Made by a program: the position numbers and the translations under genes
IMG/VR virus record: IMGVR_UViG_2671180547_000013
Direction: 5' to 3' (one strand)
DNA length: 47,489 bases
Source of the DNA: a virus
Lineage: Duplodnaviria > Heunggongvirae > Uroviricota > Caudoviricetes
Notes under the pieces: generated by a model
Seen by the model: only the letters and a program-made list of their open reading frames with translations
Told to the model about the DNA's origin: nothing
Databases searched by the model: none
In this document: positions 1-47,489 of the stretch, piece after piece
Position numbering within the stretch: position 1 is the first letter of the stretch
How the letters are laid out: the number at the start of each line of letters is the position of its first letter

Positions 1-1236
1 CTACGATAACCGCGCATTCAACATGGCTACCTGTTCGTCGTTCATGTCATCAATCCACATACCGTAAATTTCATACACCATCTGCGCAGTTTCATGCCCC
101 ATCTGGCTGGCTATAAACGCCGGGTTCGCTCCTGCCGTCAACAGCCAGCAGGCAAAAGTATGCCGCGTATGGTACGGATTACGGCGGCGAATACCAGCAC
201 GTTTTACTGCTGCATTCCATCTCGCACCCAAACTGCTTACCGAGTAATAAGGTTTCTGTTTTCCGTTACACACTCTGGGCATGAAAACAAAATGCAGTTT
301 TTGCTTTTCGGTTCTGCCGTACTCCCGATGATAAAAAGTGATTTCGCTTTTGCGATGATGCCCGGTCAGTTTGTATTGCTCCTTCAGTGCTTCAAGAGCA
401 GGCTGCAGTAGTGTTACCGTCCGGATCCCCGCATTTGTTTTTGGGGGACCGAACATATCCAGTATCGTCAGGTTTCTTCTGACATTCACAACTCCCTTCT
501 CGAAATCCACATCCTCCCACGCCAGAGCAGCCAGTTCCCCGTGACGAAGCCCGGAGTATACGGCAAATTTCCACAAGTTCTGGCTCTGTCCTTTTTCACT
601 TTCCATTAATGCATTGAATTCTGTTTTAGATAACGGGTCAGGCTTTATTCTGTTTCTCTGTAATTTCTTTACTCCTTCAAATGGTTTGGTTGATATAAAT
701 CCCGACTGATACGCAAAACGTAACAACGAACAGAGCAGGGCGATATAGTTATCAACTGTGCGCACGGTTCTTCCTTTTTTGTTGGATCTTGGATTATCCA
801 GGTAAAGCGTTTCTCCATGCAGCAGTTCATTCCGGTAGTTTAAGATATCGCTATAACGAATATGCGATATCGGAGTACTCTCACAAATTATTATCCTGAG
901 TGTTTTTAATTGTGATTTCGTTTTCTTCATTGTGTTTGTTGTTAACTCTGTTTCTTTAATTTTTGTCCAGATATCACAAAGCTCCCCGAACGTTTTTATG
1001 ACCCTCGTTGTCACCATTTTTGCCCCAGTGCTGGACTGGGGAAAACGTCTTAAATACTCAAACTCACCGGAATTGATTTCATGAACTATCAACGCTCTTA
1101 AATTCCCGGCTTTTTTAATGTTACTGTTAGTAACCTCCCAGCCTTTCAATGTTTCCCGACATCGTTTTCCTCGAAACATGAACCAGATGCGAATGTATTT
1201 ACCTCGAATCTCGACACCTGTTGGTAATTTAGACAT
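1..1236 (-). CDS. intR: Phage integrase, tyrosine recombinase (Rac IntR-like), 411 aa
   Basis: Full ORF from track; C-terminal catalytic region HTRHTF...MGHETAQMVYEIY with HxxR and Tyr nucleophile; position at prophage end next to xis-like gene; stop codon is the first 3 nt of the window. Confidence 0.9.
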   Translation of the reverse strand: MSKLPTGVEIRGKYIRIWFMFRGKRCRETLKGWEVTNSNIKKAGNLRALIVHEINSGEFEYLRRFPQSSTGAKMVTTRVIKTFGELCDIWTKIKETELTTNTMKKTKSQLKTLRIIICESTPISHIRYSDILNYRNELLHGETLYLDNPRSNKKGRTVRTVDNYIALLCSLLRFAYQSGFISTKPFEGVKKLQRNRIKPDPLSKTEFNALMESEKGQSQNLWKFAVYSGLRHGELAALAWEDVDFEKGVVNVRRNLTILDMFGPPKTNAGIRTVTLLQPALEALKEQYKLTGHHRKSEITFYHREYGRTEKQKLHFVFMPRVCNGKQKPYYSVSSLGARWNAAVKRAGIRRRNPYHTRHTFACWLLTAGANPAFIASQMGHETAQMVYEIYGMWIDDMNDEQVAMLNARLS

Positions 1237-1237
1237 A

Positions 1238-1477
1238 TCATGAGTCTTTGATAAACTGATTTATCTTTGGATAGTTATACCAGATAATCCCTCGCTTACT
1301 GTCTGGCTTCCCTAAAGGAGATACTCGTTTGAAGTGGAAGCCTTCCACCCAACAGTTCTGGCGGTATGCTTCAATTTGTCTGGCCCCCAGACCAGTGCGA
1401 AGCATCAGGCCGTATTCAACCATCCACTCTTCATTAAAGATTACTTGTGCCATCGCATCACCTCTGGCAGGCGCCAA
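1238..1477 (-). CDS. Excisionase-like small DNA-binding protein (start may be internal ATG at 1453)
   Basis: 79-aa ORF immediately upstream of int on the same strand; size and position typical of Xis (YdaQ position in Rac). Confidence 0.6.
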
Positions 1478-1552
1478 TGTTAGACTTAAATTGACGCCCG
1501 ATGTTGATTATTAATAATCAGCTATGAAGTTTTAATTTGAATACAATGCAAT

Positions 1553-1813
1553 TCACGAGGACTGAAGTTTCTCGCAATTAAAATTTATCAGTTTTACTTT
1601 CTGCTCTCTGGAAACGCCTGCTTCTTTTTTACCTGAGAGCATTTTTTCGCATTCTGATTTCGTTAGTTTAGATTTTGAATATCTTGTCCAGTTAGTAGGA
1701 GTGCCACCTTCCTTTTCAATAGTGGCGGTAATTTTATACATGAACACCTCCATTATTATTTCCAGTGGTTCGTTTATTTCATCGTTCGAGTGCTTCTTTT
1801 TCACTTCCACCAT
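1553..1813 (-). CDS. Small hypothetical protein (YdaC-position)
   Basis: 86-aa ORF from track between xis-like gene and ralR; no recognisable motif. Confidence 0.4.
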   Translation of the reverse strand: MVEVKKKHSNDEINEPLEIIMEVFMYKITATIEKEGGTPTNWTRYSKSKLTKSECEKMLSGKKEAGVSREQKVKLINFNCEKLQSS

Positions 1814-1940
1814 AACCGGTTCGGGATTCGCATCCGTTACACTTCGCTCGGTAATATCCTGAAATGGCTTTCACCGTTACTGATGGACAACCACAAAATG
1901 GACATGGTTTAACATTGTCATATCTCATAATTTTTCTCAT
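1779..1940 (-). CDS. ralR: RalR-like restriction-alleviation / DNase toxin small protein (53 aa; alternative start 1928)
   Basis: Hand translation of minus strand: MRKIMRYDNVKPCPFCGCPSVTVKAISGYYRAKCNGCESRTGYGGSEKEALER; Cys-rich zinc-ribbon-like; below the 60-aa cutoff of the ORF track; sits immediately upstream of recT as in Rac. Confidence 0.7.
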   Translation of the reverse strand: MRKIMRYDNVKPCPFCGCPSVTVKAISGYYRAKCNGCESRTGYGGSEKEALER

Positions 1941-1983
1941 AAAAATATTTCAAGTTGGCGGTGCATTACACCGCCAGGCTGAA

Positions 1984-2793
1984 TTATTCCTCTGAATTAT
2001 CGATTACACTGTATTCCCCGGTTAATACAGAGGAATCTGCAGGATCGATTGTCAGTGGTTCCTTTTCATCCATTGATACTGCACGCTGGATCTCAATTGA
2101 TACGGGCAGATATTTGAACAGGCGACGAATAGCCGTTTTCTTTGCCATTTCTTCCCAGTGAGTTACCCACGGCCCGTTATTACCAGCTTTACTCTGGCTG
2201 CGCACCAGCTCAATCTGTTTGCGCGTCATAACTTCAAACTGAGTACCTCCGTCTTTCAGTCTTGCGACAGCATAGACGTGGGTAACAGGGGCATCTTCGT
2301 TTTCTCCTGGGCGGTGTATTAACTTTTCATCAAGGCCAAATTCGAAATTAAACTCGTCACCTTCACGGACAACACGGGCTGACAGGCTGGCGATTTGACC
2401 TGAACGGCGAGCCAGATCAATCATGCCGCGATAGCCAATGATTAGCTGAACGTTTTTTTTACCGCTCTTTTCGTTTTTATTACCAAAAGGCAGTAAATAT
2501 GCATGACCGAGGGCGCTACCGGGCTCAAGTCCGAGCTGTGAACACTGTACGATTGCACTGACAAAACTCATAGTGTCACAGTTTCCTAACGCCGGAACTT
2601 TACGAATTTCTGTGGTGGCGATACGGATCATACGTTCAGCCGTCATATGGCGTGGAAGAGCTGCTGCCAGTTGCTCTTTCATTGATGGCTGGTTAATAAA
2701 ACTAATCACGTCGTTATTTTTAATTGCTGCTGGTGCACGGTTTCCCTGAGTTTTTTGCAGATCGGCTTTTGCGATTGGTGGTTGCTTAGTCAT
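1984..2793 (-). CDS. recT: RecT single-strand annealing recombinase (269 aa from [13 protein letters not shown])
   Basis: Translation matches RecT as recalled from E. coli Rac; start overlaps recE stop (ATG rc at 2791-2793). Confidence 0.9.
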
Positions 2794-5386
2794 TTGCATA
2801 TTCCTTAGCCCAGCGGGGCAGTGATAACGTCTTAATAGCTGGCCATTCATCGGTATTGAGGCAGTCAGCCAGGGTTCGCAGATTGCGGTGATATTCCAGC
2901 TGACCTGCCAGTTTTGCTTCTTCGCCCATCATGAAAATTTCAACCGGATAACGTCCGCATTCAATAGTTGTGCTGGCAACCAGAAAAACGAAAGTTGGCT
3001 GCACTCCAAACTGTGCTTCATAACCGTCACTGTAGAATGCATCCTGAACGTGATAGCGGTAGTCGTAATAAGCGGTTTTGAATCGTTGAATATCCGCCGT
3101 AGTTTTCACGTCCATGATCCAGTGAAATTCAGGGATAATTTTGTCCGGACGGCACCGACACAAAATTGCTGTTTCAGGATCTTCCCAGTAAATTGATGAT
3201 TCAGCGTGTCCGGCGCTTTCAACAAGCCATTGCCCCAGCGGCAAAGCCATAACGCTCTGATACATGAGTTCAATTTTCCGGCCTTCTTCGGCAGTGATAA
3301 CCGTTTTTCCTGTGCTTGCGCATTCCCTCAGAAACGCTTTCTCTTCTTCTTTTCCGGAGTTTGTCCGGCGGTTAAATTCAGGTGCTACGATAAAGCGGTT
3401 ACTGAATTCTTCCGGCTCAAGTACCCGGCAGTGGAAAGCGGTTCCTAAATCGAGCGTTTTTGTCTTTGTGGTGTCCACGGGGGCATTTTTACGCCACAAA
3501 TACAGTGCCGGAGTATCAGCAATGTCATCGAGCTGAGACTTACTGACACCGGGACCCGCGTGGTAATTCTCATTCGAAATTCCGTAATAAATACCTGGCT
3601 CTATGTCTTCTACGATTACGGGATCTGCGACTTCGCCAGTTTCATCACTGCAATCGCGATGCGGATCGCTGCCAGCATTCTCATTGTGCGGATGTTCAGC
3701 GCCTTCCATTTCCTCCGGATCATTTTCCTTAGCTTCAACCTGACTCTCTTCATCGAATGTTTCCTGGTATGTTGCGTCGCCCATCACCGCACCACAGTCA
3801 GGGCAGTTATCCCCGCCAGTCTGGCCGCAGGCATTGCAGGCTATTTCCGGTTCCTGTTGCACTACTGGCTCAGGTTGATTCATATCCGGGCTGGTTTTTT
3901 CCGTTTCTGGCTGGTTCTGGTACACACAATCGCGAGTCTGGATCCCCTTTACCCATTTCGGATCGTTCGGGTCGCTAATTCCGTCAACAAATTCACCACG
4001 TGATGCAGCAAGCAATTTATCGGCATCGACAGGATTTTTTGATGGAATGTTTTTCCGGGCTTCATGGAGTTCTGCCCGCAGTTCCTGATATTTCGCATCA
4101 ACAGAATTTACCTGTGACTGAGCATCCAGCGGCTGCGTGTCCTGATGATGTTCAGTTGCGTCCGGTTCCATTGTTTCAGCCTCTCCCTGTTCAACTGCCG
4201 TTGTTCCAGATGGTTGCGGTTTTTCTTCATCATCCTGTTTTCCTTCTTCTGTTACTCGCTGCGGCATCGGGGCAGAGGAGCGACCGCAGGCAATATCCAC
4301 GATTTCCGGATCAGGGTTGGCATGATCGGTTTCAGTCAGTACTTTGTTCAGATATTCAGTGACGTGCGCGGGGATGACCTCGATCCCAATTGGTGCTTCT
4401 TTTACGGACGCAACCACGATGGCGCGGGAATAATCCAGCCCGCCAGGCATGGTGATGAATTTGTCGCGGAAAACAGAAAAGGGCGGTTTATTTTCAGCGA
4501 TAATTTCCTCAATGCGTTTAGCGTGTGCCGGATGAAGGTTATAGATGTCCAGATCCATTGAACGGGCCAGTACGCCAGTGGCTACGTCCCGCGCCAGTGA
4601 CGTCAGATCGTGTACGAAACCTTCGCCGCGATCGGTGAGGTTTCCGCCGCCAGCATTAGCACCGGAAGCCGTGCGAGTGATGTGTGAAACACGATTACCC
4701 TTCATCCACTCTTTTGTCAGCAGTCCTCGATCGGTGTAGTCAGCGTTCAGGTATGCTTCGAAAAAAGCAGTTATCAGTCCCAGGTTTGAATTACCAGGAT
4801 TAGGGAAAACTTTGTCAGTGTCACGAACCAGTTTGTGGAGTTCGCGAATTTCCAGCGGGTCGAGCAGGCTGGTTTTGTGGGAAACAGCCAGGGCAGTAAC
4901 AGCCGGTAGTTCTTCAGCCCGAGCAATGTGTAATGCCTGGAGTCCGTCGCGTGAAACGTGCGTTACCGGTTTTTCGCTGCCGTGTTGAGCAAGCCAACGA
5001 ATGGGCAGTTCCTGGCCAGAAATTGGGAGTAGCATATTCTCCTCAATCTCAGGCATGTCTTCGCCGTTGACGTTGGTATTGCCTTGATAGTGAGCGTTGT
5101 CTGGTGCTGCTCCCGGTTTTAGTTCCCATGTCATGGAGTCTTTGCTGAGTTGATAGCGTTCACTCCAGGTAAAATCGATCTCACCTTCAGCGGGCAGGTC
5201 ATTAACGACAGGAAAATTCGTGGCAACAGCTTTAAAATAGCTGCTCAGTTTTTTACCTGACTTAACGATCAGGTAGTCCAGAGTGGCACAGGTCGATTCA
5301 AAATCGTTGCTTGCCCACAGGACGACGTCAGGTTCACCGGATGATTTTTTCGCTTTCCGTAACAGGAAGAGTGGTTTTGTGCTCAT
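2786..5386 (-). CDS. recE: RecE exonuclease VIII, 866 aa
   Basis: 866-aa ORF directly upstream of and overlapping recT; length and sequence consistent with Rac RecE. Confidence 0.9.
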
Positions 5387-5487
5387 TGTTTTTTAACCTC
5401 AACTCAGATTAAAATTCGTTTTGTTCAGTGAATGATCTTGCCGGATACACACTGTTCATAGCCTGCGCCATACGCAGGCTATTTCTT

Positions 5488-5763
5488 TCAGATTTCACCT
5501 TTTAATTTCATTGCAATTAGAGTTGCCAGAAATTCGGCTTTTTTTTCTGCGGGCAGATTCTTTCCGATATGCACCAGGCACATTTTTTTGACACCTTCAT
5601 CAAGTGTTTTTACGTTGCCTGATGGACCATCGATATCAACCACAGTGAATGGGGTTTCTTTATTTTCTGTTTTAATTACGTAGCCAATGCGCTTTCCTTC
5701 CAGATTCACCTCGTGAACAATGTCATCGGTAGTTACAACAGTGGCTTCATAATTGGTAATCAT
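5488..5763 (-). CDS. racC: RacC-like small protein (91 aa from MITNYEATVV)
   Basis: ORF from track; internal ATG at 5763 preceded by GGAGAA; synteny after recE. Confidence 0.7.
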   Translation of the reverse strand: MITNYEATVVTTDDIVHEVNLEGKRIGYVIKTENKETPFTVVDIDGPSGNVKTLDEGVKKMCLVHIGKNLPAEKKAEFLATLIAMKLKGEI

Positions 5764-5837
5764 GTTTTTCTCCTTAATTAAGGTTGAGCGAATACCTGCC
5801 ATTTCTGGCATAAATTCAGTTTCGAATAGTCAATTAA

Positions 5838-6008
5838 TTAAAGTTCATGTGCCATCTGGTCTTTTTCGGCACAAGCTTCACTGCAATATTTTCTCGGTTC
5901 GTCTTTTGATAAAATCCCGTGCATGAAGTGAAGCATTCTTTCAATAGCTTTGCTTTCTTCAACGTCTTTTTTGCAAAGGTGGTAAGCACATTTTATTTTC
6001 TTAGTCAT
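5838..6008 (-). CDS. ydaE: YdaE-like Cys-rich small protein (56 aa)
   Basis: Hand translation: [56 protein letters not shown]; start overlaps kilR stop (TGATG); below ORF-track cutoff. Confidence 0.65.
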   Translation of the reverse strand: MTKKIKCAYHLCKKDVEESKAIERMLHFMHGILSKDEPRKYCSEACAEKDQMAHEL

Positions 6009-6229
6009 CACCATGACTCCGCCTTTACAGGTAAACCATCACGACCGAGGAAGACTTTAATCATGCGGTCAGTAATGCATGTTTTTGTGGTCAGGTTACG
6101 AATATATAGTTTTCGCTTTTTAATATTGTTTGCCGAGGCAATATATGTCCGGCCTTCATGAAGAACATAATCGCCAGGAGTCACACACTGACGTGGTATT
6201 TCATCAGTTCCGAAGTGATGTGCAATCAT
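6008..6229 (-). CDS. kilR: KilR-like cell-division (FtsZ) inhibitor, 73 aa
   Basis: ORF from track, start at [10 protein letters not shown] with GGAGA Shine-Dalgarno 5 nt upstream; synteny between ydaE and sieB. Confidence 0.75.
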
Positions 6230-6670
6230 AATTATCTCCATTTTTACAAATGAACTTTGTTGATGCGGTGCCTGGTGCCTCCAGGTGACTGCAACCAGTT
6301 AACAATTACAGTCGGCTTTCCCACCCAAACCAATAAGGACTAACATGACTTTTAACTGTGCCACGTGCGCTTAGCCGCATTCACCGCATCACAAAATTCA
6401 CTTTAAAAAGGGCGGACATCAGCCGAACTTCAAGAAAAAAACTGATGCCGCCAGGACTACACACAGCAATGTCGTTATTTACAACCGGAGGCGCACTCCC
6501 ACCATTTAAATTTAACAGACAAGACCGACTCTTTATGGATATCGGAAATGCGCCTTCGTGTTGTGCCCGGTTTTATTTCACCACCTCCGGGCTTCGGTGG
6601 TCTCGGCTATACCCCTACAGCGAGAGCTTGTGTTAACATTTCAATACCCTTACAGTTGAGAGTTATTGAT

Positions 6671-7159
6671 ATGTTGGATGTATTTACTCCATTGTTGAAA
6701 CTTTTTGCTAACGAGCCACTCGAAATACTTATGTATACGATTATCATTTTTGGTCTCACTCTCTGGCTGATACCGAAAGAGTTTACTGTCGCATTCAATG
6801 CTTATACTGAAATACCTTGGCTCTTTCAGATTATCGTTTTTGCCTTTTCTTTCGTGGTCGCCATTTCCTTCTCAAGATTGCGAGCACATATTCAAAAGCA
6901 TTATTCATTACTACCAGAGCAACGAGTATTGCTTCGTTTATCTGAGAAAGAAATCGCTGTATTTAAAGATTTCCTTAAAACAGGAAATCTTATTATCACT
7001 TCTCCTTGCCGTAACCCGGTTATGAAAAAATTAGAACGGAAGGGCATCATTCAACATCAGAGTGATAGCGCAAACTGTTCTTATTATCTCGTCACCGAAA
7101 AATACTCCCATTTTATGAAGTTATTCTGGAACAGCAGGAGTAGACGTTTTAATCGTTAG
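6671..7159 (+). CDS. sieB: SieB superinfection exclusion protein (162 aa from MLDVFTPLL)
   Basis: Hydrophobic N-terminal segments (IIIFGLTLWLIP, FQIIVFAFSFVVAI); matches SieB as recalled; ATG at 6671. Confidence 0.8.
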   Translation: MLDVFTPLLKLFANEPLEILMYTIIIFGLTLWLIPKEFTVAFNAYTEIPWLFQIIVFAFSFVVAISFSRLRAHIQKHYSLLPEQRVLLRLSEKEIAVFKDFLKTGNLIITSPCRNPVMKKLERKGIIQHQSDSANCSYYLVTEKYSHFMKLFWNSRSRRFNR

Positions 7160-7311
7160 CTTACTGTGTGCTTCTCCAACCATCGGCGCGCACCAGTTTC
7201 GGTTTTAAATGTTTTGCTTTTGGTATACGTCATGGCAGTGAACGTTCCATCCTGGTTGGGGAACACGCCGCACACCAGGGATTCGTTGTTGCCGAGGTCG
7301 ATTTTTTGCAT
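7156..7311 (-). CDS. ydaG: YdaG-like small protein (51 aa)
   Basis: Hand translation: MQKIDLGNNESLVCGVFPNQDGTFTAMTYTKSKTFKTETGARRWLEKHTVS; not in ORF track (under 60 aa); overlaps sieB stop by 4 nt. Confidence 0.5.
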   Translation of the reverse strand: MQKIDLGNNESLVCGVFPNQDGTFTAMTYTKSKTFKTETGARRWLEKHTVS

Positions 7312-7321
7312 TTTGCGAATC

Positions 7322-7456
7322 TCACATCTTGTTGCTGTGTATAGCGACTTCTGCCTGCCAGAGATCCCAGTCGTTGCTGCGTAAAGCCTGCACAGCCTGG
7401 TTGTAAGTGATACCGCAACAATCCATCAAATACTGAACTACTTCGTAATGCACCAT
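7322..7456 (-). CDS. ydaF: YdaF-like small protein (44 aa from MVHYEVVQYL)
   Basis: Part of 60-aa track ORF 7322..7504; internal ATG at 7456. Confidence 0.45.
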   Translation of the reverse strand: MVHYEVVQYLMDCCGITYNQAVQALRSNDWDLWQAEVAIHSNKM

Positions 7457-7624
7457 CTTATCTCTCCCCTTAACGCCGGGTGGCGGAACTGAAACCTGCT
7501 GCACTGCAAAATCTGAACCCTGCCGTCATGTTCATACGCCTCGGGCTGGCTACTTAACCCCTGACCACTGCCTGGTAACTCGAAGTATTGCCCTGCGTTC
7601 TGTGGGGCGGGGTGGGTTGGTAGG

Positions 7625-7675
7625 TATATAATGTACTTTGTGTTCATTGATGTAAAGTACTATAAGTACATTTTG
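7625..7675. promoter_or_regulatory. Putative left operator/promoter (OL/PL-like) with ATGTACT-type half sites
   Basis: ATGTACT at 7631-7637, AAGTACT at 7655-7661, AGTACAT (reverse complement of ATGTACT) at 7665-7671; TATATAAT at 7625-7632; same heptamer recurs in the repressor/cro intergenic region. Confidence 0.4.
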
Positions 7676-7746
7676 TGTGTAAAAAAATGAGATGGGATAA
7701 AGTGAAGCACAAACCCGGAGGGGGACGCTACCGGATTTATGCTGGT

Positions 7747-8166
7747 TTAAGAGGCTTTTTGTTTTTTCTTTCGTGCTAGCTCTTCGTAAATTGCATTGTA
7801 CTTCTGTTTTTTCTCCTCAAGAGTTTTTAAAAGTTCATCTGTCTCACTGTCAGGGAGCTCGTCCAGAAGGTCAATGATGATTTTTTGTCTTGGATTTAAC
7901 TCCTGATAGAAACGTACCTGTCCACTTTCTTCTGTATCCTCTCCCAAAAGATAGGTTGGTGTTGTTCCAATGAGTGTTGCTAATTCCCTTAATTTCTCTC
8001 GGCGAGGAATTGTTTCGCCATTAAACCATTTGCTAACCGCTTTTGGTGTTAATTTCATTCGACGGGCAATTTCTGCCTGCCTTCCATGTTGTTCATAACC
8101 AGCGTTTTCACAGGCTAGCGCAAGCCTACTGGCGAACTCTTTACGCGCTTTATCTTCATGAACCAT
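7747..8166 (-). CDS. Prophage repressor, XRE-family HTH (CI/RacR-position); start could be GTG at 8184
   Basis: HTH segment GRQAEIARRMKLTPKAVSKWFNGETIPRREKLRELATL; divergent from Cro-like gene; flanked by operator-like repeats. Confidence 0.75.
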   Translation of the reverse strand: MVHEDKARKEFASRLALACENAGYEQHGRQAEIARRMKLTPKAVSKWFNGETIPRREKLRELATLIGTTPTYLLGEDTEESGQVRFYQELNPRQKIIIDLLDELPDSETDELLKTLEEKKQKYNAIYEELARKKKQKAS

Positions 8167-8245
8167 AAGTTCAATGATATTCACTCTTGAATGTACTGTC
8201 AGTTCTGTTATAGCATGTACTCAAAGTTCACATTGTGAGGGTGAT
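8167..8245. promoter_or_regulatory. Putative right operator/promoter region (OR, PR/PRM-like)
   Basis: Divergent intergenic region; ATGTACT direct repeats at 8191-8197 and 8215-8221 (24 bp apart); TTGAAT ... TATAGC candidate -35/-10; GAGGGTGA Shine-Dalgarno before ATG 8246. Confidence 0.45.
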
Positions 8246-8500
8246 ATGAACCAGAAAACACTTGAAGATGTAATCAAAACTGTTCGCGTTTCTGTTGTGG
8301 CCGACGTTTGTGGTGTCAGCCAAAGAGCAATCTACAAATGGATGGATAACGGAAAATTGCCTCGCACAGAATATACCGGCGAAACAAATTACGCTGAAAA
8401 AATCGCTCATGCATCAAACGGATTATTTTCTGCTGATGTAATTTTAACTATTGGCAGAAATAAAACTACTACGAAAAAGCTGATGGGAGTTGATTCATGA
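8246..8500 (+). CDS. Cro-like small HTH regulator (YdaS-position)
   Basis: HTH segment VADVCGVSQRAIYKWMDNGKLPR; first gene rightward from the repressor; ATG 8246 with Shine-Dalgarno. Confidence 0.65.
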   Translation: MNQKTLEDVIKTVRVSVVADVCGVSQRAIYKWMDNGKLPRTEYTGETNYAEKIAHASNGLFSADVILTIGRNKTTTKKLMGVDS

Positions 8501-8919
8501 AAATCAAGCATGAGCACATCGAGTCAGTGTTGTTAGCCCTGGCAGCCGAAAAAGGGCAGGCATGGGTAGCCAATGCCATTACTGAAGAATATCTGCGCCA
8601 GGGGGGCGGCGAATTGCCCCTGGTACCAGGCAAGGACTGGAATAATCAGCAGAATATCTATCACCGTTGGTTGAAAGGTGAAACGAAAACGCAAAGAGAA
8701 AAAATTCAGAAGCTGATCCCAGCAATTCTGGCAATCCTTCCGCGCGAGCTGCGTCACCGACTCTGCATCTTCGATACCCTGGAACGCCGTGCATTACTGG
8801 CGGCGCAGGAAGCGTTAAGTACGGCAATTGATGCGCATGATGATGCAGTCCAAGCCGTTTACCGGAAAGCGCATTTCAGCGGCGGCGGGTCTTCCGACGA
8901 TTCTGTCATTGTTCATTAA
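8497..8919 (+). CDS. ydaT: YdaT-like protein (CII-position regulator/toxin family), 140 aa
   Basis: ATGA overlap with the Cro-like gene; 140 aa as recalled for Rac YdaT; synteny. Confidence 0.55.
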   Translation: MKIKHEHIESVLLALAAEKGQAWVANAITEEYLRQGGGELPLVPGKDWNNQQNIYHRWLKGETKTQREKIQKLIPAILAILPRELRHRLCIFDTLERRALLAAQEALSTAIDAHDDAVQAVYRKAHFSGGGSSDDSVIVH

Positions 8920-8931
8920 GCAAAAGTTTCC

Positions 8932-9789
8932 ATGCTGTTTGTGCTTATTCTAAGCCACCGGGCAGCATCATACGGGGCAATTATGGCCGCATTACCATAC
9001 ATGCAACTGTACATAGCTGATTACCTGGCTGACACCATGCATTTGTCAGCAGAGGAGCATGGTGCGTATTTGTTGCTGATGTTCAATTACTGGCAAACAG
9101 GAAAGCCAATACCTAAAAACAGGCTGGCAAAAATTGCCCGTCTGACTAACGAGCGATGGGCTGATGTTGAACCATCCTTGCAGGAGTTTTTTTGCGATAA
9201 CGGCGAGGAATGGGTGCATCTTCGGATTGAGGAAGATCTGGCATCAGTCAGGGAAAAATTAACCAAAAAATCAGCCGCAGGAAAAGCATCTGTTCAGGCC
9301 AGAAGAAGCAGAAAGGAAGCAGATGTTCAAACAAAACAAGAGAGAAATTTAACAGGTGTTCAAACAGATGTTGAAGTGGTGTTTGAACATGATGTCAACA
9401 CAAAGGCAACTAATAAAGATACAGATAAAGATCTAAAAACAGATCCCCCCCTAAATCCCCCCCGGGGGAATCGAGGTGTCAAAAAGTTTGACCCTCTGGA
9501 TATTGCTTTGCCGAACTGGATTTCTGTCTCGCTTTGGCGTGAGTGGGTTGAATTTCGCCAGGCATTGCGAAAACCGATTCGAACGGAGCAGGGCGCTAAC
9601 GGGGCGATACGGGAGCTGGAAAAATTCCGCCAGCAGGGTTTTTCACCTGAGCAGGTGATTCGACACAGCATCGCCAATGAATACCAGGGCTTGTTCGCGC
9701 CGAAAGGTGTTCGACCTGAGACGTTACTCCGACAGGTTAACACCGTCTCGTTACCGGATAGTGCGATCCCGCCAGGCTTCAGGGGGTAA
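8932..9789 (+). CDS. ydaU: YdaU-like replication initiation-associated protein (DUF1376-type), 285 aa
   Basis: 285-aa ORF at the replication position preceding the DnaC-like loader; length matches Rac YdaU as recalled. Confidence 0.6.
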   Translation: MLFVLILSHRAASYGAIMAALPYMQLYIADYLADTMHLSAEEHGAYLLLMFNYWQTGKPIPKNRLAKIARLTNERWADVEPSLQEFFCDNGEEWVHLRIEEDLASVREKLTKKSAAGKASVQARRSRKEADVQTKQERNLTGVQTDVEVVFEHDVNTKATNKDTDKDLKTDPPLNPPRGNRGVKKFDPLDIALPNWISVSLWREWVEFRQALRKPIRTEQGANGAIRELEKFRQQGFSPEQVIRHSIANEYQGLFAPKGVRPETLLRQVNTVSLPDSAIPPGFRG

Positions 9790-9795
9790 CTGACC

Positions 9796-10236
9796 ATGAA
9801 AAATATTGCGACAGGCGACGTTCTTGAACGTATCCGCAGACTGGCCCCGTCACATGTAACCGCGCCATTCAAGACGGTAGCGGAGTGGCGCGAGTGGCAA
9901 CTTTCCGAAGGCCAGAAACGTTGTGAGGAGATCAACCGTCAGAATCGTCAGTTGCGGGTGGAAAAAATTCTGAATCGCTCTGGCATCCAGCCATTGCACC
10001 GCAAATGCTCGTTTTCGAATTACCAGGTGCAGAACGAAGCGCAGCGATACGCGTTGAGTCAGGCGAAATCCATCGCTGATGAACTGATGACCGGGTGTAC
10101 AAATTTTGCGTTCAGCGGAAAACCTGGTACCGGGAAGAACCACTTAGCGGCAGCTATCGGGAATCGCCTGCTGAAAGACGGTCAGACAGTGATTGTGGTT
10201 ACCGTGGCTGATGTTATGAGTGCCCTGCACGCCAGC
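9796..10236 (+). CDS. ydaV: DnaC/IstB-like helicase loader ATPase, partial (C-terminus lost in N run)
   Basis: Walker A motif FSGKPGTGKNHLAAAIG; ORF runs into the N gap at 10237. Confidence 0.8.
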
Positions 10237-19227: not shown

Positions 19228-19251
19228 AGCTCGCTACGGCGAGCTTTTTAT
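19228..19251 (+). terminator. Intrinsic terminator after the lipoprotein pair
   Basis: AGCTCGC-TACG-GCGAGCT followed by TTTTTATATT. Confidence 0.6.
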
Positions 19252-19353
19252 ATTGCATCGTCTCCAGCATATATATCAATTAAGGCTCTGATTGATGTGT
19301 CTGAAAGCCTACACATAATAACTATGCCATCCGTTCCGTGCGGAGGTGAGGCT

Positions 19354-19569
19354 ATGAAATCCATGGACAAAATTTCAACAGGCATTGCCTACGGCACCTC
19401 CGCAGGCAGTGCTGGCTACTGGTTTTTACAGTTGCTCGATAGAGTAACTCCGTCACAGTGGGCTGCAATCGGTGTGCTGGGTAGTCTGGTATTTGGCCTG
19501 CTGACGTACCTGACAAACCTTTATTTCAAGATTAAAGAAGATAAGCGCAAGGCTGCGAGAGGTGAATAA
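19354..19569 (+). CDS. essD: Holin (phage 21 S / EssD-like pinholin), 71 aa
   Basis: Two hydrophobic segments, charged C-terminus [13 protein letters not shown]; GGAGGTGA Shine-Dalgarno; directly precedes endolysin. Confidence 0.85.
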
Positions 19570-20066
19570 TGCCTCCATCATTACGAAAAGTCGTTGCTGC
19601 TGCTATTGGTGGCGGAGCAATTGCTATAGCATCAGTGTTAATCACTGGCCCAAGTGGTAACGATGGTCTGGAAGGTGTCAGCTACATACCATACAAAGAT
19701 ATTGTTGGTGTATGGACTGTATGTCACGGGCATACAGGAAAAGACATCATGCTCGGTAAAACGTATACCAAAGCAGAATGCAAAACACTCTTGAATAAAG
19801 ACCTTGCCACTGTCGCCAGACAAATTAACCCGTACATCAAAGTCGATATACCGGAAACAACGCGCGGCGCTCTTTACTCATTCGTTTACAACGTGGGTGC
19901 TGGCAATTTCAGAACATCGACGCTTCTTCGCAAAATAAACCAGGGCGATATCAAAGGCGCATGTGATCAGCTACGTCGCTGGACATATGCTGGCGGTAAG
20001 CAATGGAAAGGTCTCATGACTCGTCGTGAGATTGAGCGTGAAATCTGTTTGTGGGGTCAGCAATGA
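19569..20066 (+). CDS. rrrD: SAR endolysin (lysozyme, GH24-like), 165 aa
   Basis: N-terminal signal-anchor-release segment [20 protein letters not shown]; lysozyme-like core; position between holin and Rz. Confidence 0.85.
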
Positions 20067-20527
20067 ACAGAGTAACCGCGATTATCTCCGCTCTGGTTAT
20101 CTGCATCATCGTCTGCCTGTCATGGGCTGTTAATCATTACCGTGATAACGCCATTACCTACAAAGCCCAGCGCGACAAAAATGCCAGAGAACTGAAGCTG
20201 GCGAACGCGGCAATTACTGACATGCAGATGCGTCAGCGTGATGTTGCTGCGCTCGATGCAAAATACACGAAGGAGTTAGCTGATGCGAAAGCTGAAAATG
20301 ATGCTCTGCGTGATGATGTTGCCGCTGGTCGTCGTCGGTTGCACATCAAAGCAGTCTGTCAGTCAGTGCGTGAAGCCACCACCGCCTCCGGCGTGGATAA
20401 TGCAGCCTCCCCCCGACTGGCAGACACCGCTGAACGGGATTATTTCACCCTCCGGGAACGACTGGTAATGATGCAGGCCCAACTTGAAGGTGCTCAGCAA
20501 TACATAACCGAGCAGTGTTTAAAGTAA
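20063..20527 (+). CDS. rzpD: Rz i-spanin, 154 aa
   Basis: N-terminal TM segment, coiled-coil body, embedded Rz1 in the +1 frame. Confidence 0.85.
20283..20468 (+). CDS. rzoD: Rz1 o-spanin lipoprotein embedded in Rz, 61 aa
   Basis: Lipobox VVGC, proline-rich ([16 protein letters not shown]); wholly inside Rz in another frame. Confidence 0.85.
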
Positions 20528-20664
20528 AATCTTAACTACAATATGATTCATTTTGATGATTGTTTCATAAGGAACAGTGAAGTAAGATCTAAGAGGAGTT
20601 AAATTTTATACAGTATAATCATAATATTGCAGCAAGGTGGTTATAATTGAAAGAATATTTAGAT

Positions 20665-22122
20665 ATGAATACATCTCATGTAAGAGTTGTTACTCATATG
20701 TGTGGGTTCCTGGTTTGGCTCTATAGTCTTTCAATGTTGCCACCAATGGTTGTAGCATTGTTTTATAAAGAAAAAAGCCTGTTCGTTTTCTTTATAACTT
20801 TCGTTATATTTTTTTGCATTGGTGGCGGAGCGTGGTATACAACTAAGAAATCTGGCATTCAATTACGTACCCGTGATGGGTTTATTATAATTGTAATGTT
20901 TTGGATTTTGTTTTCTGTTATTAGTGCATTCCCTTTATGGATTGACTCAGAACTTAATTTAACGTTCATTGATGCTCTGTTTGAAGGGGTTTCTGGAATA
21001 ACAACAACAGGAGCAACTGTAATTGATGATGTTAGTTCATTACCTCGGGCATATTTGTACTATCGGTCACAGTTAAATTTTATAGGTGGTTTAGGAGTTA
21101 TTGTTCTGGCGGTTGCAGTATTGCCATTATTGGGTATTGGTGGTGCAAAGCTTTATCAGTCAGAAATGCCGGGGCCATTTAAGGATGACAAACTCACTCC
21201 CCGCCTGGCCGATACGTCACGGACACTGTGGATAACTTATTCTTTATTAGGTATTGCTTGTATTGTCTGTTATAGACTTGCAGGAATGCCTTTGTTTGAT
21301 GCTATTTGTCACGGGATTTCCACAGTTTCGCTTGGTGGTTTCTCAACTCATAGCGAGAGTATCGGATATTTTAATAACTATTTGGTTGAGCTGGTGGCTG
21401 GTTCTTTTTCCCTGCTATCGGCTTTCAACTTCACTCTTTGGTATATTGTTATTAGCAGAAAAACGATAAAACCTTTAATCAGAGATATTGAACTTCGTTT
21501 CTTTCTGTTAATAGCCTTAGGGGTGATCATTGTTACCTCTTTCCAGGTCTGGCATATAGGTATGTATGACTTGCATGGAAGTTTTATTCATTCGTTTTTT
21601 CTTGCCAGCTCCATGCTCACTGATAATGGTTTAGCTACGCAGGATTATGCAAACTGGCCCACGCACACGATAGTGTTTTTGCTGTTGTCAAGTTTCTTTG
21701 GGGGATGTATAGGTTCAACCTGTGGTGGAATTAAGTCACTTCGATTTCTTATACTTTTCAAACAAAGCAAACACGAGATAAATCAGCTTTCTCATCCCAG
21801 AGCGTTGTTGAGTGTAAATGTAGGAGGGAAGATAGTTACAGATCGTGTAATGAGGTCTGTATGGAGTTTCTTTTTTCTTTATACTCTCTTCACGGTGTTT
21901 TTTATACTGGTGTTAAATGGTATGGGATATGATTTTCTTACATCATTTGCAACAGTGGCTGCATGTATTAATAATATGGGATTAGGTTTTGGGGCTACTG
22001 CATCGTCATTCGGAGTGCTTAATGACATTGCAAAATATTTAATGTGCATAGCTATGATTCTTGGTCGCCTTGAAATTTATCCTGTTATTATATTGTTTTC
22101 AGGTTTTTTTTGGCGCTCCTAA
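20665..22122 (+). CDS. trkG: TrkG potassium uptake membrane protein (moron)
   Basis: Start MNTSHVRVVTHMCGFLVWLYSLSML; polytopic membrane protein; low-GC gene after Rz as in Rac. Confidence 0.9.
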   Translation: MNTSHVRVVTHMCGFLVWLYSLSMLPPMVVALFYKEKSLFVFFITFVIFFCIGGGAWYTTKKSGIQLRTRDGFIIIVMFWILFSVISAFPLWIDSELNLTFIDALFEGVSGITTTGATVIDDVSSLPRAYLYYRSQLNFIGGLGVIVLAVAVLPLLGIGGAKLYQSEMPGPFKDDKLTPRLADTSRTLWITYSLLGIACIVCYRLAGMPLFDAICHGISTVSLGGFSTHSESIGYFNNYLVELVAGSFSLLSAFNFTLWYIVISRKTIKPLIRDIELRFFLLIALGVIIVTSFQVWHIGMYDLHGSFIHSFFLASSMLTDNGLATQDYANWPTHTIVFLLLSSFFGGCIGSTCGGIKSLRFLILFKQSKHEINQLSHPRALLSVNVGGKIVTDRVMRSVWSFFFLYTLFTVFFILVLNGMGYDFLTSFATVAACINNMGLGFGATASSFGVLNDIAKYLMCIAMILGRLEIYPVIILFSGFFWRS

Positions 22123-22259
22123 TATATGGCTGATTTATAATTGTGAGTTTAATATTATGTTGACTCACTCATTGATCCAATACCTAACTTTACCAGCAAC
22201 ACCTCCGCCCCCAGTAGCACTGGCTGCTGGGGTGCGTTTTATTCATAAAGCAAGGCTGT

Positions 22260-23048
22260 ATGAGCGAGAAATTAAAGATAGTCTATCGCCCATTACAAGA
22301 ATTGTCACCGTATGCGCACAACGCCAGGACGCACAGTACTGAGCAGGTGGCACAACTGGTAGAAAGTATTAAGCAATTCGGCTGGACTAATCCGGTGCTG
22401 ATTGACGAAAAGGGCGAAATTATTGCGGGTCACGGTCGTGTTATGGCGGCTGAAATGCTCAAAATGGATTCTGTTCCGGTCATTGTTCTGTCTGGCCTGA
22501 CGGATGAGCAGAAAAAGGCGTACCGCCTGGCAGATAATCGCCTGCCGATGAATGCTGGCTGGGATGAAGATCTGTTGCGGATGGAGCTGTCGGACCTAAT
22601 CAATGCTGATTTTGATGTCTCCCTGACAGGCTTCATCCCGGCAGAAATTGATGAACTGTTGACGGATGTTTTGCCCGGTACAGGAAATGAGGAGGAGCCG
22701 TATACGACGAAAATTGATACGCCTGTTTATGAGCCGTCAGGCGGTAAACCGGATATCAGTGAACTGTACGACGATACGAAAACTCAGGAGCTGATCAGCC
22801 GGATACGTTCGGCGTCCCTTGATCCTGATATTGAGAAATTCCTCCTGTGTGCAGCAGAACGTCACACGGTGTTTAATTTCAGCAGAATTGCGGACTATTA
22901 CGCTCATGCCCCCGCTGAAATTCAGTGCCTTTTCGAGGAGTCGGCGCTGGTGATCATTGATTATCAGCAGGCTATTGAAAATGGATTTGTCCGAATGACG
23001 CAGCGCATGGTGGAGATCATGCATGGCGGGGAGGAGGAATATGCGTGA
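22260..23048 (+). CDS. ynaK: ParB N-terminal (ParB/Srx-like nuclease) domain protein (YnaK-position, full length), 262 aa
   Basis: N-terminus LQELSPYAHNARTHS...GWTNPVLIDEKGEIIAGHGRVMAA typical of the ParB-N fold; AAGG Shine-Dalgarno. Confidence 0.7.
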   Translation: MSEKLKIVYRPLQELSPYAHNARTHSTEQVAQLVESIKQFGWTNPVLIDEKGEIIAGHGRVMAAEMLKMDSVPVIVLSGLTDEQKKAYRLADNRLPMNAGWDEDLLRMELSDLINADFDVSLTGFIPAEIDELLTDVLPGTGNEEEPYTTKIDTPVYEPSGGKPDISELYDDTKTQELISRIRSASLDPDIEKFLLCAAERHTVFNFSRIADYYAHAPAEIQCLFEESALVIIDYQQAIENGFVRMTQRMVEIMHGGEEEYA

Positions 23049-23973
23049 TGATTTTTGCGCCTTTATTCTGACTCACGGGCGACCGGACAAAGTTCTGACT
23101 TACCGGACGTTGCGTCGTGCTGGCTATACCGGGAAAATTTTTATCGTTGTTGATGATGAAGATAAGACACGGCATCAGTACATGGCTGAATTTGGTGAAC
23201 AGGTGCTGGTATTTTCCAAAGCCGATATTGCTAGTCGTTTTGACGAAGCCGATAATTTTAGTGACCGCCGCTCAATTTTTTACGCCCGTAATGCCTGTTT
23301 CGACCAGGCAAAACTGGTCGGGTGTAAATACTTCATTCAGCTCGATGATGATTATCACGAGTTCCAGTTTCGGGTGGATCGCAACTATGACCAGGCCTAT
23401 TTCCCGATAAGGAAACTGGATGAGATCCTTTCTGAAATGCTTGCGTACTACGAATCAATACCTGCTCTTTCCATCGCTATGTCGCAGGGCGGGGATTTTC
23501 TTGGTGACAATGGCGGCCATGCTTCGTGGGTGAAACGCAAGGCAATGAACAGCTTTATCTGTTCGGTTGATCGACCGTTCTCATTCATGGGGCGCATTAA
23601 CGAGGATGTGAATACGTACACGAATCTCGGTCGCTGTGGTGAATTGTTTATGACGATCGGTGCTGTCCAGTTAGGGCAGAAACAGACGCAGAAAAACAGC
23701 GGCGGAATGACCGAGCTGTATCTGGATTCCGGAACCTACGTTAAAAGTTTTTACTCCGTCATGTATGCGCCGTCGTGCGTAAAAATCTCACTTATGGGTG
23801 CCAGTCATAAACGCATTCACCATCAGGTCACCTGGAACAACGCTGCAGTAAAAATCCTTCACGAAAAATACAGGAAGAAGACACCCTGCATATCAATGGG
23901 GGTGACAAATGATTCCGTATTCGAAAGTCGAGTCTCTGGCAGCGTGCCGGATGACTGCACAACAAATCGCTGA
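23041..23973 (+). CDS. ydaY: Putative GT-A fold glycosyltransferase-like protein (YdaY-position), 310 aa
   Basis: ATG 23041 overlaps upstream stop (ATGCGTGA) with GGAGGAGG Shine-Dalgarno; AFILTHGRPD...KIFIVVDDEDKT and FIQLDDDYHEF resemble GT2 signatures (DxD); inferred from motifs. Confidence 0.5.
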   Translation: MRDDFCAFILTHGRPDKVLTYRTLRRAGYTGKIFIVVDDEDKTRHQYMAEFGEQVLVFSKADIASRFDEADNFSDRRSIFYARNACFDQAKLVGCKYFIQLDDDYHEFQFRVDRNYDQAYFPIRKLDEILSEMLAYYESIPALSIAMSQGGDFLGDNGGHASWVKRKAMNSFICSVDRPFSFMGRINEDVNTYTNLGRCGELFMTIGAVQLGQKQTQKNSGGMTELYLDSGTYVKSFYSVMYAPSCVKISLMGASHKRIHHQVTWNNAAVKILHEKYRKKTPCISMGVTNDSVFESRVSGSVPDDCTTNR

Positions 23974-24160
23974 CGTTCTGGATGTTGATCTGAACCGACT
24001 GAAAGAAAATCGGGAAGCAATGACAGATTTTTATGCGGCCATCCGTAAGGGCAGAGCGAAAGGTGAAGCCGAGTTACGAGCGGCATTGTTTAAGCTTGCC
24101 AGAAAAGGGGATGCCTTTGCTCTGCGCGAACTACTCAGGGTGGATAAAAATCAGGACTAA
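23909..24160 (+). CDS. Small helical DNA-binding-like protein preceding terminase small subunit, 83 aa
   Basis: ORF from track; GGGGG 6-7 nt upstream of ATG; overlaps the 3' end of the upstream gene by 65 nt. Confidence 0.4.
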   Translation: MIPYSKVESLAACRMTAQQIADVLDVDLNRLKENREAMTDFYAAIRKGRAKGEAELRAALFKLARKGDAFALRELLRVDKNQD

Positions 24161-24163
24161 CTG

Positions 24164-25258
24164 ATGAGCAGACCGGACTGGGGGGCGTTGCAGCAGGAGT
24201 ATATTGCTGAATACACCCGCTCCGGTATATCTCCGGTGGCATGGTGTGAAGCAAGGGGACTGAATTACGCAACAGCCCGTCGTTACATCAAAAAAACTCC
24301 GAAAAATGCGCAGACAGAAATGTGCAAAACTGCGCAAAAAAGTGCGCAGAAAAAATCTGCGCAGACTGCACAAAAGCGGAACGAAAAATCTCAGGAAAAA
24401 AAGCCAGTATTCGATGCGGGCCTGAATGAGGGCGACGCGGAGGAATTTTCGTTCTGTCCCGATGAATTCGGCATTTCTGACCAGCAGGCTAAGTTTGCGA
24501 TGCTTGTTGCTCAGGGTAAAAAGCCGACAGAGGCGTACCGACTAGCCGGTTATGAGGGGCAAGGTGCGACAGCTAACAGCAACGCCAGTCGTATGCTTAG
24601 AAATGCCAGGGTTTTTCGCGCTATCAGCTACTTCCGCAATCAGTACCAGAAACGCTATACCGCAGACCTGGATTTACTAGTGAGTCAGTTGATGGCTATT
24701 GTCCTGGCCGACCCCAATCAGCTTGCACAATTTCGCCGTGTTAACTGCCGTTATTGCTGGGGCGAGAATCATCTCTACCAGTGGCGCGATATAGCAGAAT
24801 TCGACAAGGCAGCGGCGCAGGCTTCCAGAGATGGCAAACCCGAACCGGAATATGGAGGCCTCGGCTTTGTTGATAACGCCATACCCAATCCGGACTGCCC
24901 GAAGTGCTGCGGTGAGGGAACGGGACAGCTTTATATGGCTGATACCACTCTGCTTGATGGGGATGCGCGGCAATTATATGCAGGGGCAAAATTCGGAAAA
25001 TTCGGCGTTGAGATCCTGCTGGAGGATAAGGCTGCCGCCCGGCGTGAATTGTTGCGTTTGTTTTCTGCTGGCGGGGCTTTATGTGCAGATAAGCGGCTAC
25101 GGGAACTGGAAATTGAACGGCGCAGAATGGAAAACCAGAAGCTGCGCAAAGAGATCGAAACGGTGGAAGATAATGAACATCCCCAGCCTGTGGCGATCAA
25201 TATTAATGTGGTTGATGCCAGAGTAAGGAGTGATGAAGATGATCTCTCCGACGCTTAA
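24164..25258 (+). CDS. Terminase small subunit (Terminase_2-like HTH) with Cys-rich insertion, 364 aa
   Basis: Segment DQQAKFAMLVAQGKKPTEAYRLAGYEGQGATANSNASRMLRNARV typical of small-terminase HTH; CRYCWGENH...CPKCCGEG zinc-ribbon-like; immediately upstream of large terminase. Confidence 0.7.
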   Translation: MSRPDWGALQQEYIAEYTRSGISPVAWCEARGLNYATARRYIKKTPKNAQTEMCKTAQKSAQKKSAQTAQKRNEKSQEKKPVFDAGLNEGDAEEFSFCPDEFGISDQQAKFAMLVAQGKKPTEAYRLAGYEGQGATANSNASRMLRNARVFRAISYFRNQYQKRYTADLDLLVSQLMAIVLADPNQLAQFRRVNCRYCWGENHLYQWRDIAEFDKAAAQASRDGKPEPEYGGLGFVDNAIPNPDCPKCCGEGTGQLYMADTTLLDGDARQLYAGAKFGKFGVEILLEDKAAARRELLRLFSAGGALCADKRLRELEIERRRMENQKLRKEIETVEDNEHPQPVAININVVDARVRSDEDDLSDA

Positions 25259-26540
25259 TGTGCCTCAGGCGCGATTTCTTTCAATGCCCCATAAATTTAA
25301 AGCCTATATTGCTGGTTTTGGCTCGGGCAAAACATGGGTTGGGTGTGGCGGCATATGCAAGGGGATTTGGGAGCATCCAGGTATAAATCAGGGATATTTT
25401 GCGCCAACGTATCCCCAAATTCGCGATATTTTTTACCCTACAGTGGAAGAAGTTGCTGCTGACTGGGGATTGAACGTAAAAATTAATGAGGGAAATAAAG
25501 AGGTTCACTTTTATTACGGACGCCAGTATCGGGGAACCACTATCTGCAGATCGATGGAGAAGCCACAAACGATCGTCGGTTTCAAAATTGGTAATGCGTT
25601 GGTGGATGAACTGGACATTTTGCCGAAGGAAAAAGCCAGAACGGCGTGGCGCAAGATAATTGCACGTATGCGTTATAAGATTGATGGACTTCGCAACGGT
25701 ATTGACGTTACAACCACGCCGGAAGGATTCAAATTTGTCTACGAGCAGTTTGTTAAAGCCGTGCGTGAAAAAACAGAGCTGGCCTCACTGTATGGTCTGG
25801 TGCAGGCATCTACTTTCGATAATGAAAAGAACCTGCCAGCAGATTACATTCCTTCGCTTCTTGAATCATACCCTCCAGAGCTGATTAAAGCCTATCTTCG
25901 AGGACAGTTTACTAACCTGACAAGTGGTACTGTTTACCATCAGTTTGACCGGAAACTGAATAATTGCGAAGAAGTGGAGCAGCCAGGGGAGCCGATTTAT
26001 ATTGGGATGGATTTTAACGTTGGAAAGATGGCGGGAATCGTCCATGTGCTGCGTTTGGGGCTTCCATGTGCGGTAACTGAAATCATCAATGCCTACGATA
26101 CGCCGGATATGATCCGCATCATTAAAGAACGCTTCTGGCTGTATGATGGGAATGATTACCGGAAAGTGAGGGAAATTTATATTTATCCAGATGCTTCCGG
26201 GGATTCCAGAAAATCAAGTAACGCAAGTACGACGGATATAGCCCAGCTTAAGCAGGCTGGTTTTAACGTTGTGGTGAACAGCTCGAACCCGCCAGTAAAA
26301 GATCGCGTTAACTCAATGAATGCAATGTTCTGCAATGCCAATGGTGAGCGTCGCTATAAAGTTAATGTGAAGCGTTGCCCGTTATATGCCGAATCTCTGG
26401 AGCAACAGGTCTGGGATGAGAAGGGGGAGCCTGATAAAAAATCTGGCAATGATCACCCGAATGATGCCGGAGGTTATTTCATCGTTAAGCAATTCCCTAT
26501 TGTCAAACCGACCGGAAGAGTCACATCACTTCGGATTTAA
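25239..26540 (+). CDS. Terminase large subunit (alternative starts GTG 25230 / ATG 25233)
   Basis: Walker A-like AGFGSGKTW; nuclease-type C-terminus; AAGGAG 8 nt upstream of ATG 25239. Confidence 0.85.
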   Translation: MISPTLNVPQARFLSMPHKFKAYIAGFGSGKTWVGCGGICKGIWEHPGINQGYFAPTYPQIRDIFYPTVEEVAADWGLNVKINEGNKEVHFYYGRQYRGTTICRSMEKPQTIVGFKIGNALVDELDILPKEKARTAWRKIIARMRYKIDGLRNGIDVTTTPEGFKFVYEQFVKAVREKTELASLYGLVQASTFDNEKNLPADYIPSLLESYPPELIKAYLRGQFTNLTSGTVYHQFDRKLNNCEEVEQPGEPIYIGMDFNVGKMAGIVHVLRLGLPCAVTEIINAYDTPDMIRIIKERFWLYDGNDYRKVREIYIYPDASGDSRKSSNASTTDIAQLKQAGFNVVVNSSNPPVKDRVNSMNAMFCNANGERRYKVNVKRCPLYAESLEQQVWDEKGEPDKKSGNDHPNDAGGYFIVKQFPIVKPTGRVTSLRI

Positions 26541-26542
26541 TT

Positions 26543-27949
26543 ATGGCTGATATATCAACACCCAACCTCGACTATAACGATATGCTGGAGGCGTGGGATA
26601 TTAACGACGCACTGATGGGCGGTACGCTTGAAATGCGCAGGCAGGGGGAAAATTATCTCCCAAAATGGCCTAACGAAGATGAAGACGCTTATAAAAAACG
26701 CCTGTCTGTGGCTACGCTACTTCCTGTGTATGAAGAAAGCATCAAGCAAAATATTGGGCGCATATTTGCAGAGCCGACAGTATTGAGTGAGGAAACGCCG
26801 GCAAAAATCAGGGAATATGCAGAAAATATCGACATGGAGGGGAGCCGACTGGATGTGTGGGCGCAGCAATTTTTCAGCCTCGCATTTCAGTATGGTGTGG
26901 CACATGCGCTGGTGGACTATCCACGAACGGATATGAAAGAGATTCGGACAAAAGCCGATGAAAACGCGACCGGTGGTCGTCCGTACGTTACGATGCTGAA
27001 TCCACGCCAGGTTATTGGATGGAAATCGAAAGTTGAAAAAGGGAAAGTTGTTCTCACTGATTTGCGTATAAAAGAGGTCATCATTATTGATGGTGATGAT
27101 TTCGGGCAGAAGAAGGTGGAGCAGATCCGCCATATTATGCCCCGTCGAGTTGAAATTTATCGACGTAGCGAAGGCACTAATGGCGAATCTGTCTGGACGC
27201 TTCATGAGTCATGGAATACCAGCCGTGATGATATTCCTCTGGTAACACTGTACACGAAGAAAACAGGATTTATGCGTGGTACACCGCCATTGCTTAATCT
27301 TGGCTTGCTGAATATCAAGCACTGGCAAAGCCAGAGCGAGCAGGACAATATTCTTCATGTTGCCCGCGTTCCATTGCTGGTGGCCTACGGGCTGGACAGG
27401 AATGAAGAACTGACGGTTGGTGCATCCACCGCTACGATTTTTGAGGACAGAACAAAAAATGGCCTCGAATATGTTGAACATAGTGGCGCAGCGATAGAAT
27501 CTGGCGAAACATCACTTGAGAAGCTGGAAAATCAGATGCGTCATGCCGGCGCTAAACTTCTGCGTGCTGAAAATACATCCACCAAATCTGTTGATCAGAC
27601 TAATGAAGAGCGAATGCAGGAAAACTCGCCGCTTTATACAATGGCGAACTCCCTCGAAGATGCCCTCGATAATATTCTCCAGATAATGGCGGAATGGATC
27701 GGAGAGAGTTGCGGTGGCAATGTGGATGTGCGCACTGAACTGGATGTATCTGCCCAGGTGTTTGACTCATCCTCCGCGCTGGCTGTTCAGTCATTGCGTC
27801 AGGGCGGTGATATACGTCAGATTGATGCGGTTCGGGTGTTGCAGGCGTTGAAATTTATCGATCAGGATTCCCGTCCAGAGGAAGTGATCGATGAATTAAA
27901 AAATCAGAGTGTAATGCTGATGGAAATCAATGATGCAAACCGTGAATGA
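26543..27949 (+). CDS. Portal protein, 468 aa
   Basis: Size and position directly after large terminase; acidic C-terminus. Confidence 0.75.
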   Translation: MADISTPNLDYNDMLEAWDINDALMGGTLEMRRQGENYLPKWPNEDEDAYKKRLSVATLLPVYEESIKQNIGRIFAEPTVLSEETPAKIREYAENIDMEGSRLDVWAQQFFSLAFQYGVAHALVDYPRTDMKEIRTKADENATGGRPYVTMLNPRQVIGWKSKVEKGKVVLTDLRIKEVIIIDGDDFGQKKVEQIRHIMPRRVEIYRRSEGTNGESVWTLHESWNTSRDDIPLVTLYTKKTGFMRGTPPLLNLGLLNIKHWQSQSEQDNILHVARVPLLVAYGLDRNEELTVGASTATIFEDRTKNGLEYVEHSGAAIESGETSLEKLENQMRHAGAKLLRAENTSTKSVDQTNEERMQENSPLYTMANSLEDALDNILQIMAEWIGESCGGNVDVRTELDVSAQVFDSSSALAVQSLRQGGDIRQIDAVRVLQALKFIDQDSRPEEVIDELKNQSVMLMEINDANRE

Positions 27950-29045
27950 ACGGCTGCGTGATGAATCAATTGCTCATGCAGTCTGGATATCCCGCTATAG
28001 CACTGGCGTGGCTGCCAGAATGGTGAAAATACTGAATGACAGCGATGCGGAACTTACTGCTCGCCTGCTGATAGCACTGGACAGCCTCGATCCAGGTAGT
28101 TTTACCGTTAAGCGCCTGGAGTCACTTCTGGCGAGCGTCAGAGAGGTTAACCGCACTGCTATTAACAGCATGTTTACCAGTCTCTCCGGAGAGCTGAACG
28201 AGCTGGCAATTTATGAGGCTGGTTATCAGTTAAGTCTGTTTGATTCTATGCTACCTGATTTTGTTGCTGATGTTCACCCTCTGGTTGGTATCTCTCCTGA
28301 TGCACTTTATGCCGCTGCAATGGCGCGACCATTCCAGGGACGACTGCTCAGTGAGTGGGCCTCAGATCTTGAGGCGGATCGGCTCAGACGCATAACAAAT
28401 ACAGTGCGTCAGGGTTTTTTGCTGGGGGATACCAATGAGCAGATCGCAAGAAAAATTCGGGGACATGTCAGTAAGGGATTTCAGGATGGTGCATTGCAGA
28501 TGAGCCGGGCTAATGCGGCCAGCATTGCAAAAACAGCGGTTGGACATCTTGCTGCTACTGCCCGTGAGAGTTTTGCCAGCGCGAATAATGATTTGATTAA
28601 GGGTAAGCAATGGTTATCAACGCTTGATAATCGTACTACGCCACAATGTCGAATCAGGGATCGCCTCAAATATACGCTGAATAATAAACCTGTAGGTCAC
28701 AGCGTGCCTTATTTGCAGGGGCCGGGAAAAATTCATTTCTGCTGCCGCTCAACGGAAACGTTCATTCTGAAATCAGCGAAGGAACTGGGTATTGATGTTC
28801 GCGATATTTCCCCGGCTGAGCGGGCCAGCATGGATGGCGTGGTGGCCGGAGATACAACCTACAGGGAATGGTTTTTGCGTCAGCCTTACACCAGACAAAA
28901 ACAGATTGTGGGGGAAAGCCGAGCAAAGCTGATTCGGGATGGTGGTATGTCGCCAGATGAATTTTACACCGATAAAGGCGAATGGCTGACGCTGAAGCAG
29001 CTCCGTGAGCGTGATGCACAGGTATTCAGAAAAGCAGGGATTTAA
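27930..29045 (+). CDS. Head morphogenesis protein (Mu F / SPP1 gp7-like minor capsid protein), 371 aa
   Basis: Position after portal; family assignment from recalled conserved segments. Confidence 0.6.
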   Translation: MMQTVNERLRDESIAHAVWISRYSTGVAARMVKILNDSDAELTARLLIALDSLDPGSFTVKRLESLLASVREVNRTAINSMFTSLSGELNELAIYEAGYQLSLFDSMLPDFVADVHPLVGISPDALYAAAMARPFQGRLLSEWASDLEADRLRRITNTVRQGFLLGDTNEQIARKIRGHVSKGFQDGALQMSRANAASIAKTAVGHLAATARESFASANNDLIKGKQWLSTLDNRTTPQCRIRDRLKYTLNNKPVGHSVPYLQGPGKIHFCCRSTETFILKSAKELGIDVRDISPAERASMDGVVAGDTTYREWFLRQPYTRQKQIVGESRAKLIRDGGMSPDEFYTDKGEWLTLKQLRERDAQVFRKAGI

Positions 29046-29064
29046 ATAAATCATTTATTACAAC

Positions 29065-29092
29065 AGGCTACCTTCGGGTGGCCTTTTTTATT
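29065..29092 (+). terminator. Intrinsic terminator-like hairpin with UUCG loop
   Basis: AGGCTACC-TTCG-GGTGGCCT (one G-U pair) followed by TTTTTTATT. Confidence 0.6.
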
Positions 29093-29149
29093 GCTGCGAT
29101 CCGGATGGTGAGCAGCGTAACTGTCGGAAGACTTAAACCAGGTACTAAT

Positions 29150-29914
29150 ATGAAACTGAAAACGGTCGAGATTAACGGAAAACAATACGCAGAAATTGAT
29201 ACTGCTGGCCTGCCAGTTTATGTGCACGACGATGGTAAAGAAATTGGCTTCGATGCACCGCTGGCGACAAAAAAAATTACAGAGCTTAATGGCGAGGCAA
29301 AAAATCATCGCCTGGCTAAAGAAGCTGCAGAGGAAAAACTGGCTAAGTTTGCCGCTATCGAAGACCCGAAGAAGGCGATCGAGGCACTGGAAATGCTGTC
29401 AAAAATCGACCAGAAAAAGCTGCTCGATGCGGGACAGGTTGACCAGGTTAAGGCAGAAATTACGAAAAATTTTCAGCAGCAATTAGATGAAGAAAAGCAA
29501 CGCTCTCAGATGCTGGAGAAGCAGCTTTACGATTCTATGATTGGCGGTAGTTTTGCGGGTTCAAAATATATTGCCGATAAAATTGCGATCCCGGCAGATT
29601 TATTACAAGCCCGCTTCGGGCAGGCATTCAAAGTGGAAGAAGGGAGGATCGTTGCTTATGACGCTTCCGGCAACAAAATTTATTCCCGCGCGAAGCCTGG
29701 CGAACTGGCGCAGTTTGATGAGGCGCTGGAGTTCCTTGTCGAAAATTACCCTCAGAAAGACTACATCCTGAAAGCCAGTGGCAACAATGGCGGCGGCTCC
29801 CGTCCGACACAGCATGATATTGGTCAGAAAACGATGAAACGCTCTGCTTTTGATGCACTGGATGTTGCAGGTAAGCAAAACGCATTGAAAGACGGTATCA
29901 CAATCGTTGATTAA
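29150..29914 (+). CDS. Scaffolding protein (start taken at ATG 29150, after the terminator)
   Basis: Helical, charged protein between head morphogenesis and major capsid genes. Confidence 0.6.
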   Translation: MKLKTVEINGKQYAEIDTAGLPVYVHDDGKEIGFDAPLATKKITELNGEAKNHRLAKEAAEEKLAKFAAIEDPKKAIEALEMLSKIDQKKLLDAGQVDQVKAEITKNFQQQLDEEKQRSQMLEKQLYDSMIGGSFAGSKYIADKIAIPADLLQARFGQAFKVEEGRIVAYDASGNKIYSRAKPGELAQFDEALEFLVENYPQKDYILKASGNNGGGSRPTQHDIGQKTMKRSAFDALDVAGKQNALKDGITIVD

Positions 29915-30012
29915 CACATTTGTCAGCTTCCGGATGGGAGCTGGTGTCAGGGCTGGATAGCTCATTACTCCATCTATTCACAATTACGCAAATTTTTAAG
30001 GAATATTTAATT

Positions 30013-31152
30013 ATGGCTGGAAATACCCTGACCGGGTTGATCCCGACTATTTATACCGCCCTGGATGTTGTATCCCGTGAGCAGGTAGGTTTTATCCCTG
30101 CGGTAGCAAAAAACGCAAAAGCTGACGCCGCAGCAAAAGATCAGACGGTAACCGCGCCAGTTGCGCCTGAGGCGAAAACCGAAGATATCGTACCGGGGCC
30201 GTCAGCTCCGAATACCGGTGATCAAAATATTGGCACTGTTGATGTAAAAATTACTAAATCCAAAATGGCACCGGTTAAATGGAATGGTGAAGAACAACTG
30301 GCTCTTGGCCCTTCAGGGACTTACAACACCATTCTGGCTGATCAGTTCAAGCAGGCTTTTCGCGCCCTTGCAAACGAGGTTGAGGCTGATCTTGGTGCGT
30401 TGTATTTCGGTGCTTCCCGCGCCGTGGGAACCGCAGGGACAACGCCGTTTGGTGTTAAAGATGATCTTTCTGATGCTGCTCTGGCTCGTCAGGTTCTGGA
30501 GGATAACGGCGCACCGACAACCGATCTGCAGATGGTGCTTGGCTCCACTGCCATTGCTAATTTGCGCGGAAAACAGTCTGTATTGTTTAAAGTGAATGAA
30601 TCCGGCACTGAACAGCTACTGCGTGAGGGCGTGTTGGGGCGTCTGGAGGGATTCAATATTCACAGTTCGGCAGGTGTGAAACGAGCGCCAAAGGTTGCTG
30701 CAACTGGTTATCTCGTGAATGGAGAGAAAAAAGAAGGCGATGTTCTTATTTCCATTGATACTGGTTCGGGGAGTATTTCTGCAGGTCAGATTGTTACGTT
30801 CGCTGGTGATCCGAATCAGTATGTTGTGGCAGCAGCGACCAGCAATCTGATTACTCTTGCAGCGCCCGGACTGCGTCAGGATCTGGCCGATGATACTGCC
30901 ATCACAGTTGTTGGGGCCTTTACTGCAAATATGGCGTTTGATCGCAACGCGTTTCTGCTGGCATCCCGTACTCCGGCAATGCCGGAAGGTGGCGATAATG
31001 CTGATGATGTAATGAATGTTACGGACCCGATTTCAGGGATTACGTTCCAGATTGCACTGTATCGTCAGTATCGCCAGGTGCGCTATGAAGTTGGACTGGC
31101 ATGGGGTGTTTCATCAGTGAAGCCGGCACATGGTTGTCTGATTCTTGGTTAA
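30013..31152 (+). CDS. Major capsid protein, 379 aa
   Basis: ATG 30013 with AAGGAA upstream; size and position; strong hairpin terminator immediately downstream. Confidence 0.75.
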   Translation: MAGNTLTGLIPTIYTALDVVSREQVGFIPAVAKNAKADAAAKDQTVTAPVAPEAKTEDIVPGPSAPNTGDQNIGTVDVKITKSKMAPVKWNGEEQLALGPSGTYNTILADQFKQAFRALANEVEADLGALYFGASRAVGTAGTTPFGVKDDLSDAALARQVLEDNGAPTTDLQMVLGSTAIANLRGKQSVLFKVNESGTEQLLREGVLGRLEGFNIHSSAGVKRAPKVAATGYLVNGEKKEGDVLISIDTGSGSISAGQIVTFAGDPNQYVVAAATSNLITLAAPGLRQDLADDTAITVVGAFTANMAFDRNAFLLASRTPAMPEGGDNADDVMNVTDPISGITFQIALYRQYRQVRYEVGLAWGVSSVKPAHGCLILG

Positions 31153-31162
31153 ACATTCAAAC

Positions 31163-31183
31163 GGGGCTTCGGCCCCATTTTTA
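31163..31183 (+). terminator. Intrinsic terminator-like hairpin with UUCG loop after major capsid gene
   Basis: GGGGC-TTCG-GCCCC followed by ATTTTTA. Confidence 0.65.
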
Positions 31184-31194
31184 ATGGGGGGCAT

Positions 31195-31371
31195 ATGGCC
31201 GGATTAACTAAAGAGCAAAGAGCACAGCGTGAAGCCGCACAAAAAACGCAAATTGAGTTAGTGGTTATGGTGACCGATTATCAGATGTTTCCCGGCGCAC
31301 CAACTATCGCTAATGTTCATCCTGATGAAGTTGACAACTGGAAGGCTATGGGCTGGAAAACTCAGGAGTAA
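31195..31371 (+). CDS. Small hypothetical protein, 58 aa
   Basis: Hand-found ORF MAGLTKEQRAQREAAQKTQIELVVMVTDYQMFPGAPTIANVHPDEVDNWKAMGWKTQE; G-rich Shine-Dalgarno; fills the gap between capsid and connector genes. Confidence 0.35.
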   Translation: MAGLTKEQRAQREAAQKTQIELVVMVTDYQMFPGAPTIANVHPDEVDNWKAMGWKTQE

Positions 31372-31374
31372 CAC

Positions 31375-31770
31375 ATGATCACTTACGTGACCTGTGATGA
31401 CGTTGATAATGCGTTTGGGAACGCCTGGACGAGTGAGAACGCTAAAAATAAAGCTGTTTTAATGGCTAATGCCTGGCTTAATGGCTTCAACCTGAAAATT
31501 AACCCATCCCGTATTCCGGAAGAGGTAAAACTTGCGGGAGCATATGCAGCCAGAATTGCCTCATTCGGTAAGTTGTTTCAGCAGAAAAATGATTCTGGCG
31601 TTGTTATCAGTAAAGCCGTGTCGGCTGACGGGGTCAGTGTATCGAAATCATTTTCTGAGTTGCCAGCAAACAGCACTGCATTGCTTGAACCCGATTTACA
31701 GCTTGCGATAGCACTGCTGAAACCGTACGGACTTAGTCGCTCACAAGTCAGGGTTGTGAGGGGGGGATAA
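31375..31770 (+). CDS. Head-tail connector/adaptor protein, 131 aa
   Basis: Position and size in head-to-tail joining block; GGAG Shine-Dalgarno. Confidence 0.55.
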   Translation: MITYVTCDDVDNAFGNAWTSENAKNKAVLMANAWLNGFNLKINPSRIPEEVKLAGAYAARIASFGKLFQQKNDSGVVISKAVSADGVSVSKSFSELPANSTALLEPDLQLAIALLKPYGLSRSQVRVVRGG

Positions 31771-32153
31771 TGGGGCTTCGTGAAGAGATTCAGTCAGAGG
31801 TTGCCGCTGCTTTTGATGAGGATTTAGCGGACGCCGTGAGTGATTTTTCTGGTTCTTACGTTACGCACCGGCACTGGGATCCTGTGACGGAAACTGGCGG
31901 CGAATCAACCGCAATCTATACCGGGCGAGGCGTGTTGACACGTTATAAGCTGGGCAGAATTGATGGGATTAATATTTTGCATGGTGACCTTAAATTAACC
32001 GCTCTGGTATGCGAGGTTACGGATAAACCAGCTGTCGACCATATTATTGAGATTTATGATCCTGTATCAAGGCAGTTACAACGATACGAGGTAATTACAG
32101 CAAGTGTAGATCCTTCCGCATCAGTTTACTCTATCCAGTTAAGGAGAGCGTAA
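31770..32153 (+). CDS. Head closure / head-tail joining protein, 127 aa
   Basis: Overlapping start with upstream gene; position. Confidence 0.5.
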   Translation: MGLREEIQSEVAAAFDEDLADAVSDFSGSYVTHRHWDPVTETGGESTAIYTGRGVLTRYKLGRIDGINILHGDLKLTALVCEVTDKPAVDHIIEIYDPVSRQLQRYEVITASVDPSASVYSIQLRRA

Positions 32154-32534
32154 ATGGCAAAGGCATGGGATATAGAACCGTCAATATTTGCCGGGATGAT
32201 TGAGGAAGATGTAGGGCTGAAGATTCGCTACATCGCTATGCAGATTCTTACTGCTATTGATATTGCTGCTCCGGTTGATACCGGACGTTTCAGAAATAAC
32301 AACCTGGTGTCGTTACAGCATCCCGATTTTGGTATATCTGATAACGTGGATCCGAACGGTACGATTGCTGTTCAGCGTGGGATCGGGGTTATTTCGAAAG
32401 CTGCAAATTACGGGGTTATTTATATCCAGAATAACCTTCCTTATGCAGAGGCTCTTGAAAACGGTCATTCACAACAAGCGCCAACTGGCGTGTATGCCAA
32501 CGCTTTTCATGGTGTTTTACAGGCTTACAAATGA
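32154..32534 (+). CDS. Tail completion / neck protein (HK97 gp10-like), 126 aa
   Basis: Position; AAGGAGAG Shine-Dalgarno. Confidence 0.5.
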   Translation: MAKAWDIEPSIFAGMIEEDVGLKIRYIAMQILTAIDIAAPVDTGRFRNNNLVSLQHPDFGISDNVDPNGTIAVQRGIGVISKAANYGVIYIQNNLPYAEALENGHSQQAPTGVYANAFHGVLQAYK

Positions 32535-32923
32535 AGTTTACTGAAATCAGAAATACGGTTATTTCCAGAATGACGGCACAGACGATTATTGATGGAAAAG
32601 ACGTATTGTATCCGAACGGGCCAACGTTCGATCCTTCCGGTAAGTTAATCTGGGCGCGGTTAAGTAATATTCCCGGGCAGGCTGGAGTTAATGAAATTGG
32701 CGCGGGGCCGGTTGTTTATCGCACGGGGATAATCATTATTCAGTTATTTGTCCCCGCAGGTTCTGGTTCAAAACTCATTACTGAGACAGCCGATAAATTG
32801 CGGGAACTGTTTGAGTTTCAGGATGACGATCGTCTCAGTTACCAGGCTGTTTCCTCAATAGCCGTTGGCGAAAAGAATGGCTGGTTCCAGCTTAATCTTC
32901 AAATTCCATATCGCGCGCTCTAG
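32531..32923 (+). CDS. Tail terminator-like protein, 130 aa
   Basis: ATGA overlap with upstream gene; directly precedes major tail protein. Confidence 0.5.
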   Translation: MKFTEIRNTVISRMTAQTIIDGKDVLYPNGPTFDPSGKLIWARLSNIPGQAGVNEIGAGPVVYRTGIIIIQLFVPAGSGSKLITETADKLRELFEFQDDDRLSYQAVSSIAVGEKNGWFQLNLQIPYRAL

Positions 32924-32949
32924 CGCAATTAATGACATAGGAGGCTCCT

Positions 32950-33912
32950 GTGAGTTCAGGTGCAAAGGTTATCTCGGCATTTATCCGGGAGACGGTTGCA
33001 GGCACTACGCCAGCAAGTGGTGACTGGAGTTTATTAAAACGCACAAGCTGGGGAGTAAAACCCACCCAGAATAAAGGCGAAAATAATGAGATTGGTGGCT
33101 CCCGGATGGCTCAGGGGGCGACGCCTGGCACTGTGGATGTCGGCGGTGATGTTGGTACCAAATTTCGCTGGGGTCAACATGATGATTTTCTTGCATCCTG
33201 TTTCGGCGCGGAATGGTCAGGCGATTCTCTGACAATGGGGAATGAGCGAATAACATTTTCTCTGGCGACCTATGCGTCCGATGTCGGAATTGCCTCTGTC
33301 GTCAGAGGAGCGCAGGTTGGCTCATGGAAAATGCAGATCCCTAACGACGGCGATATTACAGCGACCGTAACCTTTGCCGGACTGGACTGGGAATCAAAGG
33401 CCGATGATACGAATTTTATCAAAGGCGAACCTGTGGATAGTGCAGGAAAGCTACGTTATTCGTTTAAGGAGGTTTCAGCAGTAAGCCTGAATGGTGTTGC
33501 CGGAGGTAACGGTTTTTGTATCGACAGTTTTGATATTCAGTTCGATAACAAACTCCAGACACAGCGTTGTATCGGGACTGGCTCGCCTTATGCAGGAGCA
33601 AATATTCCGACTACTTTTACACCGTCCGGTACGGTGACGCTTTCATGGTCTAAAGCCGCGTGGGAAATCTGGAGTAAAACACTGACTGGAGAAACAGTTC
33701 CGTTCAGCTTCACGCTTTCGAATGGAGAGGGGGCATACACTTTCAGTTTCCCGAAGGTTCAGGTGTCAGGTGAATGGCCTGATGGGGGTAATAGCGACAT
33801 TATCCAGGTTCAATTGAGCATTACCGCAGCAGATGAAGCACCTACGATAACCAGAAAAAAAAATTCCCCGGCTGCCGTGATCGCAAAAGCCAGTGCTGAG
33901 GCGATTAGTTGA
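32950..33912 (+). CDS. Major tail (tube) protein, 320 aa (GTG start)
   Basis: AGGAGG 5 nt upstream; Gly/Thr/Ser-rich protein before the chaperone and tape-measure genes. Confidence 0.7.
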   Translation: MSSGAKVISAFIRETVAGTTPASGDWSLLKRTSWGVKPTQNKGENNEIGGSRMAQGATPGTVDVGGDVGTKFRWGQHDDFLASCFGAEWSGDSLTMGNERITFSLATYASDVGIASVVRGAQVGSWKMQIPNDGDITATVTFAGLDWESKADDTNFIKGEPVDSAGKLRYSFKEVSAVSLNGVAGGNGFCIDSFDIQFDNKLQTQRCIGTGSPYAGANIPTTFTPSGTVTLSWSKAAWEIWSKTLTGETVPFSFTLSNGEGAYTFSFPKVQVSGEWPDGGNSDIIQVQLSITAADEAPTITRKKNSPAAVIAKASAEAIS

Positions 33913-33960
33913 TTTTCCGTTATTCCTCCTGTGGTACTGCCCTACAGGGGGACGCATTGA

Positions 33961-34422
33961 ATGAGGTTATGGATGTTTATTCTTAATCAGAAAATTATCA
34001 TTGGTGGAGAACGCTGGTTTACGCCAATGAAGGACTTAAAACCTGTAGACGGGTTAAAACTGTTGGTGGCAAGCAGCGATAACGATCAGTATCGCTCCCG
34101 TAATGCATTAATCCGTCGCCACATTGAGAAAATGGATGCCAGTTTGCACGTCGGAACGAAGGAGTTTGATATTTCAAAGGTTTCCGAGGTGGATTCTGTT
34201 GATGATTTACTCATTGATAATGCCGCTCGTTATCTGCTGAAAGACTGGAAAGGGGTTGGTGAACTGGTTAATGGTGTTGAGGTTGCACTGGAATATACGG
34301 CAGAACGAGGGATCGCGCTGCTTAAGCAGAATCCAGAGTTGTACTGGCAGATCCTTGCAGAAGCAGCCAGCATCGCCCAGGGTAAAGAGCAGCAGAAGCA
34401 GGATACGATAAAAAAGCCATAG
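33961..34422 (+). CDS. Tail assembly chaperone (lambda gpG analogue), 153 aa
   Basis: Acidic protein directly upstream of the tape-measure gene; ends ...DTIKKP with slippery heptamer in its last codons. Confidence 0.7.
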   Translation: MRLWMFILNQKIIIGGERWFTPMKDLKPVDGLKLLVASSDNDQYRSRNALIRRHIEKMDASLHVGTKEFDISKVSEVDSVDDLLIDNAARYLLKDWKGVGELVNGVEVALEYTAERGIALLKQNPELYWQILAEAASIAQGKEQQKQDTIKKP

Positions 34423-34730
34423 CTGCCCAGCGGTGGTTATCGGAGTTCGGGGGAGAAAGGGGGGAAAAGGCAAGATGGAAGCGAGAAAAACTCAGGTTGC
34501 CACCGATACCGGAACCAGAAATAGACCCGGTGCTTAAGGAGTTGTTGTACGCCTATTCGGTAATATCCCGTGCCCGACGTTATGCTGGAATGGCTGGGGT
34601 GCCTTTGCCTTTATCTCTGACAGAGATAAATGAATATTTAGCCACTCATCCGGTATTGATTGAGCGCGATGAATTTGAAGCAGTGATCTTTGCACTGGAT
34701 GACCAGTATTTTCAGGAGCAGTGTGTGTAG
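33961..34730 (+). CDS. Tail assembly chaperone frameshift fusion product (lambda gpGT analogue)
   Basis: G frame to 34416, then -1 frame (GCC at 34416 ...) to TAG at 34728; the downstream frame lacks an ATG start (track used TTG at 34497). Confidence 0.6.
34410..34416 (+). other. Programmed -1 ribosomal frameshift slippery heptamer A_AAA_AAG
   Basis: AAAAAAG in the G frame (codons AAA 34411-13, AAG 34414-16); the -1 frame is open from 34386 to the stop at 34728-34730. Confidence 0.7.
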
Positions 34731-34850
34731 TTGTTAATTACGTACACTCTGTTACAGAGATGTGATGGTGTCTTTAATTAAATCGATGATGCTCCTGGAG
34801 AAAAGCATTGCGTGGCCTCGTAATCGCTATATCTACTATTATGTCGCCTG

Positions 34851-34876
34851 AAACCCACTTCGCGGTGGGTTTTTTG
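34851..34876 (+). terminator. Terminator-like hairpin immediately upstream of tape-measure gene
   Basis: AAACCCAC-TTCGC-GGTGGGTTT followed by TTTTGTTG; 20 nt before the tape-measure RBS. Confidence 0.5.
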
Positions 34877-34895
34877 TTGTCAGGAGTTTTAATAA

Positions 34896-37800
34896 ATGGC
34901 AGAGCAAACCTCGCGTCTCGCAATAATTATTGATAGCACTGGAGCGAAAAATAATGCTGACAATCTGACCTCCTCATTAGTCAAAATGACGCAGGCTGGG
35001 GAAACTGCTGCAAATAGCGCAGGGAAAGTGACTAAGGCAACAGAAGATGAGAAGAACGCGCTCGCAAAATTAAAAGCAGCTATTGATCCAGTTGGTGCCG
35101 CAATTGATACTGTCGGTCGACGCTATTCTGAATTAAAGAAATTTTTCGATAAAGGGCTTATTGATAAAGAAGAATATGAATTTCTTGTCCGTAAACTTAA
35201 TGAAACCACAGAGGAATTGAGCGGGGTTGCGCAAGCGCAGAGAGAAGCCGAGAAGGCCGGAAAACTTGCTGCCGCCCAGCAGGAAGCGCAGGCTCAGGCC
35301 TTTCAAAGAATGCTGGACAAGATCGACCCTCTGGCTGCGGCGCTAAGAAATCTTGAACAACAGCATGATGAACTTAATGCTGCGTTTGCATCCGGGAAAA
35401 TAAATGGTTCTCAGTTTGAGAATTATAGCCGAAAAATACAGGAAACACGGCGAGAGCTTACCGGAGAGGCTCAGGCAGAGCGAGAAGCAGCAAAAGCGCA
35501 TGATGAACAGGTTGTTGCTTTGCAACGTCTGATTGCTCAACTTGATCCTGTCGGAACTGCTTTTAATCGTCTGGTAGAACAACAGAAACAGCTCAATGAA
35601 GCAAAAGCTAAGGGGATGCTTTCTCCTGAAATGTATGAGGAGCTTTCTGGAAAACTTCGTGCTATGCGGAGTGAGCTTGAGGTTACTCAATCACAATTAA
35701 GCAAAACCGGAATGTCGGCAAAACAAACGGCTTTTGCTATGCGCATGTTGCCTGTACAAATGACGGATATTGTTGTTGGGTTGTCCACTGGTCAGTCGCC
35801 ATTTATGGTGTTAATGCAGCAGGGCGGCCAGCTAAAAGATATGTTCGGTGGGATTGGCCCGGCGATCAAAGGTGTAGGTTCTTATGTGCTGGGATTAATT
35901 AATCCTTTTACCCTGGCCGCAGCAGCCGTTGGGGTCTTAGGACTGGCTTACTATAAAGGCTCTCAGGAGCAGGACGAATTTAATAAATCTCTTATTCTTA
36001 CCGGAAATCAGTTGGGGACAACCAGCGGGCAATTGGGCGATATAGCTCAACGTGCCGGGAATGCGGCTGATTCGACAACTGGTGCTGCGGCGGCAGTATT
36101 AAATCAGCTTGTGCGTTCGGGAAAGGTAGCGAGCAGTTCGCTGGAGCAAGTGACGACAGCGATAGTAAAAACGAGCGAAGTAACAGGAATATCAACCGAA
36201 CAACTGGTTAATGACTTCAATGAAATTGCAAAGGATCCTGTCAGTGCCATATCAAAACTTAATGATCAGTACCATTTTCTGACACTTGCGACTTATAACC
36301 AGATTAAGGCGCTACAGGATGAAGGGAACCAGCAGGAGGCCGCCCGCATTGCGACAGAAGAATACTCATCCTCAATGATCCAGCGCACCAACCAGATTAA
36401 AGAAAATCTTGGTTATCTTGAGACTGCATGGAAAGCTGTCGCAGACTCCGCAAAATGGGCATGGGATTCCATGCTGGATATTGGCCGTGAGGCCTCCCTT
36501 GATCAAAAAATCTCAGATGTTCTCCGTCAAATTGATGAAATAGAAAAAAATACCCGACCCGGAGTTTTCGGGTTAGGTGGCATTGGAGATGGCGGAGCTC
36601 AAAATAAAAGGCTGGCACGATTAAAGCAGCAATTGGGCGTACTTCAAGCAGAAAAAATTGCTCAGGACGTACTAAATTCATCAATAAACGATTACAACAA
36701 GCGACAACAGGAAGGAATTGAACTCAGACAGAGAGCAGATGCCTTTTCAAAACAATATCAGACCCGGGAGCAGCAGAGAGCTAGTGAACTTGCAAAACTG
36801 GAAAAGCTAAAGAATCAGTATTCAAAGGAAGAATATAATAATCTTATCGCTCAAATAAATGAGCGTTATAAAGATCCAAAGCAACCAAAGGCGAAAGGTT
36901 ATTCTGATGATGCAGCCCAACGAATGATTGATCATCTGAATCAACAGAATGCGTTACTAAGTTCACAAGCTGAGTTGACCGTTAAATTAAGTTCCTCTGA
37001 ACAGGAACTGGTTAAGTGGCGTCAGCGGATTGCCGACCTAGAGTCACGACCATCATCGAAATTAACCCAGGATCAGAAATCGCTTCTCTTACACCGGGAA
37101 GAAATAACCACGTTGATGGAGAAAAATGTTGCGATTGAAAAAAATAACAGGCTAATCAAGGAATCCGCCGAAATAACAGCATGGCGTGATTCATTGCAGG
37201 CTTCGATTGATAATCGTCAGCAGGGGTATGATATTCAGATTGCTGGTTATGGGGTTGGCGATAAAAATCAGCAACGCCAGCAGGAATTACTGCGGATTGA
37301 ACATGGATATAACAATCAGCGTCTGCAACTTGAACGTGACTATGCAGATAAATCCCGTGGAATGTCAGATCATGTTTTTCAAGAGAAAATGCAGGCTCTG
37401 AATGATGCTCTGGAACGGGAAAAAGAAATTGTCAGACAGAAAAACGAGCAGCTCGATATTCAGGCAGGAGACTGGGTTAGTGGTGCCTCCCAGGGATTCA
37501 ATAACTGGCTGGATGACACTAAGGATATCAGTGAGCAGATAAAATCAACCACGACTCAGATGTTTGATGGGATGACCGATGCGCTGGGTGATTTTGTCAC
37601 GACAGGCAAGGCAAATTTTCGTTCTTTCGCTACTTCCGTGATTTCGGATCTTAGTCGAATAGCATTAAAGGCTTCAATTACTGGGATTTTCGACAGCATT
37701 AGTAACAGTTCTTCTGGGGGGATTTTAGGAACTATCGGGAGTGCTATTAGTAAATTTATTCCGAATGCAAAGGGCGGTGTTTATGAGTCTCCGTCATTGA

Positions 37801-38129
37801 GCACGTATTCGAACGGTATTTATGATTCCCCGCAATTTTTTGCTTTTGCAAAAGGGGCTGGTGTTTTTGGTGAGGCTGGACCGGAAGCCATTATGCCATT
37901 AACACGAACTTCCGATGGTTCTCTTGGTGTCAGAGCTATTAATAGTAAAAGTGGTAATGGAGGCGGAGATATTACCTATGCCCCTGTATACCAAATCACT
38001 ATTCAAAATGACGGCCAGAATGGAGAGATTGGCCCTCAGGCAATAAAAGCACTTATGGGGATGGTTGATCAGCGGGTGCAGGGCAATCTGTTAAATATGC
38101 GACGTGATGGGGGAATGTTAAGTGGCTAA
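34896..38129 (+). CDS. Tail tape measure protein, 1077 aa
   Basis: Long helical protein with repeated coiled-coil segments, Gly-rich hydrophobic central region and C-terminal region; AGGAG Shine-Dalgarno. Confidence 0.9.
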
Positions 38130-38460
38130 TACGGAAGAATTTCACTGGTTACCAGAGGATGGAATGAAAACAGAAAATAAACCATCGATAAAAACTGTAA
38201 GATTTGGTGATGGTTATGAGCAACGAAGTCCAAATGGACTTAATCATTCTCTGCGCGTTTTCACCTGTGATTTCAAAGTTGAGGCGAATGAACGTGATTC
38301 ATTTGAAAAATTTTTAGCCCGGCATGAAGGCTATAAATCTTTTTTTTGGCGCCCGCCGGGTATTAACAGAAAAATCAGAGTGGTGTGTCGAACGTGGTCA
38401 GCGACAGAACATATCACCTATACCGATTTTTCGTGTCAGTTTGACGAAGTGGTGATCTGA
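38122..38460 (+). CDS. Minor tail protein M (lambda gpM-like); GTG start, alternative ATG 38164
   Basis: [16 protein letters not shown]...FFWRPP matches lambda gpM pattern as recalled. Confidence 0.85.
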
Positions 38461-39158
38461 TGCAGGACATACAACAGGAAACGCTGAATGAATGCATTCG
38501 TGCGGAGCAGTCGGCCAGCGTGGTGCTCTGGGAAATCGACCTGACCGAGGTAGGCGGGGATCGCTACTTTTTCTGCAATGAGCAGAACGAGAAAGGAGAG
38601 TCTGTCACCTGGCAGAGTCGGCAGTATCAGGCCTATCCCATTCAGGGGAGTGGATTTGAGATGAACGGCAAAGGTGCCAGTGCAAGGCCAACGCTGAAAG
38701 TCTCTAATCTGCACGGCATGGTCACCGGGATGGCGGAAGACCTGCAGAGTCTGGTCGGCGGAACGGTGGTCAGGCGTAAGGTTTACGCCCGTTTTCTGGA
38801 TGCGGTGAACTTCGTCAACGGAAACAGTGACGCCGATCCGGAGCAGGAGGTGATCAGCCGCTGGCGTATTGAGCAGTGCAGCGAACTGAGCGCGGTCAGT
38901 GCCTCCTTTGTACTGTCCACGCCGACGGAAACGGACGGCGCTGTTTTTCCGGGGCGCATCATGCTTGCTAATACCTGCACCTGGACCTATCGCGGTGATG
39001 AGTGCGGTTATCACGGTCCGGCTGTCGCGGATGAATATGACCAGCCAACGTCCGATATCACGAAGGATAAATGCAGCAAATGCCTGAGCGGTTGTAAGTT
39101 CCGCAATAACGTCGGCAACTTTGGCGGCTTCCTTTCCATTAACAAACTTTCGCAGTAA
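38460..39158 (+). CDS. Minor tail protein L (lambda gpL-like), 232 aa
   Basis: Sequence and 232-aa length as recalled for lambda gpL; C-terminal Cys cluster. Confidence 0.85.
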   Translation: MQDIQQETLNECIRAEQSASVVLWEIDLTEVGGDRYFFCNEQNEKGESVTWQSRQYQAYPIQGSGFEMNGKGASARPTLKVSNLHGMVTGMAEDLQSLVGGTVVRRKVYARFLDAVNFVNGNSDADPEQEVISRWRIEQCSELSAVSASFVLSTPTETDGAVFPGRIMLANTCTWTYRGDECGYHGPAVADEYDQPTSDITKDKCSKCLSGCKFRNNVGNFGGFLSINKLSQ

Positions 39159-39163
39159 ATCCC

Positions 39164-39907
39164 ATGACACAGACAGAATCAGCGATTCTGGCGCACGCCC
39201 GGCGATGTGCGCCAGCGGAGTCGTGCGGCTTCGTGGTGAGAACACCGGAGGGGGAAAGATATTTTCCCTGCGTGAATATTTCCGGTGAGCCGGAGGAGTA
39301 TTTCCGGATGGCTCCGGAGGACTGGCTGCAGGCAGAGATGCAGGGTGAGATTGTGGCGCTGGTCCACAGCCACCCCGGTGGTCTGCCCTGGCTGAGTGAG
39401 GCCGACCGGCGGCTGCAGGTGCAGAGTGATTTGTCGTGGTGGCTGGTCTGCCGCGGGGCGATTCACAAGTTCCGCTGTGTGCCGCATCTCACCGGGCGGC
39501 GCTTTGAGCACGGGGTGACGGACTGTTACACGCTGTTCCGGGACGCTTACCATCTGGCGGGAATTGAGATGCCAGATTTTCATCGTGAGGACGACTGGTG
39601 GCGTAATGGTCAGAATCTCTATCTGGATAATCTGGAGGCTACAGGGCTGTATCAGGTGCCGTTGTCAACGGCGCAGCCGGGCGATGTGCTGCTGTGCTGT
39701 TTTGGTTCATCGGTGCCGAATCATGCCGCCATTTACTGTGGTGACGGCGAGCTGCTGCACCATATTCCTGAACAACTGAGCAAACGAGAGAGGTATACCG
39801 ACAAATGGCAGCGACGCACACACTCCCTCTGGCGTCACCGGGCATGGCACGCATCTGCCTTTACGGGGATTTGCAGCGATTTGGCCGCCGCATCGACCTT
39901 CGTGTGA
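39164..39907 (+). CDS. Tail assembly protein K (JAB/MPN plus NlpC/P60-like)
   Basis: HSHPGG metalloprotease-type motif and Cys/His C-terminal domain; matches lambda gpK as recalled. Confidence 0.85.
   Translation: MTQTESAILAHARRCAPAESCGFVVRTPEGERYFPCVNISGEPEEYFRMAPEDWLQAEMQGEIVALVHSHPGGLPWLSEADRRLQVQSDLSWWLVCRGAIHKFRCVPHLTGRRFEHGVTDCYTLFRDAYHLAGIEMPDFHREDDWWRNGQNLYLDNLEATGLYQVPLSTAQPGDVLLCCFGSSVPNHAAIYCGDGELLHHIPEQLSKRERYTDKWQRRTHSLWRHRAWHASAFTGICSDLAAASTFV

Positions 39908-47489: not shown

What the first reader, a model, noticed from the sequence alone, without database searches (positions are those of the whole stretch)
1779..1940. RalR-like small toxin gene missed by the ORF track; look for its antisense sRNA partner
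A 53-aa Cys-rich ORF overlapping the upstream small ORF translates to a RalR-like protein. In K-12 Rac, RalR is a DNase toxin of a type I toxin-antitoxin pair whose antitoxin is the Hfq-dependent sRNA RalA encoded nearby on the opposite strand (recalled). I could not delimit ralA here, and this copy ends earlier (…EALER) than the 64-aa K-12 protein as I recall it.
Basis: partly seen in the sequence, partly recalled or inferred. Interest (0 to 1): 0.4.

Follow-up and report, generated by a model that had tools for sequence, protein, structure and literature searches.

The report
Truncated ralR toxin gene, intact RalA
This is the already known RalR/RalA toxin-antitoxin locus of the E. coli Rac prophage: the antitoxin RNA is intact, but a stop codon cuts off conserved residues of the toxin, so this common natural copy is probably inactive.

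Summary
Window 1779..1940 (-) is an open 53-codon frame. RefSeq annotates it from the second ATG (1779..1928, 49 aa, WP_001443846.1) as ralR, in the order recE-recT-ralR-rcbA-xisR-intR of a full-length Rac-family prophage beside ttcA.

It scores 225 bits against Rfam RF02694 (threshold 170) and is 179/179 identical to K-12 ralA. It lies downstream of ralR, antisense to rcbA, not in the suggested 1750..2000 range. Both 16-nt pairing sites are intact (RalA 1619-1634; ralR 1791-1806).

The early end is a single TGG>TGA change at codon 50 (window 1779). It is a derived state: all divergent E. coli and Salmonella copies examined, and the two phage copies translated, encode 64 aa, and strain TUM1881 carries the one-step precursor. 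The exact allele occurs in 310 of 5,426 complete E. coli genomes.

The stop removes W50, N51 and R53, three of nine invariant residues in 69 Lar-family proteins, and K52, whose mutation abolished DNase activity (Guo 2014). This is most likely a disabled toxin beside a retained antitoxin RNA. It is already known and ordinary, so interest is low.

The parts
1779..1928 (-). ralR (lar) coding sequence as annotated in RefSeq: 49 codons plus a premature TGA. This is a nonsense allele of the 64-aa RalR.
   Evidence: WP_001443846.1; NF007260, 126.9 bits, profile positions 1-49 of 64.
1929..1940 (-). Four extra in-frame codons (MRKI) from an upstream ATG.
   Evidence: An in-frame upstream ATG is kept in all E. 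coli and Salmonella copies examined, also where the canonical ATG is TTG (L003). It is partly buried in the hairpin. The Citrobacter copy has no such extension.
1779..1781 (-). Premature stop TGA replacing Trp50 (TGG in K-12 and all other full-length copies). On the + strand, base 1779 is T where K-12 has C.
   Evidence: The one-step precursor haplotype CGA-TGG is found in strain TUM1881.
1734..1778 (-). Untranslated remnant of ralR codons 51-64 plus the original TAA stop. It is identical to K-12. It overlaps the rcbA Shine-Dalgarno sequence (GGAGG), the rcbA start, and the last two bases of RalA.
1791..1806 (-). 16-nt site in ralR mRNA (AAGUGAAAAAGAAGCA, codons 42-46) that pairs with RalA.
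   Evidence: (D1). The site is defined in PMC4041452.
1557..1735 (+). ralA, the 179-nt Hfq-dependent sRNA antitoxin. It has a 5' stem-loop at 1558-1595 and a terminator hairpin at 1702-1727 followed by GUAAUUUU.
   Evidence: Rfam RF02694, 225.1 bits against a gathering score of 170, model positions 1-179. 179/179 identical to MG1655 b4714. Fold.
1619..1634 (+). RalA pairing segment UGCUUCUUUUUUACCU: 11 contiguous Watson-Crick pairs, then one G:U pair, two more Watson-Crick pairs, one mismatch and a final pair with the ralR site.
   Evidence: It lies 62 nt from the RalA 5' end, as reported in PMC4041452.
1553..1741 (-). rcbA/ydaC, a 62-aa DUF1187 protein gene. RalA is fully antisense to it.
   Evidence: (PF06688, 130.8 bits). 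dN/dS is 0.03-0.21 against divergent copies.
1937..1995 (-). Conserved extended RNA hairpin between the recT stop and the ralR start. It is terminator-like (core GGCGGUG/CACCGCC) and lies upstream of, and partly over, the ralR translation start region.
   Evidence: dG -25.4 kcal/mol, z -5.4; I1. The core stem is kept while the loop varies in divergent loci.

Best explanation
The locus is the ralR-RalA-rcbA module of a full-length Rac-family prophage. In K-12 it is described as a type I toxin-antitoxin pair. RalR is a 64-aa zinc-ribbon protein of the Lar family, reported as a non-specific DNase and earlier as a restriction-alleviation protein. RalA is a 179-nt Hfq-dependent sRNA transcribed from the opposite strand inside rcbA. 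It blocks ralR translation by pairing over 16 nt. In this window RalA and both pairing sites are intact. ralR, however, carries a derived G>A nonsense mutation (TGG>TGA) at the invariant Trp50. Translation therefore ends after R49, in the middle of the predicted C-terminal helix. The product keeps the four-Cys zinc ribbon but loses W50, N51, K52 and R53. My inference is that the protein is inactive as a DNase toxin, and probably as an anti-restriction factor too. The locus would then be a disabled toxin beside a retained antitoxin RNA. RalA persists because the mutation is recent (no further decay downstream) and because its DNA is also the coding sequence of rcbA, which is under purifying selection. 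Shown here: gene identity, the mutation and its direction, RalA identity, the pairing sites, and family conservation. Inferred: loss of activity, and expression of either RNA in this strain.
For: Identity and synteny.
RalA.
Nonsense change against K-12.
Derived state: 64-aa copies in divergent E. coli loci L003-L006, Salmonella L009/L011, and phages Rac-SA53 and pPE4. The intermediate haplotype CGA-TGG is in TUM1881.
Frequency: 310 genomes carry the exact allele.
Functional importance of the lost part: W50, N51 and R53 are invariant in 69 Lar-family proteins of 30-62% identity, drawn from 1346 family hits. The Pfam and TIGRFAM Lar domains run to residue 54 in the full-length protein, and both scores drop for the truncated one (53.5 to 39.0 bits; 55.3 to 40.3 bits against a cut-off of 39.6). 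Guo et al. 2014 report that changes at residues 49, 51 and 52 reduce toxicity and that the purified residue-52 mutant has no DNase activity (PMC4041452).
Structure: AlphaFold2 places residues 43-58 in one helix in a full-length relative (P0004, 92% identical to K-12 RalR), and only 43-48 remain here.
Other natural disruptions of ralR exist, namely a frameshift and ralR-rcbA fusions.
Against: No experiment on this allele was found in the literature searched. The zinc ribbon is intact, the protein still passes the NCBIfam RalR equivalog cut-off, and PGAP does not flag it as a pseudogene. The allele is common, and the 45 nt after the stop show no decay, so residual or altered function is not excluded. 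The AlphaFold models have only moderate confidence (pLDDT 63 and 73). The 69 aligned family members were chosen from profile hits, which favours sequences that keep the motif.
Confidence: 0.8

Rival explanations
1. The truncated 49/53-aa zinc-ribbon protein is still a working RalR toxin or Lar anti-restriction protein, so the locus is a functional type I toxin-antitoxin pair.
For: The CxxC...CxxC ribbon is intact, and the protein scores above the NF007260 and PF14354 cut-offs. The allele is present in 310 complete genomes and is not marked as a pseudogene. RalA and both pairing sites are perfectly kept.
Against: It loses three of the nine family-invariant residues (W50, N51, R53) and K52. Published mutants at residues 49, 51 and 52 lose toxicity, and the residue-52 mutant loses DNase activity. 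Two thirds of the predicted C-terminal helix is removed. Retention of RalA is explained by the rcbA coding constraint.
Confidence: 0.08
2. The allele is a hypomorph. UGA at a Trp codon is occasionally read by tRNA-Trp, which would restore exactly the wild-type 64-aa protein at a low level, giving an attenuated toxin.
For: The change is TGG>TGA, and the 14 downstream codons and the original stop are unchanged in frame. That UGA is the leakiest stop codon and that tRNA-Trp is its near-cognate reader is general knowledge, not tested here.
Against: The unchanged downstream sequence is equally explained by a recent mutation and by overlap with the rcbA ribosome-binding site and start and the RalA 3' end. 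Readthrough is normally well below 1% (general knowledge). No recoding signal was looked for or seen.
Confidence: 0.06
3. The toxin-antitoxin reading is secondary for the whole family. In this view lar and rcbA are early-operon phage genes (anti-restriction and DNA-break protection), and RalA is mainly a cis-antisense regulator of rcbA. Its 16-nt match to ralR would be a lineage-specific by-product of a short direct repeat in the two coding sequences. This rival concerns the system and is compatible with this copy being a null allele.
For: RalA is fully antisense to rcbA, which evolves as a protein gene (dN/dS 0.03-0.21). The two 'pairing sites' are a direct repeat on the coding strand. The repeat is not kept in Salmonella or Citrobacter, although the lar-DUF1187 pair is. 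An 11-nt perfect complement appears in 2.5% of dinucleotide shuffles. Strain M3 lacks the RalA pairing core yet keeps an intact 64-aa ralR. Lar was first described as a restriction-alleviation protein (King and Murray 1995, as cited in PMC2993543).
Against: Guo et al. 2014 describe disrupting and compensatory mutations of the 16-nt sites, RalA supplied from a second plasmid, and Hfq dependence, all supporting direct regulation of ralR.
Confidence: 0.2
4. The premature stop is a sequencing or assembly error in this window.
For: None beyond its being a single-base difference from K-12.
Against: The identical 71-mer is found in 310 independent complete genomes, including O157:H7, O55:H7, O111:H8 and NCTC10444. 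The 49-aa protein has its own RefSeq accession.
Confidence: 0.01

Closest known systems
RalR/RalA type I toxin-antitoxin system of E. coli K-12 cryptic prophage Rac (Guo et al. 2014, PMC4041452; genes b1348 and b4714)
   Same: Same locus and the same gene order recT-ralR-rcbA-xisR-intR beside ttcA. RalA is 179/179 identical. Both 16-nt pairing sites are identical. RalR residues 1-49 are identical.
   Different: Codon 50 is TGA instead of TGG, giving 49 aa rather than 64 aa. R49 is CGA rather than AGA. The T-run before the upstream ATG is one base shorter. Base -2 relative to the RalA start differs, which also makes rcbA 62 aa rather than 69 aa. Here the prophage is full length, with head, tail and lysis genes, rather than the 23-kb K-12 remnant.
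Lar family restriction-alleviation proteins (Pfam PF14354, TIGR03655; Lar of Rac, King and Murray 1995)
   Same: A small zinc-ribbon protein with CPFCG...C..C, encoded in the early-left region of a lambdoid prophage next to recET.
   Different: It lacks the invariant C-terminal W-N-x-R motif that ends the family domain.
Other divergently or trans-encoded type I toxin-antitoxin pairs (TisB/IstR-1, ShoB/OhsC, ZorO/OrzO)
   Same: A short, imperfect sRNA-mRNA complement rather than full antisense overlap with the toxin gene (as discussed in PMC4041452).
   Different: The toxin is a soluble zinc-ribbon protein reported as a DNase, not a small membrane peptide. RalA pairs inside the coding region and is at the same time a full cis-antisense RNA of the neighbouring gene rcbA.

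Membership tests
RalR (NCBIfam NF007260 equivalog) | Sequence match above the curated cut-off | tested here: met
   126.9 bits against a cut-off of 113, but only profile positions 1-49 of 64 are matched.
RalR (NCBIfam NF007260 equivalog) | Full-length 64-aa product that includes residues 49-52, shown to matter for toxicity and DNase activity | tested here: not met
   Stop at codon 50. Residue importance comes from PMC4041452.
RalR (NCBIfam NF007260 equivalog) | Rac prophage context: recE-recT-ralR-rcbA-xisR-intR next to ttcA | tested here: met
   ORFs.
RalR (NCBIfam NF007260 equivalog) | Non-specific DNase activity and growth inhibition on expression | not testable with these tools
   This needs expression and nuclease assays. 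It is predicted to be lost.
Lar_restr_allev (PF14354 / TIGR03655) | Two CxxC pairs forming a zinc ribbon (C9, C12, C30, C33, with P10 and F11) | tested here: met
   The predicted fold has a three-stranded sheet.
Lar_restr_allev (PF14354 / TIGR03655) | Invariant C-terminal W-N-x-R motif | tested here: not met
   W50, N51 and R53 are invariant in 69 family members. All three lie beyond the stop codon here.
RalA sRNA (Rfam RF02694) | Covariance-model score at or above the gathering threshold over the full length | tested here: met
   225.1 bits against 170, model positions 1-179. Identical to b4714.
RalA sRNA (Rfam RF02694) | 16-nt complement to the ralR coding region, 62 nt from the 5' end | tested here: met
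   1619-1634 against 1791-1806: 14 Watson-Crick pairs (11 of them contiguous), one G:U pair and one mismatch.
RalA sRNA (Rfam RF02694) | Transcribed, Hfq-bound, and represses ralR translation | not testable with these tools
   No consensus promoter sits directly at the mapped 5' end. The best sigma-70-like site ends 39 nt upstream. A Northern blot or RNA-seq is needed.
Type I toxin-antitoxin system | The toxin gene encodes an active toxic protein | tested here: inconclusive
   Sequence evidence points to an inactive product, but there is no functional assay.
Type I toxin-antitoxin system | An adjacent RNA antitoxin with base-pairing potential to the toxin mRNA | tested here: met

The most novel reading that the evidence does not exclude
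The TGG>TGA change at Trp50 may not be a null allele. It could be a leaky stop that is occasionally read as Trp, producing trace amounts of exactly wild-type RalR. That would be a naturally attenuated toxin still held in check by an intact RalA. Alternatively, the free zinc-ribbon fragment may have acquired a role of its own, which could explain why the allele is common (310 genomes) and undecayed.
Probability: 0.06. Interest if true: 0.35.

Novelty: already known. Interest (0 to 1): 0.12.

Why it matters
It matters little beyond correct annotation. The locus should be labelled ralR (nonsense allele, probably inactive) plus ralA (1557..1735 +) plus rcbA. Genome surveys that count RalR/RalA as an active toxin-antitoxin system in O157:H7, O55:H7, O111:H8 and related strains probably overcount, because PGAP names the 49-aa product as the toxin without a pseudogene flag. 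The comparative side observations give some reason to re-examine how general the RalA-ralR toxin-antitoxin model is. These are that the pairing is not conserved outside E. coli, that rcbA is clearly protein-coding, and that one strain has lost the RalA pairing core while keeping an intact toxin gene.

Tried and rejected
- RNAduplex of whole RalA against the whole ralR mRNA gave an unrealistic end-to-end duplex and was not informative.
- Folding RalA alone gave no energy signal above shuffles (z -0.26). The identification therefore rests on the Rfam model and identity to b4714.
- A sequence search of the PDB found no solved Lar-family structure, only spurious CbpD hits.
- Foldseek of the full-length model against the PDB gave only generic zinc-ribbon matches, with no match better than E = 0.24 and no nuclease fold.
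- No supplementary files are held for Guo 2014, so the exact mutant list could not be read.
- Literature searches for the truncated allele in O157 strains found no discussion of it.
- The EcoSal restriction-modification review does not mention Lar or RalR.
- The promoter scan found no consensus promoter placed for the mapped RalA 5' end.
- A sequencing-error explanation was rejected.
- The 86-aa ORF 1553..1813 was rejected as a gene. It is rcbA extended mechanically upstream, and the frame is open in K-12 as well.

Full report
**What is in the sequence.** The window opens inside intR. On the minus strand it then reads xisR (1238..1453), rcbA/ydaC, a small Cys-rich ORF, recT (1984..2793) and recE (2786..5386). 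It matches Pfam Lar_restr_allev and the NCBIfam equivalog for RalR (126.9 bits, cut-off 113).

A 501-nt query around the ORF finds 1,923 of 5,426 complete E. coli genomes. It is 100% identical to O157:H7 and O55:H7 strains and to several other listed strains, and 99.2% identical to K-12. RefSeq annotates the ORF in those genomes as ralR, starting at the second ATG (window 1928). The product is 49 aa, WP_001443846.1. The first 25 kb of the window match best the prophage of strain NCTC10444 beside ttcA. The annotation of that prophage shows a full-length Rac-family element with trkG, lysis, head and tail genes.

**The partner RNA.** An Rfam scan finds RalA (RF02694) at 1557..1735 on the plus strand. 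It scores 225.1 bits against a gathering score of 170 and covers the whole model. The sequence is 179/179 identical to ralA (b4714) as annotated in MG1655.

RalA lies downstream of ralR and entirely inside rcbA (1553..1741, minus strand) on the opposite strand. Guo et al. 2014 (PMC4041452) mapped the 5' end 62 nt upstream of a 16-nt segment complementary to the ralR coding region. They reported that mutating and compensating this segment, and deleting hfq, affect antitoxin activity.

In the window the RalA segment is 1619-1634 (UGCUUCUUUUUUACCU). The ralR site is 1791-1806 (mRNA AAGUGAAAAAGAAGCA). Pairing gives 11 contiguous Watson-Crick pairs, then one G:U pair, two more pairs, a mismatch and a final pair. 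Both sites are identical to K-12.

**Why this copy is short.** Aligned to K-12, the 501-nt region has four differences:
- TGG>TGA at ralR codon 50 (window base 1779).
- A synonymous AGA>CGA at codon 49 (base 1784).
- One base fewer in the T-run before the upstream ATG.
- A at 1555 where K-12 has T. This is position -2 of RalA. It is also the rcbA stop codon, giving 62 aa here and 69 aa in K-12.

The 14 codons after the new stop and the original TAA are unchanged. The stop is the derived state:
- Copies that diverge by 3-8% (L003-L006), the Salmonella copies (L009, L011), and the phages Rac-SA53 and pPE4 all encode 64 aa.
- Strain TUM1881 has the one-step precursor CGA-TGG.
- The exact 71-mer with the stop is present in 310 complete genomes, so it is a real and widespread allele.

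For rcbA the direction is the reverse. The 62-aa form is the common one, also in Salmonella, and the K-12 69-aa form is a derived stop loss.

**What the stop removes.**
- A profile search of 1.84 billion cluster representatives found 1,346 Lar-family proteins.
- In an alignment of 69 single-domain members (30-62% identity to a full-length RalR), the invariant columns are C9, P10, F11, C12, C30, C33, W50, N51 and R53. The stop sits exactly on the invariant Trp and deletes the W-N-x-R motif.
- The Pfam and TIGRFAM Lar domains extend to residue 54 in the full-length protein. The truncated protein scores much lower and clears the TIGRFAM cut-off only barely (40.3 bits against 39.6).
- Guo et al. 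found that changes at residues 14, 37, 39, 49, 51 and 52 reduce toxicity and that the purified residue-52 mutant does not cut DNA.
- AlphaFold2 models of moderate confidence show a three-stranded zinc ribbon followed by a helix at 43-58 in a full-length relative. Only 43-48 remain here.
- No solved structure or nuclease fold was found for comparison.

I therefore infer, without an assay, that the product is inactive both as a DNase toxin and as a Lar-type factor. Other natural disruptions of ralR point to repeated loss of this gene. They include a frameshift and two ralR-rcbA fusions, one of which joins the two genes at the 11-nt repeat they share.

**Why RalA is still perfect.** Its DNA is also the coding sequence of rcbA. 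That gene is a DUF1187 protein under purifying selection, with dN/dS 0.03-0.21 against divergent E. coli and Salmonella copies. The absence of any further change in the dead ralR tail suggests the nonsense mutation is recent. The intactness of RalA is thus not evidence that the toxin still needs neutralising.

**How strong the toxin-antitoxin model is in comparison.** These points are side observations.
- The two 'complementary' sites are a direct repeat on the coding strand of ralR and rcbA.
- An 11-nt perfect complement appears in 2.5% of dinucleotide shuffles of RalA.
- The lar-DUF1187 gene pair is conserved in Salmonella and Citrobacter, but the repeat is not.
- RalA-like scores there fall below the Rfam threshold (144 and 33 bits).
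- E. coli strain M3 has a 12-nt deletion that removes the RalA pairing core yet keeps an intact 64-aa ralR.

These observations do not overturn the published mutagenesis. They suggest that the RalA-ralR interaction is specific to the E. coli Rac lineage, and that RalA may also, or mainly, act on rcbA.

**Start codon and upstream structure.** RefSeq starts ralR at 1928. In Citrobacter that ATG has a GGAG ribosome-binding site and an upstream in-frame stop. In every E. coli and Salmonella copy examined, an in-frame ATG lies 4-5 codons upstream, also where the canonical ATG is TTG (L003). The phage Rac-SA53 record uses this upstream ATG. A strong hairpin at 1937-1995 (dG -25.4 kcal/mol, z -5.4) separates recT from ralR and partly covers the upstream ATG. 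Its core stem is kept in the divergent loci while the loop varies.

**Verdict.** The identification as ralR with a RalA partner is right. The short end is a derived nonsense allele that most likely inactivates the toxin. Everything here is already in RefSeq, Rfam and the 2014 paper. Only the functional consequence of the common truncated allele seems undiscussed in the literature I could search. Interest is low.

Noticed in passing
window 1937-1995 (- strand RNA): A strong hairpin lies between the recT stop and the ralR start (dG -25.4 kcal/mol, z -5.4). The GGCGGUG/CACCGCC core is kept while the loop varies in divergent loci, and a U-rich tract follows. It looks like a leaky terminator or a processing or stabilising element of the recET-ralR transcript, and it partly buries the upstream in-frame ATG.
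   Followed up: partly
window 1553-1741 (-), rcbA/ydaC: rcbA evolves as a protein-coding gene: DUF1187 at 130.8 bits, and dN/dS 0.03-0.21 against divergent E. coli and Salmonella copies. Guo et al. 2014 concluded that ydaC is not translated. The K-12 69-aa form is a derived stop loss (TGA>AGA at window 1555), and the 62-aa form here is the common one.
   Followed up: partly
window 1619-1632 and 1791-1804; proteins P0012, P0015: The RalA and ralR pairing sites are a direct repeat on the coding strand. Public databases hold natural ralR-rcbA fusion proteins. One (P0012) joins the two genes exactly at this repeat, which suggests repeat-mediated deletion that would also destroy RalA. P0015 is fused at a different point.
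   Followed up: no
L006 (E. coli strain M3, NZ_CP010183.1), equivalent to window 1615-1626: A 12-nt in-frame deletion in rcbA removes the core of the RalA pairing segment, while ralR remains an intact 64-aa gene identical to K-12. This is hard to reconcile with RalA pairing being essential to restrain RalR at native expression.
   Followed up: no
L009/L011 (Salmonella), L012 (Citrobacter): The lar-DUF1187 gene pair beside recET is conserved across genera, but the 16-nt RalA-ralR complementarity is not. RalA-like Rfam scores fall to 144 bits and 33 bits, below the threshold of 170.
   Followed up: partly
window 1491-1518 (+): The best sigma-70-like promoter match in the region (TTGACG-16-AATAAT, 10 of 12) ends 39 nt upstream of the mapped RalA 5' end, and no consensus promoter sits at the usual distance from 1557. 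The mapped 5' end could be a processed end or a reverse-transcriptase stop at the 5' stem-loop.
   Followed up: no
window 17831-18017 (+): Rfam hit to the sRNA family STnc100 (RF02076, 86.6 bits, gathering score 47) in the middle of the prophage.
   Followed up: no
L015 (PP818812.1, 'Actinobacillus phage vB_Apl-pPE4'): A phage record attributed to Actinobacillus pleuropneumoniae carries a Rac-type recT-ralR-rcbA segment whose RalR is 97% identical to the E. coli K-12 protein. It annotates the mechanical 86-aa frame instead of ralR and rcbA. The host attribution looks odd.
   Followed up: no
window ~20600-47489: Unlike the 23-kb K-12 remnant, this Rac-family prophage keeps trkG together with lysis, terminase, portal, capsid, tail, Lom and tail-fibre genes, going by the annotation of the near-identical NCTC10444 prophage. 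It may therefore still be an inducible phage.
   Followed up: no

Follow-up and report, generated by a model that had tools for sequence, protein, structure and literature searches.

A probable HK022-operator-type immunity switch on an 868-bp exchangeable cassette in a full-length Rac-family prophage

Which repressor-operator system controls the early genes of the prophage in IMG/VR record IMGVR_UViG_2671180547_000013 (47,489 nucleotides, in the following referred to as the window), and what is the meaning of the short motif ATGTACT, which recurs on both sides of its repressor gene? A first-pass annotation, made from the letters of the sequence, had proposed this heptamer as a shared operator motif. 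According to the present analysis, the region is very probably a lambdoid immunity switch with operators of the HK022 type. It lies on an 868-bp exchangeable cassette (7623-8490; OL, repressor, OR and cro) within a full-length prophage of the Rac family at ttcA. It is a conventional lambda-style lysis/lysogeny switch of the already known HK022 type.

All heptamer positions were borne out by reading the sequence and by a pattern search. ATGTACT occurs at 7631-7637 (plus strand) and 7665-7671 (minus strand) on the left, and at 8191-8197 and 8215-8221 (both plus strand) on the right, where the two copies form the predicted direct repeat with a spacing of 24 bp; the one-mismatch variant AAGTACT is located at 7655-7661. 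The total over the window does not exceed chance (5 copies versus 4.24 expected), and short repeats in two copies are common, which would fit the view that the heptamers are functionless chance repeats in AT-rich intergenic DNA. However, four of the five copies fall within the 203 bp that make up the intergenic regions on either side of the repressor gene (binomial P ~1.7e-9 under uniform placement). ATGTACT is one half-site (TGTACT) with one flanking A, and the repeated unit is a 15-bp pseudo-palindrome, TGWAC-N5-GTWCA, which is present five times at the switch. The same motif is thus found on both sides, as proposed, with the dyad as its real unit in place of the heptamer. Exact dyads are confined to the switch (3 in the window versus 0.22 expected, 14-fold enriched); with up to one mismatch, 14 are present in the window versus 4.35 expected, five of them at the switch.

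On the left side, a second operator cluster is formed by the dyads starting at 7632 and 7656, which overlap the minus-strand hexamers TTTACA/CATTAT of a leftward promoter. This PL-like promoter (7628-7656, minus strand; -35 TTTACA at 7656-7651, 17-nt spacer, -10 CATTAT at 7633-7628) was found by the promoter scan and reads into the ydaG/ydaF...kilR...recET...ralR operon. OL1 (7632-7646, TGTACTTTGTGTTCA) is an exact dyad in the PL spacer, overlaps the PL -10 and aligns to an annotated oL site of HK022; the HK022 sites were taken from the annotation of X16093 and from the summary given in PMC8053113. OL2 (7656-7670, AGTACTATAAGTACA; one mismatch) is located 24 bp from OL1, abuts the PL -35 and is aligned with the second oL site in the HK022 annotation. 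It includes both the AAGTACT (7655) and the AGTACAT (7665) heptamers, so that the three heptamers listed earlier for this side, which were placed correctly, make up two operators and not three. The promoter hexamers lie at the offsets from OL1 that are annotated for HK022 pL; the values are equal here and in X16093 (-10 at -4, -35 at +19, OL2 at +24), and the -35 hexamer TTTACA is invariant in alignment A2.

Three dyads (8159, 8192 and 8216) between the divergent repressor and cro genes overlap the predicted promoters PR and PRM. Two of them had been recognized before, and both are real; the third, OR3 (8159-8173, TGAACCATAAGTTCA), had been overlooked. It is a perfect dyad without any mismatch and covers both the ATG of the repressor gene (8166-8164) and the predicted start of PRM. 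OR2 (8192-8206, TGTACTGTCAGTTCT; one mismatch) lies between the PR -35 and -10, covers the PRM -35 and aligns to HK022 oR2, TGTACTATCAGTTCC. OR1 (8216-8230, TGTACTCAAAGTTCA) is again exact; it is located just downstream of the PR -10, covers the expected transcription start and is aligned with the third oR site in the HK022 annotation. The distance from OR1 to OR2 is 24 bp, and OR3 follows 33 bp further on. The PR-like promoter (8187-8214, plus strand; -35 TTGAAT at 8187-8192, 16 nt, extended -10 TGtTATAGC at 8206-8214) was recognized by reading the sequence. The consensus promoter scan did not return it because the last T of the -10 is missing; TATAGC fits the consensus poorly and depends on the extended -10 TG. 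Its hexamers lie at +28 (-35) and +50 (-10) from OR3, as in the annotated HK022 pR, and the offsets of OR2 (+33), OR1 (+57) and the cro ATG (+87) also equal those in X16093. The invariant columns of alignments A2 and A3 fall on half-sites and promoter hexamers.

The PRM-like maintenance promoter (8174-8202, minus strand; -35 CTGACA at 8202-8197, 17 nt, -10 TATCAT at 8179-8174) matches the consensus at 10 of 12 positions in the promoter scan. According to the sequence read, 7 nt separate its -10 from the repressor ATG, and a Shine-Dalgarno sequence is not present. With a predicted transcription start at about 8166, the repressor mRNA would be leaderless. In the record of phage 24B, the pRM start is annotated 1 nt before the cI ATG, and leaderless repressor mRNAs were reported for RacR (PMC9638921) as well as for lambda cI and PaaR2 (PMC8630535). 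At the other end of the gene, a stable RNA hairpin (7706-7743, minus strand) starts 4 nt after the stop codon (fold of 7672-7750, minus strand: -19.4 kcal/mol, z = -6.05) and is a candidate terminator or 3' stabilizer of the repressor transcript. The consensus scan yielded no intrinsic terminator after the repressor gene; the strong hairpin has no directly following U-run.

The operator layout recurs in more distant elements. The OR triplet with its spacings of 24 and 33 bp is kept in Klebsiella phage 2b, a Salmonella phage, two Salmonella prophages (short repressors, 62-65% identical) and a metagenome variant (repressor 89% identical). The OL pair at 24 bp occurs in all compared relatives but phage 2b, and in the Salmonella prophages it is kept even with higBA inserted between the repressor gene and OL. 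Position and spacing of the sites are conserved alongside repressors that are only 47-65% identical, which would not be expected of chance repeats. Polymorphism avoids the half-sites as well: in a set of 50 haplotypes, variation affects 5 of the 40 half-site positions compared to 33 of the 93 remaining intergenic positions (Fisher p = 0.007), a test of limited power with close haplotypes that are 97-100% identical. Each of these five positions differs in one or two haplotypes only. OR3 and OR2 are invariant in the 50 haplotypes, the population variants of OL1 are mainly found in the N5 spacer, and the commonest variant of OR1 (8222; 4/50 haplotypes) also lies in the spacer, while half-site position 8219 varies in one haplotype. 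The idea of chance repeats is thereby already refuted computationally, and its probability is close to nil. The assumption of OL and OR clusters that flank a CI-like repressor gene at the leftward and rightward early promoters, in turn, agrees with the HK022 register and with the layout in the diverged relatives, and is supported by K-12 Rac, too, where the same 2+3 arrangement is built from a separate RacR motif.

The repressor gene (7747-8166, minus strand; start at 8166 according to the PGAP annotation in strain 1428) encodes a protein of 139 aa, which consists of an HK022/933W-type helix-turn-helix (HTH) N-terminal domain and a DicA-like helical C-terminal domain. In tblastn searches, it was 100% identical to the 'CI repressor' of phage Tritos, 47.5% identical to HK022 CI in the N-terminal domain and 50.7% identical to 933W-type CI over residues 1-73. 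The alignment to the CI proteins of HK022, 933W and Klebsiella stops before the S24 domain, and Pfam detected only HTH_3/HTH families in the repressor and no S24 peptidase domain (PF00717). An AlphaFold model is all-helical (mean pLDDT 83); Foldseek comparison of this model with the PDB returned generic HTH_3 folds only and no informative match for the C-terminal helices, and a sequence search of solved structures returned only the N-terminal domain of P22 C2 (E 0.006). In lambdoid CI repressors, the S24 domain is presumed to mediate cooperativity. As the C-terminal domain is not of the S24 type, the cooperative and looping behavior of HK022 is not transferable to this repressor.

The DNA-binding part can be compared residue by residue. 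The recognition helix reads TPKAVSKWFNG here versus TPKAISKWFNG in the counterpart, and K42 and K46 are invariant across the aligned repressors. In the 933W repressor, both lysines were modelled as base contacts, and the exchange K46A abolished specific DNA binding (PMC3317979). The base preferences of 933W (G2, A/T3, A4, C5, T/C6) agree with the family half-site, in which G2, W3, A4 and C5 are conserved to 100% in 66 half-sites from 7 elements. It might be argued that the dyads mainly serve the Cro-like protein or some different factor as binding sites, or are mere promoter architecture, and that the repressor recognizes some other sequence: its C-terminal half is DicA-like and the DicA region uses a TTAG/CTAA-type motif, and Cro and repressor have a common xKW motif in the recognition helix, so that Cro very probably binds the dyads, too. 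However, specificity is set by the DNA-binding domain, which here is of the HK022/933W type with K46 and K42 conserved (PMC3317979), and the homologous 15-bp sites in 933W and HK022 are repressor sites. An arrangement in which the repressor recognizes some other sequence is very improbable. Binding of the repressor to these operators and repression of PL and PR, for which homology and conservation speak, are the preferred reading.

The borders of the cassette were obtained by blastn of K-12 Rac versus the window, which showed collinearity over 1-7622 (98.7%) and 8491-10236 (99.4%) and no match between. The 868 bp replace racR-ydaS of K-12 and, judged by sequence comparison, are a heteroimmune replacement. 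The Cro-like gene (8246-8500, plus strand; 84 aa; Shine-Dalgarno GAGGGTG at 8236-8242) encodes a protein 62% identical to HK022 Cro (E 2e-34). A longer ORF of 108 aa (8174-8500), given as Cro in the Tritos annotation, was rejected; the start at 8246 was preferred because a Shine-Dalgarno sequence is present and the HK022 cro offset is matched. Homology of the Cro-like protein to YdaS was rejected as well (pairwise E 0.028). Next follows ydaT (8497-8919, plus strand), a CII-analogue with 139/140 residues as in K-12 YdaT (Pfam YdaT_toxin; PHROG CII-like activator). A YdaT-box, TTGATT-CATGAA-AATCAA (8490-8507), lies over the ydaT start codon and falls precisely at the right-hand joint of the cassette. 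It matches TTGATT-N6-AATCAA exactly, which is the consensus for YdaT of CP-933P (PMC9986795), and the site was footprinted in K-12 Rac as ATGATTCATGAAAATCAA (PMC11879457). The genes kilR and ralR are retained in the window; the presence of ydaT, kilR and ralR follows from the collinearity of 1-7622 with K-12 Rac. Of the toxic functions which the first-pass annotation expected to be released by derepression, kilR, ralR and ydaT (99% identical to K-12) are indeed found, and ydaS is not, as the gene in its place is Cro-like.

A toxin-repressor module RacR/YdaS/YdaT as in K-12, in which RacR would use ATGTACT as its operator, would be suggested by the K-12 Rac chromosomal site, by the flanking genes with their nearly unchanged ydaT, and by the earlier naming of the rightward genes as ydaS/ydaT-type. 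The proteins and the operator words contradict this: the likeness of the repressor to RacR is limited to 33 HTH residues (36% identity), and the Cro-like protein fails against YdaS as described. The RacR dyad WTAGGC-N3-GCCTAW, present five times around racR in K-12, does not occur in window positions 7000-9000, which include 7623-8490, and the immunity region of K-12, in turn, has no TGWAC dyad. Such a module is exceedingly improbable here.

K-12 Rac is cryptic, and it could be asked whether the cassette is a decayed relic with a motif pattern left from recent common ancestry; with 80 IMG/VR copies 97-100% identical, conservation among the copies alone is weak evidence. Against decay, the prophage in the window is full-length, from the integrase through the tail fibres, and an identical repressor gene is expressed in Tritos, a viable plaque-forming phage, in which CI was expressed 24-fold above the prophage background (PMC9928086). 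Strain LF82 carries Tritos, and CRISPRi silencing of LF82 prophage repressors was detrimental (bioRxiv 10.64898/2026.01.05.697630). Together with the essential role of racR in K-12, this observation also lends indirect support to the prediction of the first-pass annotation that repressor loss would be lethal. The operator layout is moreover kept across genera, and a relic is very improbable. Two cargo ORFs at 11774-13882 gave no match with PADLOC.

For the functional switch, the following mechanism is proposed. A dimer of the 139-aa repressor would bind the TGWAC-N5-GTWCA dyads via its HK022/933W-type helix-turn-helix. Occupation of OL1 and OL2 over PL would switch off the ydaG-ydaF-kilR-recET-ralR operon, and occupation of OR1 and OR2 over PR would switch off cro-ydaT and the replication genes. 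Binding to OR3, over the start of the probably leaderless repressor mRNA, would result in negative autoregulation. In the lytic state, the HK022-like Cro would be expected on the same dyads. What we infer for this locus is operator binding by the repressor, the order in which the sites are filled, cooperativity, looping between OL and OR, and the position of the PRM start. A LexA-controlled antirepressor route was considered and rejected: the core CTGT-N8-ACAG is absent from the whole window, and the best 20-mer of the window matches the LexA consensus at 14/20 positions only.

It is conceivable, though doubtful, that the cassette is a natural domain swap, in which the HK022-type DNA-binding domain, Cro and operators were combined with a DicA-type C-terminus in place of the LexA-like domain, with the 24/33-bp geometry kept. 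If so, the switch, which occurs in ~19% of complete E. coli genomes, would be RecA-insensitive and respond to a non-SOS trigger. Cooperativity between adjacent sites or looping between OL and OR would proceed through an unrelated oligomerization domain, and the hosts could gain cross-immunity to HK022-type phages. The wider interest lies in how a repressor without a LexA-like domain is inactivated, and whether it still cooperates, on an operator arrangement taken over from a strongly cooperative repressor of the S24 type. Exact coordinates of five operators and three promoters are now given. Many 'Rac' prophages have the HK022-type switch instead of racR-ydaS of K-12; results on the RacR operator, YdaS toxicity and RacR cross-talk are therefore not transferable to them, and the biology of YdaT, kilR and ralR probably is. 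No publication on the operators of this particular cassette was found.

Compared to K-12 Rac, in which racR is essential (PMC5700373, PMC5700377), the prophage backbone, the integration site and the flanking genes are the same, and ydaT with the YdaT-box is common to both. Two operators on the left and three in the divergent intergenic region, the last over the repressor ATG, are also found in K-12 (PMC9638921). In contrast, the repressor and Cro sequences are unrelated beyond the HTH, and the K-12 operator word WTAGGC-N3-GCCTAW stands for another immunity specificity.

The cassette has several features in common with DicA/DicC of the Qin prophage. Both repressors are short (~135-139 aa) and carry a helical tail behind the HTH, and in residues 30-137 the present one is 29% identical to K-12 DicA (E 5e-15). 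The position upstream of a DUF1391...division-inhibitor operon is syntenic, and the repressor gene is in each case flanked on both sides by its own motif. In Tritos, the cassette is located at the dicA-dicC position of Qin. The operator word (TTAG/CTAA-type) and Cro (DicC) are different, and with 56.8 bits against the NCBIfam DicA model NF007257, under the cut-off of 101, the repressor falls outside the DicA subfamily.

In the phages 933W and phi24B, the operators are also 15 bp long and have (C/T)G(A/T)AC half-sites. Their OR consists of OR1, OR2 and OR3, the last of which covers the cI start, and they have two OL sites only, which gives five natural operators in all, as here (PMC3317979). 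The N-terminal domain of their repressor (50.7%), including K42 and K46, is conserved, and EMSA and DNase I experiments have measured operator binding of the 933W repressor (PMC3317979). In contrast to the repressor studied here, that of 933W has an S24 domain, with reportedly non-cooperative binding; the OR spacing is 24-25 and 31-32 bp compared to 24 and 33 bp, and Cro and CII are not those found here.

The closest correspondence is to HK022 (X16093, AF069308), whose 15-bp operators are likewise built from TGAAC/TGTAC half-sites. Both have a pair of OL sites at a distance of 24 bp and three OR sites with spacings of 24 and 33 bp, and in both the repressor ATG is covered by an OR3 of identical sequence (TGAACCATAAGTTCA). 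HK022 CI differs by its length of 235 aa and its S24 LexA-like C-terminal domain, compared to 139 aa and a DicA-like helical domain here; its binding to the operators of OR and OL is reported to be cooperative (PMC8053113, citing Carlson and Little 1993). According to the same paper, HK022 possesses an OL3 and an extra site ~300 bp downstream of OR, the candidates for which lie at positions 3210 and 2164 of the HK022 sequence L003 (PMC8053113). No dyad with up to 2 mismatches was found in 7671-7746 for an OL3, and no convincing one in 8231-8900 for a far-right operator. After cro, HK022 carries a lambda-type cII with pE sites, where ydaT with its YdaT-box is found here. Because the recognition helix and the operators are alike, it is plausible, as far as the sequences tell, that this prophage and HK022 have the same immunity specificity and would repress each other.

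The heptamer ATGTACT, which the first-pass annotation had read as the operator unit of an immunity switch, was located by reading 7300-8800 and by a pattern search of the window at 7631 (+), 7665 (-), 8191 (+) and 8215 (+), and its one-mismatch form AAGTACT at 7655, all as claimed. Its total over 47.5 kb is at chance level (5 found, 4.24 expected); four of the five copies fall within 203 bp, the combined length of the intergenic regions on either side of one gene (binomial P ~1.7e-9). Repeat finding extended the heptamer to ATGTACT-N4-GTTC, and inspection revealed a 15-bp pseudo-palindrome, TGWAC-N5-GTWCA, as the underlying unit. Without mismatches, this dyad occurs three times in the window, always in the immunity region (0.22 expected; no shuffle gave three), and with at most one mismatch 14 times (4.35 expected), five of them in the immunity region. 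The 15-bp dyad sites are OL1 (7632-7646, TGTACTTTGTGTTCA), OL2 (7656-7670, AGTACTATAAGTACA), OR3 (8159-8173, TGAACCATAAGTTCA), OR2 (8192-8206, TGTACTGTCAGTTCT) and OR1 (8216-8230, TGTACTCAAAGTTCA). ATGTACT is one half-site of such a dyad with a flanking A. The heptamer is thus clustered as described, but it represents just one arm of the operator; 7655 and 7665, counted before as separate left-hand sites, are the two arms of OL2. Both right-hand sites are present, but a third one, OR3 over the repressor start codon, had been overlooked.

The gene between both clusters (7747-8166, - strand, with the PGAP start of strain 1428, the closest annotated genome) encodes a repressor of 139 amino acids with HTH_3-type Pfam matches only. 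In tblastn searches of phage genomes it was 100% identical to the 'CI repressor' of the live Escherichia phage Tritos of strain LF82, and showed 60-63% identity to repressors of Klebsiella and Salmonella phages (58-73% of the query, N-terminal residues), 47.5% to HK022 CI and, for residues 1-73, 50.7% to CI of the 933W/phi24B family. The aligned recognition helix reads TPKAVSKWFNG here and TPKAISKWFNG in HK022, and K42 and K46 are invariant. In a model of the 933W repressor both lysines contact bases, and a K46A mutant lacks specific DNA binding (PMC3317979). The C-terminal 50 residues did not align to the S24 peptidase domain of HK022/933W-type repressors. Residues 30-137 resemble K-12 DicA (29%, E 5e-15), and the NCBIfam DicA model scored below its cut-off. 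In the AlphaFold model (mean pLDDT 83), a five-helix N-terminal domain and a low-confidence linker (residues 79-82) are followed by three C-terminal helices, the final one of 33 residues. Judged by its sequence, the repressor would be a chimera of an HK022-type DNA-binding domain and a DicA-type tail, placed on operators whose geometry is that of an S24-type repressor with cooperative binding. This is the sole point of some novelty here, and it raises questions of induction, cooperativity and cross-immunity.

The divergent Cro-like gene (8246-8500, + strand) encodes a small HTH protein of 84 amino acids, which is 62% identical to HK022 Cro (E 2e-34) and shares an xKW motif with the HTH of the repressor. 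An E. coli protein record (P0013, 123 aa, 'transcriptional regulator, partial') joins the N-terminal HTH of Cro to the repressor from a common G-E-T motif on; either the two divergent HTH genes have recombined or the record is misassembled.

In the annotated HK022 immunity region (X16093), oL has two 15-bp sites and oR three, the pL and pR hexamers are marked as well, and all offsets recur in the window. Relative to the OL1 start, these are the pL -10 (-4, window 7628), the pL -35 (+19, 7651) and the second oL site (+24, 7656); relative to the OR3 start, they are the pR -35 (+28, 8187), OR2 (+33, 8192), the pR -10 (+50, 8209), OR1 (+57, 8216) and the cro ATG (+87, 8246). The OR3 sequence is the same in both, and in the OL and OR DNA alignments the invariant columns correspond to the half-sites, to the TTTACA -35 and to the -10 regions. 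A promoter scan placed PL (-35 TTTACA, 7656-7651; -10 CATTAT, 7633-7628) and the maintenance promoter PRM (-35 CTGACA, 8202-8197; -10 TATCAT, 8179-8174; 10/12 matches) on the - strand; PR lies on the + strand (-35 TTGAAT, 8187-8192; extended -10 TGtTATAGC, 8206-8214). Between the predicted PRM -10 and PR -35, position 8183 is A in the window and G in 49 of 50 haplotypes.

By homology, repressor dimers most likely occupy all five dyads. OL1 and OL2 would block PL and silence the leftward operon with kilR, recET and ralR, and OR1 and OR2 would block PR and silence cro-ydaT and the replication genes. PRM transcription would start at or adjoining the ATG at 8166 and yield a leaderless repressor mRNA, and OR3, covering this start, would exert negative autoregulation. 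A leaderless start is annotated for phi24B cI, and leaderless mRNAs were reported for lambda cI and PaaR2 (PMC8630535) and for RacR (PMC9638921). As the PRM -35 lies inside OR2, neither activation nor repression was assigned to OR2 occupancy. Cro, given the common xKW motif, would be expected on the same sites as the repressor. A strong hairpin at 7706-7743 (- strand, -19.4 kcal/mol, z = -6) starts 4 nt past the repressor stop codon; it has no adjoining U-tract, and its apical part holds the population variants 7722, 7723 and 7725. It may terminate or stabilise the repressor transcript.

In a dyad scan, three OR sites spaced 24 + 33 bp were found in HK022, Klebsiella phage 2b, Salmonella phage ABTNLsp11242 and Tritos, in two Salmonella prophages with short repressors (62-65% identical) and in a metagenome variant (repressor 89% identical). 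Except for Klebsiella phage 2b, all these relatives scanned also carry the 24-bp OL pair. In 933W-type phages, in contrast, the OR spacings are 24-25 + 31-32 bp. In the two Salmonella prophages a higB-higA toxin-antitoxin pair separates the repressor gene from the OL pair (L090 3053-3720; L091 3088-3755), and the OL pair is kept at the leftward promoter despite this insertion, whose site matches the position of rexAB in lambda. Among 33 pooled sites, G2, W3, A4 and C5 each occur in 66/66 half-sites, T1 in 53/66 and T/C6 in 62/66; base preferences measured for the 933W repressor agree with this pattern (PMC3317979). Polymorphism was compared across the window and 79 fetched loci (most of them IMG/VR contigs), 80 sequences that fall into 50 distinct haplotypes. 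Of the 40 half-site positions 5 vary, each in just one or two haplotypes, versus 33 of 93 elsewhere in the intergenic regions (Fisher p = 0.007). The frequent variants of the cassette map to the N5 spacers and to the stretches that separate the operators.

K-12 Rac is collinear with window 1-7622 (98.7%; intR, xisR, rcbA, ralR, recT, recE, racC, ydaE, kilR, sieB, ydaF, ydaG) and 8491-10236 (99.4%; ydaT, ydaU, ydaV), and has no counterpart of 7623-8490. Because of this, and because the repressor and Cro are unlike RacR and YdaS, the annotated interval coincides very nearly with a heteroimmune cassette exchanged into a Rac backbone. A 1001-bp query (7500-8500, cassette plus ~120 bp of left flank) was covered to at least 80% in 1047 of 5426 complete E. 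coli genomes. As head and tail genes through to the tail fibres are present, this is a full-length prophage and not a 23-kb remnant as in K-12. The 9 kb at 10960-20083 have no K-12 counterpart and mark the internal deletion by which K-12 Rac became cryptic; 20083-21883 shares 99% identity with the rzpR/rzoR-trkG segment of K-12. Masked bases (10237-10486) break a ydaV-like gene and also affect the beginning of the following ORF. A two-gene cargo (11774-13882; 363 and 333 aa), missing from K-12 Rac and strain 1428, gave weak matches below cut-off to a HEPN/RES N-terminal domain and to GNAT, respectively, and no hit in PADLOC; the two genes may form an uncharacterised toxin or defence pair.

Identity of the cassette with the RacR/YdaS module was rejected: the likeness to RacR is limited to 33 HTH residues, and the Cro-like protein has no detectable homology to YdaS (E 0.028). 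Of the genes listed earlier as freed on derepression, kilR, ralR and ydaT are right, but ydaS is wrong. In K-12 Rac, RacR dyads (WTAGGC-N3-GCCTAW) occur at two places to the left of racR and at three in the region of racR and ydaS. Those three have been footprinted, and O3 among them covers the racR ATG (PMC9638921); the published RacR work consulted deals with these intergenic operators. The left dyads (ATAGGTAATGCCTAA and ATAGGCTATGCCTAA, 25 bp apart; K-12 locus L001, 8630-8669), just inside the cassette boundary, look like an OL pair for RacR. Qin dicA has its own TTAG/CTAA-type motif on either side. The plan of two sites left and three right, the last over the ATG, is therefore common to prophages of this group, with an operator word specific to each cassette.

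The gene following the Cro-like gene is ydaT, whose product matches K-12 YdaT in 139 of 140 residues. A perfect YdaT-box (TTGATT-CATGAA-AATCAA, 8490-8507) covers its start codon and coincides exactly with the right-hand recombination joint of the cassette; K-12 homology restarts at 8491, and K-12 reads ATGATT there. Tritos keeps the same box, although the gene that follows carries a Rha-family regulator annotation. Lethality of derepression is plausible, because racR is essential in K-12 (PMC5700373, PMC5700377), YdaT expression is toxic (PMC11879457), the prophage looks complete, and CRISPRi of LF82 prophage repressors, among whose prophages is Tritos with the identical repressor protein, was detrimental (bioRxiv 10.64898/2026.01.05.697630). 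Transcription of the Tritos CI gene in LF82 is 24-fold over prophage background, and Tritos forms plaques; induction by ciprofloxacin or trimethoprim was reported for Gally and Cyrano only, and Tritos production was slightly reduced by trimethoprim (PMC9928086). This drug response agrees with a repressor lacking a LexA-like cleavage domain, but it is not proof. No LexA box was found within the window.

No paper on the operators of this cassette was found, and Tritos annotates its parts plainly as CI and Cro. Unlike HK022 CI, the repressor lacks an S24 C-terminal domain, and the accessory OL3 and far-right sites of HK022 have no convincing counterpart here at up to two mismatches. On sequence grounds, the cassette (7623-8490) is nevertheless homologous to the HK022 immunity region and should work likewise: operator word, geometry, repressor DNA-binding domain and Cro all agree, which makes the initial interpretation essentially correct and unsurprising.

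Follow-up and report, generated by a model that had tools for sequence, protein, structure and literature searches.

Organization of the locus

The window analyzed in this study is the whole 47,489-nucleotide stretch of a Caudoviricetes virus (IMG/VR record IMGVR_UViG_2671180547_000013), read 5' to 3'. The locus under study lies in its middle portion and consists of two overlapping genes, referred to here as ORF A and ORF B, which are followed by the packaging genes of an E. coli prophage of the Rac type:

22260..23048, + strand: ParB-like gene (ORF A; full-length YnaK), an intact ORF of 262 aa plus stop, with the TGA at 23046-23048
23030..23037, + strand: Shine-Dalgarno sequence GGAGGAGG of the TAGT gene, located where the ParB-like gene encodes its acidic C-terminus
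23041..23048, + strand: stop/start overlap ATGCGTGA between the ParB-like gene and the TAGT gene, 8 nt
23041..23973, + strand: putative TAGT-family GT-A glycosyltransferase gene (ORF B; Pfam PF20691), 310 aa, with the ATG at 23041-23043
23909..24160, + strand: small ORF of 83 aa (69 aa if started at 23951), overlapping the 3' end of the TAGT gene
24164..25258, + strand: terminase small subunit, TerS (PGAP; Pfam Terminase_2/Terminase_6N/Terminase_6C set for both subunits)
25230..26540, + strand: terminase large subunit, TerL (PGAP; same Pfam set)

The portal gene begins at 26543, after TerL, and this gene order agrees with an earlier note, made from the sequence alone, that had placed the pair upstream of terminase. 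The small ORF between the pair and TerS matches phrog_309 (8.3e-23), resembles part of a terminase small subunit, and is kept at position +1 in 11 enterobacterial loci. The start of ORF B was set at 23041 rather than at 23023, as given in a mechanical ORF list, because all 32 aligned homologues begin with MRDDF, which corresponds to the downstream position. Both the gene overlap and the separate Shine-Dalgarno sequence that the earlier note had described for the second gene were found in the sequence, as ATGCGTGA and GGAGGAGG, respectively, and the overlap is consistent with translational coupling of the ParB-like and TAGT genes.

The downstream gene encodes a TAGT-family glycosyltransferase

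Judged by its sequence and predicted structure, ORF B is a clear member of the TAGT family of GT-A glycosyltransferases. It matches the Pfam profile of the TET-associated glycosyltransferases, TAGT (PF20691), across aa 8-222 with an E-value of 3.7e-34 and 118.9 bits (cutoff 27.5), as well as PHROG 842 (7.5e-104), and is named 'GREB1-related protein' by PGAP. The GT2-like signatures reported earlier are all present, with ILTHGRPD at aa 9-16, IVVDDED at aa 35-41 and DDD at aa 102-104 (nt 23344-23352). In an alignment of 33 homologous sequences, R14, D38, D41, D102-104, E188-D189 and H260-H261 are invariant, a set that includes the entire R...DDD...ED catalytic/metal-binding pattern (R14, D102-D103-D104 and E188-D189). 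The AF2 model of the protein (pLDDT 73.7) retrieved exclusively GT-A enzymes as top matches in a Foldseek search of the PDB, with probabilities of 0.99-1.0, and TAGT proteins as top matches in BFVD (E 4.7e-21, TM 0.66/0.73). The predicted fold and the invariant DxD motif thus support the GT-A assignment that the earlier note had proposed to check by structure prediction. TAGT proteins are basic, with a median pI of 8.8.

The upstream gene encodes an acidic, three-part ParB-like protein

The product of ORF A can be divided into three parts, the second of which contains a short conserved motif:

22260..22667, + strand: ParB/Srx nucleotide-binding fold plus two helices, predicted (aa 1-136; AF2 pLDDT ~77-91)
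22668..22769, + strand: acidic linker, predicted to be disordered (aa 137-170; AF2 pLDDT <50)
22698..22739, + strand: motif PYTxKIxxPxYEPS, conserved inside the acidic linker (aa 147-160)
22770..23045, + strand: helical C-terminal domain (CTD), the constant TAGT partner, absent from Pfam annotation (aa 171-262)

The protein matches Pfam ParB_N (PF02195) with an E-value of 8.7e-7 and 29.3 bits (cutoff 26.3), and PHROG 620 across its full length (1.7e-90). Purifying selection is strong on both ORF A and the TAGT gene, the values for ORF A being a pN of 0.20-0.25 and a pS of 0.70-0.79. Foldseek searches with the N-terminal region returned Noc, ParB, KorB, PadC and Srx with a probability of 1.0, the match to the CTP-binding domains (Noc/ParB/KorB/PadC) covering 142 aligned columns at an rmsd of 3.3 Å, and the ParB-N assignment made earlier from the letters was thereby upheld. 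Conserved positions in this region are N21, H25, the GHGR box (aa 57-60) and D92-N93. Within GHGR, G57, G59 and R60 are invariant and the phosphate-binding Arg is retained, His58 occupies the position of the catalytic Glu in the ParB GERR box, and some homologues lack the Box I Arg (R23). The same module is homologous to that of phage ParB-methyltransferase fusions (phrog_498, 6e-51; PADLOC MTase_II, 1.5e-38).

Six residues of the linker motif, Y148, T149, K151, P155, Y157 and P159, are invariant in A2, and the motif is retained also in proteins that have the C-terminal domain alone. The CTD itself was found in 1192 clusters at 50% identity, occupying the C-terminal position in every case, with R201, H202, Y214, E226, S228 and D234 invariant. 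It has no match in Pfam and no sequence match in the PDB, and its AF2 model is of low confidence, so that a fold search with it would carry little meaning. In several phages, the gene upstream of TAGT encodes the CTD alone, as a protein of 128-160 aa. Longer CTD-bearing proteins were considered as candidate natural ParB-TAGT fusions and were rejected, having ParB_N only. ORF A is very acidic in all three parts, with a pI of 4.5 and a net charge of about -24.

The depositors labelled ORF A a 'chromosome (plasmid) partitioning protein'. A partition role, which the earlier note had already doubted, is not supported by our analysis, because Pfam detects no HTH domain in the protein, PGAP annotates no ParA in the prophage, and the score against the partition ParB family (TIGR00180) is 38.1 bits, below the NCBIfam cutoff of 58.45.

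The two genes form an obligate pair across viruses of many phyla

We analyzed the co-occurrence of both genes and found an obligate, overlapping pair. Across 78 diverged lineages, spanning many bacterial phyla and a haloarchaeal virus, the ParB-like gene lies almost always directly upstream of TAGT. Its stop codon overlaps the TAGT start in 70 of 74 diverged lineages, a recurrence that rules out a chance overlap, and the overlap measures 8 nt in 28 and 11 nt in 31 of these (59/74 together). Purine-rich, GAGG-type stretches precede the TAGT start at many homologous loci, though not at all of them. Every flanked TAGT locus has a ParB-like or CTD gene (52/52), directly upstream in 51, and the reverse count, taken from the CTD, places TAGT downstream in 79 of the 79 loci with enough sequence. 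The linkage of ParB-like and glycosyltransferase genes suggested in the earlier note is therefore borne out well beyond this window. The constant partner of TAGT is the CTD together with the short Tyr/Pro motif, and some phages keep only these. The pair extends to the haloarchaeal virus HHTV-2 (43% identity) and to virulent phages, and its hosts include Gram-positive bacteria, Bacteroidota and haloarchaea, whose envelopes are completely different.

Among 5426 complete E. coli genomes, 1610 contain matches and 867 a full-length match, many prophages carrying the pair. In K-12, ynaK is a truncated 5' remnant of ORF A, with homology stopping at window position 22513, and the K-12 deletion corresponds to window positions 22514-34070 (11.6 kb), which removes TAGT completely. 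The earlier note had described both ynaK and ydaY as truncated remnants of these loci; this holds for ynaK, but ydaY is an unrelated tail-region gene at window position ~34071, beyond the deletion. Our search of the literature on ynaK found nothing functional. Because K-12 ynaK is truncated, intact ParB-like genes are called pseudogenes: PGAP annotates only the first 86 codons of ORF A, and as a pseudogene. The comparison thus exposes an annotation problem. An IS1 insertion and some pseudogenes are also annotated in strain EC2, not all of them in the window.

Genomic context and the search for an acceptor-making enzyme

Terminase genes, drawn from no fewer than four unrelated families, usually follow closely behind the pair; in most of 43 loci, the next large gene encodes TerL, represented by four Pfam types, or the portal protein. 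Where only the CTD is kept, its gene is flanked by DNA polymerase A and a DnaN-like clamp or is surrounded by genes for primase, exonuclease and helicase. The neighborhood of the module is DNA-related throughout. Some loci insert or add sugar-nucleotide genes, including a His-phosphatase/cytidylyltransferase fusion, an epimerase and NTP transferases, and C5-methyltransferases are present in only 7 of 52 loci. The GC content of the pair agrees with that of the terminase genes, unlike that of the trkG moron, and the module sits within a late or replication operon rather than forming a moron with its own signals. PADLOC returned no defence-system match for TAGT.

Phage DNA glycosylation is understood as a two-step process, in which a hydroxylated pyrimidine is made and a sugar is then added. 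We searched for the first step at several levels. Neither a TET/JBP or 5mYOX dioxygenase nor a hydroxymethylating thymidylate-synthase homologue was detected in the window, using PGAP and Pfam on unannotated ORFs. At other loci, Pfam identified no dioxygenase or hydroxymethylase among the genes between C5-methyltransferases and the pair, four contigs with precomputed Pfam annotation contained no TET/JBP dioxygenase or hydroxymethylase near the pair, and no such family recurred in a census of 150 neighbor ORFs. These dioxygenase searches are Pfam-based, a method that very divergent dioxygenases could escape. A thymidylate-synthase homologue of Vibrio phage pv27, inspected over ~100 kb of its 191-kb genome, was rejected as a candidate hydroxymethylase, as it scores as a true thymidylate synthase. 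The association with a TET/JBP (5mYOX) dioxygenase or hydroxymethylase seen elsewhere in the TAGT family was consequently not found for ORF B, and the usual DNA acceptors, 5hmC and 5hmU, have no encoded source near the pair. To our knowledge, known DNA glycosyltransferases attach their sugar to a type of hydroxyl that E. coli DNA lacks unless it is modified.

A candidate ParB-activated DNA glycosyltransferase

Family, fold, catalytic residues, pairing, overlap, position, purifying selection and the finding of no hydroxylase are the observations that an interpretation has to accommodate. By analogy with the ParB-dependent thymine dioxygenases described in 2026, our best explanation, to which we assign a probability of roughly 45%, is that the pair forms a DNA glycosyltransferase that is expressed late and activated by its ParB-like partner. 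ORF A and ORF B would then constitute one enzyme-plus-activator module. The catalytic part would be a metal-dependent (DxD) GT-A enzyme using a nucleotide-activated sugar, and the activator a ParB/Srx-fold protein composed of a nucleotide-binding domain, an acidic linker with the Tyr/Pro motif and a novel CTD. The activator would be made in step with TAGT through the overlapping stop and start, and the two proteins probably form a complex held together by the motif and the CTD. The module, placed directly before terminase, would be transcribed with the late operon, and the proposed substrate of the complex is phage dsDNA that has been replicated and is awaiting or undergoing packaging. The ParB-like protein may allow the enzyme to work productively on duplex DNA, perhaps by serving as an NTP-gated adaptor or clamp, and any effect of the modification might be protective, as anti-restriction.

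Several lines of evidence point to DNA as the target. The viral and protist members of the TAGT family that have been characterized glycosylate DNA bases, phage DNA methyltransferases are found fused to this N-terminal ParB module, which has the ParB-CTPase fold, and the basic charge of TAGT, the DNA-related neighbors, the sugar-nucleotide genes, the terminase-like GC content and the purifying selection are in keeping with this reading. Against it stand the failure to find a dioxygenase or hydroxymethylase in the window or among the scanned neighbors, the strong acidity of a ParB-like protein that lacks a DNA-binding domain and carries His in place of the GERR Glu, and the protein-glycosylating activity of one family member, GREB1. 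In addition, Pyle et al. regarded glycosyltransferases without a nearby 5mYOX or ThyS as 'less likely' DNA hypermodifiers (bioRxiv 10.1101/2023.12.21.572611). A more radical version, in which the pair is a self-sufficient DNA glycosylation system that needs neither methylation nor hydroxylation beforehand and places sugar directly onto a canonical base, the backbone or an end of duplex DNA, is in our judgment improbable.

Protein glycosylation is a serious rival to the DNA reading, though we rate it as unlikely. TAGT would here add sugar to Ser, Thr or Tyr, the most economical acceptor being its own partner (Y148, T149 and Y157), or else a packaging or host protein presented by the ParB-like adaptor. 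Strict conservation is limited to the enzyme and the protein carrying the motif and CTD, pointing to a self-contained system that would not require a hydroxylase. The invariance of the linker motif despite its predicted disorder fits such a role, although a conserved linear motif could equally well be a docking peptide. GREB1 O-GlcNAcylates a protein and the fold neighbors of ORF B include Tyr/Thr-glycosylating GT-A enzymes such as glycogenin, yet all characterized viral and protist TAGT members act on DNA. Likewise, the acidic partner without a DNA-binding domain favors a protein target, whereas its ParB module is otherwise fused to DNA methyltransferases, and the module adjoins terminase or polymerase/clamp genes rather than capsid or tail genes.

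There is a smaller chance that the pair acts on a different nucleic acid or nucleotide, such as hydroxyl-bearing modified bases of RNA or tRNA, a host-defence nucleotide signal, or, as a form of prophage-encoded exclusion, 5hmC/5hmU DNA brought in by a superinfecting phage. Such targets would accord with the finding of no encoded acceptor-generating enzyme, with the binding of CTP, ATP or GTP by the ParB fold, depending on the family (PMC12704722), and with the frequency of the pair in E. coli prophages. On the other hand, the module is not confined to prophages, being present in virulent phages and an archaeal virus as well, it has phage-like GC content and a place in the late or replication operon, TAGT gives no PADLOC match, and no specific alternative acceptor has positive evidence. 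Finally, the view that the two genes are unrelated neighbors, ORF A being a partition protein or packaging nuclease and ORF B a lysogenic-conversion surface remodeller, could appeal to the depositors' label and to the speculation of Pyle et al. that the GT-A enzymes of phages arose from enzymes with which prophages remodel the cell surface, TarP being one example (bioRxiv 10.1101/2023.12.21.572611), but it is brought close to refutation by the co-occurrence data with their conserved overlap, and is further opposed by the missing partition features and the very different host envelopes.

Whichever target proves correct, these data describe a large and highly conserved clade (>40% identity between E. 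coli prophages and a haloarchaeal virus) of glycosyltransferases for which no first step was found and which always have a ParB-like partner. This leaves two options, a new acceptor or a non-DNA role of the family that is widespread in phages. If ParB-dependent DNA glycosylation is true, the pair would extend the principle of ParB as an enzyme activator, described in 2026 for dioxygenases only, to a second enzyme class, with the unannotated CTD and the short linear motif as the likely interaction core. Direct glycosylation of a base, the backbone or an end, if true, would represent a new DNA-modification chemistry, present in about one in six complete E. coli genomes and in viruses of many bacterial phyla and of haloarchaea. 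Since the pair comprises only two genes and is intact in many E. coli strains, it is directly testable in E. coli.

Comparison with known systems

With the canonical partition proteins (Spo0J/ParB/KorB/Noc), ORF A has in common the CTP-binding fold of the first ~140 residues, and it differs from them in having no HTH/parS-binding domain, no ParA, GHGR in place of GERR, and another CTD. A second comparison is with ParB-methyltransferase fusions, which are often found upstream of the terminase small subunit. Their N-terminal ParB module is homologous (phrog_498; PADLOC MTase_II) and they are also phage- or prophage-encoded, but in them an N6/N4 methyltransferase is joined covalently, whereas ORF A has a linker and CTD and its glycosyltransferase is separate and apparently coupled. 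A survey found such fusions to be strongly enriched in prophage regions (PMC12704722).

On the enzyme side, the glycosyltransferase domain of the animal protein GREB1 is homologous to ORF B, but GREB1 has neither a ParB partner nor a viral context. The kinetoplastid base-J glucosyltransferase (JGT) is a characterized TAGT-family member acting on DNA. GREB1 itself, cytoplasmic and 1949 aa long, O-GlcNAcylates the oestrogen receptor (PMC7968844). The second glucosyltransferase of T2/T6 (beta-glucosyl-HMC alpha-glucosyltransferase) belongs to the TAGT family and acts on DNA (PMC13390438), and the GT-A enzymes associated with 5-methylpyrimidine dioxygenases (5mYOX) have the same R...DDD...ED motif (bioRxiv 10.1101/2023.12.21.572611). 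The 5mYOX-associated, T2/T6 and base-J enzymes therefore have PF20691, the GT-A fold and this motif in common with ORF B. The known DNA enzymes depend on a TET/JBP dioxygenase or a hydroxymethylase for their acceptor, which is 5hmC, 5hmU or a sugar already attached to 5hmC; in the ORF B clade no such supplier was found, and an obligate ParB-like or CTD partner is present instead.

ParB had been proposed earlier as a director of modification enzymes during packaging (PMC8256090), and a close parallel to the pair is provided by the ParB-dependent phage thymine dioxygenases (5mYOX176/ParB176; O'Toole et al., PNAS 2026, PMC13229309). There, a phage ParB-like protein with a nucleotide-binding domain (NBD), linker and CTD, and without a DNA-binding domain, is required for the dioxygenase to act on dsDNA (PMC13229309). 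As compared by description and AF2, the partner and ORF A appear to share one layout, an NBD followed by a short helical segment, a disordered linker and a CTD. The two systems differ in that 5mYOX176 is a post-replicative dioxygenase, whereas here the enzyme is a glycosyltransferase and no dioxygenase was found, and in that 5mYOX176 needed both ParB domains, whereas some TAGT phages keep only the motif and CTD (PMC13229309). In both, the partner is encoded beside the modifying enzyme, ORF A at position -1 with an overlap, and the 5mYOX176/ParB176 clusters, like ORF A and ORF B, are often found near terminase genes (PMC13229309).

Genomic setting of the ParB-like and glycosyltransferase genes

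The window is a Rac-type lambdoid prophage of E. coli. Its segment 22100-24200 is 100% identical in several complete genomes, has matches in 1610 of the 5426 complete E. coli genomes searched, which cover 80% or more of its length in 867 of them, and is found at about 98.7% identity in ten induced-phage records. Gene order runs from the lysis genes through trkG, a low-GC moron, to ORF A (the ParB-like gene, full-length YnaK), ORF B (the TAGT glycosyltransferase gene), a small ORF, TerS, TerL, portal and capsid. The GC content of the pair, 0.48-0.51, resembles that of the terminase genes and is unlike that of trkG. The relevant features are as follows.

11774-12865 and 12881-13882: adjacent unannotated ORFs of 363 and 333 aa
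18128-18556: phage-encoded ORF with a TolA C-terminal domain (Pfam TolA, E 2.4e-23), just upstream of the lysis cassette
about 18296-18556: partial tolA fragment annotated by PGAP, also just upstream of the lysis cassette
20647-22232: trkG insert between the lysis genes and the ParB-like gene (GC 0.33-0.41, flanks about 0.49)
22209-22232: terminator-like hairpin after trkG, ending 27 nt before the ORF A ATG
22260-23048: ORF A, 262 aa, TGA at 23046-23048
23041-23973: ORF B (TAGT)
23909-24160: small ORF of 83 aa, matching part of the terminase small-subunit family phrog_309

The overlap of the two genes described in the earlier note is present: the ORF B ATG at 23041 overlaps the ORF A TGA within the string ATGCGTGA, and GGAGGAGG lies upstream at 23030-23037. 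We placed the start at 23041 because all homologues begin with MRDDF, and rejected the start at 23023 given by a mechanical ORF list. At its C-terminus the E. coli TAGT extends about 22 aa beyond the length of most homologues (about 288 aa), and this tail overlaps the 83-aa ORF. Since this phrog_309-like ORF precedes a 364-aa TerS, small terminase function may be split over two genes. Further upstream, the 363- and 333-aa ORFs gave weak hints of a HEPN/RES N-terminal domain (E 2e-4) and GNAT (E 9e-4) and no PADLOC match, and PGAP calls the second frameshifted in strain EC2; the prophage may carry them as accessory or defence genes.

Family and fold of the two proteins

ORF B belongs to the TET-associated glycosyltransferases (TAGT, Pfam PF20691; E 3.7e-34, 118.9 bits against a cutoff of 27.5) and matches PHROG 842 at 7.5e-104, while PGAP names it a 'GREB1-related protein'. 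It is an ordinary member of an already known family, with at least 8000 significant relatives in a word-indexed search. The family includes the second glucosyltransferase of T2/T6 (PMC13390438), the kinetoplastid JGT and phage glycosyltransferases associated with 5mYOX, the 5-methylpyrimidine dioxygenase (bioRxiv 10.1101/2023.12.21.572611), as well as animal GREB1, which glycosylates protein (PMC7968844). The glycosyltransferase motifs quoted in the earlier note are present, and across 33 sequences, down to 58% identity, R14, D38, D41, D102-D103-D104, E188-D189 and H260-H261 are invariant, reproducing the R...DDD...ED pattern of DNA-modifying GT-A enzymes (bioRxiv 10.1101/2023.12.21.572611). 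The AF2 model (pLDDT 73.7, pTM 0.74) has only GT-A enzymes as top PDB matches (SpsA, GnT-I, glycogenin and COLGALT1, probability about 1) and retrieves TAGT-domain proteins from BFVD (E 4.7e-21, TM 0.66/0.73). Family match, invariant residues and fold thus bear out the proposed GT-A fold with a DxD site.

ORF A encodes three segments.

Residues 1-136: ParB/Srx nucleotide-binding fold (Pfam ParB_N and Foldseek)
Residues 137-170: predicted disordered stretch with the invariant motif PYTxKIxxPxYEPS
Residues 171-262: helical C-terminal domain (CTD) with R201, H202, Y214, E226, S228 and D234 invariant

The first segment matches Noc, ParB, KorB and PadC with a Foldseek probability of 1.0, and the same ParB module is carried by phage DNA methyltransferase fusions (phrog_498, 6e-51; PADLOC MTase_II, 1.5e-38). 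The CTD has no relative in Pfam or PDB; a full-library search returned 1192 clusters at 50% identity, in which it is invariably C-terminal. ORF A does not qualify as a canonical partition ParB: its score of 38.1 bits falls below that family's cutoff of 58.45, no HTH domain was found in it and no ParA is encoded in the prophage, so that a partition function, already doubted in the earlier note, is unsupported.

ORF A is strongly acidic in every domain (pI 4.5, net charge about -24; homologue median -27), and TAGT proteins are basic (median pI 8.8 in 78 lineages). A DNA-handling protein would not be expected to be so acidic; the charge recalls DNA-mimic proteins, or a partner that complements the basic charge of TAGT.

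Conservation of the pair across viruses and hosts

We fetched 160 loci by TAGT similarity from viral contigs and one genome per species, which collapsed to 78 lineages at 85% identity. These are the closest relatives of the clade (at least 44% identity, except one Porphyromonas outlier), and the pairing statistics therefore describe the clade of ORF B and not the whole TAGT family. The bacterial lineages include Enterobacterales, Bacteroidota, Firmicutes (Veillonella, Clostridia, Lactobacillus), Kiritimatiellia, Acidobacteriota, Ignavibacteria and Saccharibacteria. Cultured viruses with the pair include Lactobacillus delbrueckii and L. gasseri phages, Nocardia phage NTR1, 191-kb Vibrio phages and Porphyromonas phages, and haloarchaeal virus HHTV-2 carries it at 43% identity.

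Flanks of 4 kb or more were available for 52 lineages. Every one of these has a ParB-like or CTD gene, placed immediately upstream of TAGT in 51, and any other recurring gene family is limited to 11 lineages or fewer. The stop codon of the ParB-like gene overlaps the start of TAGT in 70 of the 74 lineages compared; the overlap measures 8 nt in 28 and 11 nt in 31. Searching in reverse from the CTD, we found TAGT directly downstream in 73 of 80 loci and slightly further downstream in six, the last contig ending too early. These co-occurrence data nearly exclude that the genes are unrelated neighbours, a partition protein beside a surface-conversion enzyme. Both genes show pN of 0.13-0.25 against pS of 0.70-0.86; few nonsynonymous differences alongside saturated synonymous sites indicate purifying selection on both.

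In five of the six spaced loci the inserted gene, between the ParB-like gene and TAGT, encodes a histidine phosphatase fused to a cytidylyltransferase-like domain (L229 2942-3895; also L234, L237, L239 and L244). In these loci the TAGT DDD becomes EDD and NED becomes NDD, which hints at a different activated donor.

Packaging genes immediately follow the pair in most lineages. Across 43 loci the first large downstream gene is usually TerL, of four Pfam types with partly overlapping matches (Terminase_6N 19, Terminase_3 10, GpA 5, TerL_ATPase 1), or portal (5). Several phages instead carry the motif and CTD alone, as a protein of 128-160 aa upstream of TAGT (L117 9607-10858, L165 5459-6888, also L115, L134, L148 and L164), and here the pair sits within the replication module, not before terminase: in L117 it is flanked by DNA polymerase A and a DnaN-like clamp, and in Vibrio phage pv27 its neighbours are primase, exonuclease and helicase genes. 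The part that always accompanies TAGT is therefore the motif with the CTD; the ParB nucleotide-binding domain (NBD) is accessory and losable. Phage pv27 also has a separate 'partition protein' (L252 21653-22615) about 11 kb upstream of TAGT, which might provide in trans the NBD that its CTD-only partner lacks.

The K-12 remnant and its probable effect on annotation

Homology of K-12 Rac to the window runs up to 22513 and resumes at 34071 (comparison locus L167, position 3130). The 11.6-kb deletion (window 22514-34070) removed TAGT together with terminase, portal, capsid and the majority of the tail genes, and fused ynaK at codon ~85 to ydaY. Of the two K-12 loci that the earlier note names as truncated remnants of the pair, ynaK (87 aa) is accordingly the 5' stump of ORF A, but ydaY is a tail-region gene brought next to it by the deletion. 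In the RefSeq entry of EC2, PGAP calls the intact 262-codon ORF A an incomplete ynaK pseudogene comprising the first 86 codons only (L001 20161-20418), probably an artefact of using truncated K-12 YnaK as reference protein. Many genomes likewise list 'ynaK: ParB/Srx family N-terminal domain-containing protein'.

Proposed function and comparison with known systems

To our knowledge, known DNA glycosyltransferases require 5hmC, 5hmU, 5-hydroxycytosine or a sugar already on these as acceptor. No TET/JBP dioxygenase or hydroxymethylase was annotated or detectable in the window or found among the scanned neighbours of the other loci, nor does such a family recur among 150 neighbour ORFs; C5-methyltransferases are encoded at 7 of 52 loci. 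We considered the pv27 thymidylate-synthase homologue as a hydroxymethylase and rejected it, as it scores as a true thymidylate synthase.

Our preferred reading, to which we assign a probability of roughly 0.45, is an enzyme-activator module acting on replicated phage DNA before packaging. Translational coupling would supply the ParB-like protein and TAGT in fixed proportion, expressed along with the late genes; the ParB-like protein would make duplex DNA accessible to the glycosyltransferase, which would act on replicated DNA ahead of packaging. Family, fold, active site, pairing, overlap, position and selection are established by the data above, and from them we infer a complex, a DNA target and any role in protection. 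Published precedents are a phage ParB-like protein that a thymine dioxygenase subclass requires for dsDNA activity, whose NBD-linker-CTD layout lacking a DNA-binding domain is that of ORF A (O'Toole et al. 2026, PMC13229309), and Aravind's proposal, cited by Burke et al., that ParB directs modification enzymes during packaging (PMC8256090).

The main rival, protein glycosylation, is less likely but serious. Because enzyme and partner are the sole constant parts and no hydroxylase would be needed, the acceptor that suggests itself is the invariant Tyr/Thr motif of the partner. A target in some other nucleic acid, a nucleotide or foreign hydroxymethylated DNA appears more improbable still. The earlier interpretation was right in part, and the gene pair that it singled out is real and directly testable in E. 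coli.

Pyle et al. reported that about 65% of glycosyltransferase-bearing contigs have no nearby 5mYOX or ThyS gene, and that neighbours include ParB-like, terminase, polymerase and clamp genes (bioRxiv 10.1101/2023.12.21.572611); a 2025 survey of the ParB-CTPase fold leaves glycosyltransferases unmentioned (PMC12704722). Our literature search found no paper describing a hydroxylase-less ParB/CTD-TAGT module or testing ynaK. Compared with known phage DNA-modification systems, the pair has an obligate ParB-like/CTD partner and no acceptor-generating enzyme, and its architecture, conserved across bacteria and archaea, is a new variation on those systems.

Follow-up and report, generated by a model that had tools for sequence, protein, structure and literature searches.

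The closest described systems to the locus reported here are the G and G-T tail assembly chaperones of phage lambda (Levin, Hendrix & Casjens 1993; Xu, Hendrix & Duda 2004, 2013 and 2014; reviewed in PMC5009743). In the dnaX gene of E. coli, from which the gamma and tau products derive, the heptamer A_AAA_AAG is decoded by a single tRNA-Lys (PMC5009743), and the gene ECs1801 of the E. coli O157 prophage Sp9 has been listed with the cluster A_AAA_AAG_25, marked as true (Sharma et al. 2014; PMC4066793).

Here we examine a stretch of 47,489 nucleotides from a member of the Caudoviricetes (IMG/VR record IMGVR_UViG_2671180547_000013), referred to below as the window, in which a tail assembly chaperone gene very probably undergoes lambda-style programmed -1 ribosomal frameshifting of the G/GT type, with a 252-aa G-T fusion as the product. 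The fusion protein itself is inferred, as are the slippage, how often it occurs and what each product does.

Results

Gene neighbourhood and prophage context

The window holds an intact lambdoid prophage of the Rac type, identified as such from Rfam matches to the RalA antitoxin sRNA (1557-1735, 225 bits) and to STnc100 (17831-18017, 86.6 bits). An integrase-sized ORF lies at its left end, and recT/recE-sized ORFs are present as well. The gene for the major tail tube protein (32950-33912, plus strand, 320 aa; Pfam Phage_tube_2, E=9.4e-32; PHROG 290, E=3e-112) lies directly 5′ of the chaperone gene, and the gene for the tape measure protein (34896-38129, plus strand, 1077 aa) has matches to Pfam TMP_2 (E=3.9e-81), Tape_meas_lam_C (E=3.9e-26) and PHROG 24; the sizes of further downstream ORFs match those of lambda M, L, K, I and J. 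The chaperone gene and the -1 frame that extends it (33973-34422, and on to 34730) are thereby placed between the tube and tape measure genes, as is expected of a G/GT pair.

Two other features of this region were evident. A nine-A run (AAAAAAAAA) occupies 33855-33863, 17 codons before the tail tube stop (...ITRKKNSPAA...); its length is sufficient for polymerase slippage or length variation, and the -1 frame past it is open for merely 11-12 codons. The T frame and the tape measure gene are separated by a 165-nt gap (34731-34895; folding z=-2.28 for the gap as a whole), which contains a strong hairpin at 34850-34873 that is followed by a T-run and resembles an intrinsic terminator, directly 5′ of the tape measure ribosome-binding site. 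Relatives from Pantoea, Scandinavium and viral contigs likewise have a hairpin with a T-run at this position, though of different primary sequence (L015, 3286-3314; L017, 3262-3300; L085, about 3740-3779; L077, 3271-3434). This element may be a terminator that is read through by late antitermination, or it may act in processing or stability.

Slip site and reading frames

The G-like chaperone gene, for which the RefSeq name is ydaY, runs from 33973 to 34422 on the plus strand and encodes a zero-frame product of 149 aa. Starting from an alternative ATG further 5′, at 33961, the product would have 153 aa, and the presence of a stop between the two candidate ATGs in a group of viral contigs (L077-L082 and L084) supports 33973 as the true start. 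The gene ends in ACG ATA AAA AAG CCA TAG (T I K K P stop), with the stop at 34420-34422, and the slippery heptamer A_AAA_AAG at 34410-34416 (plus strand) is read in the zero-frame phase as ATA AAA AAG. CC follows, the TAG lies two codons on, and the heptamer as a whole stands 3 codons ahead of this stop; it is the sole in-phase X_XXY_YYZ heptamer within the chaperone gene.

In the -1 frame, a TAA at 34383-34385 is followed by an open stretch from 34386 to the TAG at 34728-34730. By their stop positions, zero and -1 frames are both open in 34386-34422 (plus strand), and a -1 shift must occur there if a fusion is to be made. The T-like segment, which slipped ribosomes would translate in the -1 frame, comprises 104 codons (34416-34730, plus strand; AIAAQRWLSEFGGE...QEQCV), and the predicted fusion CDS is join(33973..34416,34416..34730), encoding 252 aa with the conceptual junction peptide ...DTIKKAIAAQRW.... 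The junction peptide expected from digestion with Asp-N or Glu-C is DTIKKAIAAQRWLSE; trypsin would cut at the KK junction. A +1 frame ORF from the ATG at 34475, behind a purine-rich stretch, was dismissed because it is only 20 codons long.

Direct reading of the sequence agrees exactly with the initial annotation, which had placed an AAAAAAG phased as A_AAA_AAG at 34410-34416, in the last codons of a gpG-like gene, and had the -1 frame open from 34386 to 34730. Its further remark that this frame has no ATG start holds for the first 68 codons but not for the whole, given an internal Met ATG at 34590, 46 codons from the end.

The presence of a slippery heptamer alone carries no significance. The window has 25 copies of AAAAAAG where 13.9 would be expected, and its open frames of at least 90 aa contain 114 in-phase X_XXY_YYZ heptamers. 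Among the in-phase A_AAA_AAG and G_GGA_AAG sites in the window, only the one at 34410 combines a place a few codons 5′ of the zero-frame stop with a startless -1 extension of about 100 codons. The case for the site at 34410 comes from its position and from its conservation in relatives, and not from the heptamer itself.

Conservation of the heptamer and the switch in coding frame

We compared the locus with 95 related loci, of which 80 came from viral contigs and 15 from other species' genomes; together they comprise 55 distinct sequences and about 10 genera (Escherichia, Shigella, Citrobacter, Raoultella, Siccibacter, Pectobacterium, Serratia, Pantoea, Dryocola and Scandinavium). All 95 carry a slip-type heptamer in the same codon column: AAAAAAG in 91, GGGAAAG in three (Raoultella, Serratia and Pantoea) and GGGGAAG in one (Pectobacterium). 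Where GGG stands for AAA, three neighbouring bases and the encoded amino acid have changed; the substitution keeps the X_XXY_YYZ pattern and yields exactly the G_GGA_AAG of lambda, whose site we read directly. The GGGGAAG sequence (2920-2926 of L013, from Pectobacterium odoriferum NCPPB 3839) is a non-canonical slippery site, one base off the GGGAAAG of a near-identical Serratia locus (L014), and may represent either a recently damaged prophage or a slip site that acts through the P site only.

Across these relatives the zero-frame stop varies in position, from 2 to 37 codons past the heptamer, and the -1 frame peptide is free of gaps from the first codon after the slip (A[IL][EA]AQ[KR]WL.EFGGE.GEK..W.REKL.LPPIPEPEID...). 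We counted codon differences among 15 divergent sequences and scored the fraction that was synonymous in each frame, a simple count. Over the 15 codons before the heptamer, 47% of the differences are synonymous in the zero frame vs 2% in the -1 frame; over the next 28 codons past it, the synonymous share is 61% in the -1 frame vs 13% in the zero frame and 6% in the third. The constrained frame thus changes from zero to -1 at the heptamer, well 5′ of the possible starts, and the same count indicates purifying selection in both frames. With the heptamer retained at every locus and the coding frame switching at that point, the view of the initial annotation that this is a conserved tail-chaperone -1 frameshift signal is upheld.

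In the viral contigs L077-L082 and L084, whose G genes are 90-92% identical to that of the window, a TTG replaces the zero-frame TAG and G is longer by 30 codons (183 aa); the -1 frame peptide is unchanged despite the longer G.

These patterns bear on whether the downstream ORF could instead be an independent small gene, translated without any frameshift from a start of its own at TTG 34497, GTG 34530 or TTG 34545. Some GenBank and RefSeq records do carry a separate CDS, labelled 'hypothetical protein', that begins at the equivalent of 34545 (ON032529) or 34530 (ON470581); PHROG 1189 is built from standalone calls of the downstream ORF; and an AAGGAG at 34536-34541 lies just 5′ of the TTG codons at 34542 and 34545. 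However, the -1 frame shows gap-free and mainly synonymous change over 28 codons 5′ of its first start-like codon, the TTG at 34497-34499 (plus strand), which lies 28 codons past the slip and is unconserved as a start. Its column reads CTC, CTA, AAG, CTT or CTG in most relatives, which suggests that the downstream ORF is not independently translated from this TTG and so favours what the initial annotation had supposed. The other start-like codons of the frame are GTG 34530 and TTG 34542/34545. A Shine-Dalgarno element spaced 0-3 nt from a start is too close to it, and the AAGGAG lies at just this distance from the TTG codons; it also encodes KE, residues that differ among relatives. The gene calls for the downstream ORF in databases are themselves inconsistent in their starts, range from 60 to 138 aa, and are all 'hypothetical protein'. 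The second ORF overlaps the first in the -1 frame (34386-34422) without a conserved start of its own, and distant homologues (see below) align continuously through the junction, which argues against independent initiation as well. We therefore regard a separately initiated gene as very improbable.

Distant homologues share the junction

A tblastn search with the conceptual 252-aa fusion returned two-frame, two-piece matches in Klebsiella, Erwinia, Pseudomonas and Acinetobacter phages. We built conceptual fusions at the homologous site in these phages and compared them with the window fusion by BLASTP. The fusions of phiPSA1 (32% identity, E=2e-36), TRS1 (31%, E=6e-19) and TCUAN1 (27%, E=1e-20) each aligned through the junction in a single segment, and the conceptual fusions of the Pseudomonas, Acinetobacter and Erwinia phages as a whole were 27-55% identical to that of the window; the relatives at 27-32% belong to Pseudomonas and Acinetobacter phages. 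In a multiple alignment of these distant fusions the junction falls in one column, and every sequence has AAG, with an A before it, as its final zero-frame codon. In the P site stands AAA, GGA, GAA (Pseudomonas; G_GAA_AAG) or GCA, the last of these being followed by AAG and TAA (Erwinia; GCA_AAG_TAA). One homologue, in the RefSeq record of Acinetobacter phage TRS1 (NC_031098), is annotated as a two-piece joined CDS that ends at the end of the -1 frame; this is the sole record with a join among those we inspected.

The A-site sequence A_AAG is the only invariant element of the junction in the ydaY chaperone family, save in one Pectobacterium prophage with G_AAG and the P-site codon GGG. It is possible, though we hold it only tentatively and think it rather unlikely, that these variants form a natural allelic series in which slippage of a single A-site tRNA is enough, with the G:GT ratio being tuned by the codon in the P site. 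If this reading were true, the series would offer a direct test of how much variation in the G:GT ratio is tolerated by tail assembly.

The variety of slip sites also bears on transcriptional slippage, in which RNA polymerase would add an A within the six-A run. Such a mechanism would lead to the same G-T product, since the site is indeed a run of six A and an extra A in the mRNA would specify an identical protein, and A5 and A7 variants of the run in database sequences indicate that its length can change, whether in the DNA or in sequencing. The same two-frame arrangement is nevertheless kept by relatives with GGGAAAG, GGAAAAG or GCAAAG, whose homopolymers have at most 3-4 bases, and the conserved mechanism therefore cannot be transcriptional slippage. 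For such slippage to be productive in bacteria, runs of about 8-9 or more are generally required. The conserved feature is the in-phase ribosomal pattern, X_XXY_YYZ or A_AAG, and not the length of the run; we consider it highly unlikely that polymerase slippage accounts for the locus.

Variants of the run were found among database proteins. Several of them (P0002, P0004, P0006 and P0010) read ...DTIKSHS..., corresponding to A5 and the +1 frame at 34410-34415, and P0128 reads ...ETVKKAIEAQ..., corresponding to A7 at the same place. These entries may be either length variants or homopolymer sequencing errors in public assemblies.

That the two-frame arrangement is a decayed gene, produced by a frameshift mutation in a former single ORF, or a homopolymer assembly error has a next to negligible probability: the window is a prophage, prophages accumulate frameshift mutations, and some database entries are single-ORF fusions (P0001 and P0002), but the identical arrangement is found in 1062 E. 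coli genomes (at ≥80% query coverage) and about 10 genera, purifying selection in both frames argues against decay, and of the fused entries, P0001 is accounted for by the deletion of 35 bp between 10-bp repeats and P0002 by paired indels. Frame-specific conservation thus contradicts pseudogenisation and independent initiation alike.

The repeats in question are direct copies of GCAGAAGCAG at 34357-34366 and 34392-34401. The sequence ...ILAEAGYDKKAIAAQRW... in P0001 (E. coli NB16F79_39920, 240 aa) is what the 35-bp deletion between them should leave, and such a deletion would join G and T in one frame, making this entry a putative natural GT-only variant.

Family assignments of the G and T parts

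The G part matches PHROG 313, 'tail assembly chaperone' (E=4e-46, profile positions 13-149 of 258). The T part matches the same profile weakly (E=0.0097, positions 173-246), and because the 258 positions of PHROG 313 weakly span the T part too, this family evidently includes fused annotations. The T segment also matches PHROG 1189 (E=1.4e-36) and Pfam PF23812, Phage_TAC_18 (20.7 bits, E=4.7e-4, residues 31-99); the latter score is below the gathering threshold of 27 bits and the match is suggestive only. No match was found for G in a local copy of Pfam, nor for the fusion in NCBIfam, and a profile made from the G alignment found nothing among PDB sequences. The predicted structure of the T segment is of poor quality (pLDDT 60.5, pTM 0.34).

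Occurrence and annotation of ydaY

The ydaY-type chaperone is present in 1073 of 5426 complete E. coli genomes, about a fifth, a count that includes the truncated Rac remnant of K-12. The E. coli, Salmonella and Klebsiella records that we inspected all label it 'protein YdaY' or 'hypothetical protein', some with an additional, separate 'hypothetical protein' of arbitrary start. Likewise, the 100%-identical Salmonella phage SPF_0923, vB_EcoS and Klebsiella phages and the listed E. coli genomes are annotated with two genes or with ydaY alone. A search of the full-text literature returned nothing relevant on a ydaY frameshift or on a Rac prophage tail assembly chaperone.

In K-12 strains (e.g. 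hits H31-H39, query positions 122-791) the ydaY of the Rac remnant is 5′-truncated and matches the window at 100% identity throughout the slip site and T frame. The frameshift cassette thus survives in a remnant that has been stripped of much of the structural gene module. In some annotations the K-12 ydaY is fused to the ParB-like ynaK (P0041, 246 aa, PF27119 and PF02195).

Proposed mechanism and possible stimulators

Under the programmed -1 frameshift that we favour, most ribosomes would read ...ATA AAA AAG CCA and stop at the TAG, giving the 149-aa protein. A minority would slip back by one base with tRNA-Lys on the AAA and AAG of A_AAA_AAG; the two tRNA-Lys would re-pair on AAA AAA, decoding would resume in the -1 frame at the GCC at 34416, and these ribosomes would add 104 residues to give the 252-aa G-T fusion. 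If the products act as gpG and gpGT do in lambda (PMC5009743), the shared G part would coat the tape measure protein and the T part of GT would recruit the tail tube protein, and a fixed low ratio of the two products would, again by this analogy, set up tail assembly. Slip-site conservation, the switch in coding frame and gene position agree in making expression of the downstream ORF as a lambda-like G-T fusion, the reading advanced in the initial annotation, the most plausible one.

We considered several elements that might stimulate the shift. The dinucleotide 3′ of the window heptamer is CC, which in one systematic study was the most shift-prone following dinucleotide (reviewed in PMC5009743). 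No conserved downstream RNA structure was detected with RNAalifold among 13 divergent sequences, where the consensus was -3.45 kcal/mol with 6 scattered pairs. A local hairpin in the window that starts directly after the heptamer is unconserved and has z=+1.5 in a single-sequence fold with shuffles, and a conserved stem-loop 5-9 nt past the heptamer, as in dnaX, is absent from the window locus. Upstream, an AGGA at 34400-34403, 6 nt before the heptamer, could act as a Shine-Dalgarno-like stimulator; it is absent in the Siccibacter, Pectobacterium and Serratia relatives, and its signal is confounded with that of Q-E/D codons.

Discussion

The mechanism proposed here is a textbook one and a distant homologue has already been annotated with a join, so that the window locus is an ordinary, previously unannotated example. 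Its value is mainly one of annotation: a join would give the records the correct 252-aa GT product and would assign a function to two unnamed ORFs. It also adds a family whose members have either A_AAA_AAG or G_GGA_AAG in a single homologous column.

Lambda G/G-T is similar to the window locus in its position between the major tail gene and the tape measure gene, in its short zero-frame product with a -1 extension that lacks a start of its own, and in its slippery heptamer a few codons 5′ of the zero-frame stop, and some relatives in the family of the window use the exact G_GGA_AAG of lambda. The locus had been called gpG-like and expressed 'as in lambda'; position and mechanism are indeed analogous, but sequence similarity to lambda G or T was not detectable, with no BLASTP alignment at E≤100 and an hhalign probability of 0.2% for both. 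The two systems also differ in their heptamer, A_AAA_AAG in the window, and in the length of the T part, 104 aa vs 144 in lambda; moreover, T and H overlap in lambda, whereas here a 165-nt gap with a terminator-like hairpin separates the T frame from the tape measure gene.

ECs1801 is likewise the tail chaperone gene of an E. coli lambdoid prophage and has A_AAA_AAG directly 5′ of its zero-frame stop. We nonetheless rejected this gene (HK97/Sp9-type, 124 aa) as a member of the same family, as it has no sequence similarity to the G of the window. The A_AAA_AAG heptamer is also common to dnaX and the window site. However, dnaX has an upstream Shine-Dalgarno-like element, a downstream stem-loop and high efficiency, whereas the window locus is without a conserved downstream hairpin, and the shift yields a shorter product in dnaX and would yield a longer one here.

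The TRS1_18/TRS1_19 pair of Acinetobacter phage vB_AbaS_TRS1 is a homologous chaperone with an in-phase G_GGA_AAG at the same junction column. It is distant, at about 30% identity, comes from another host, and differs in its P-site codon, which is GGA where the window has AAA. Taken against these systems, the window locus displays each of the sequence-level features of a G/GT pair, namely the position, the overlap, the phased slip site and the conservation in divergent homologues.
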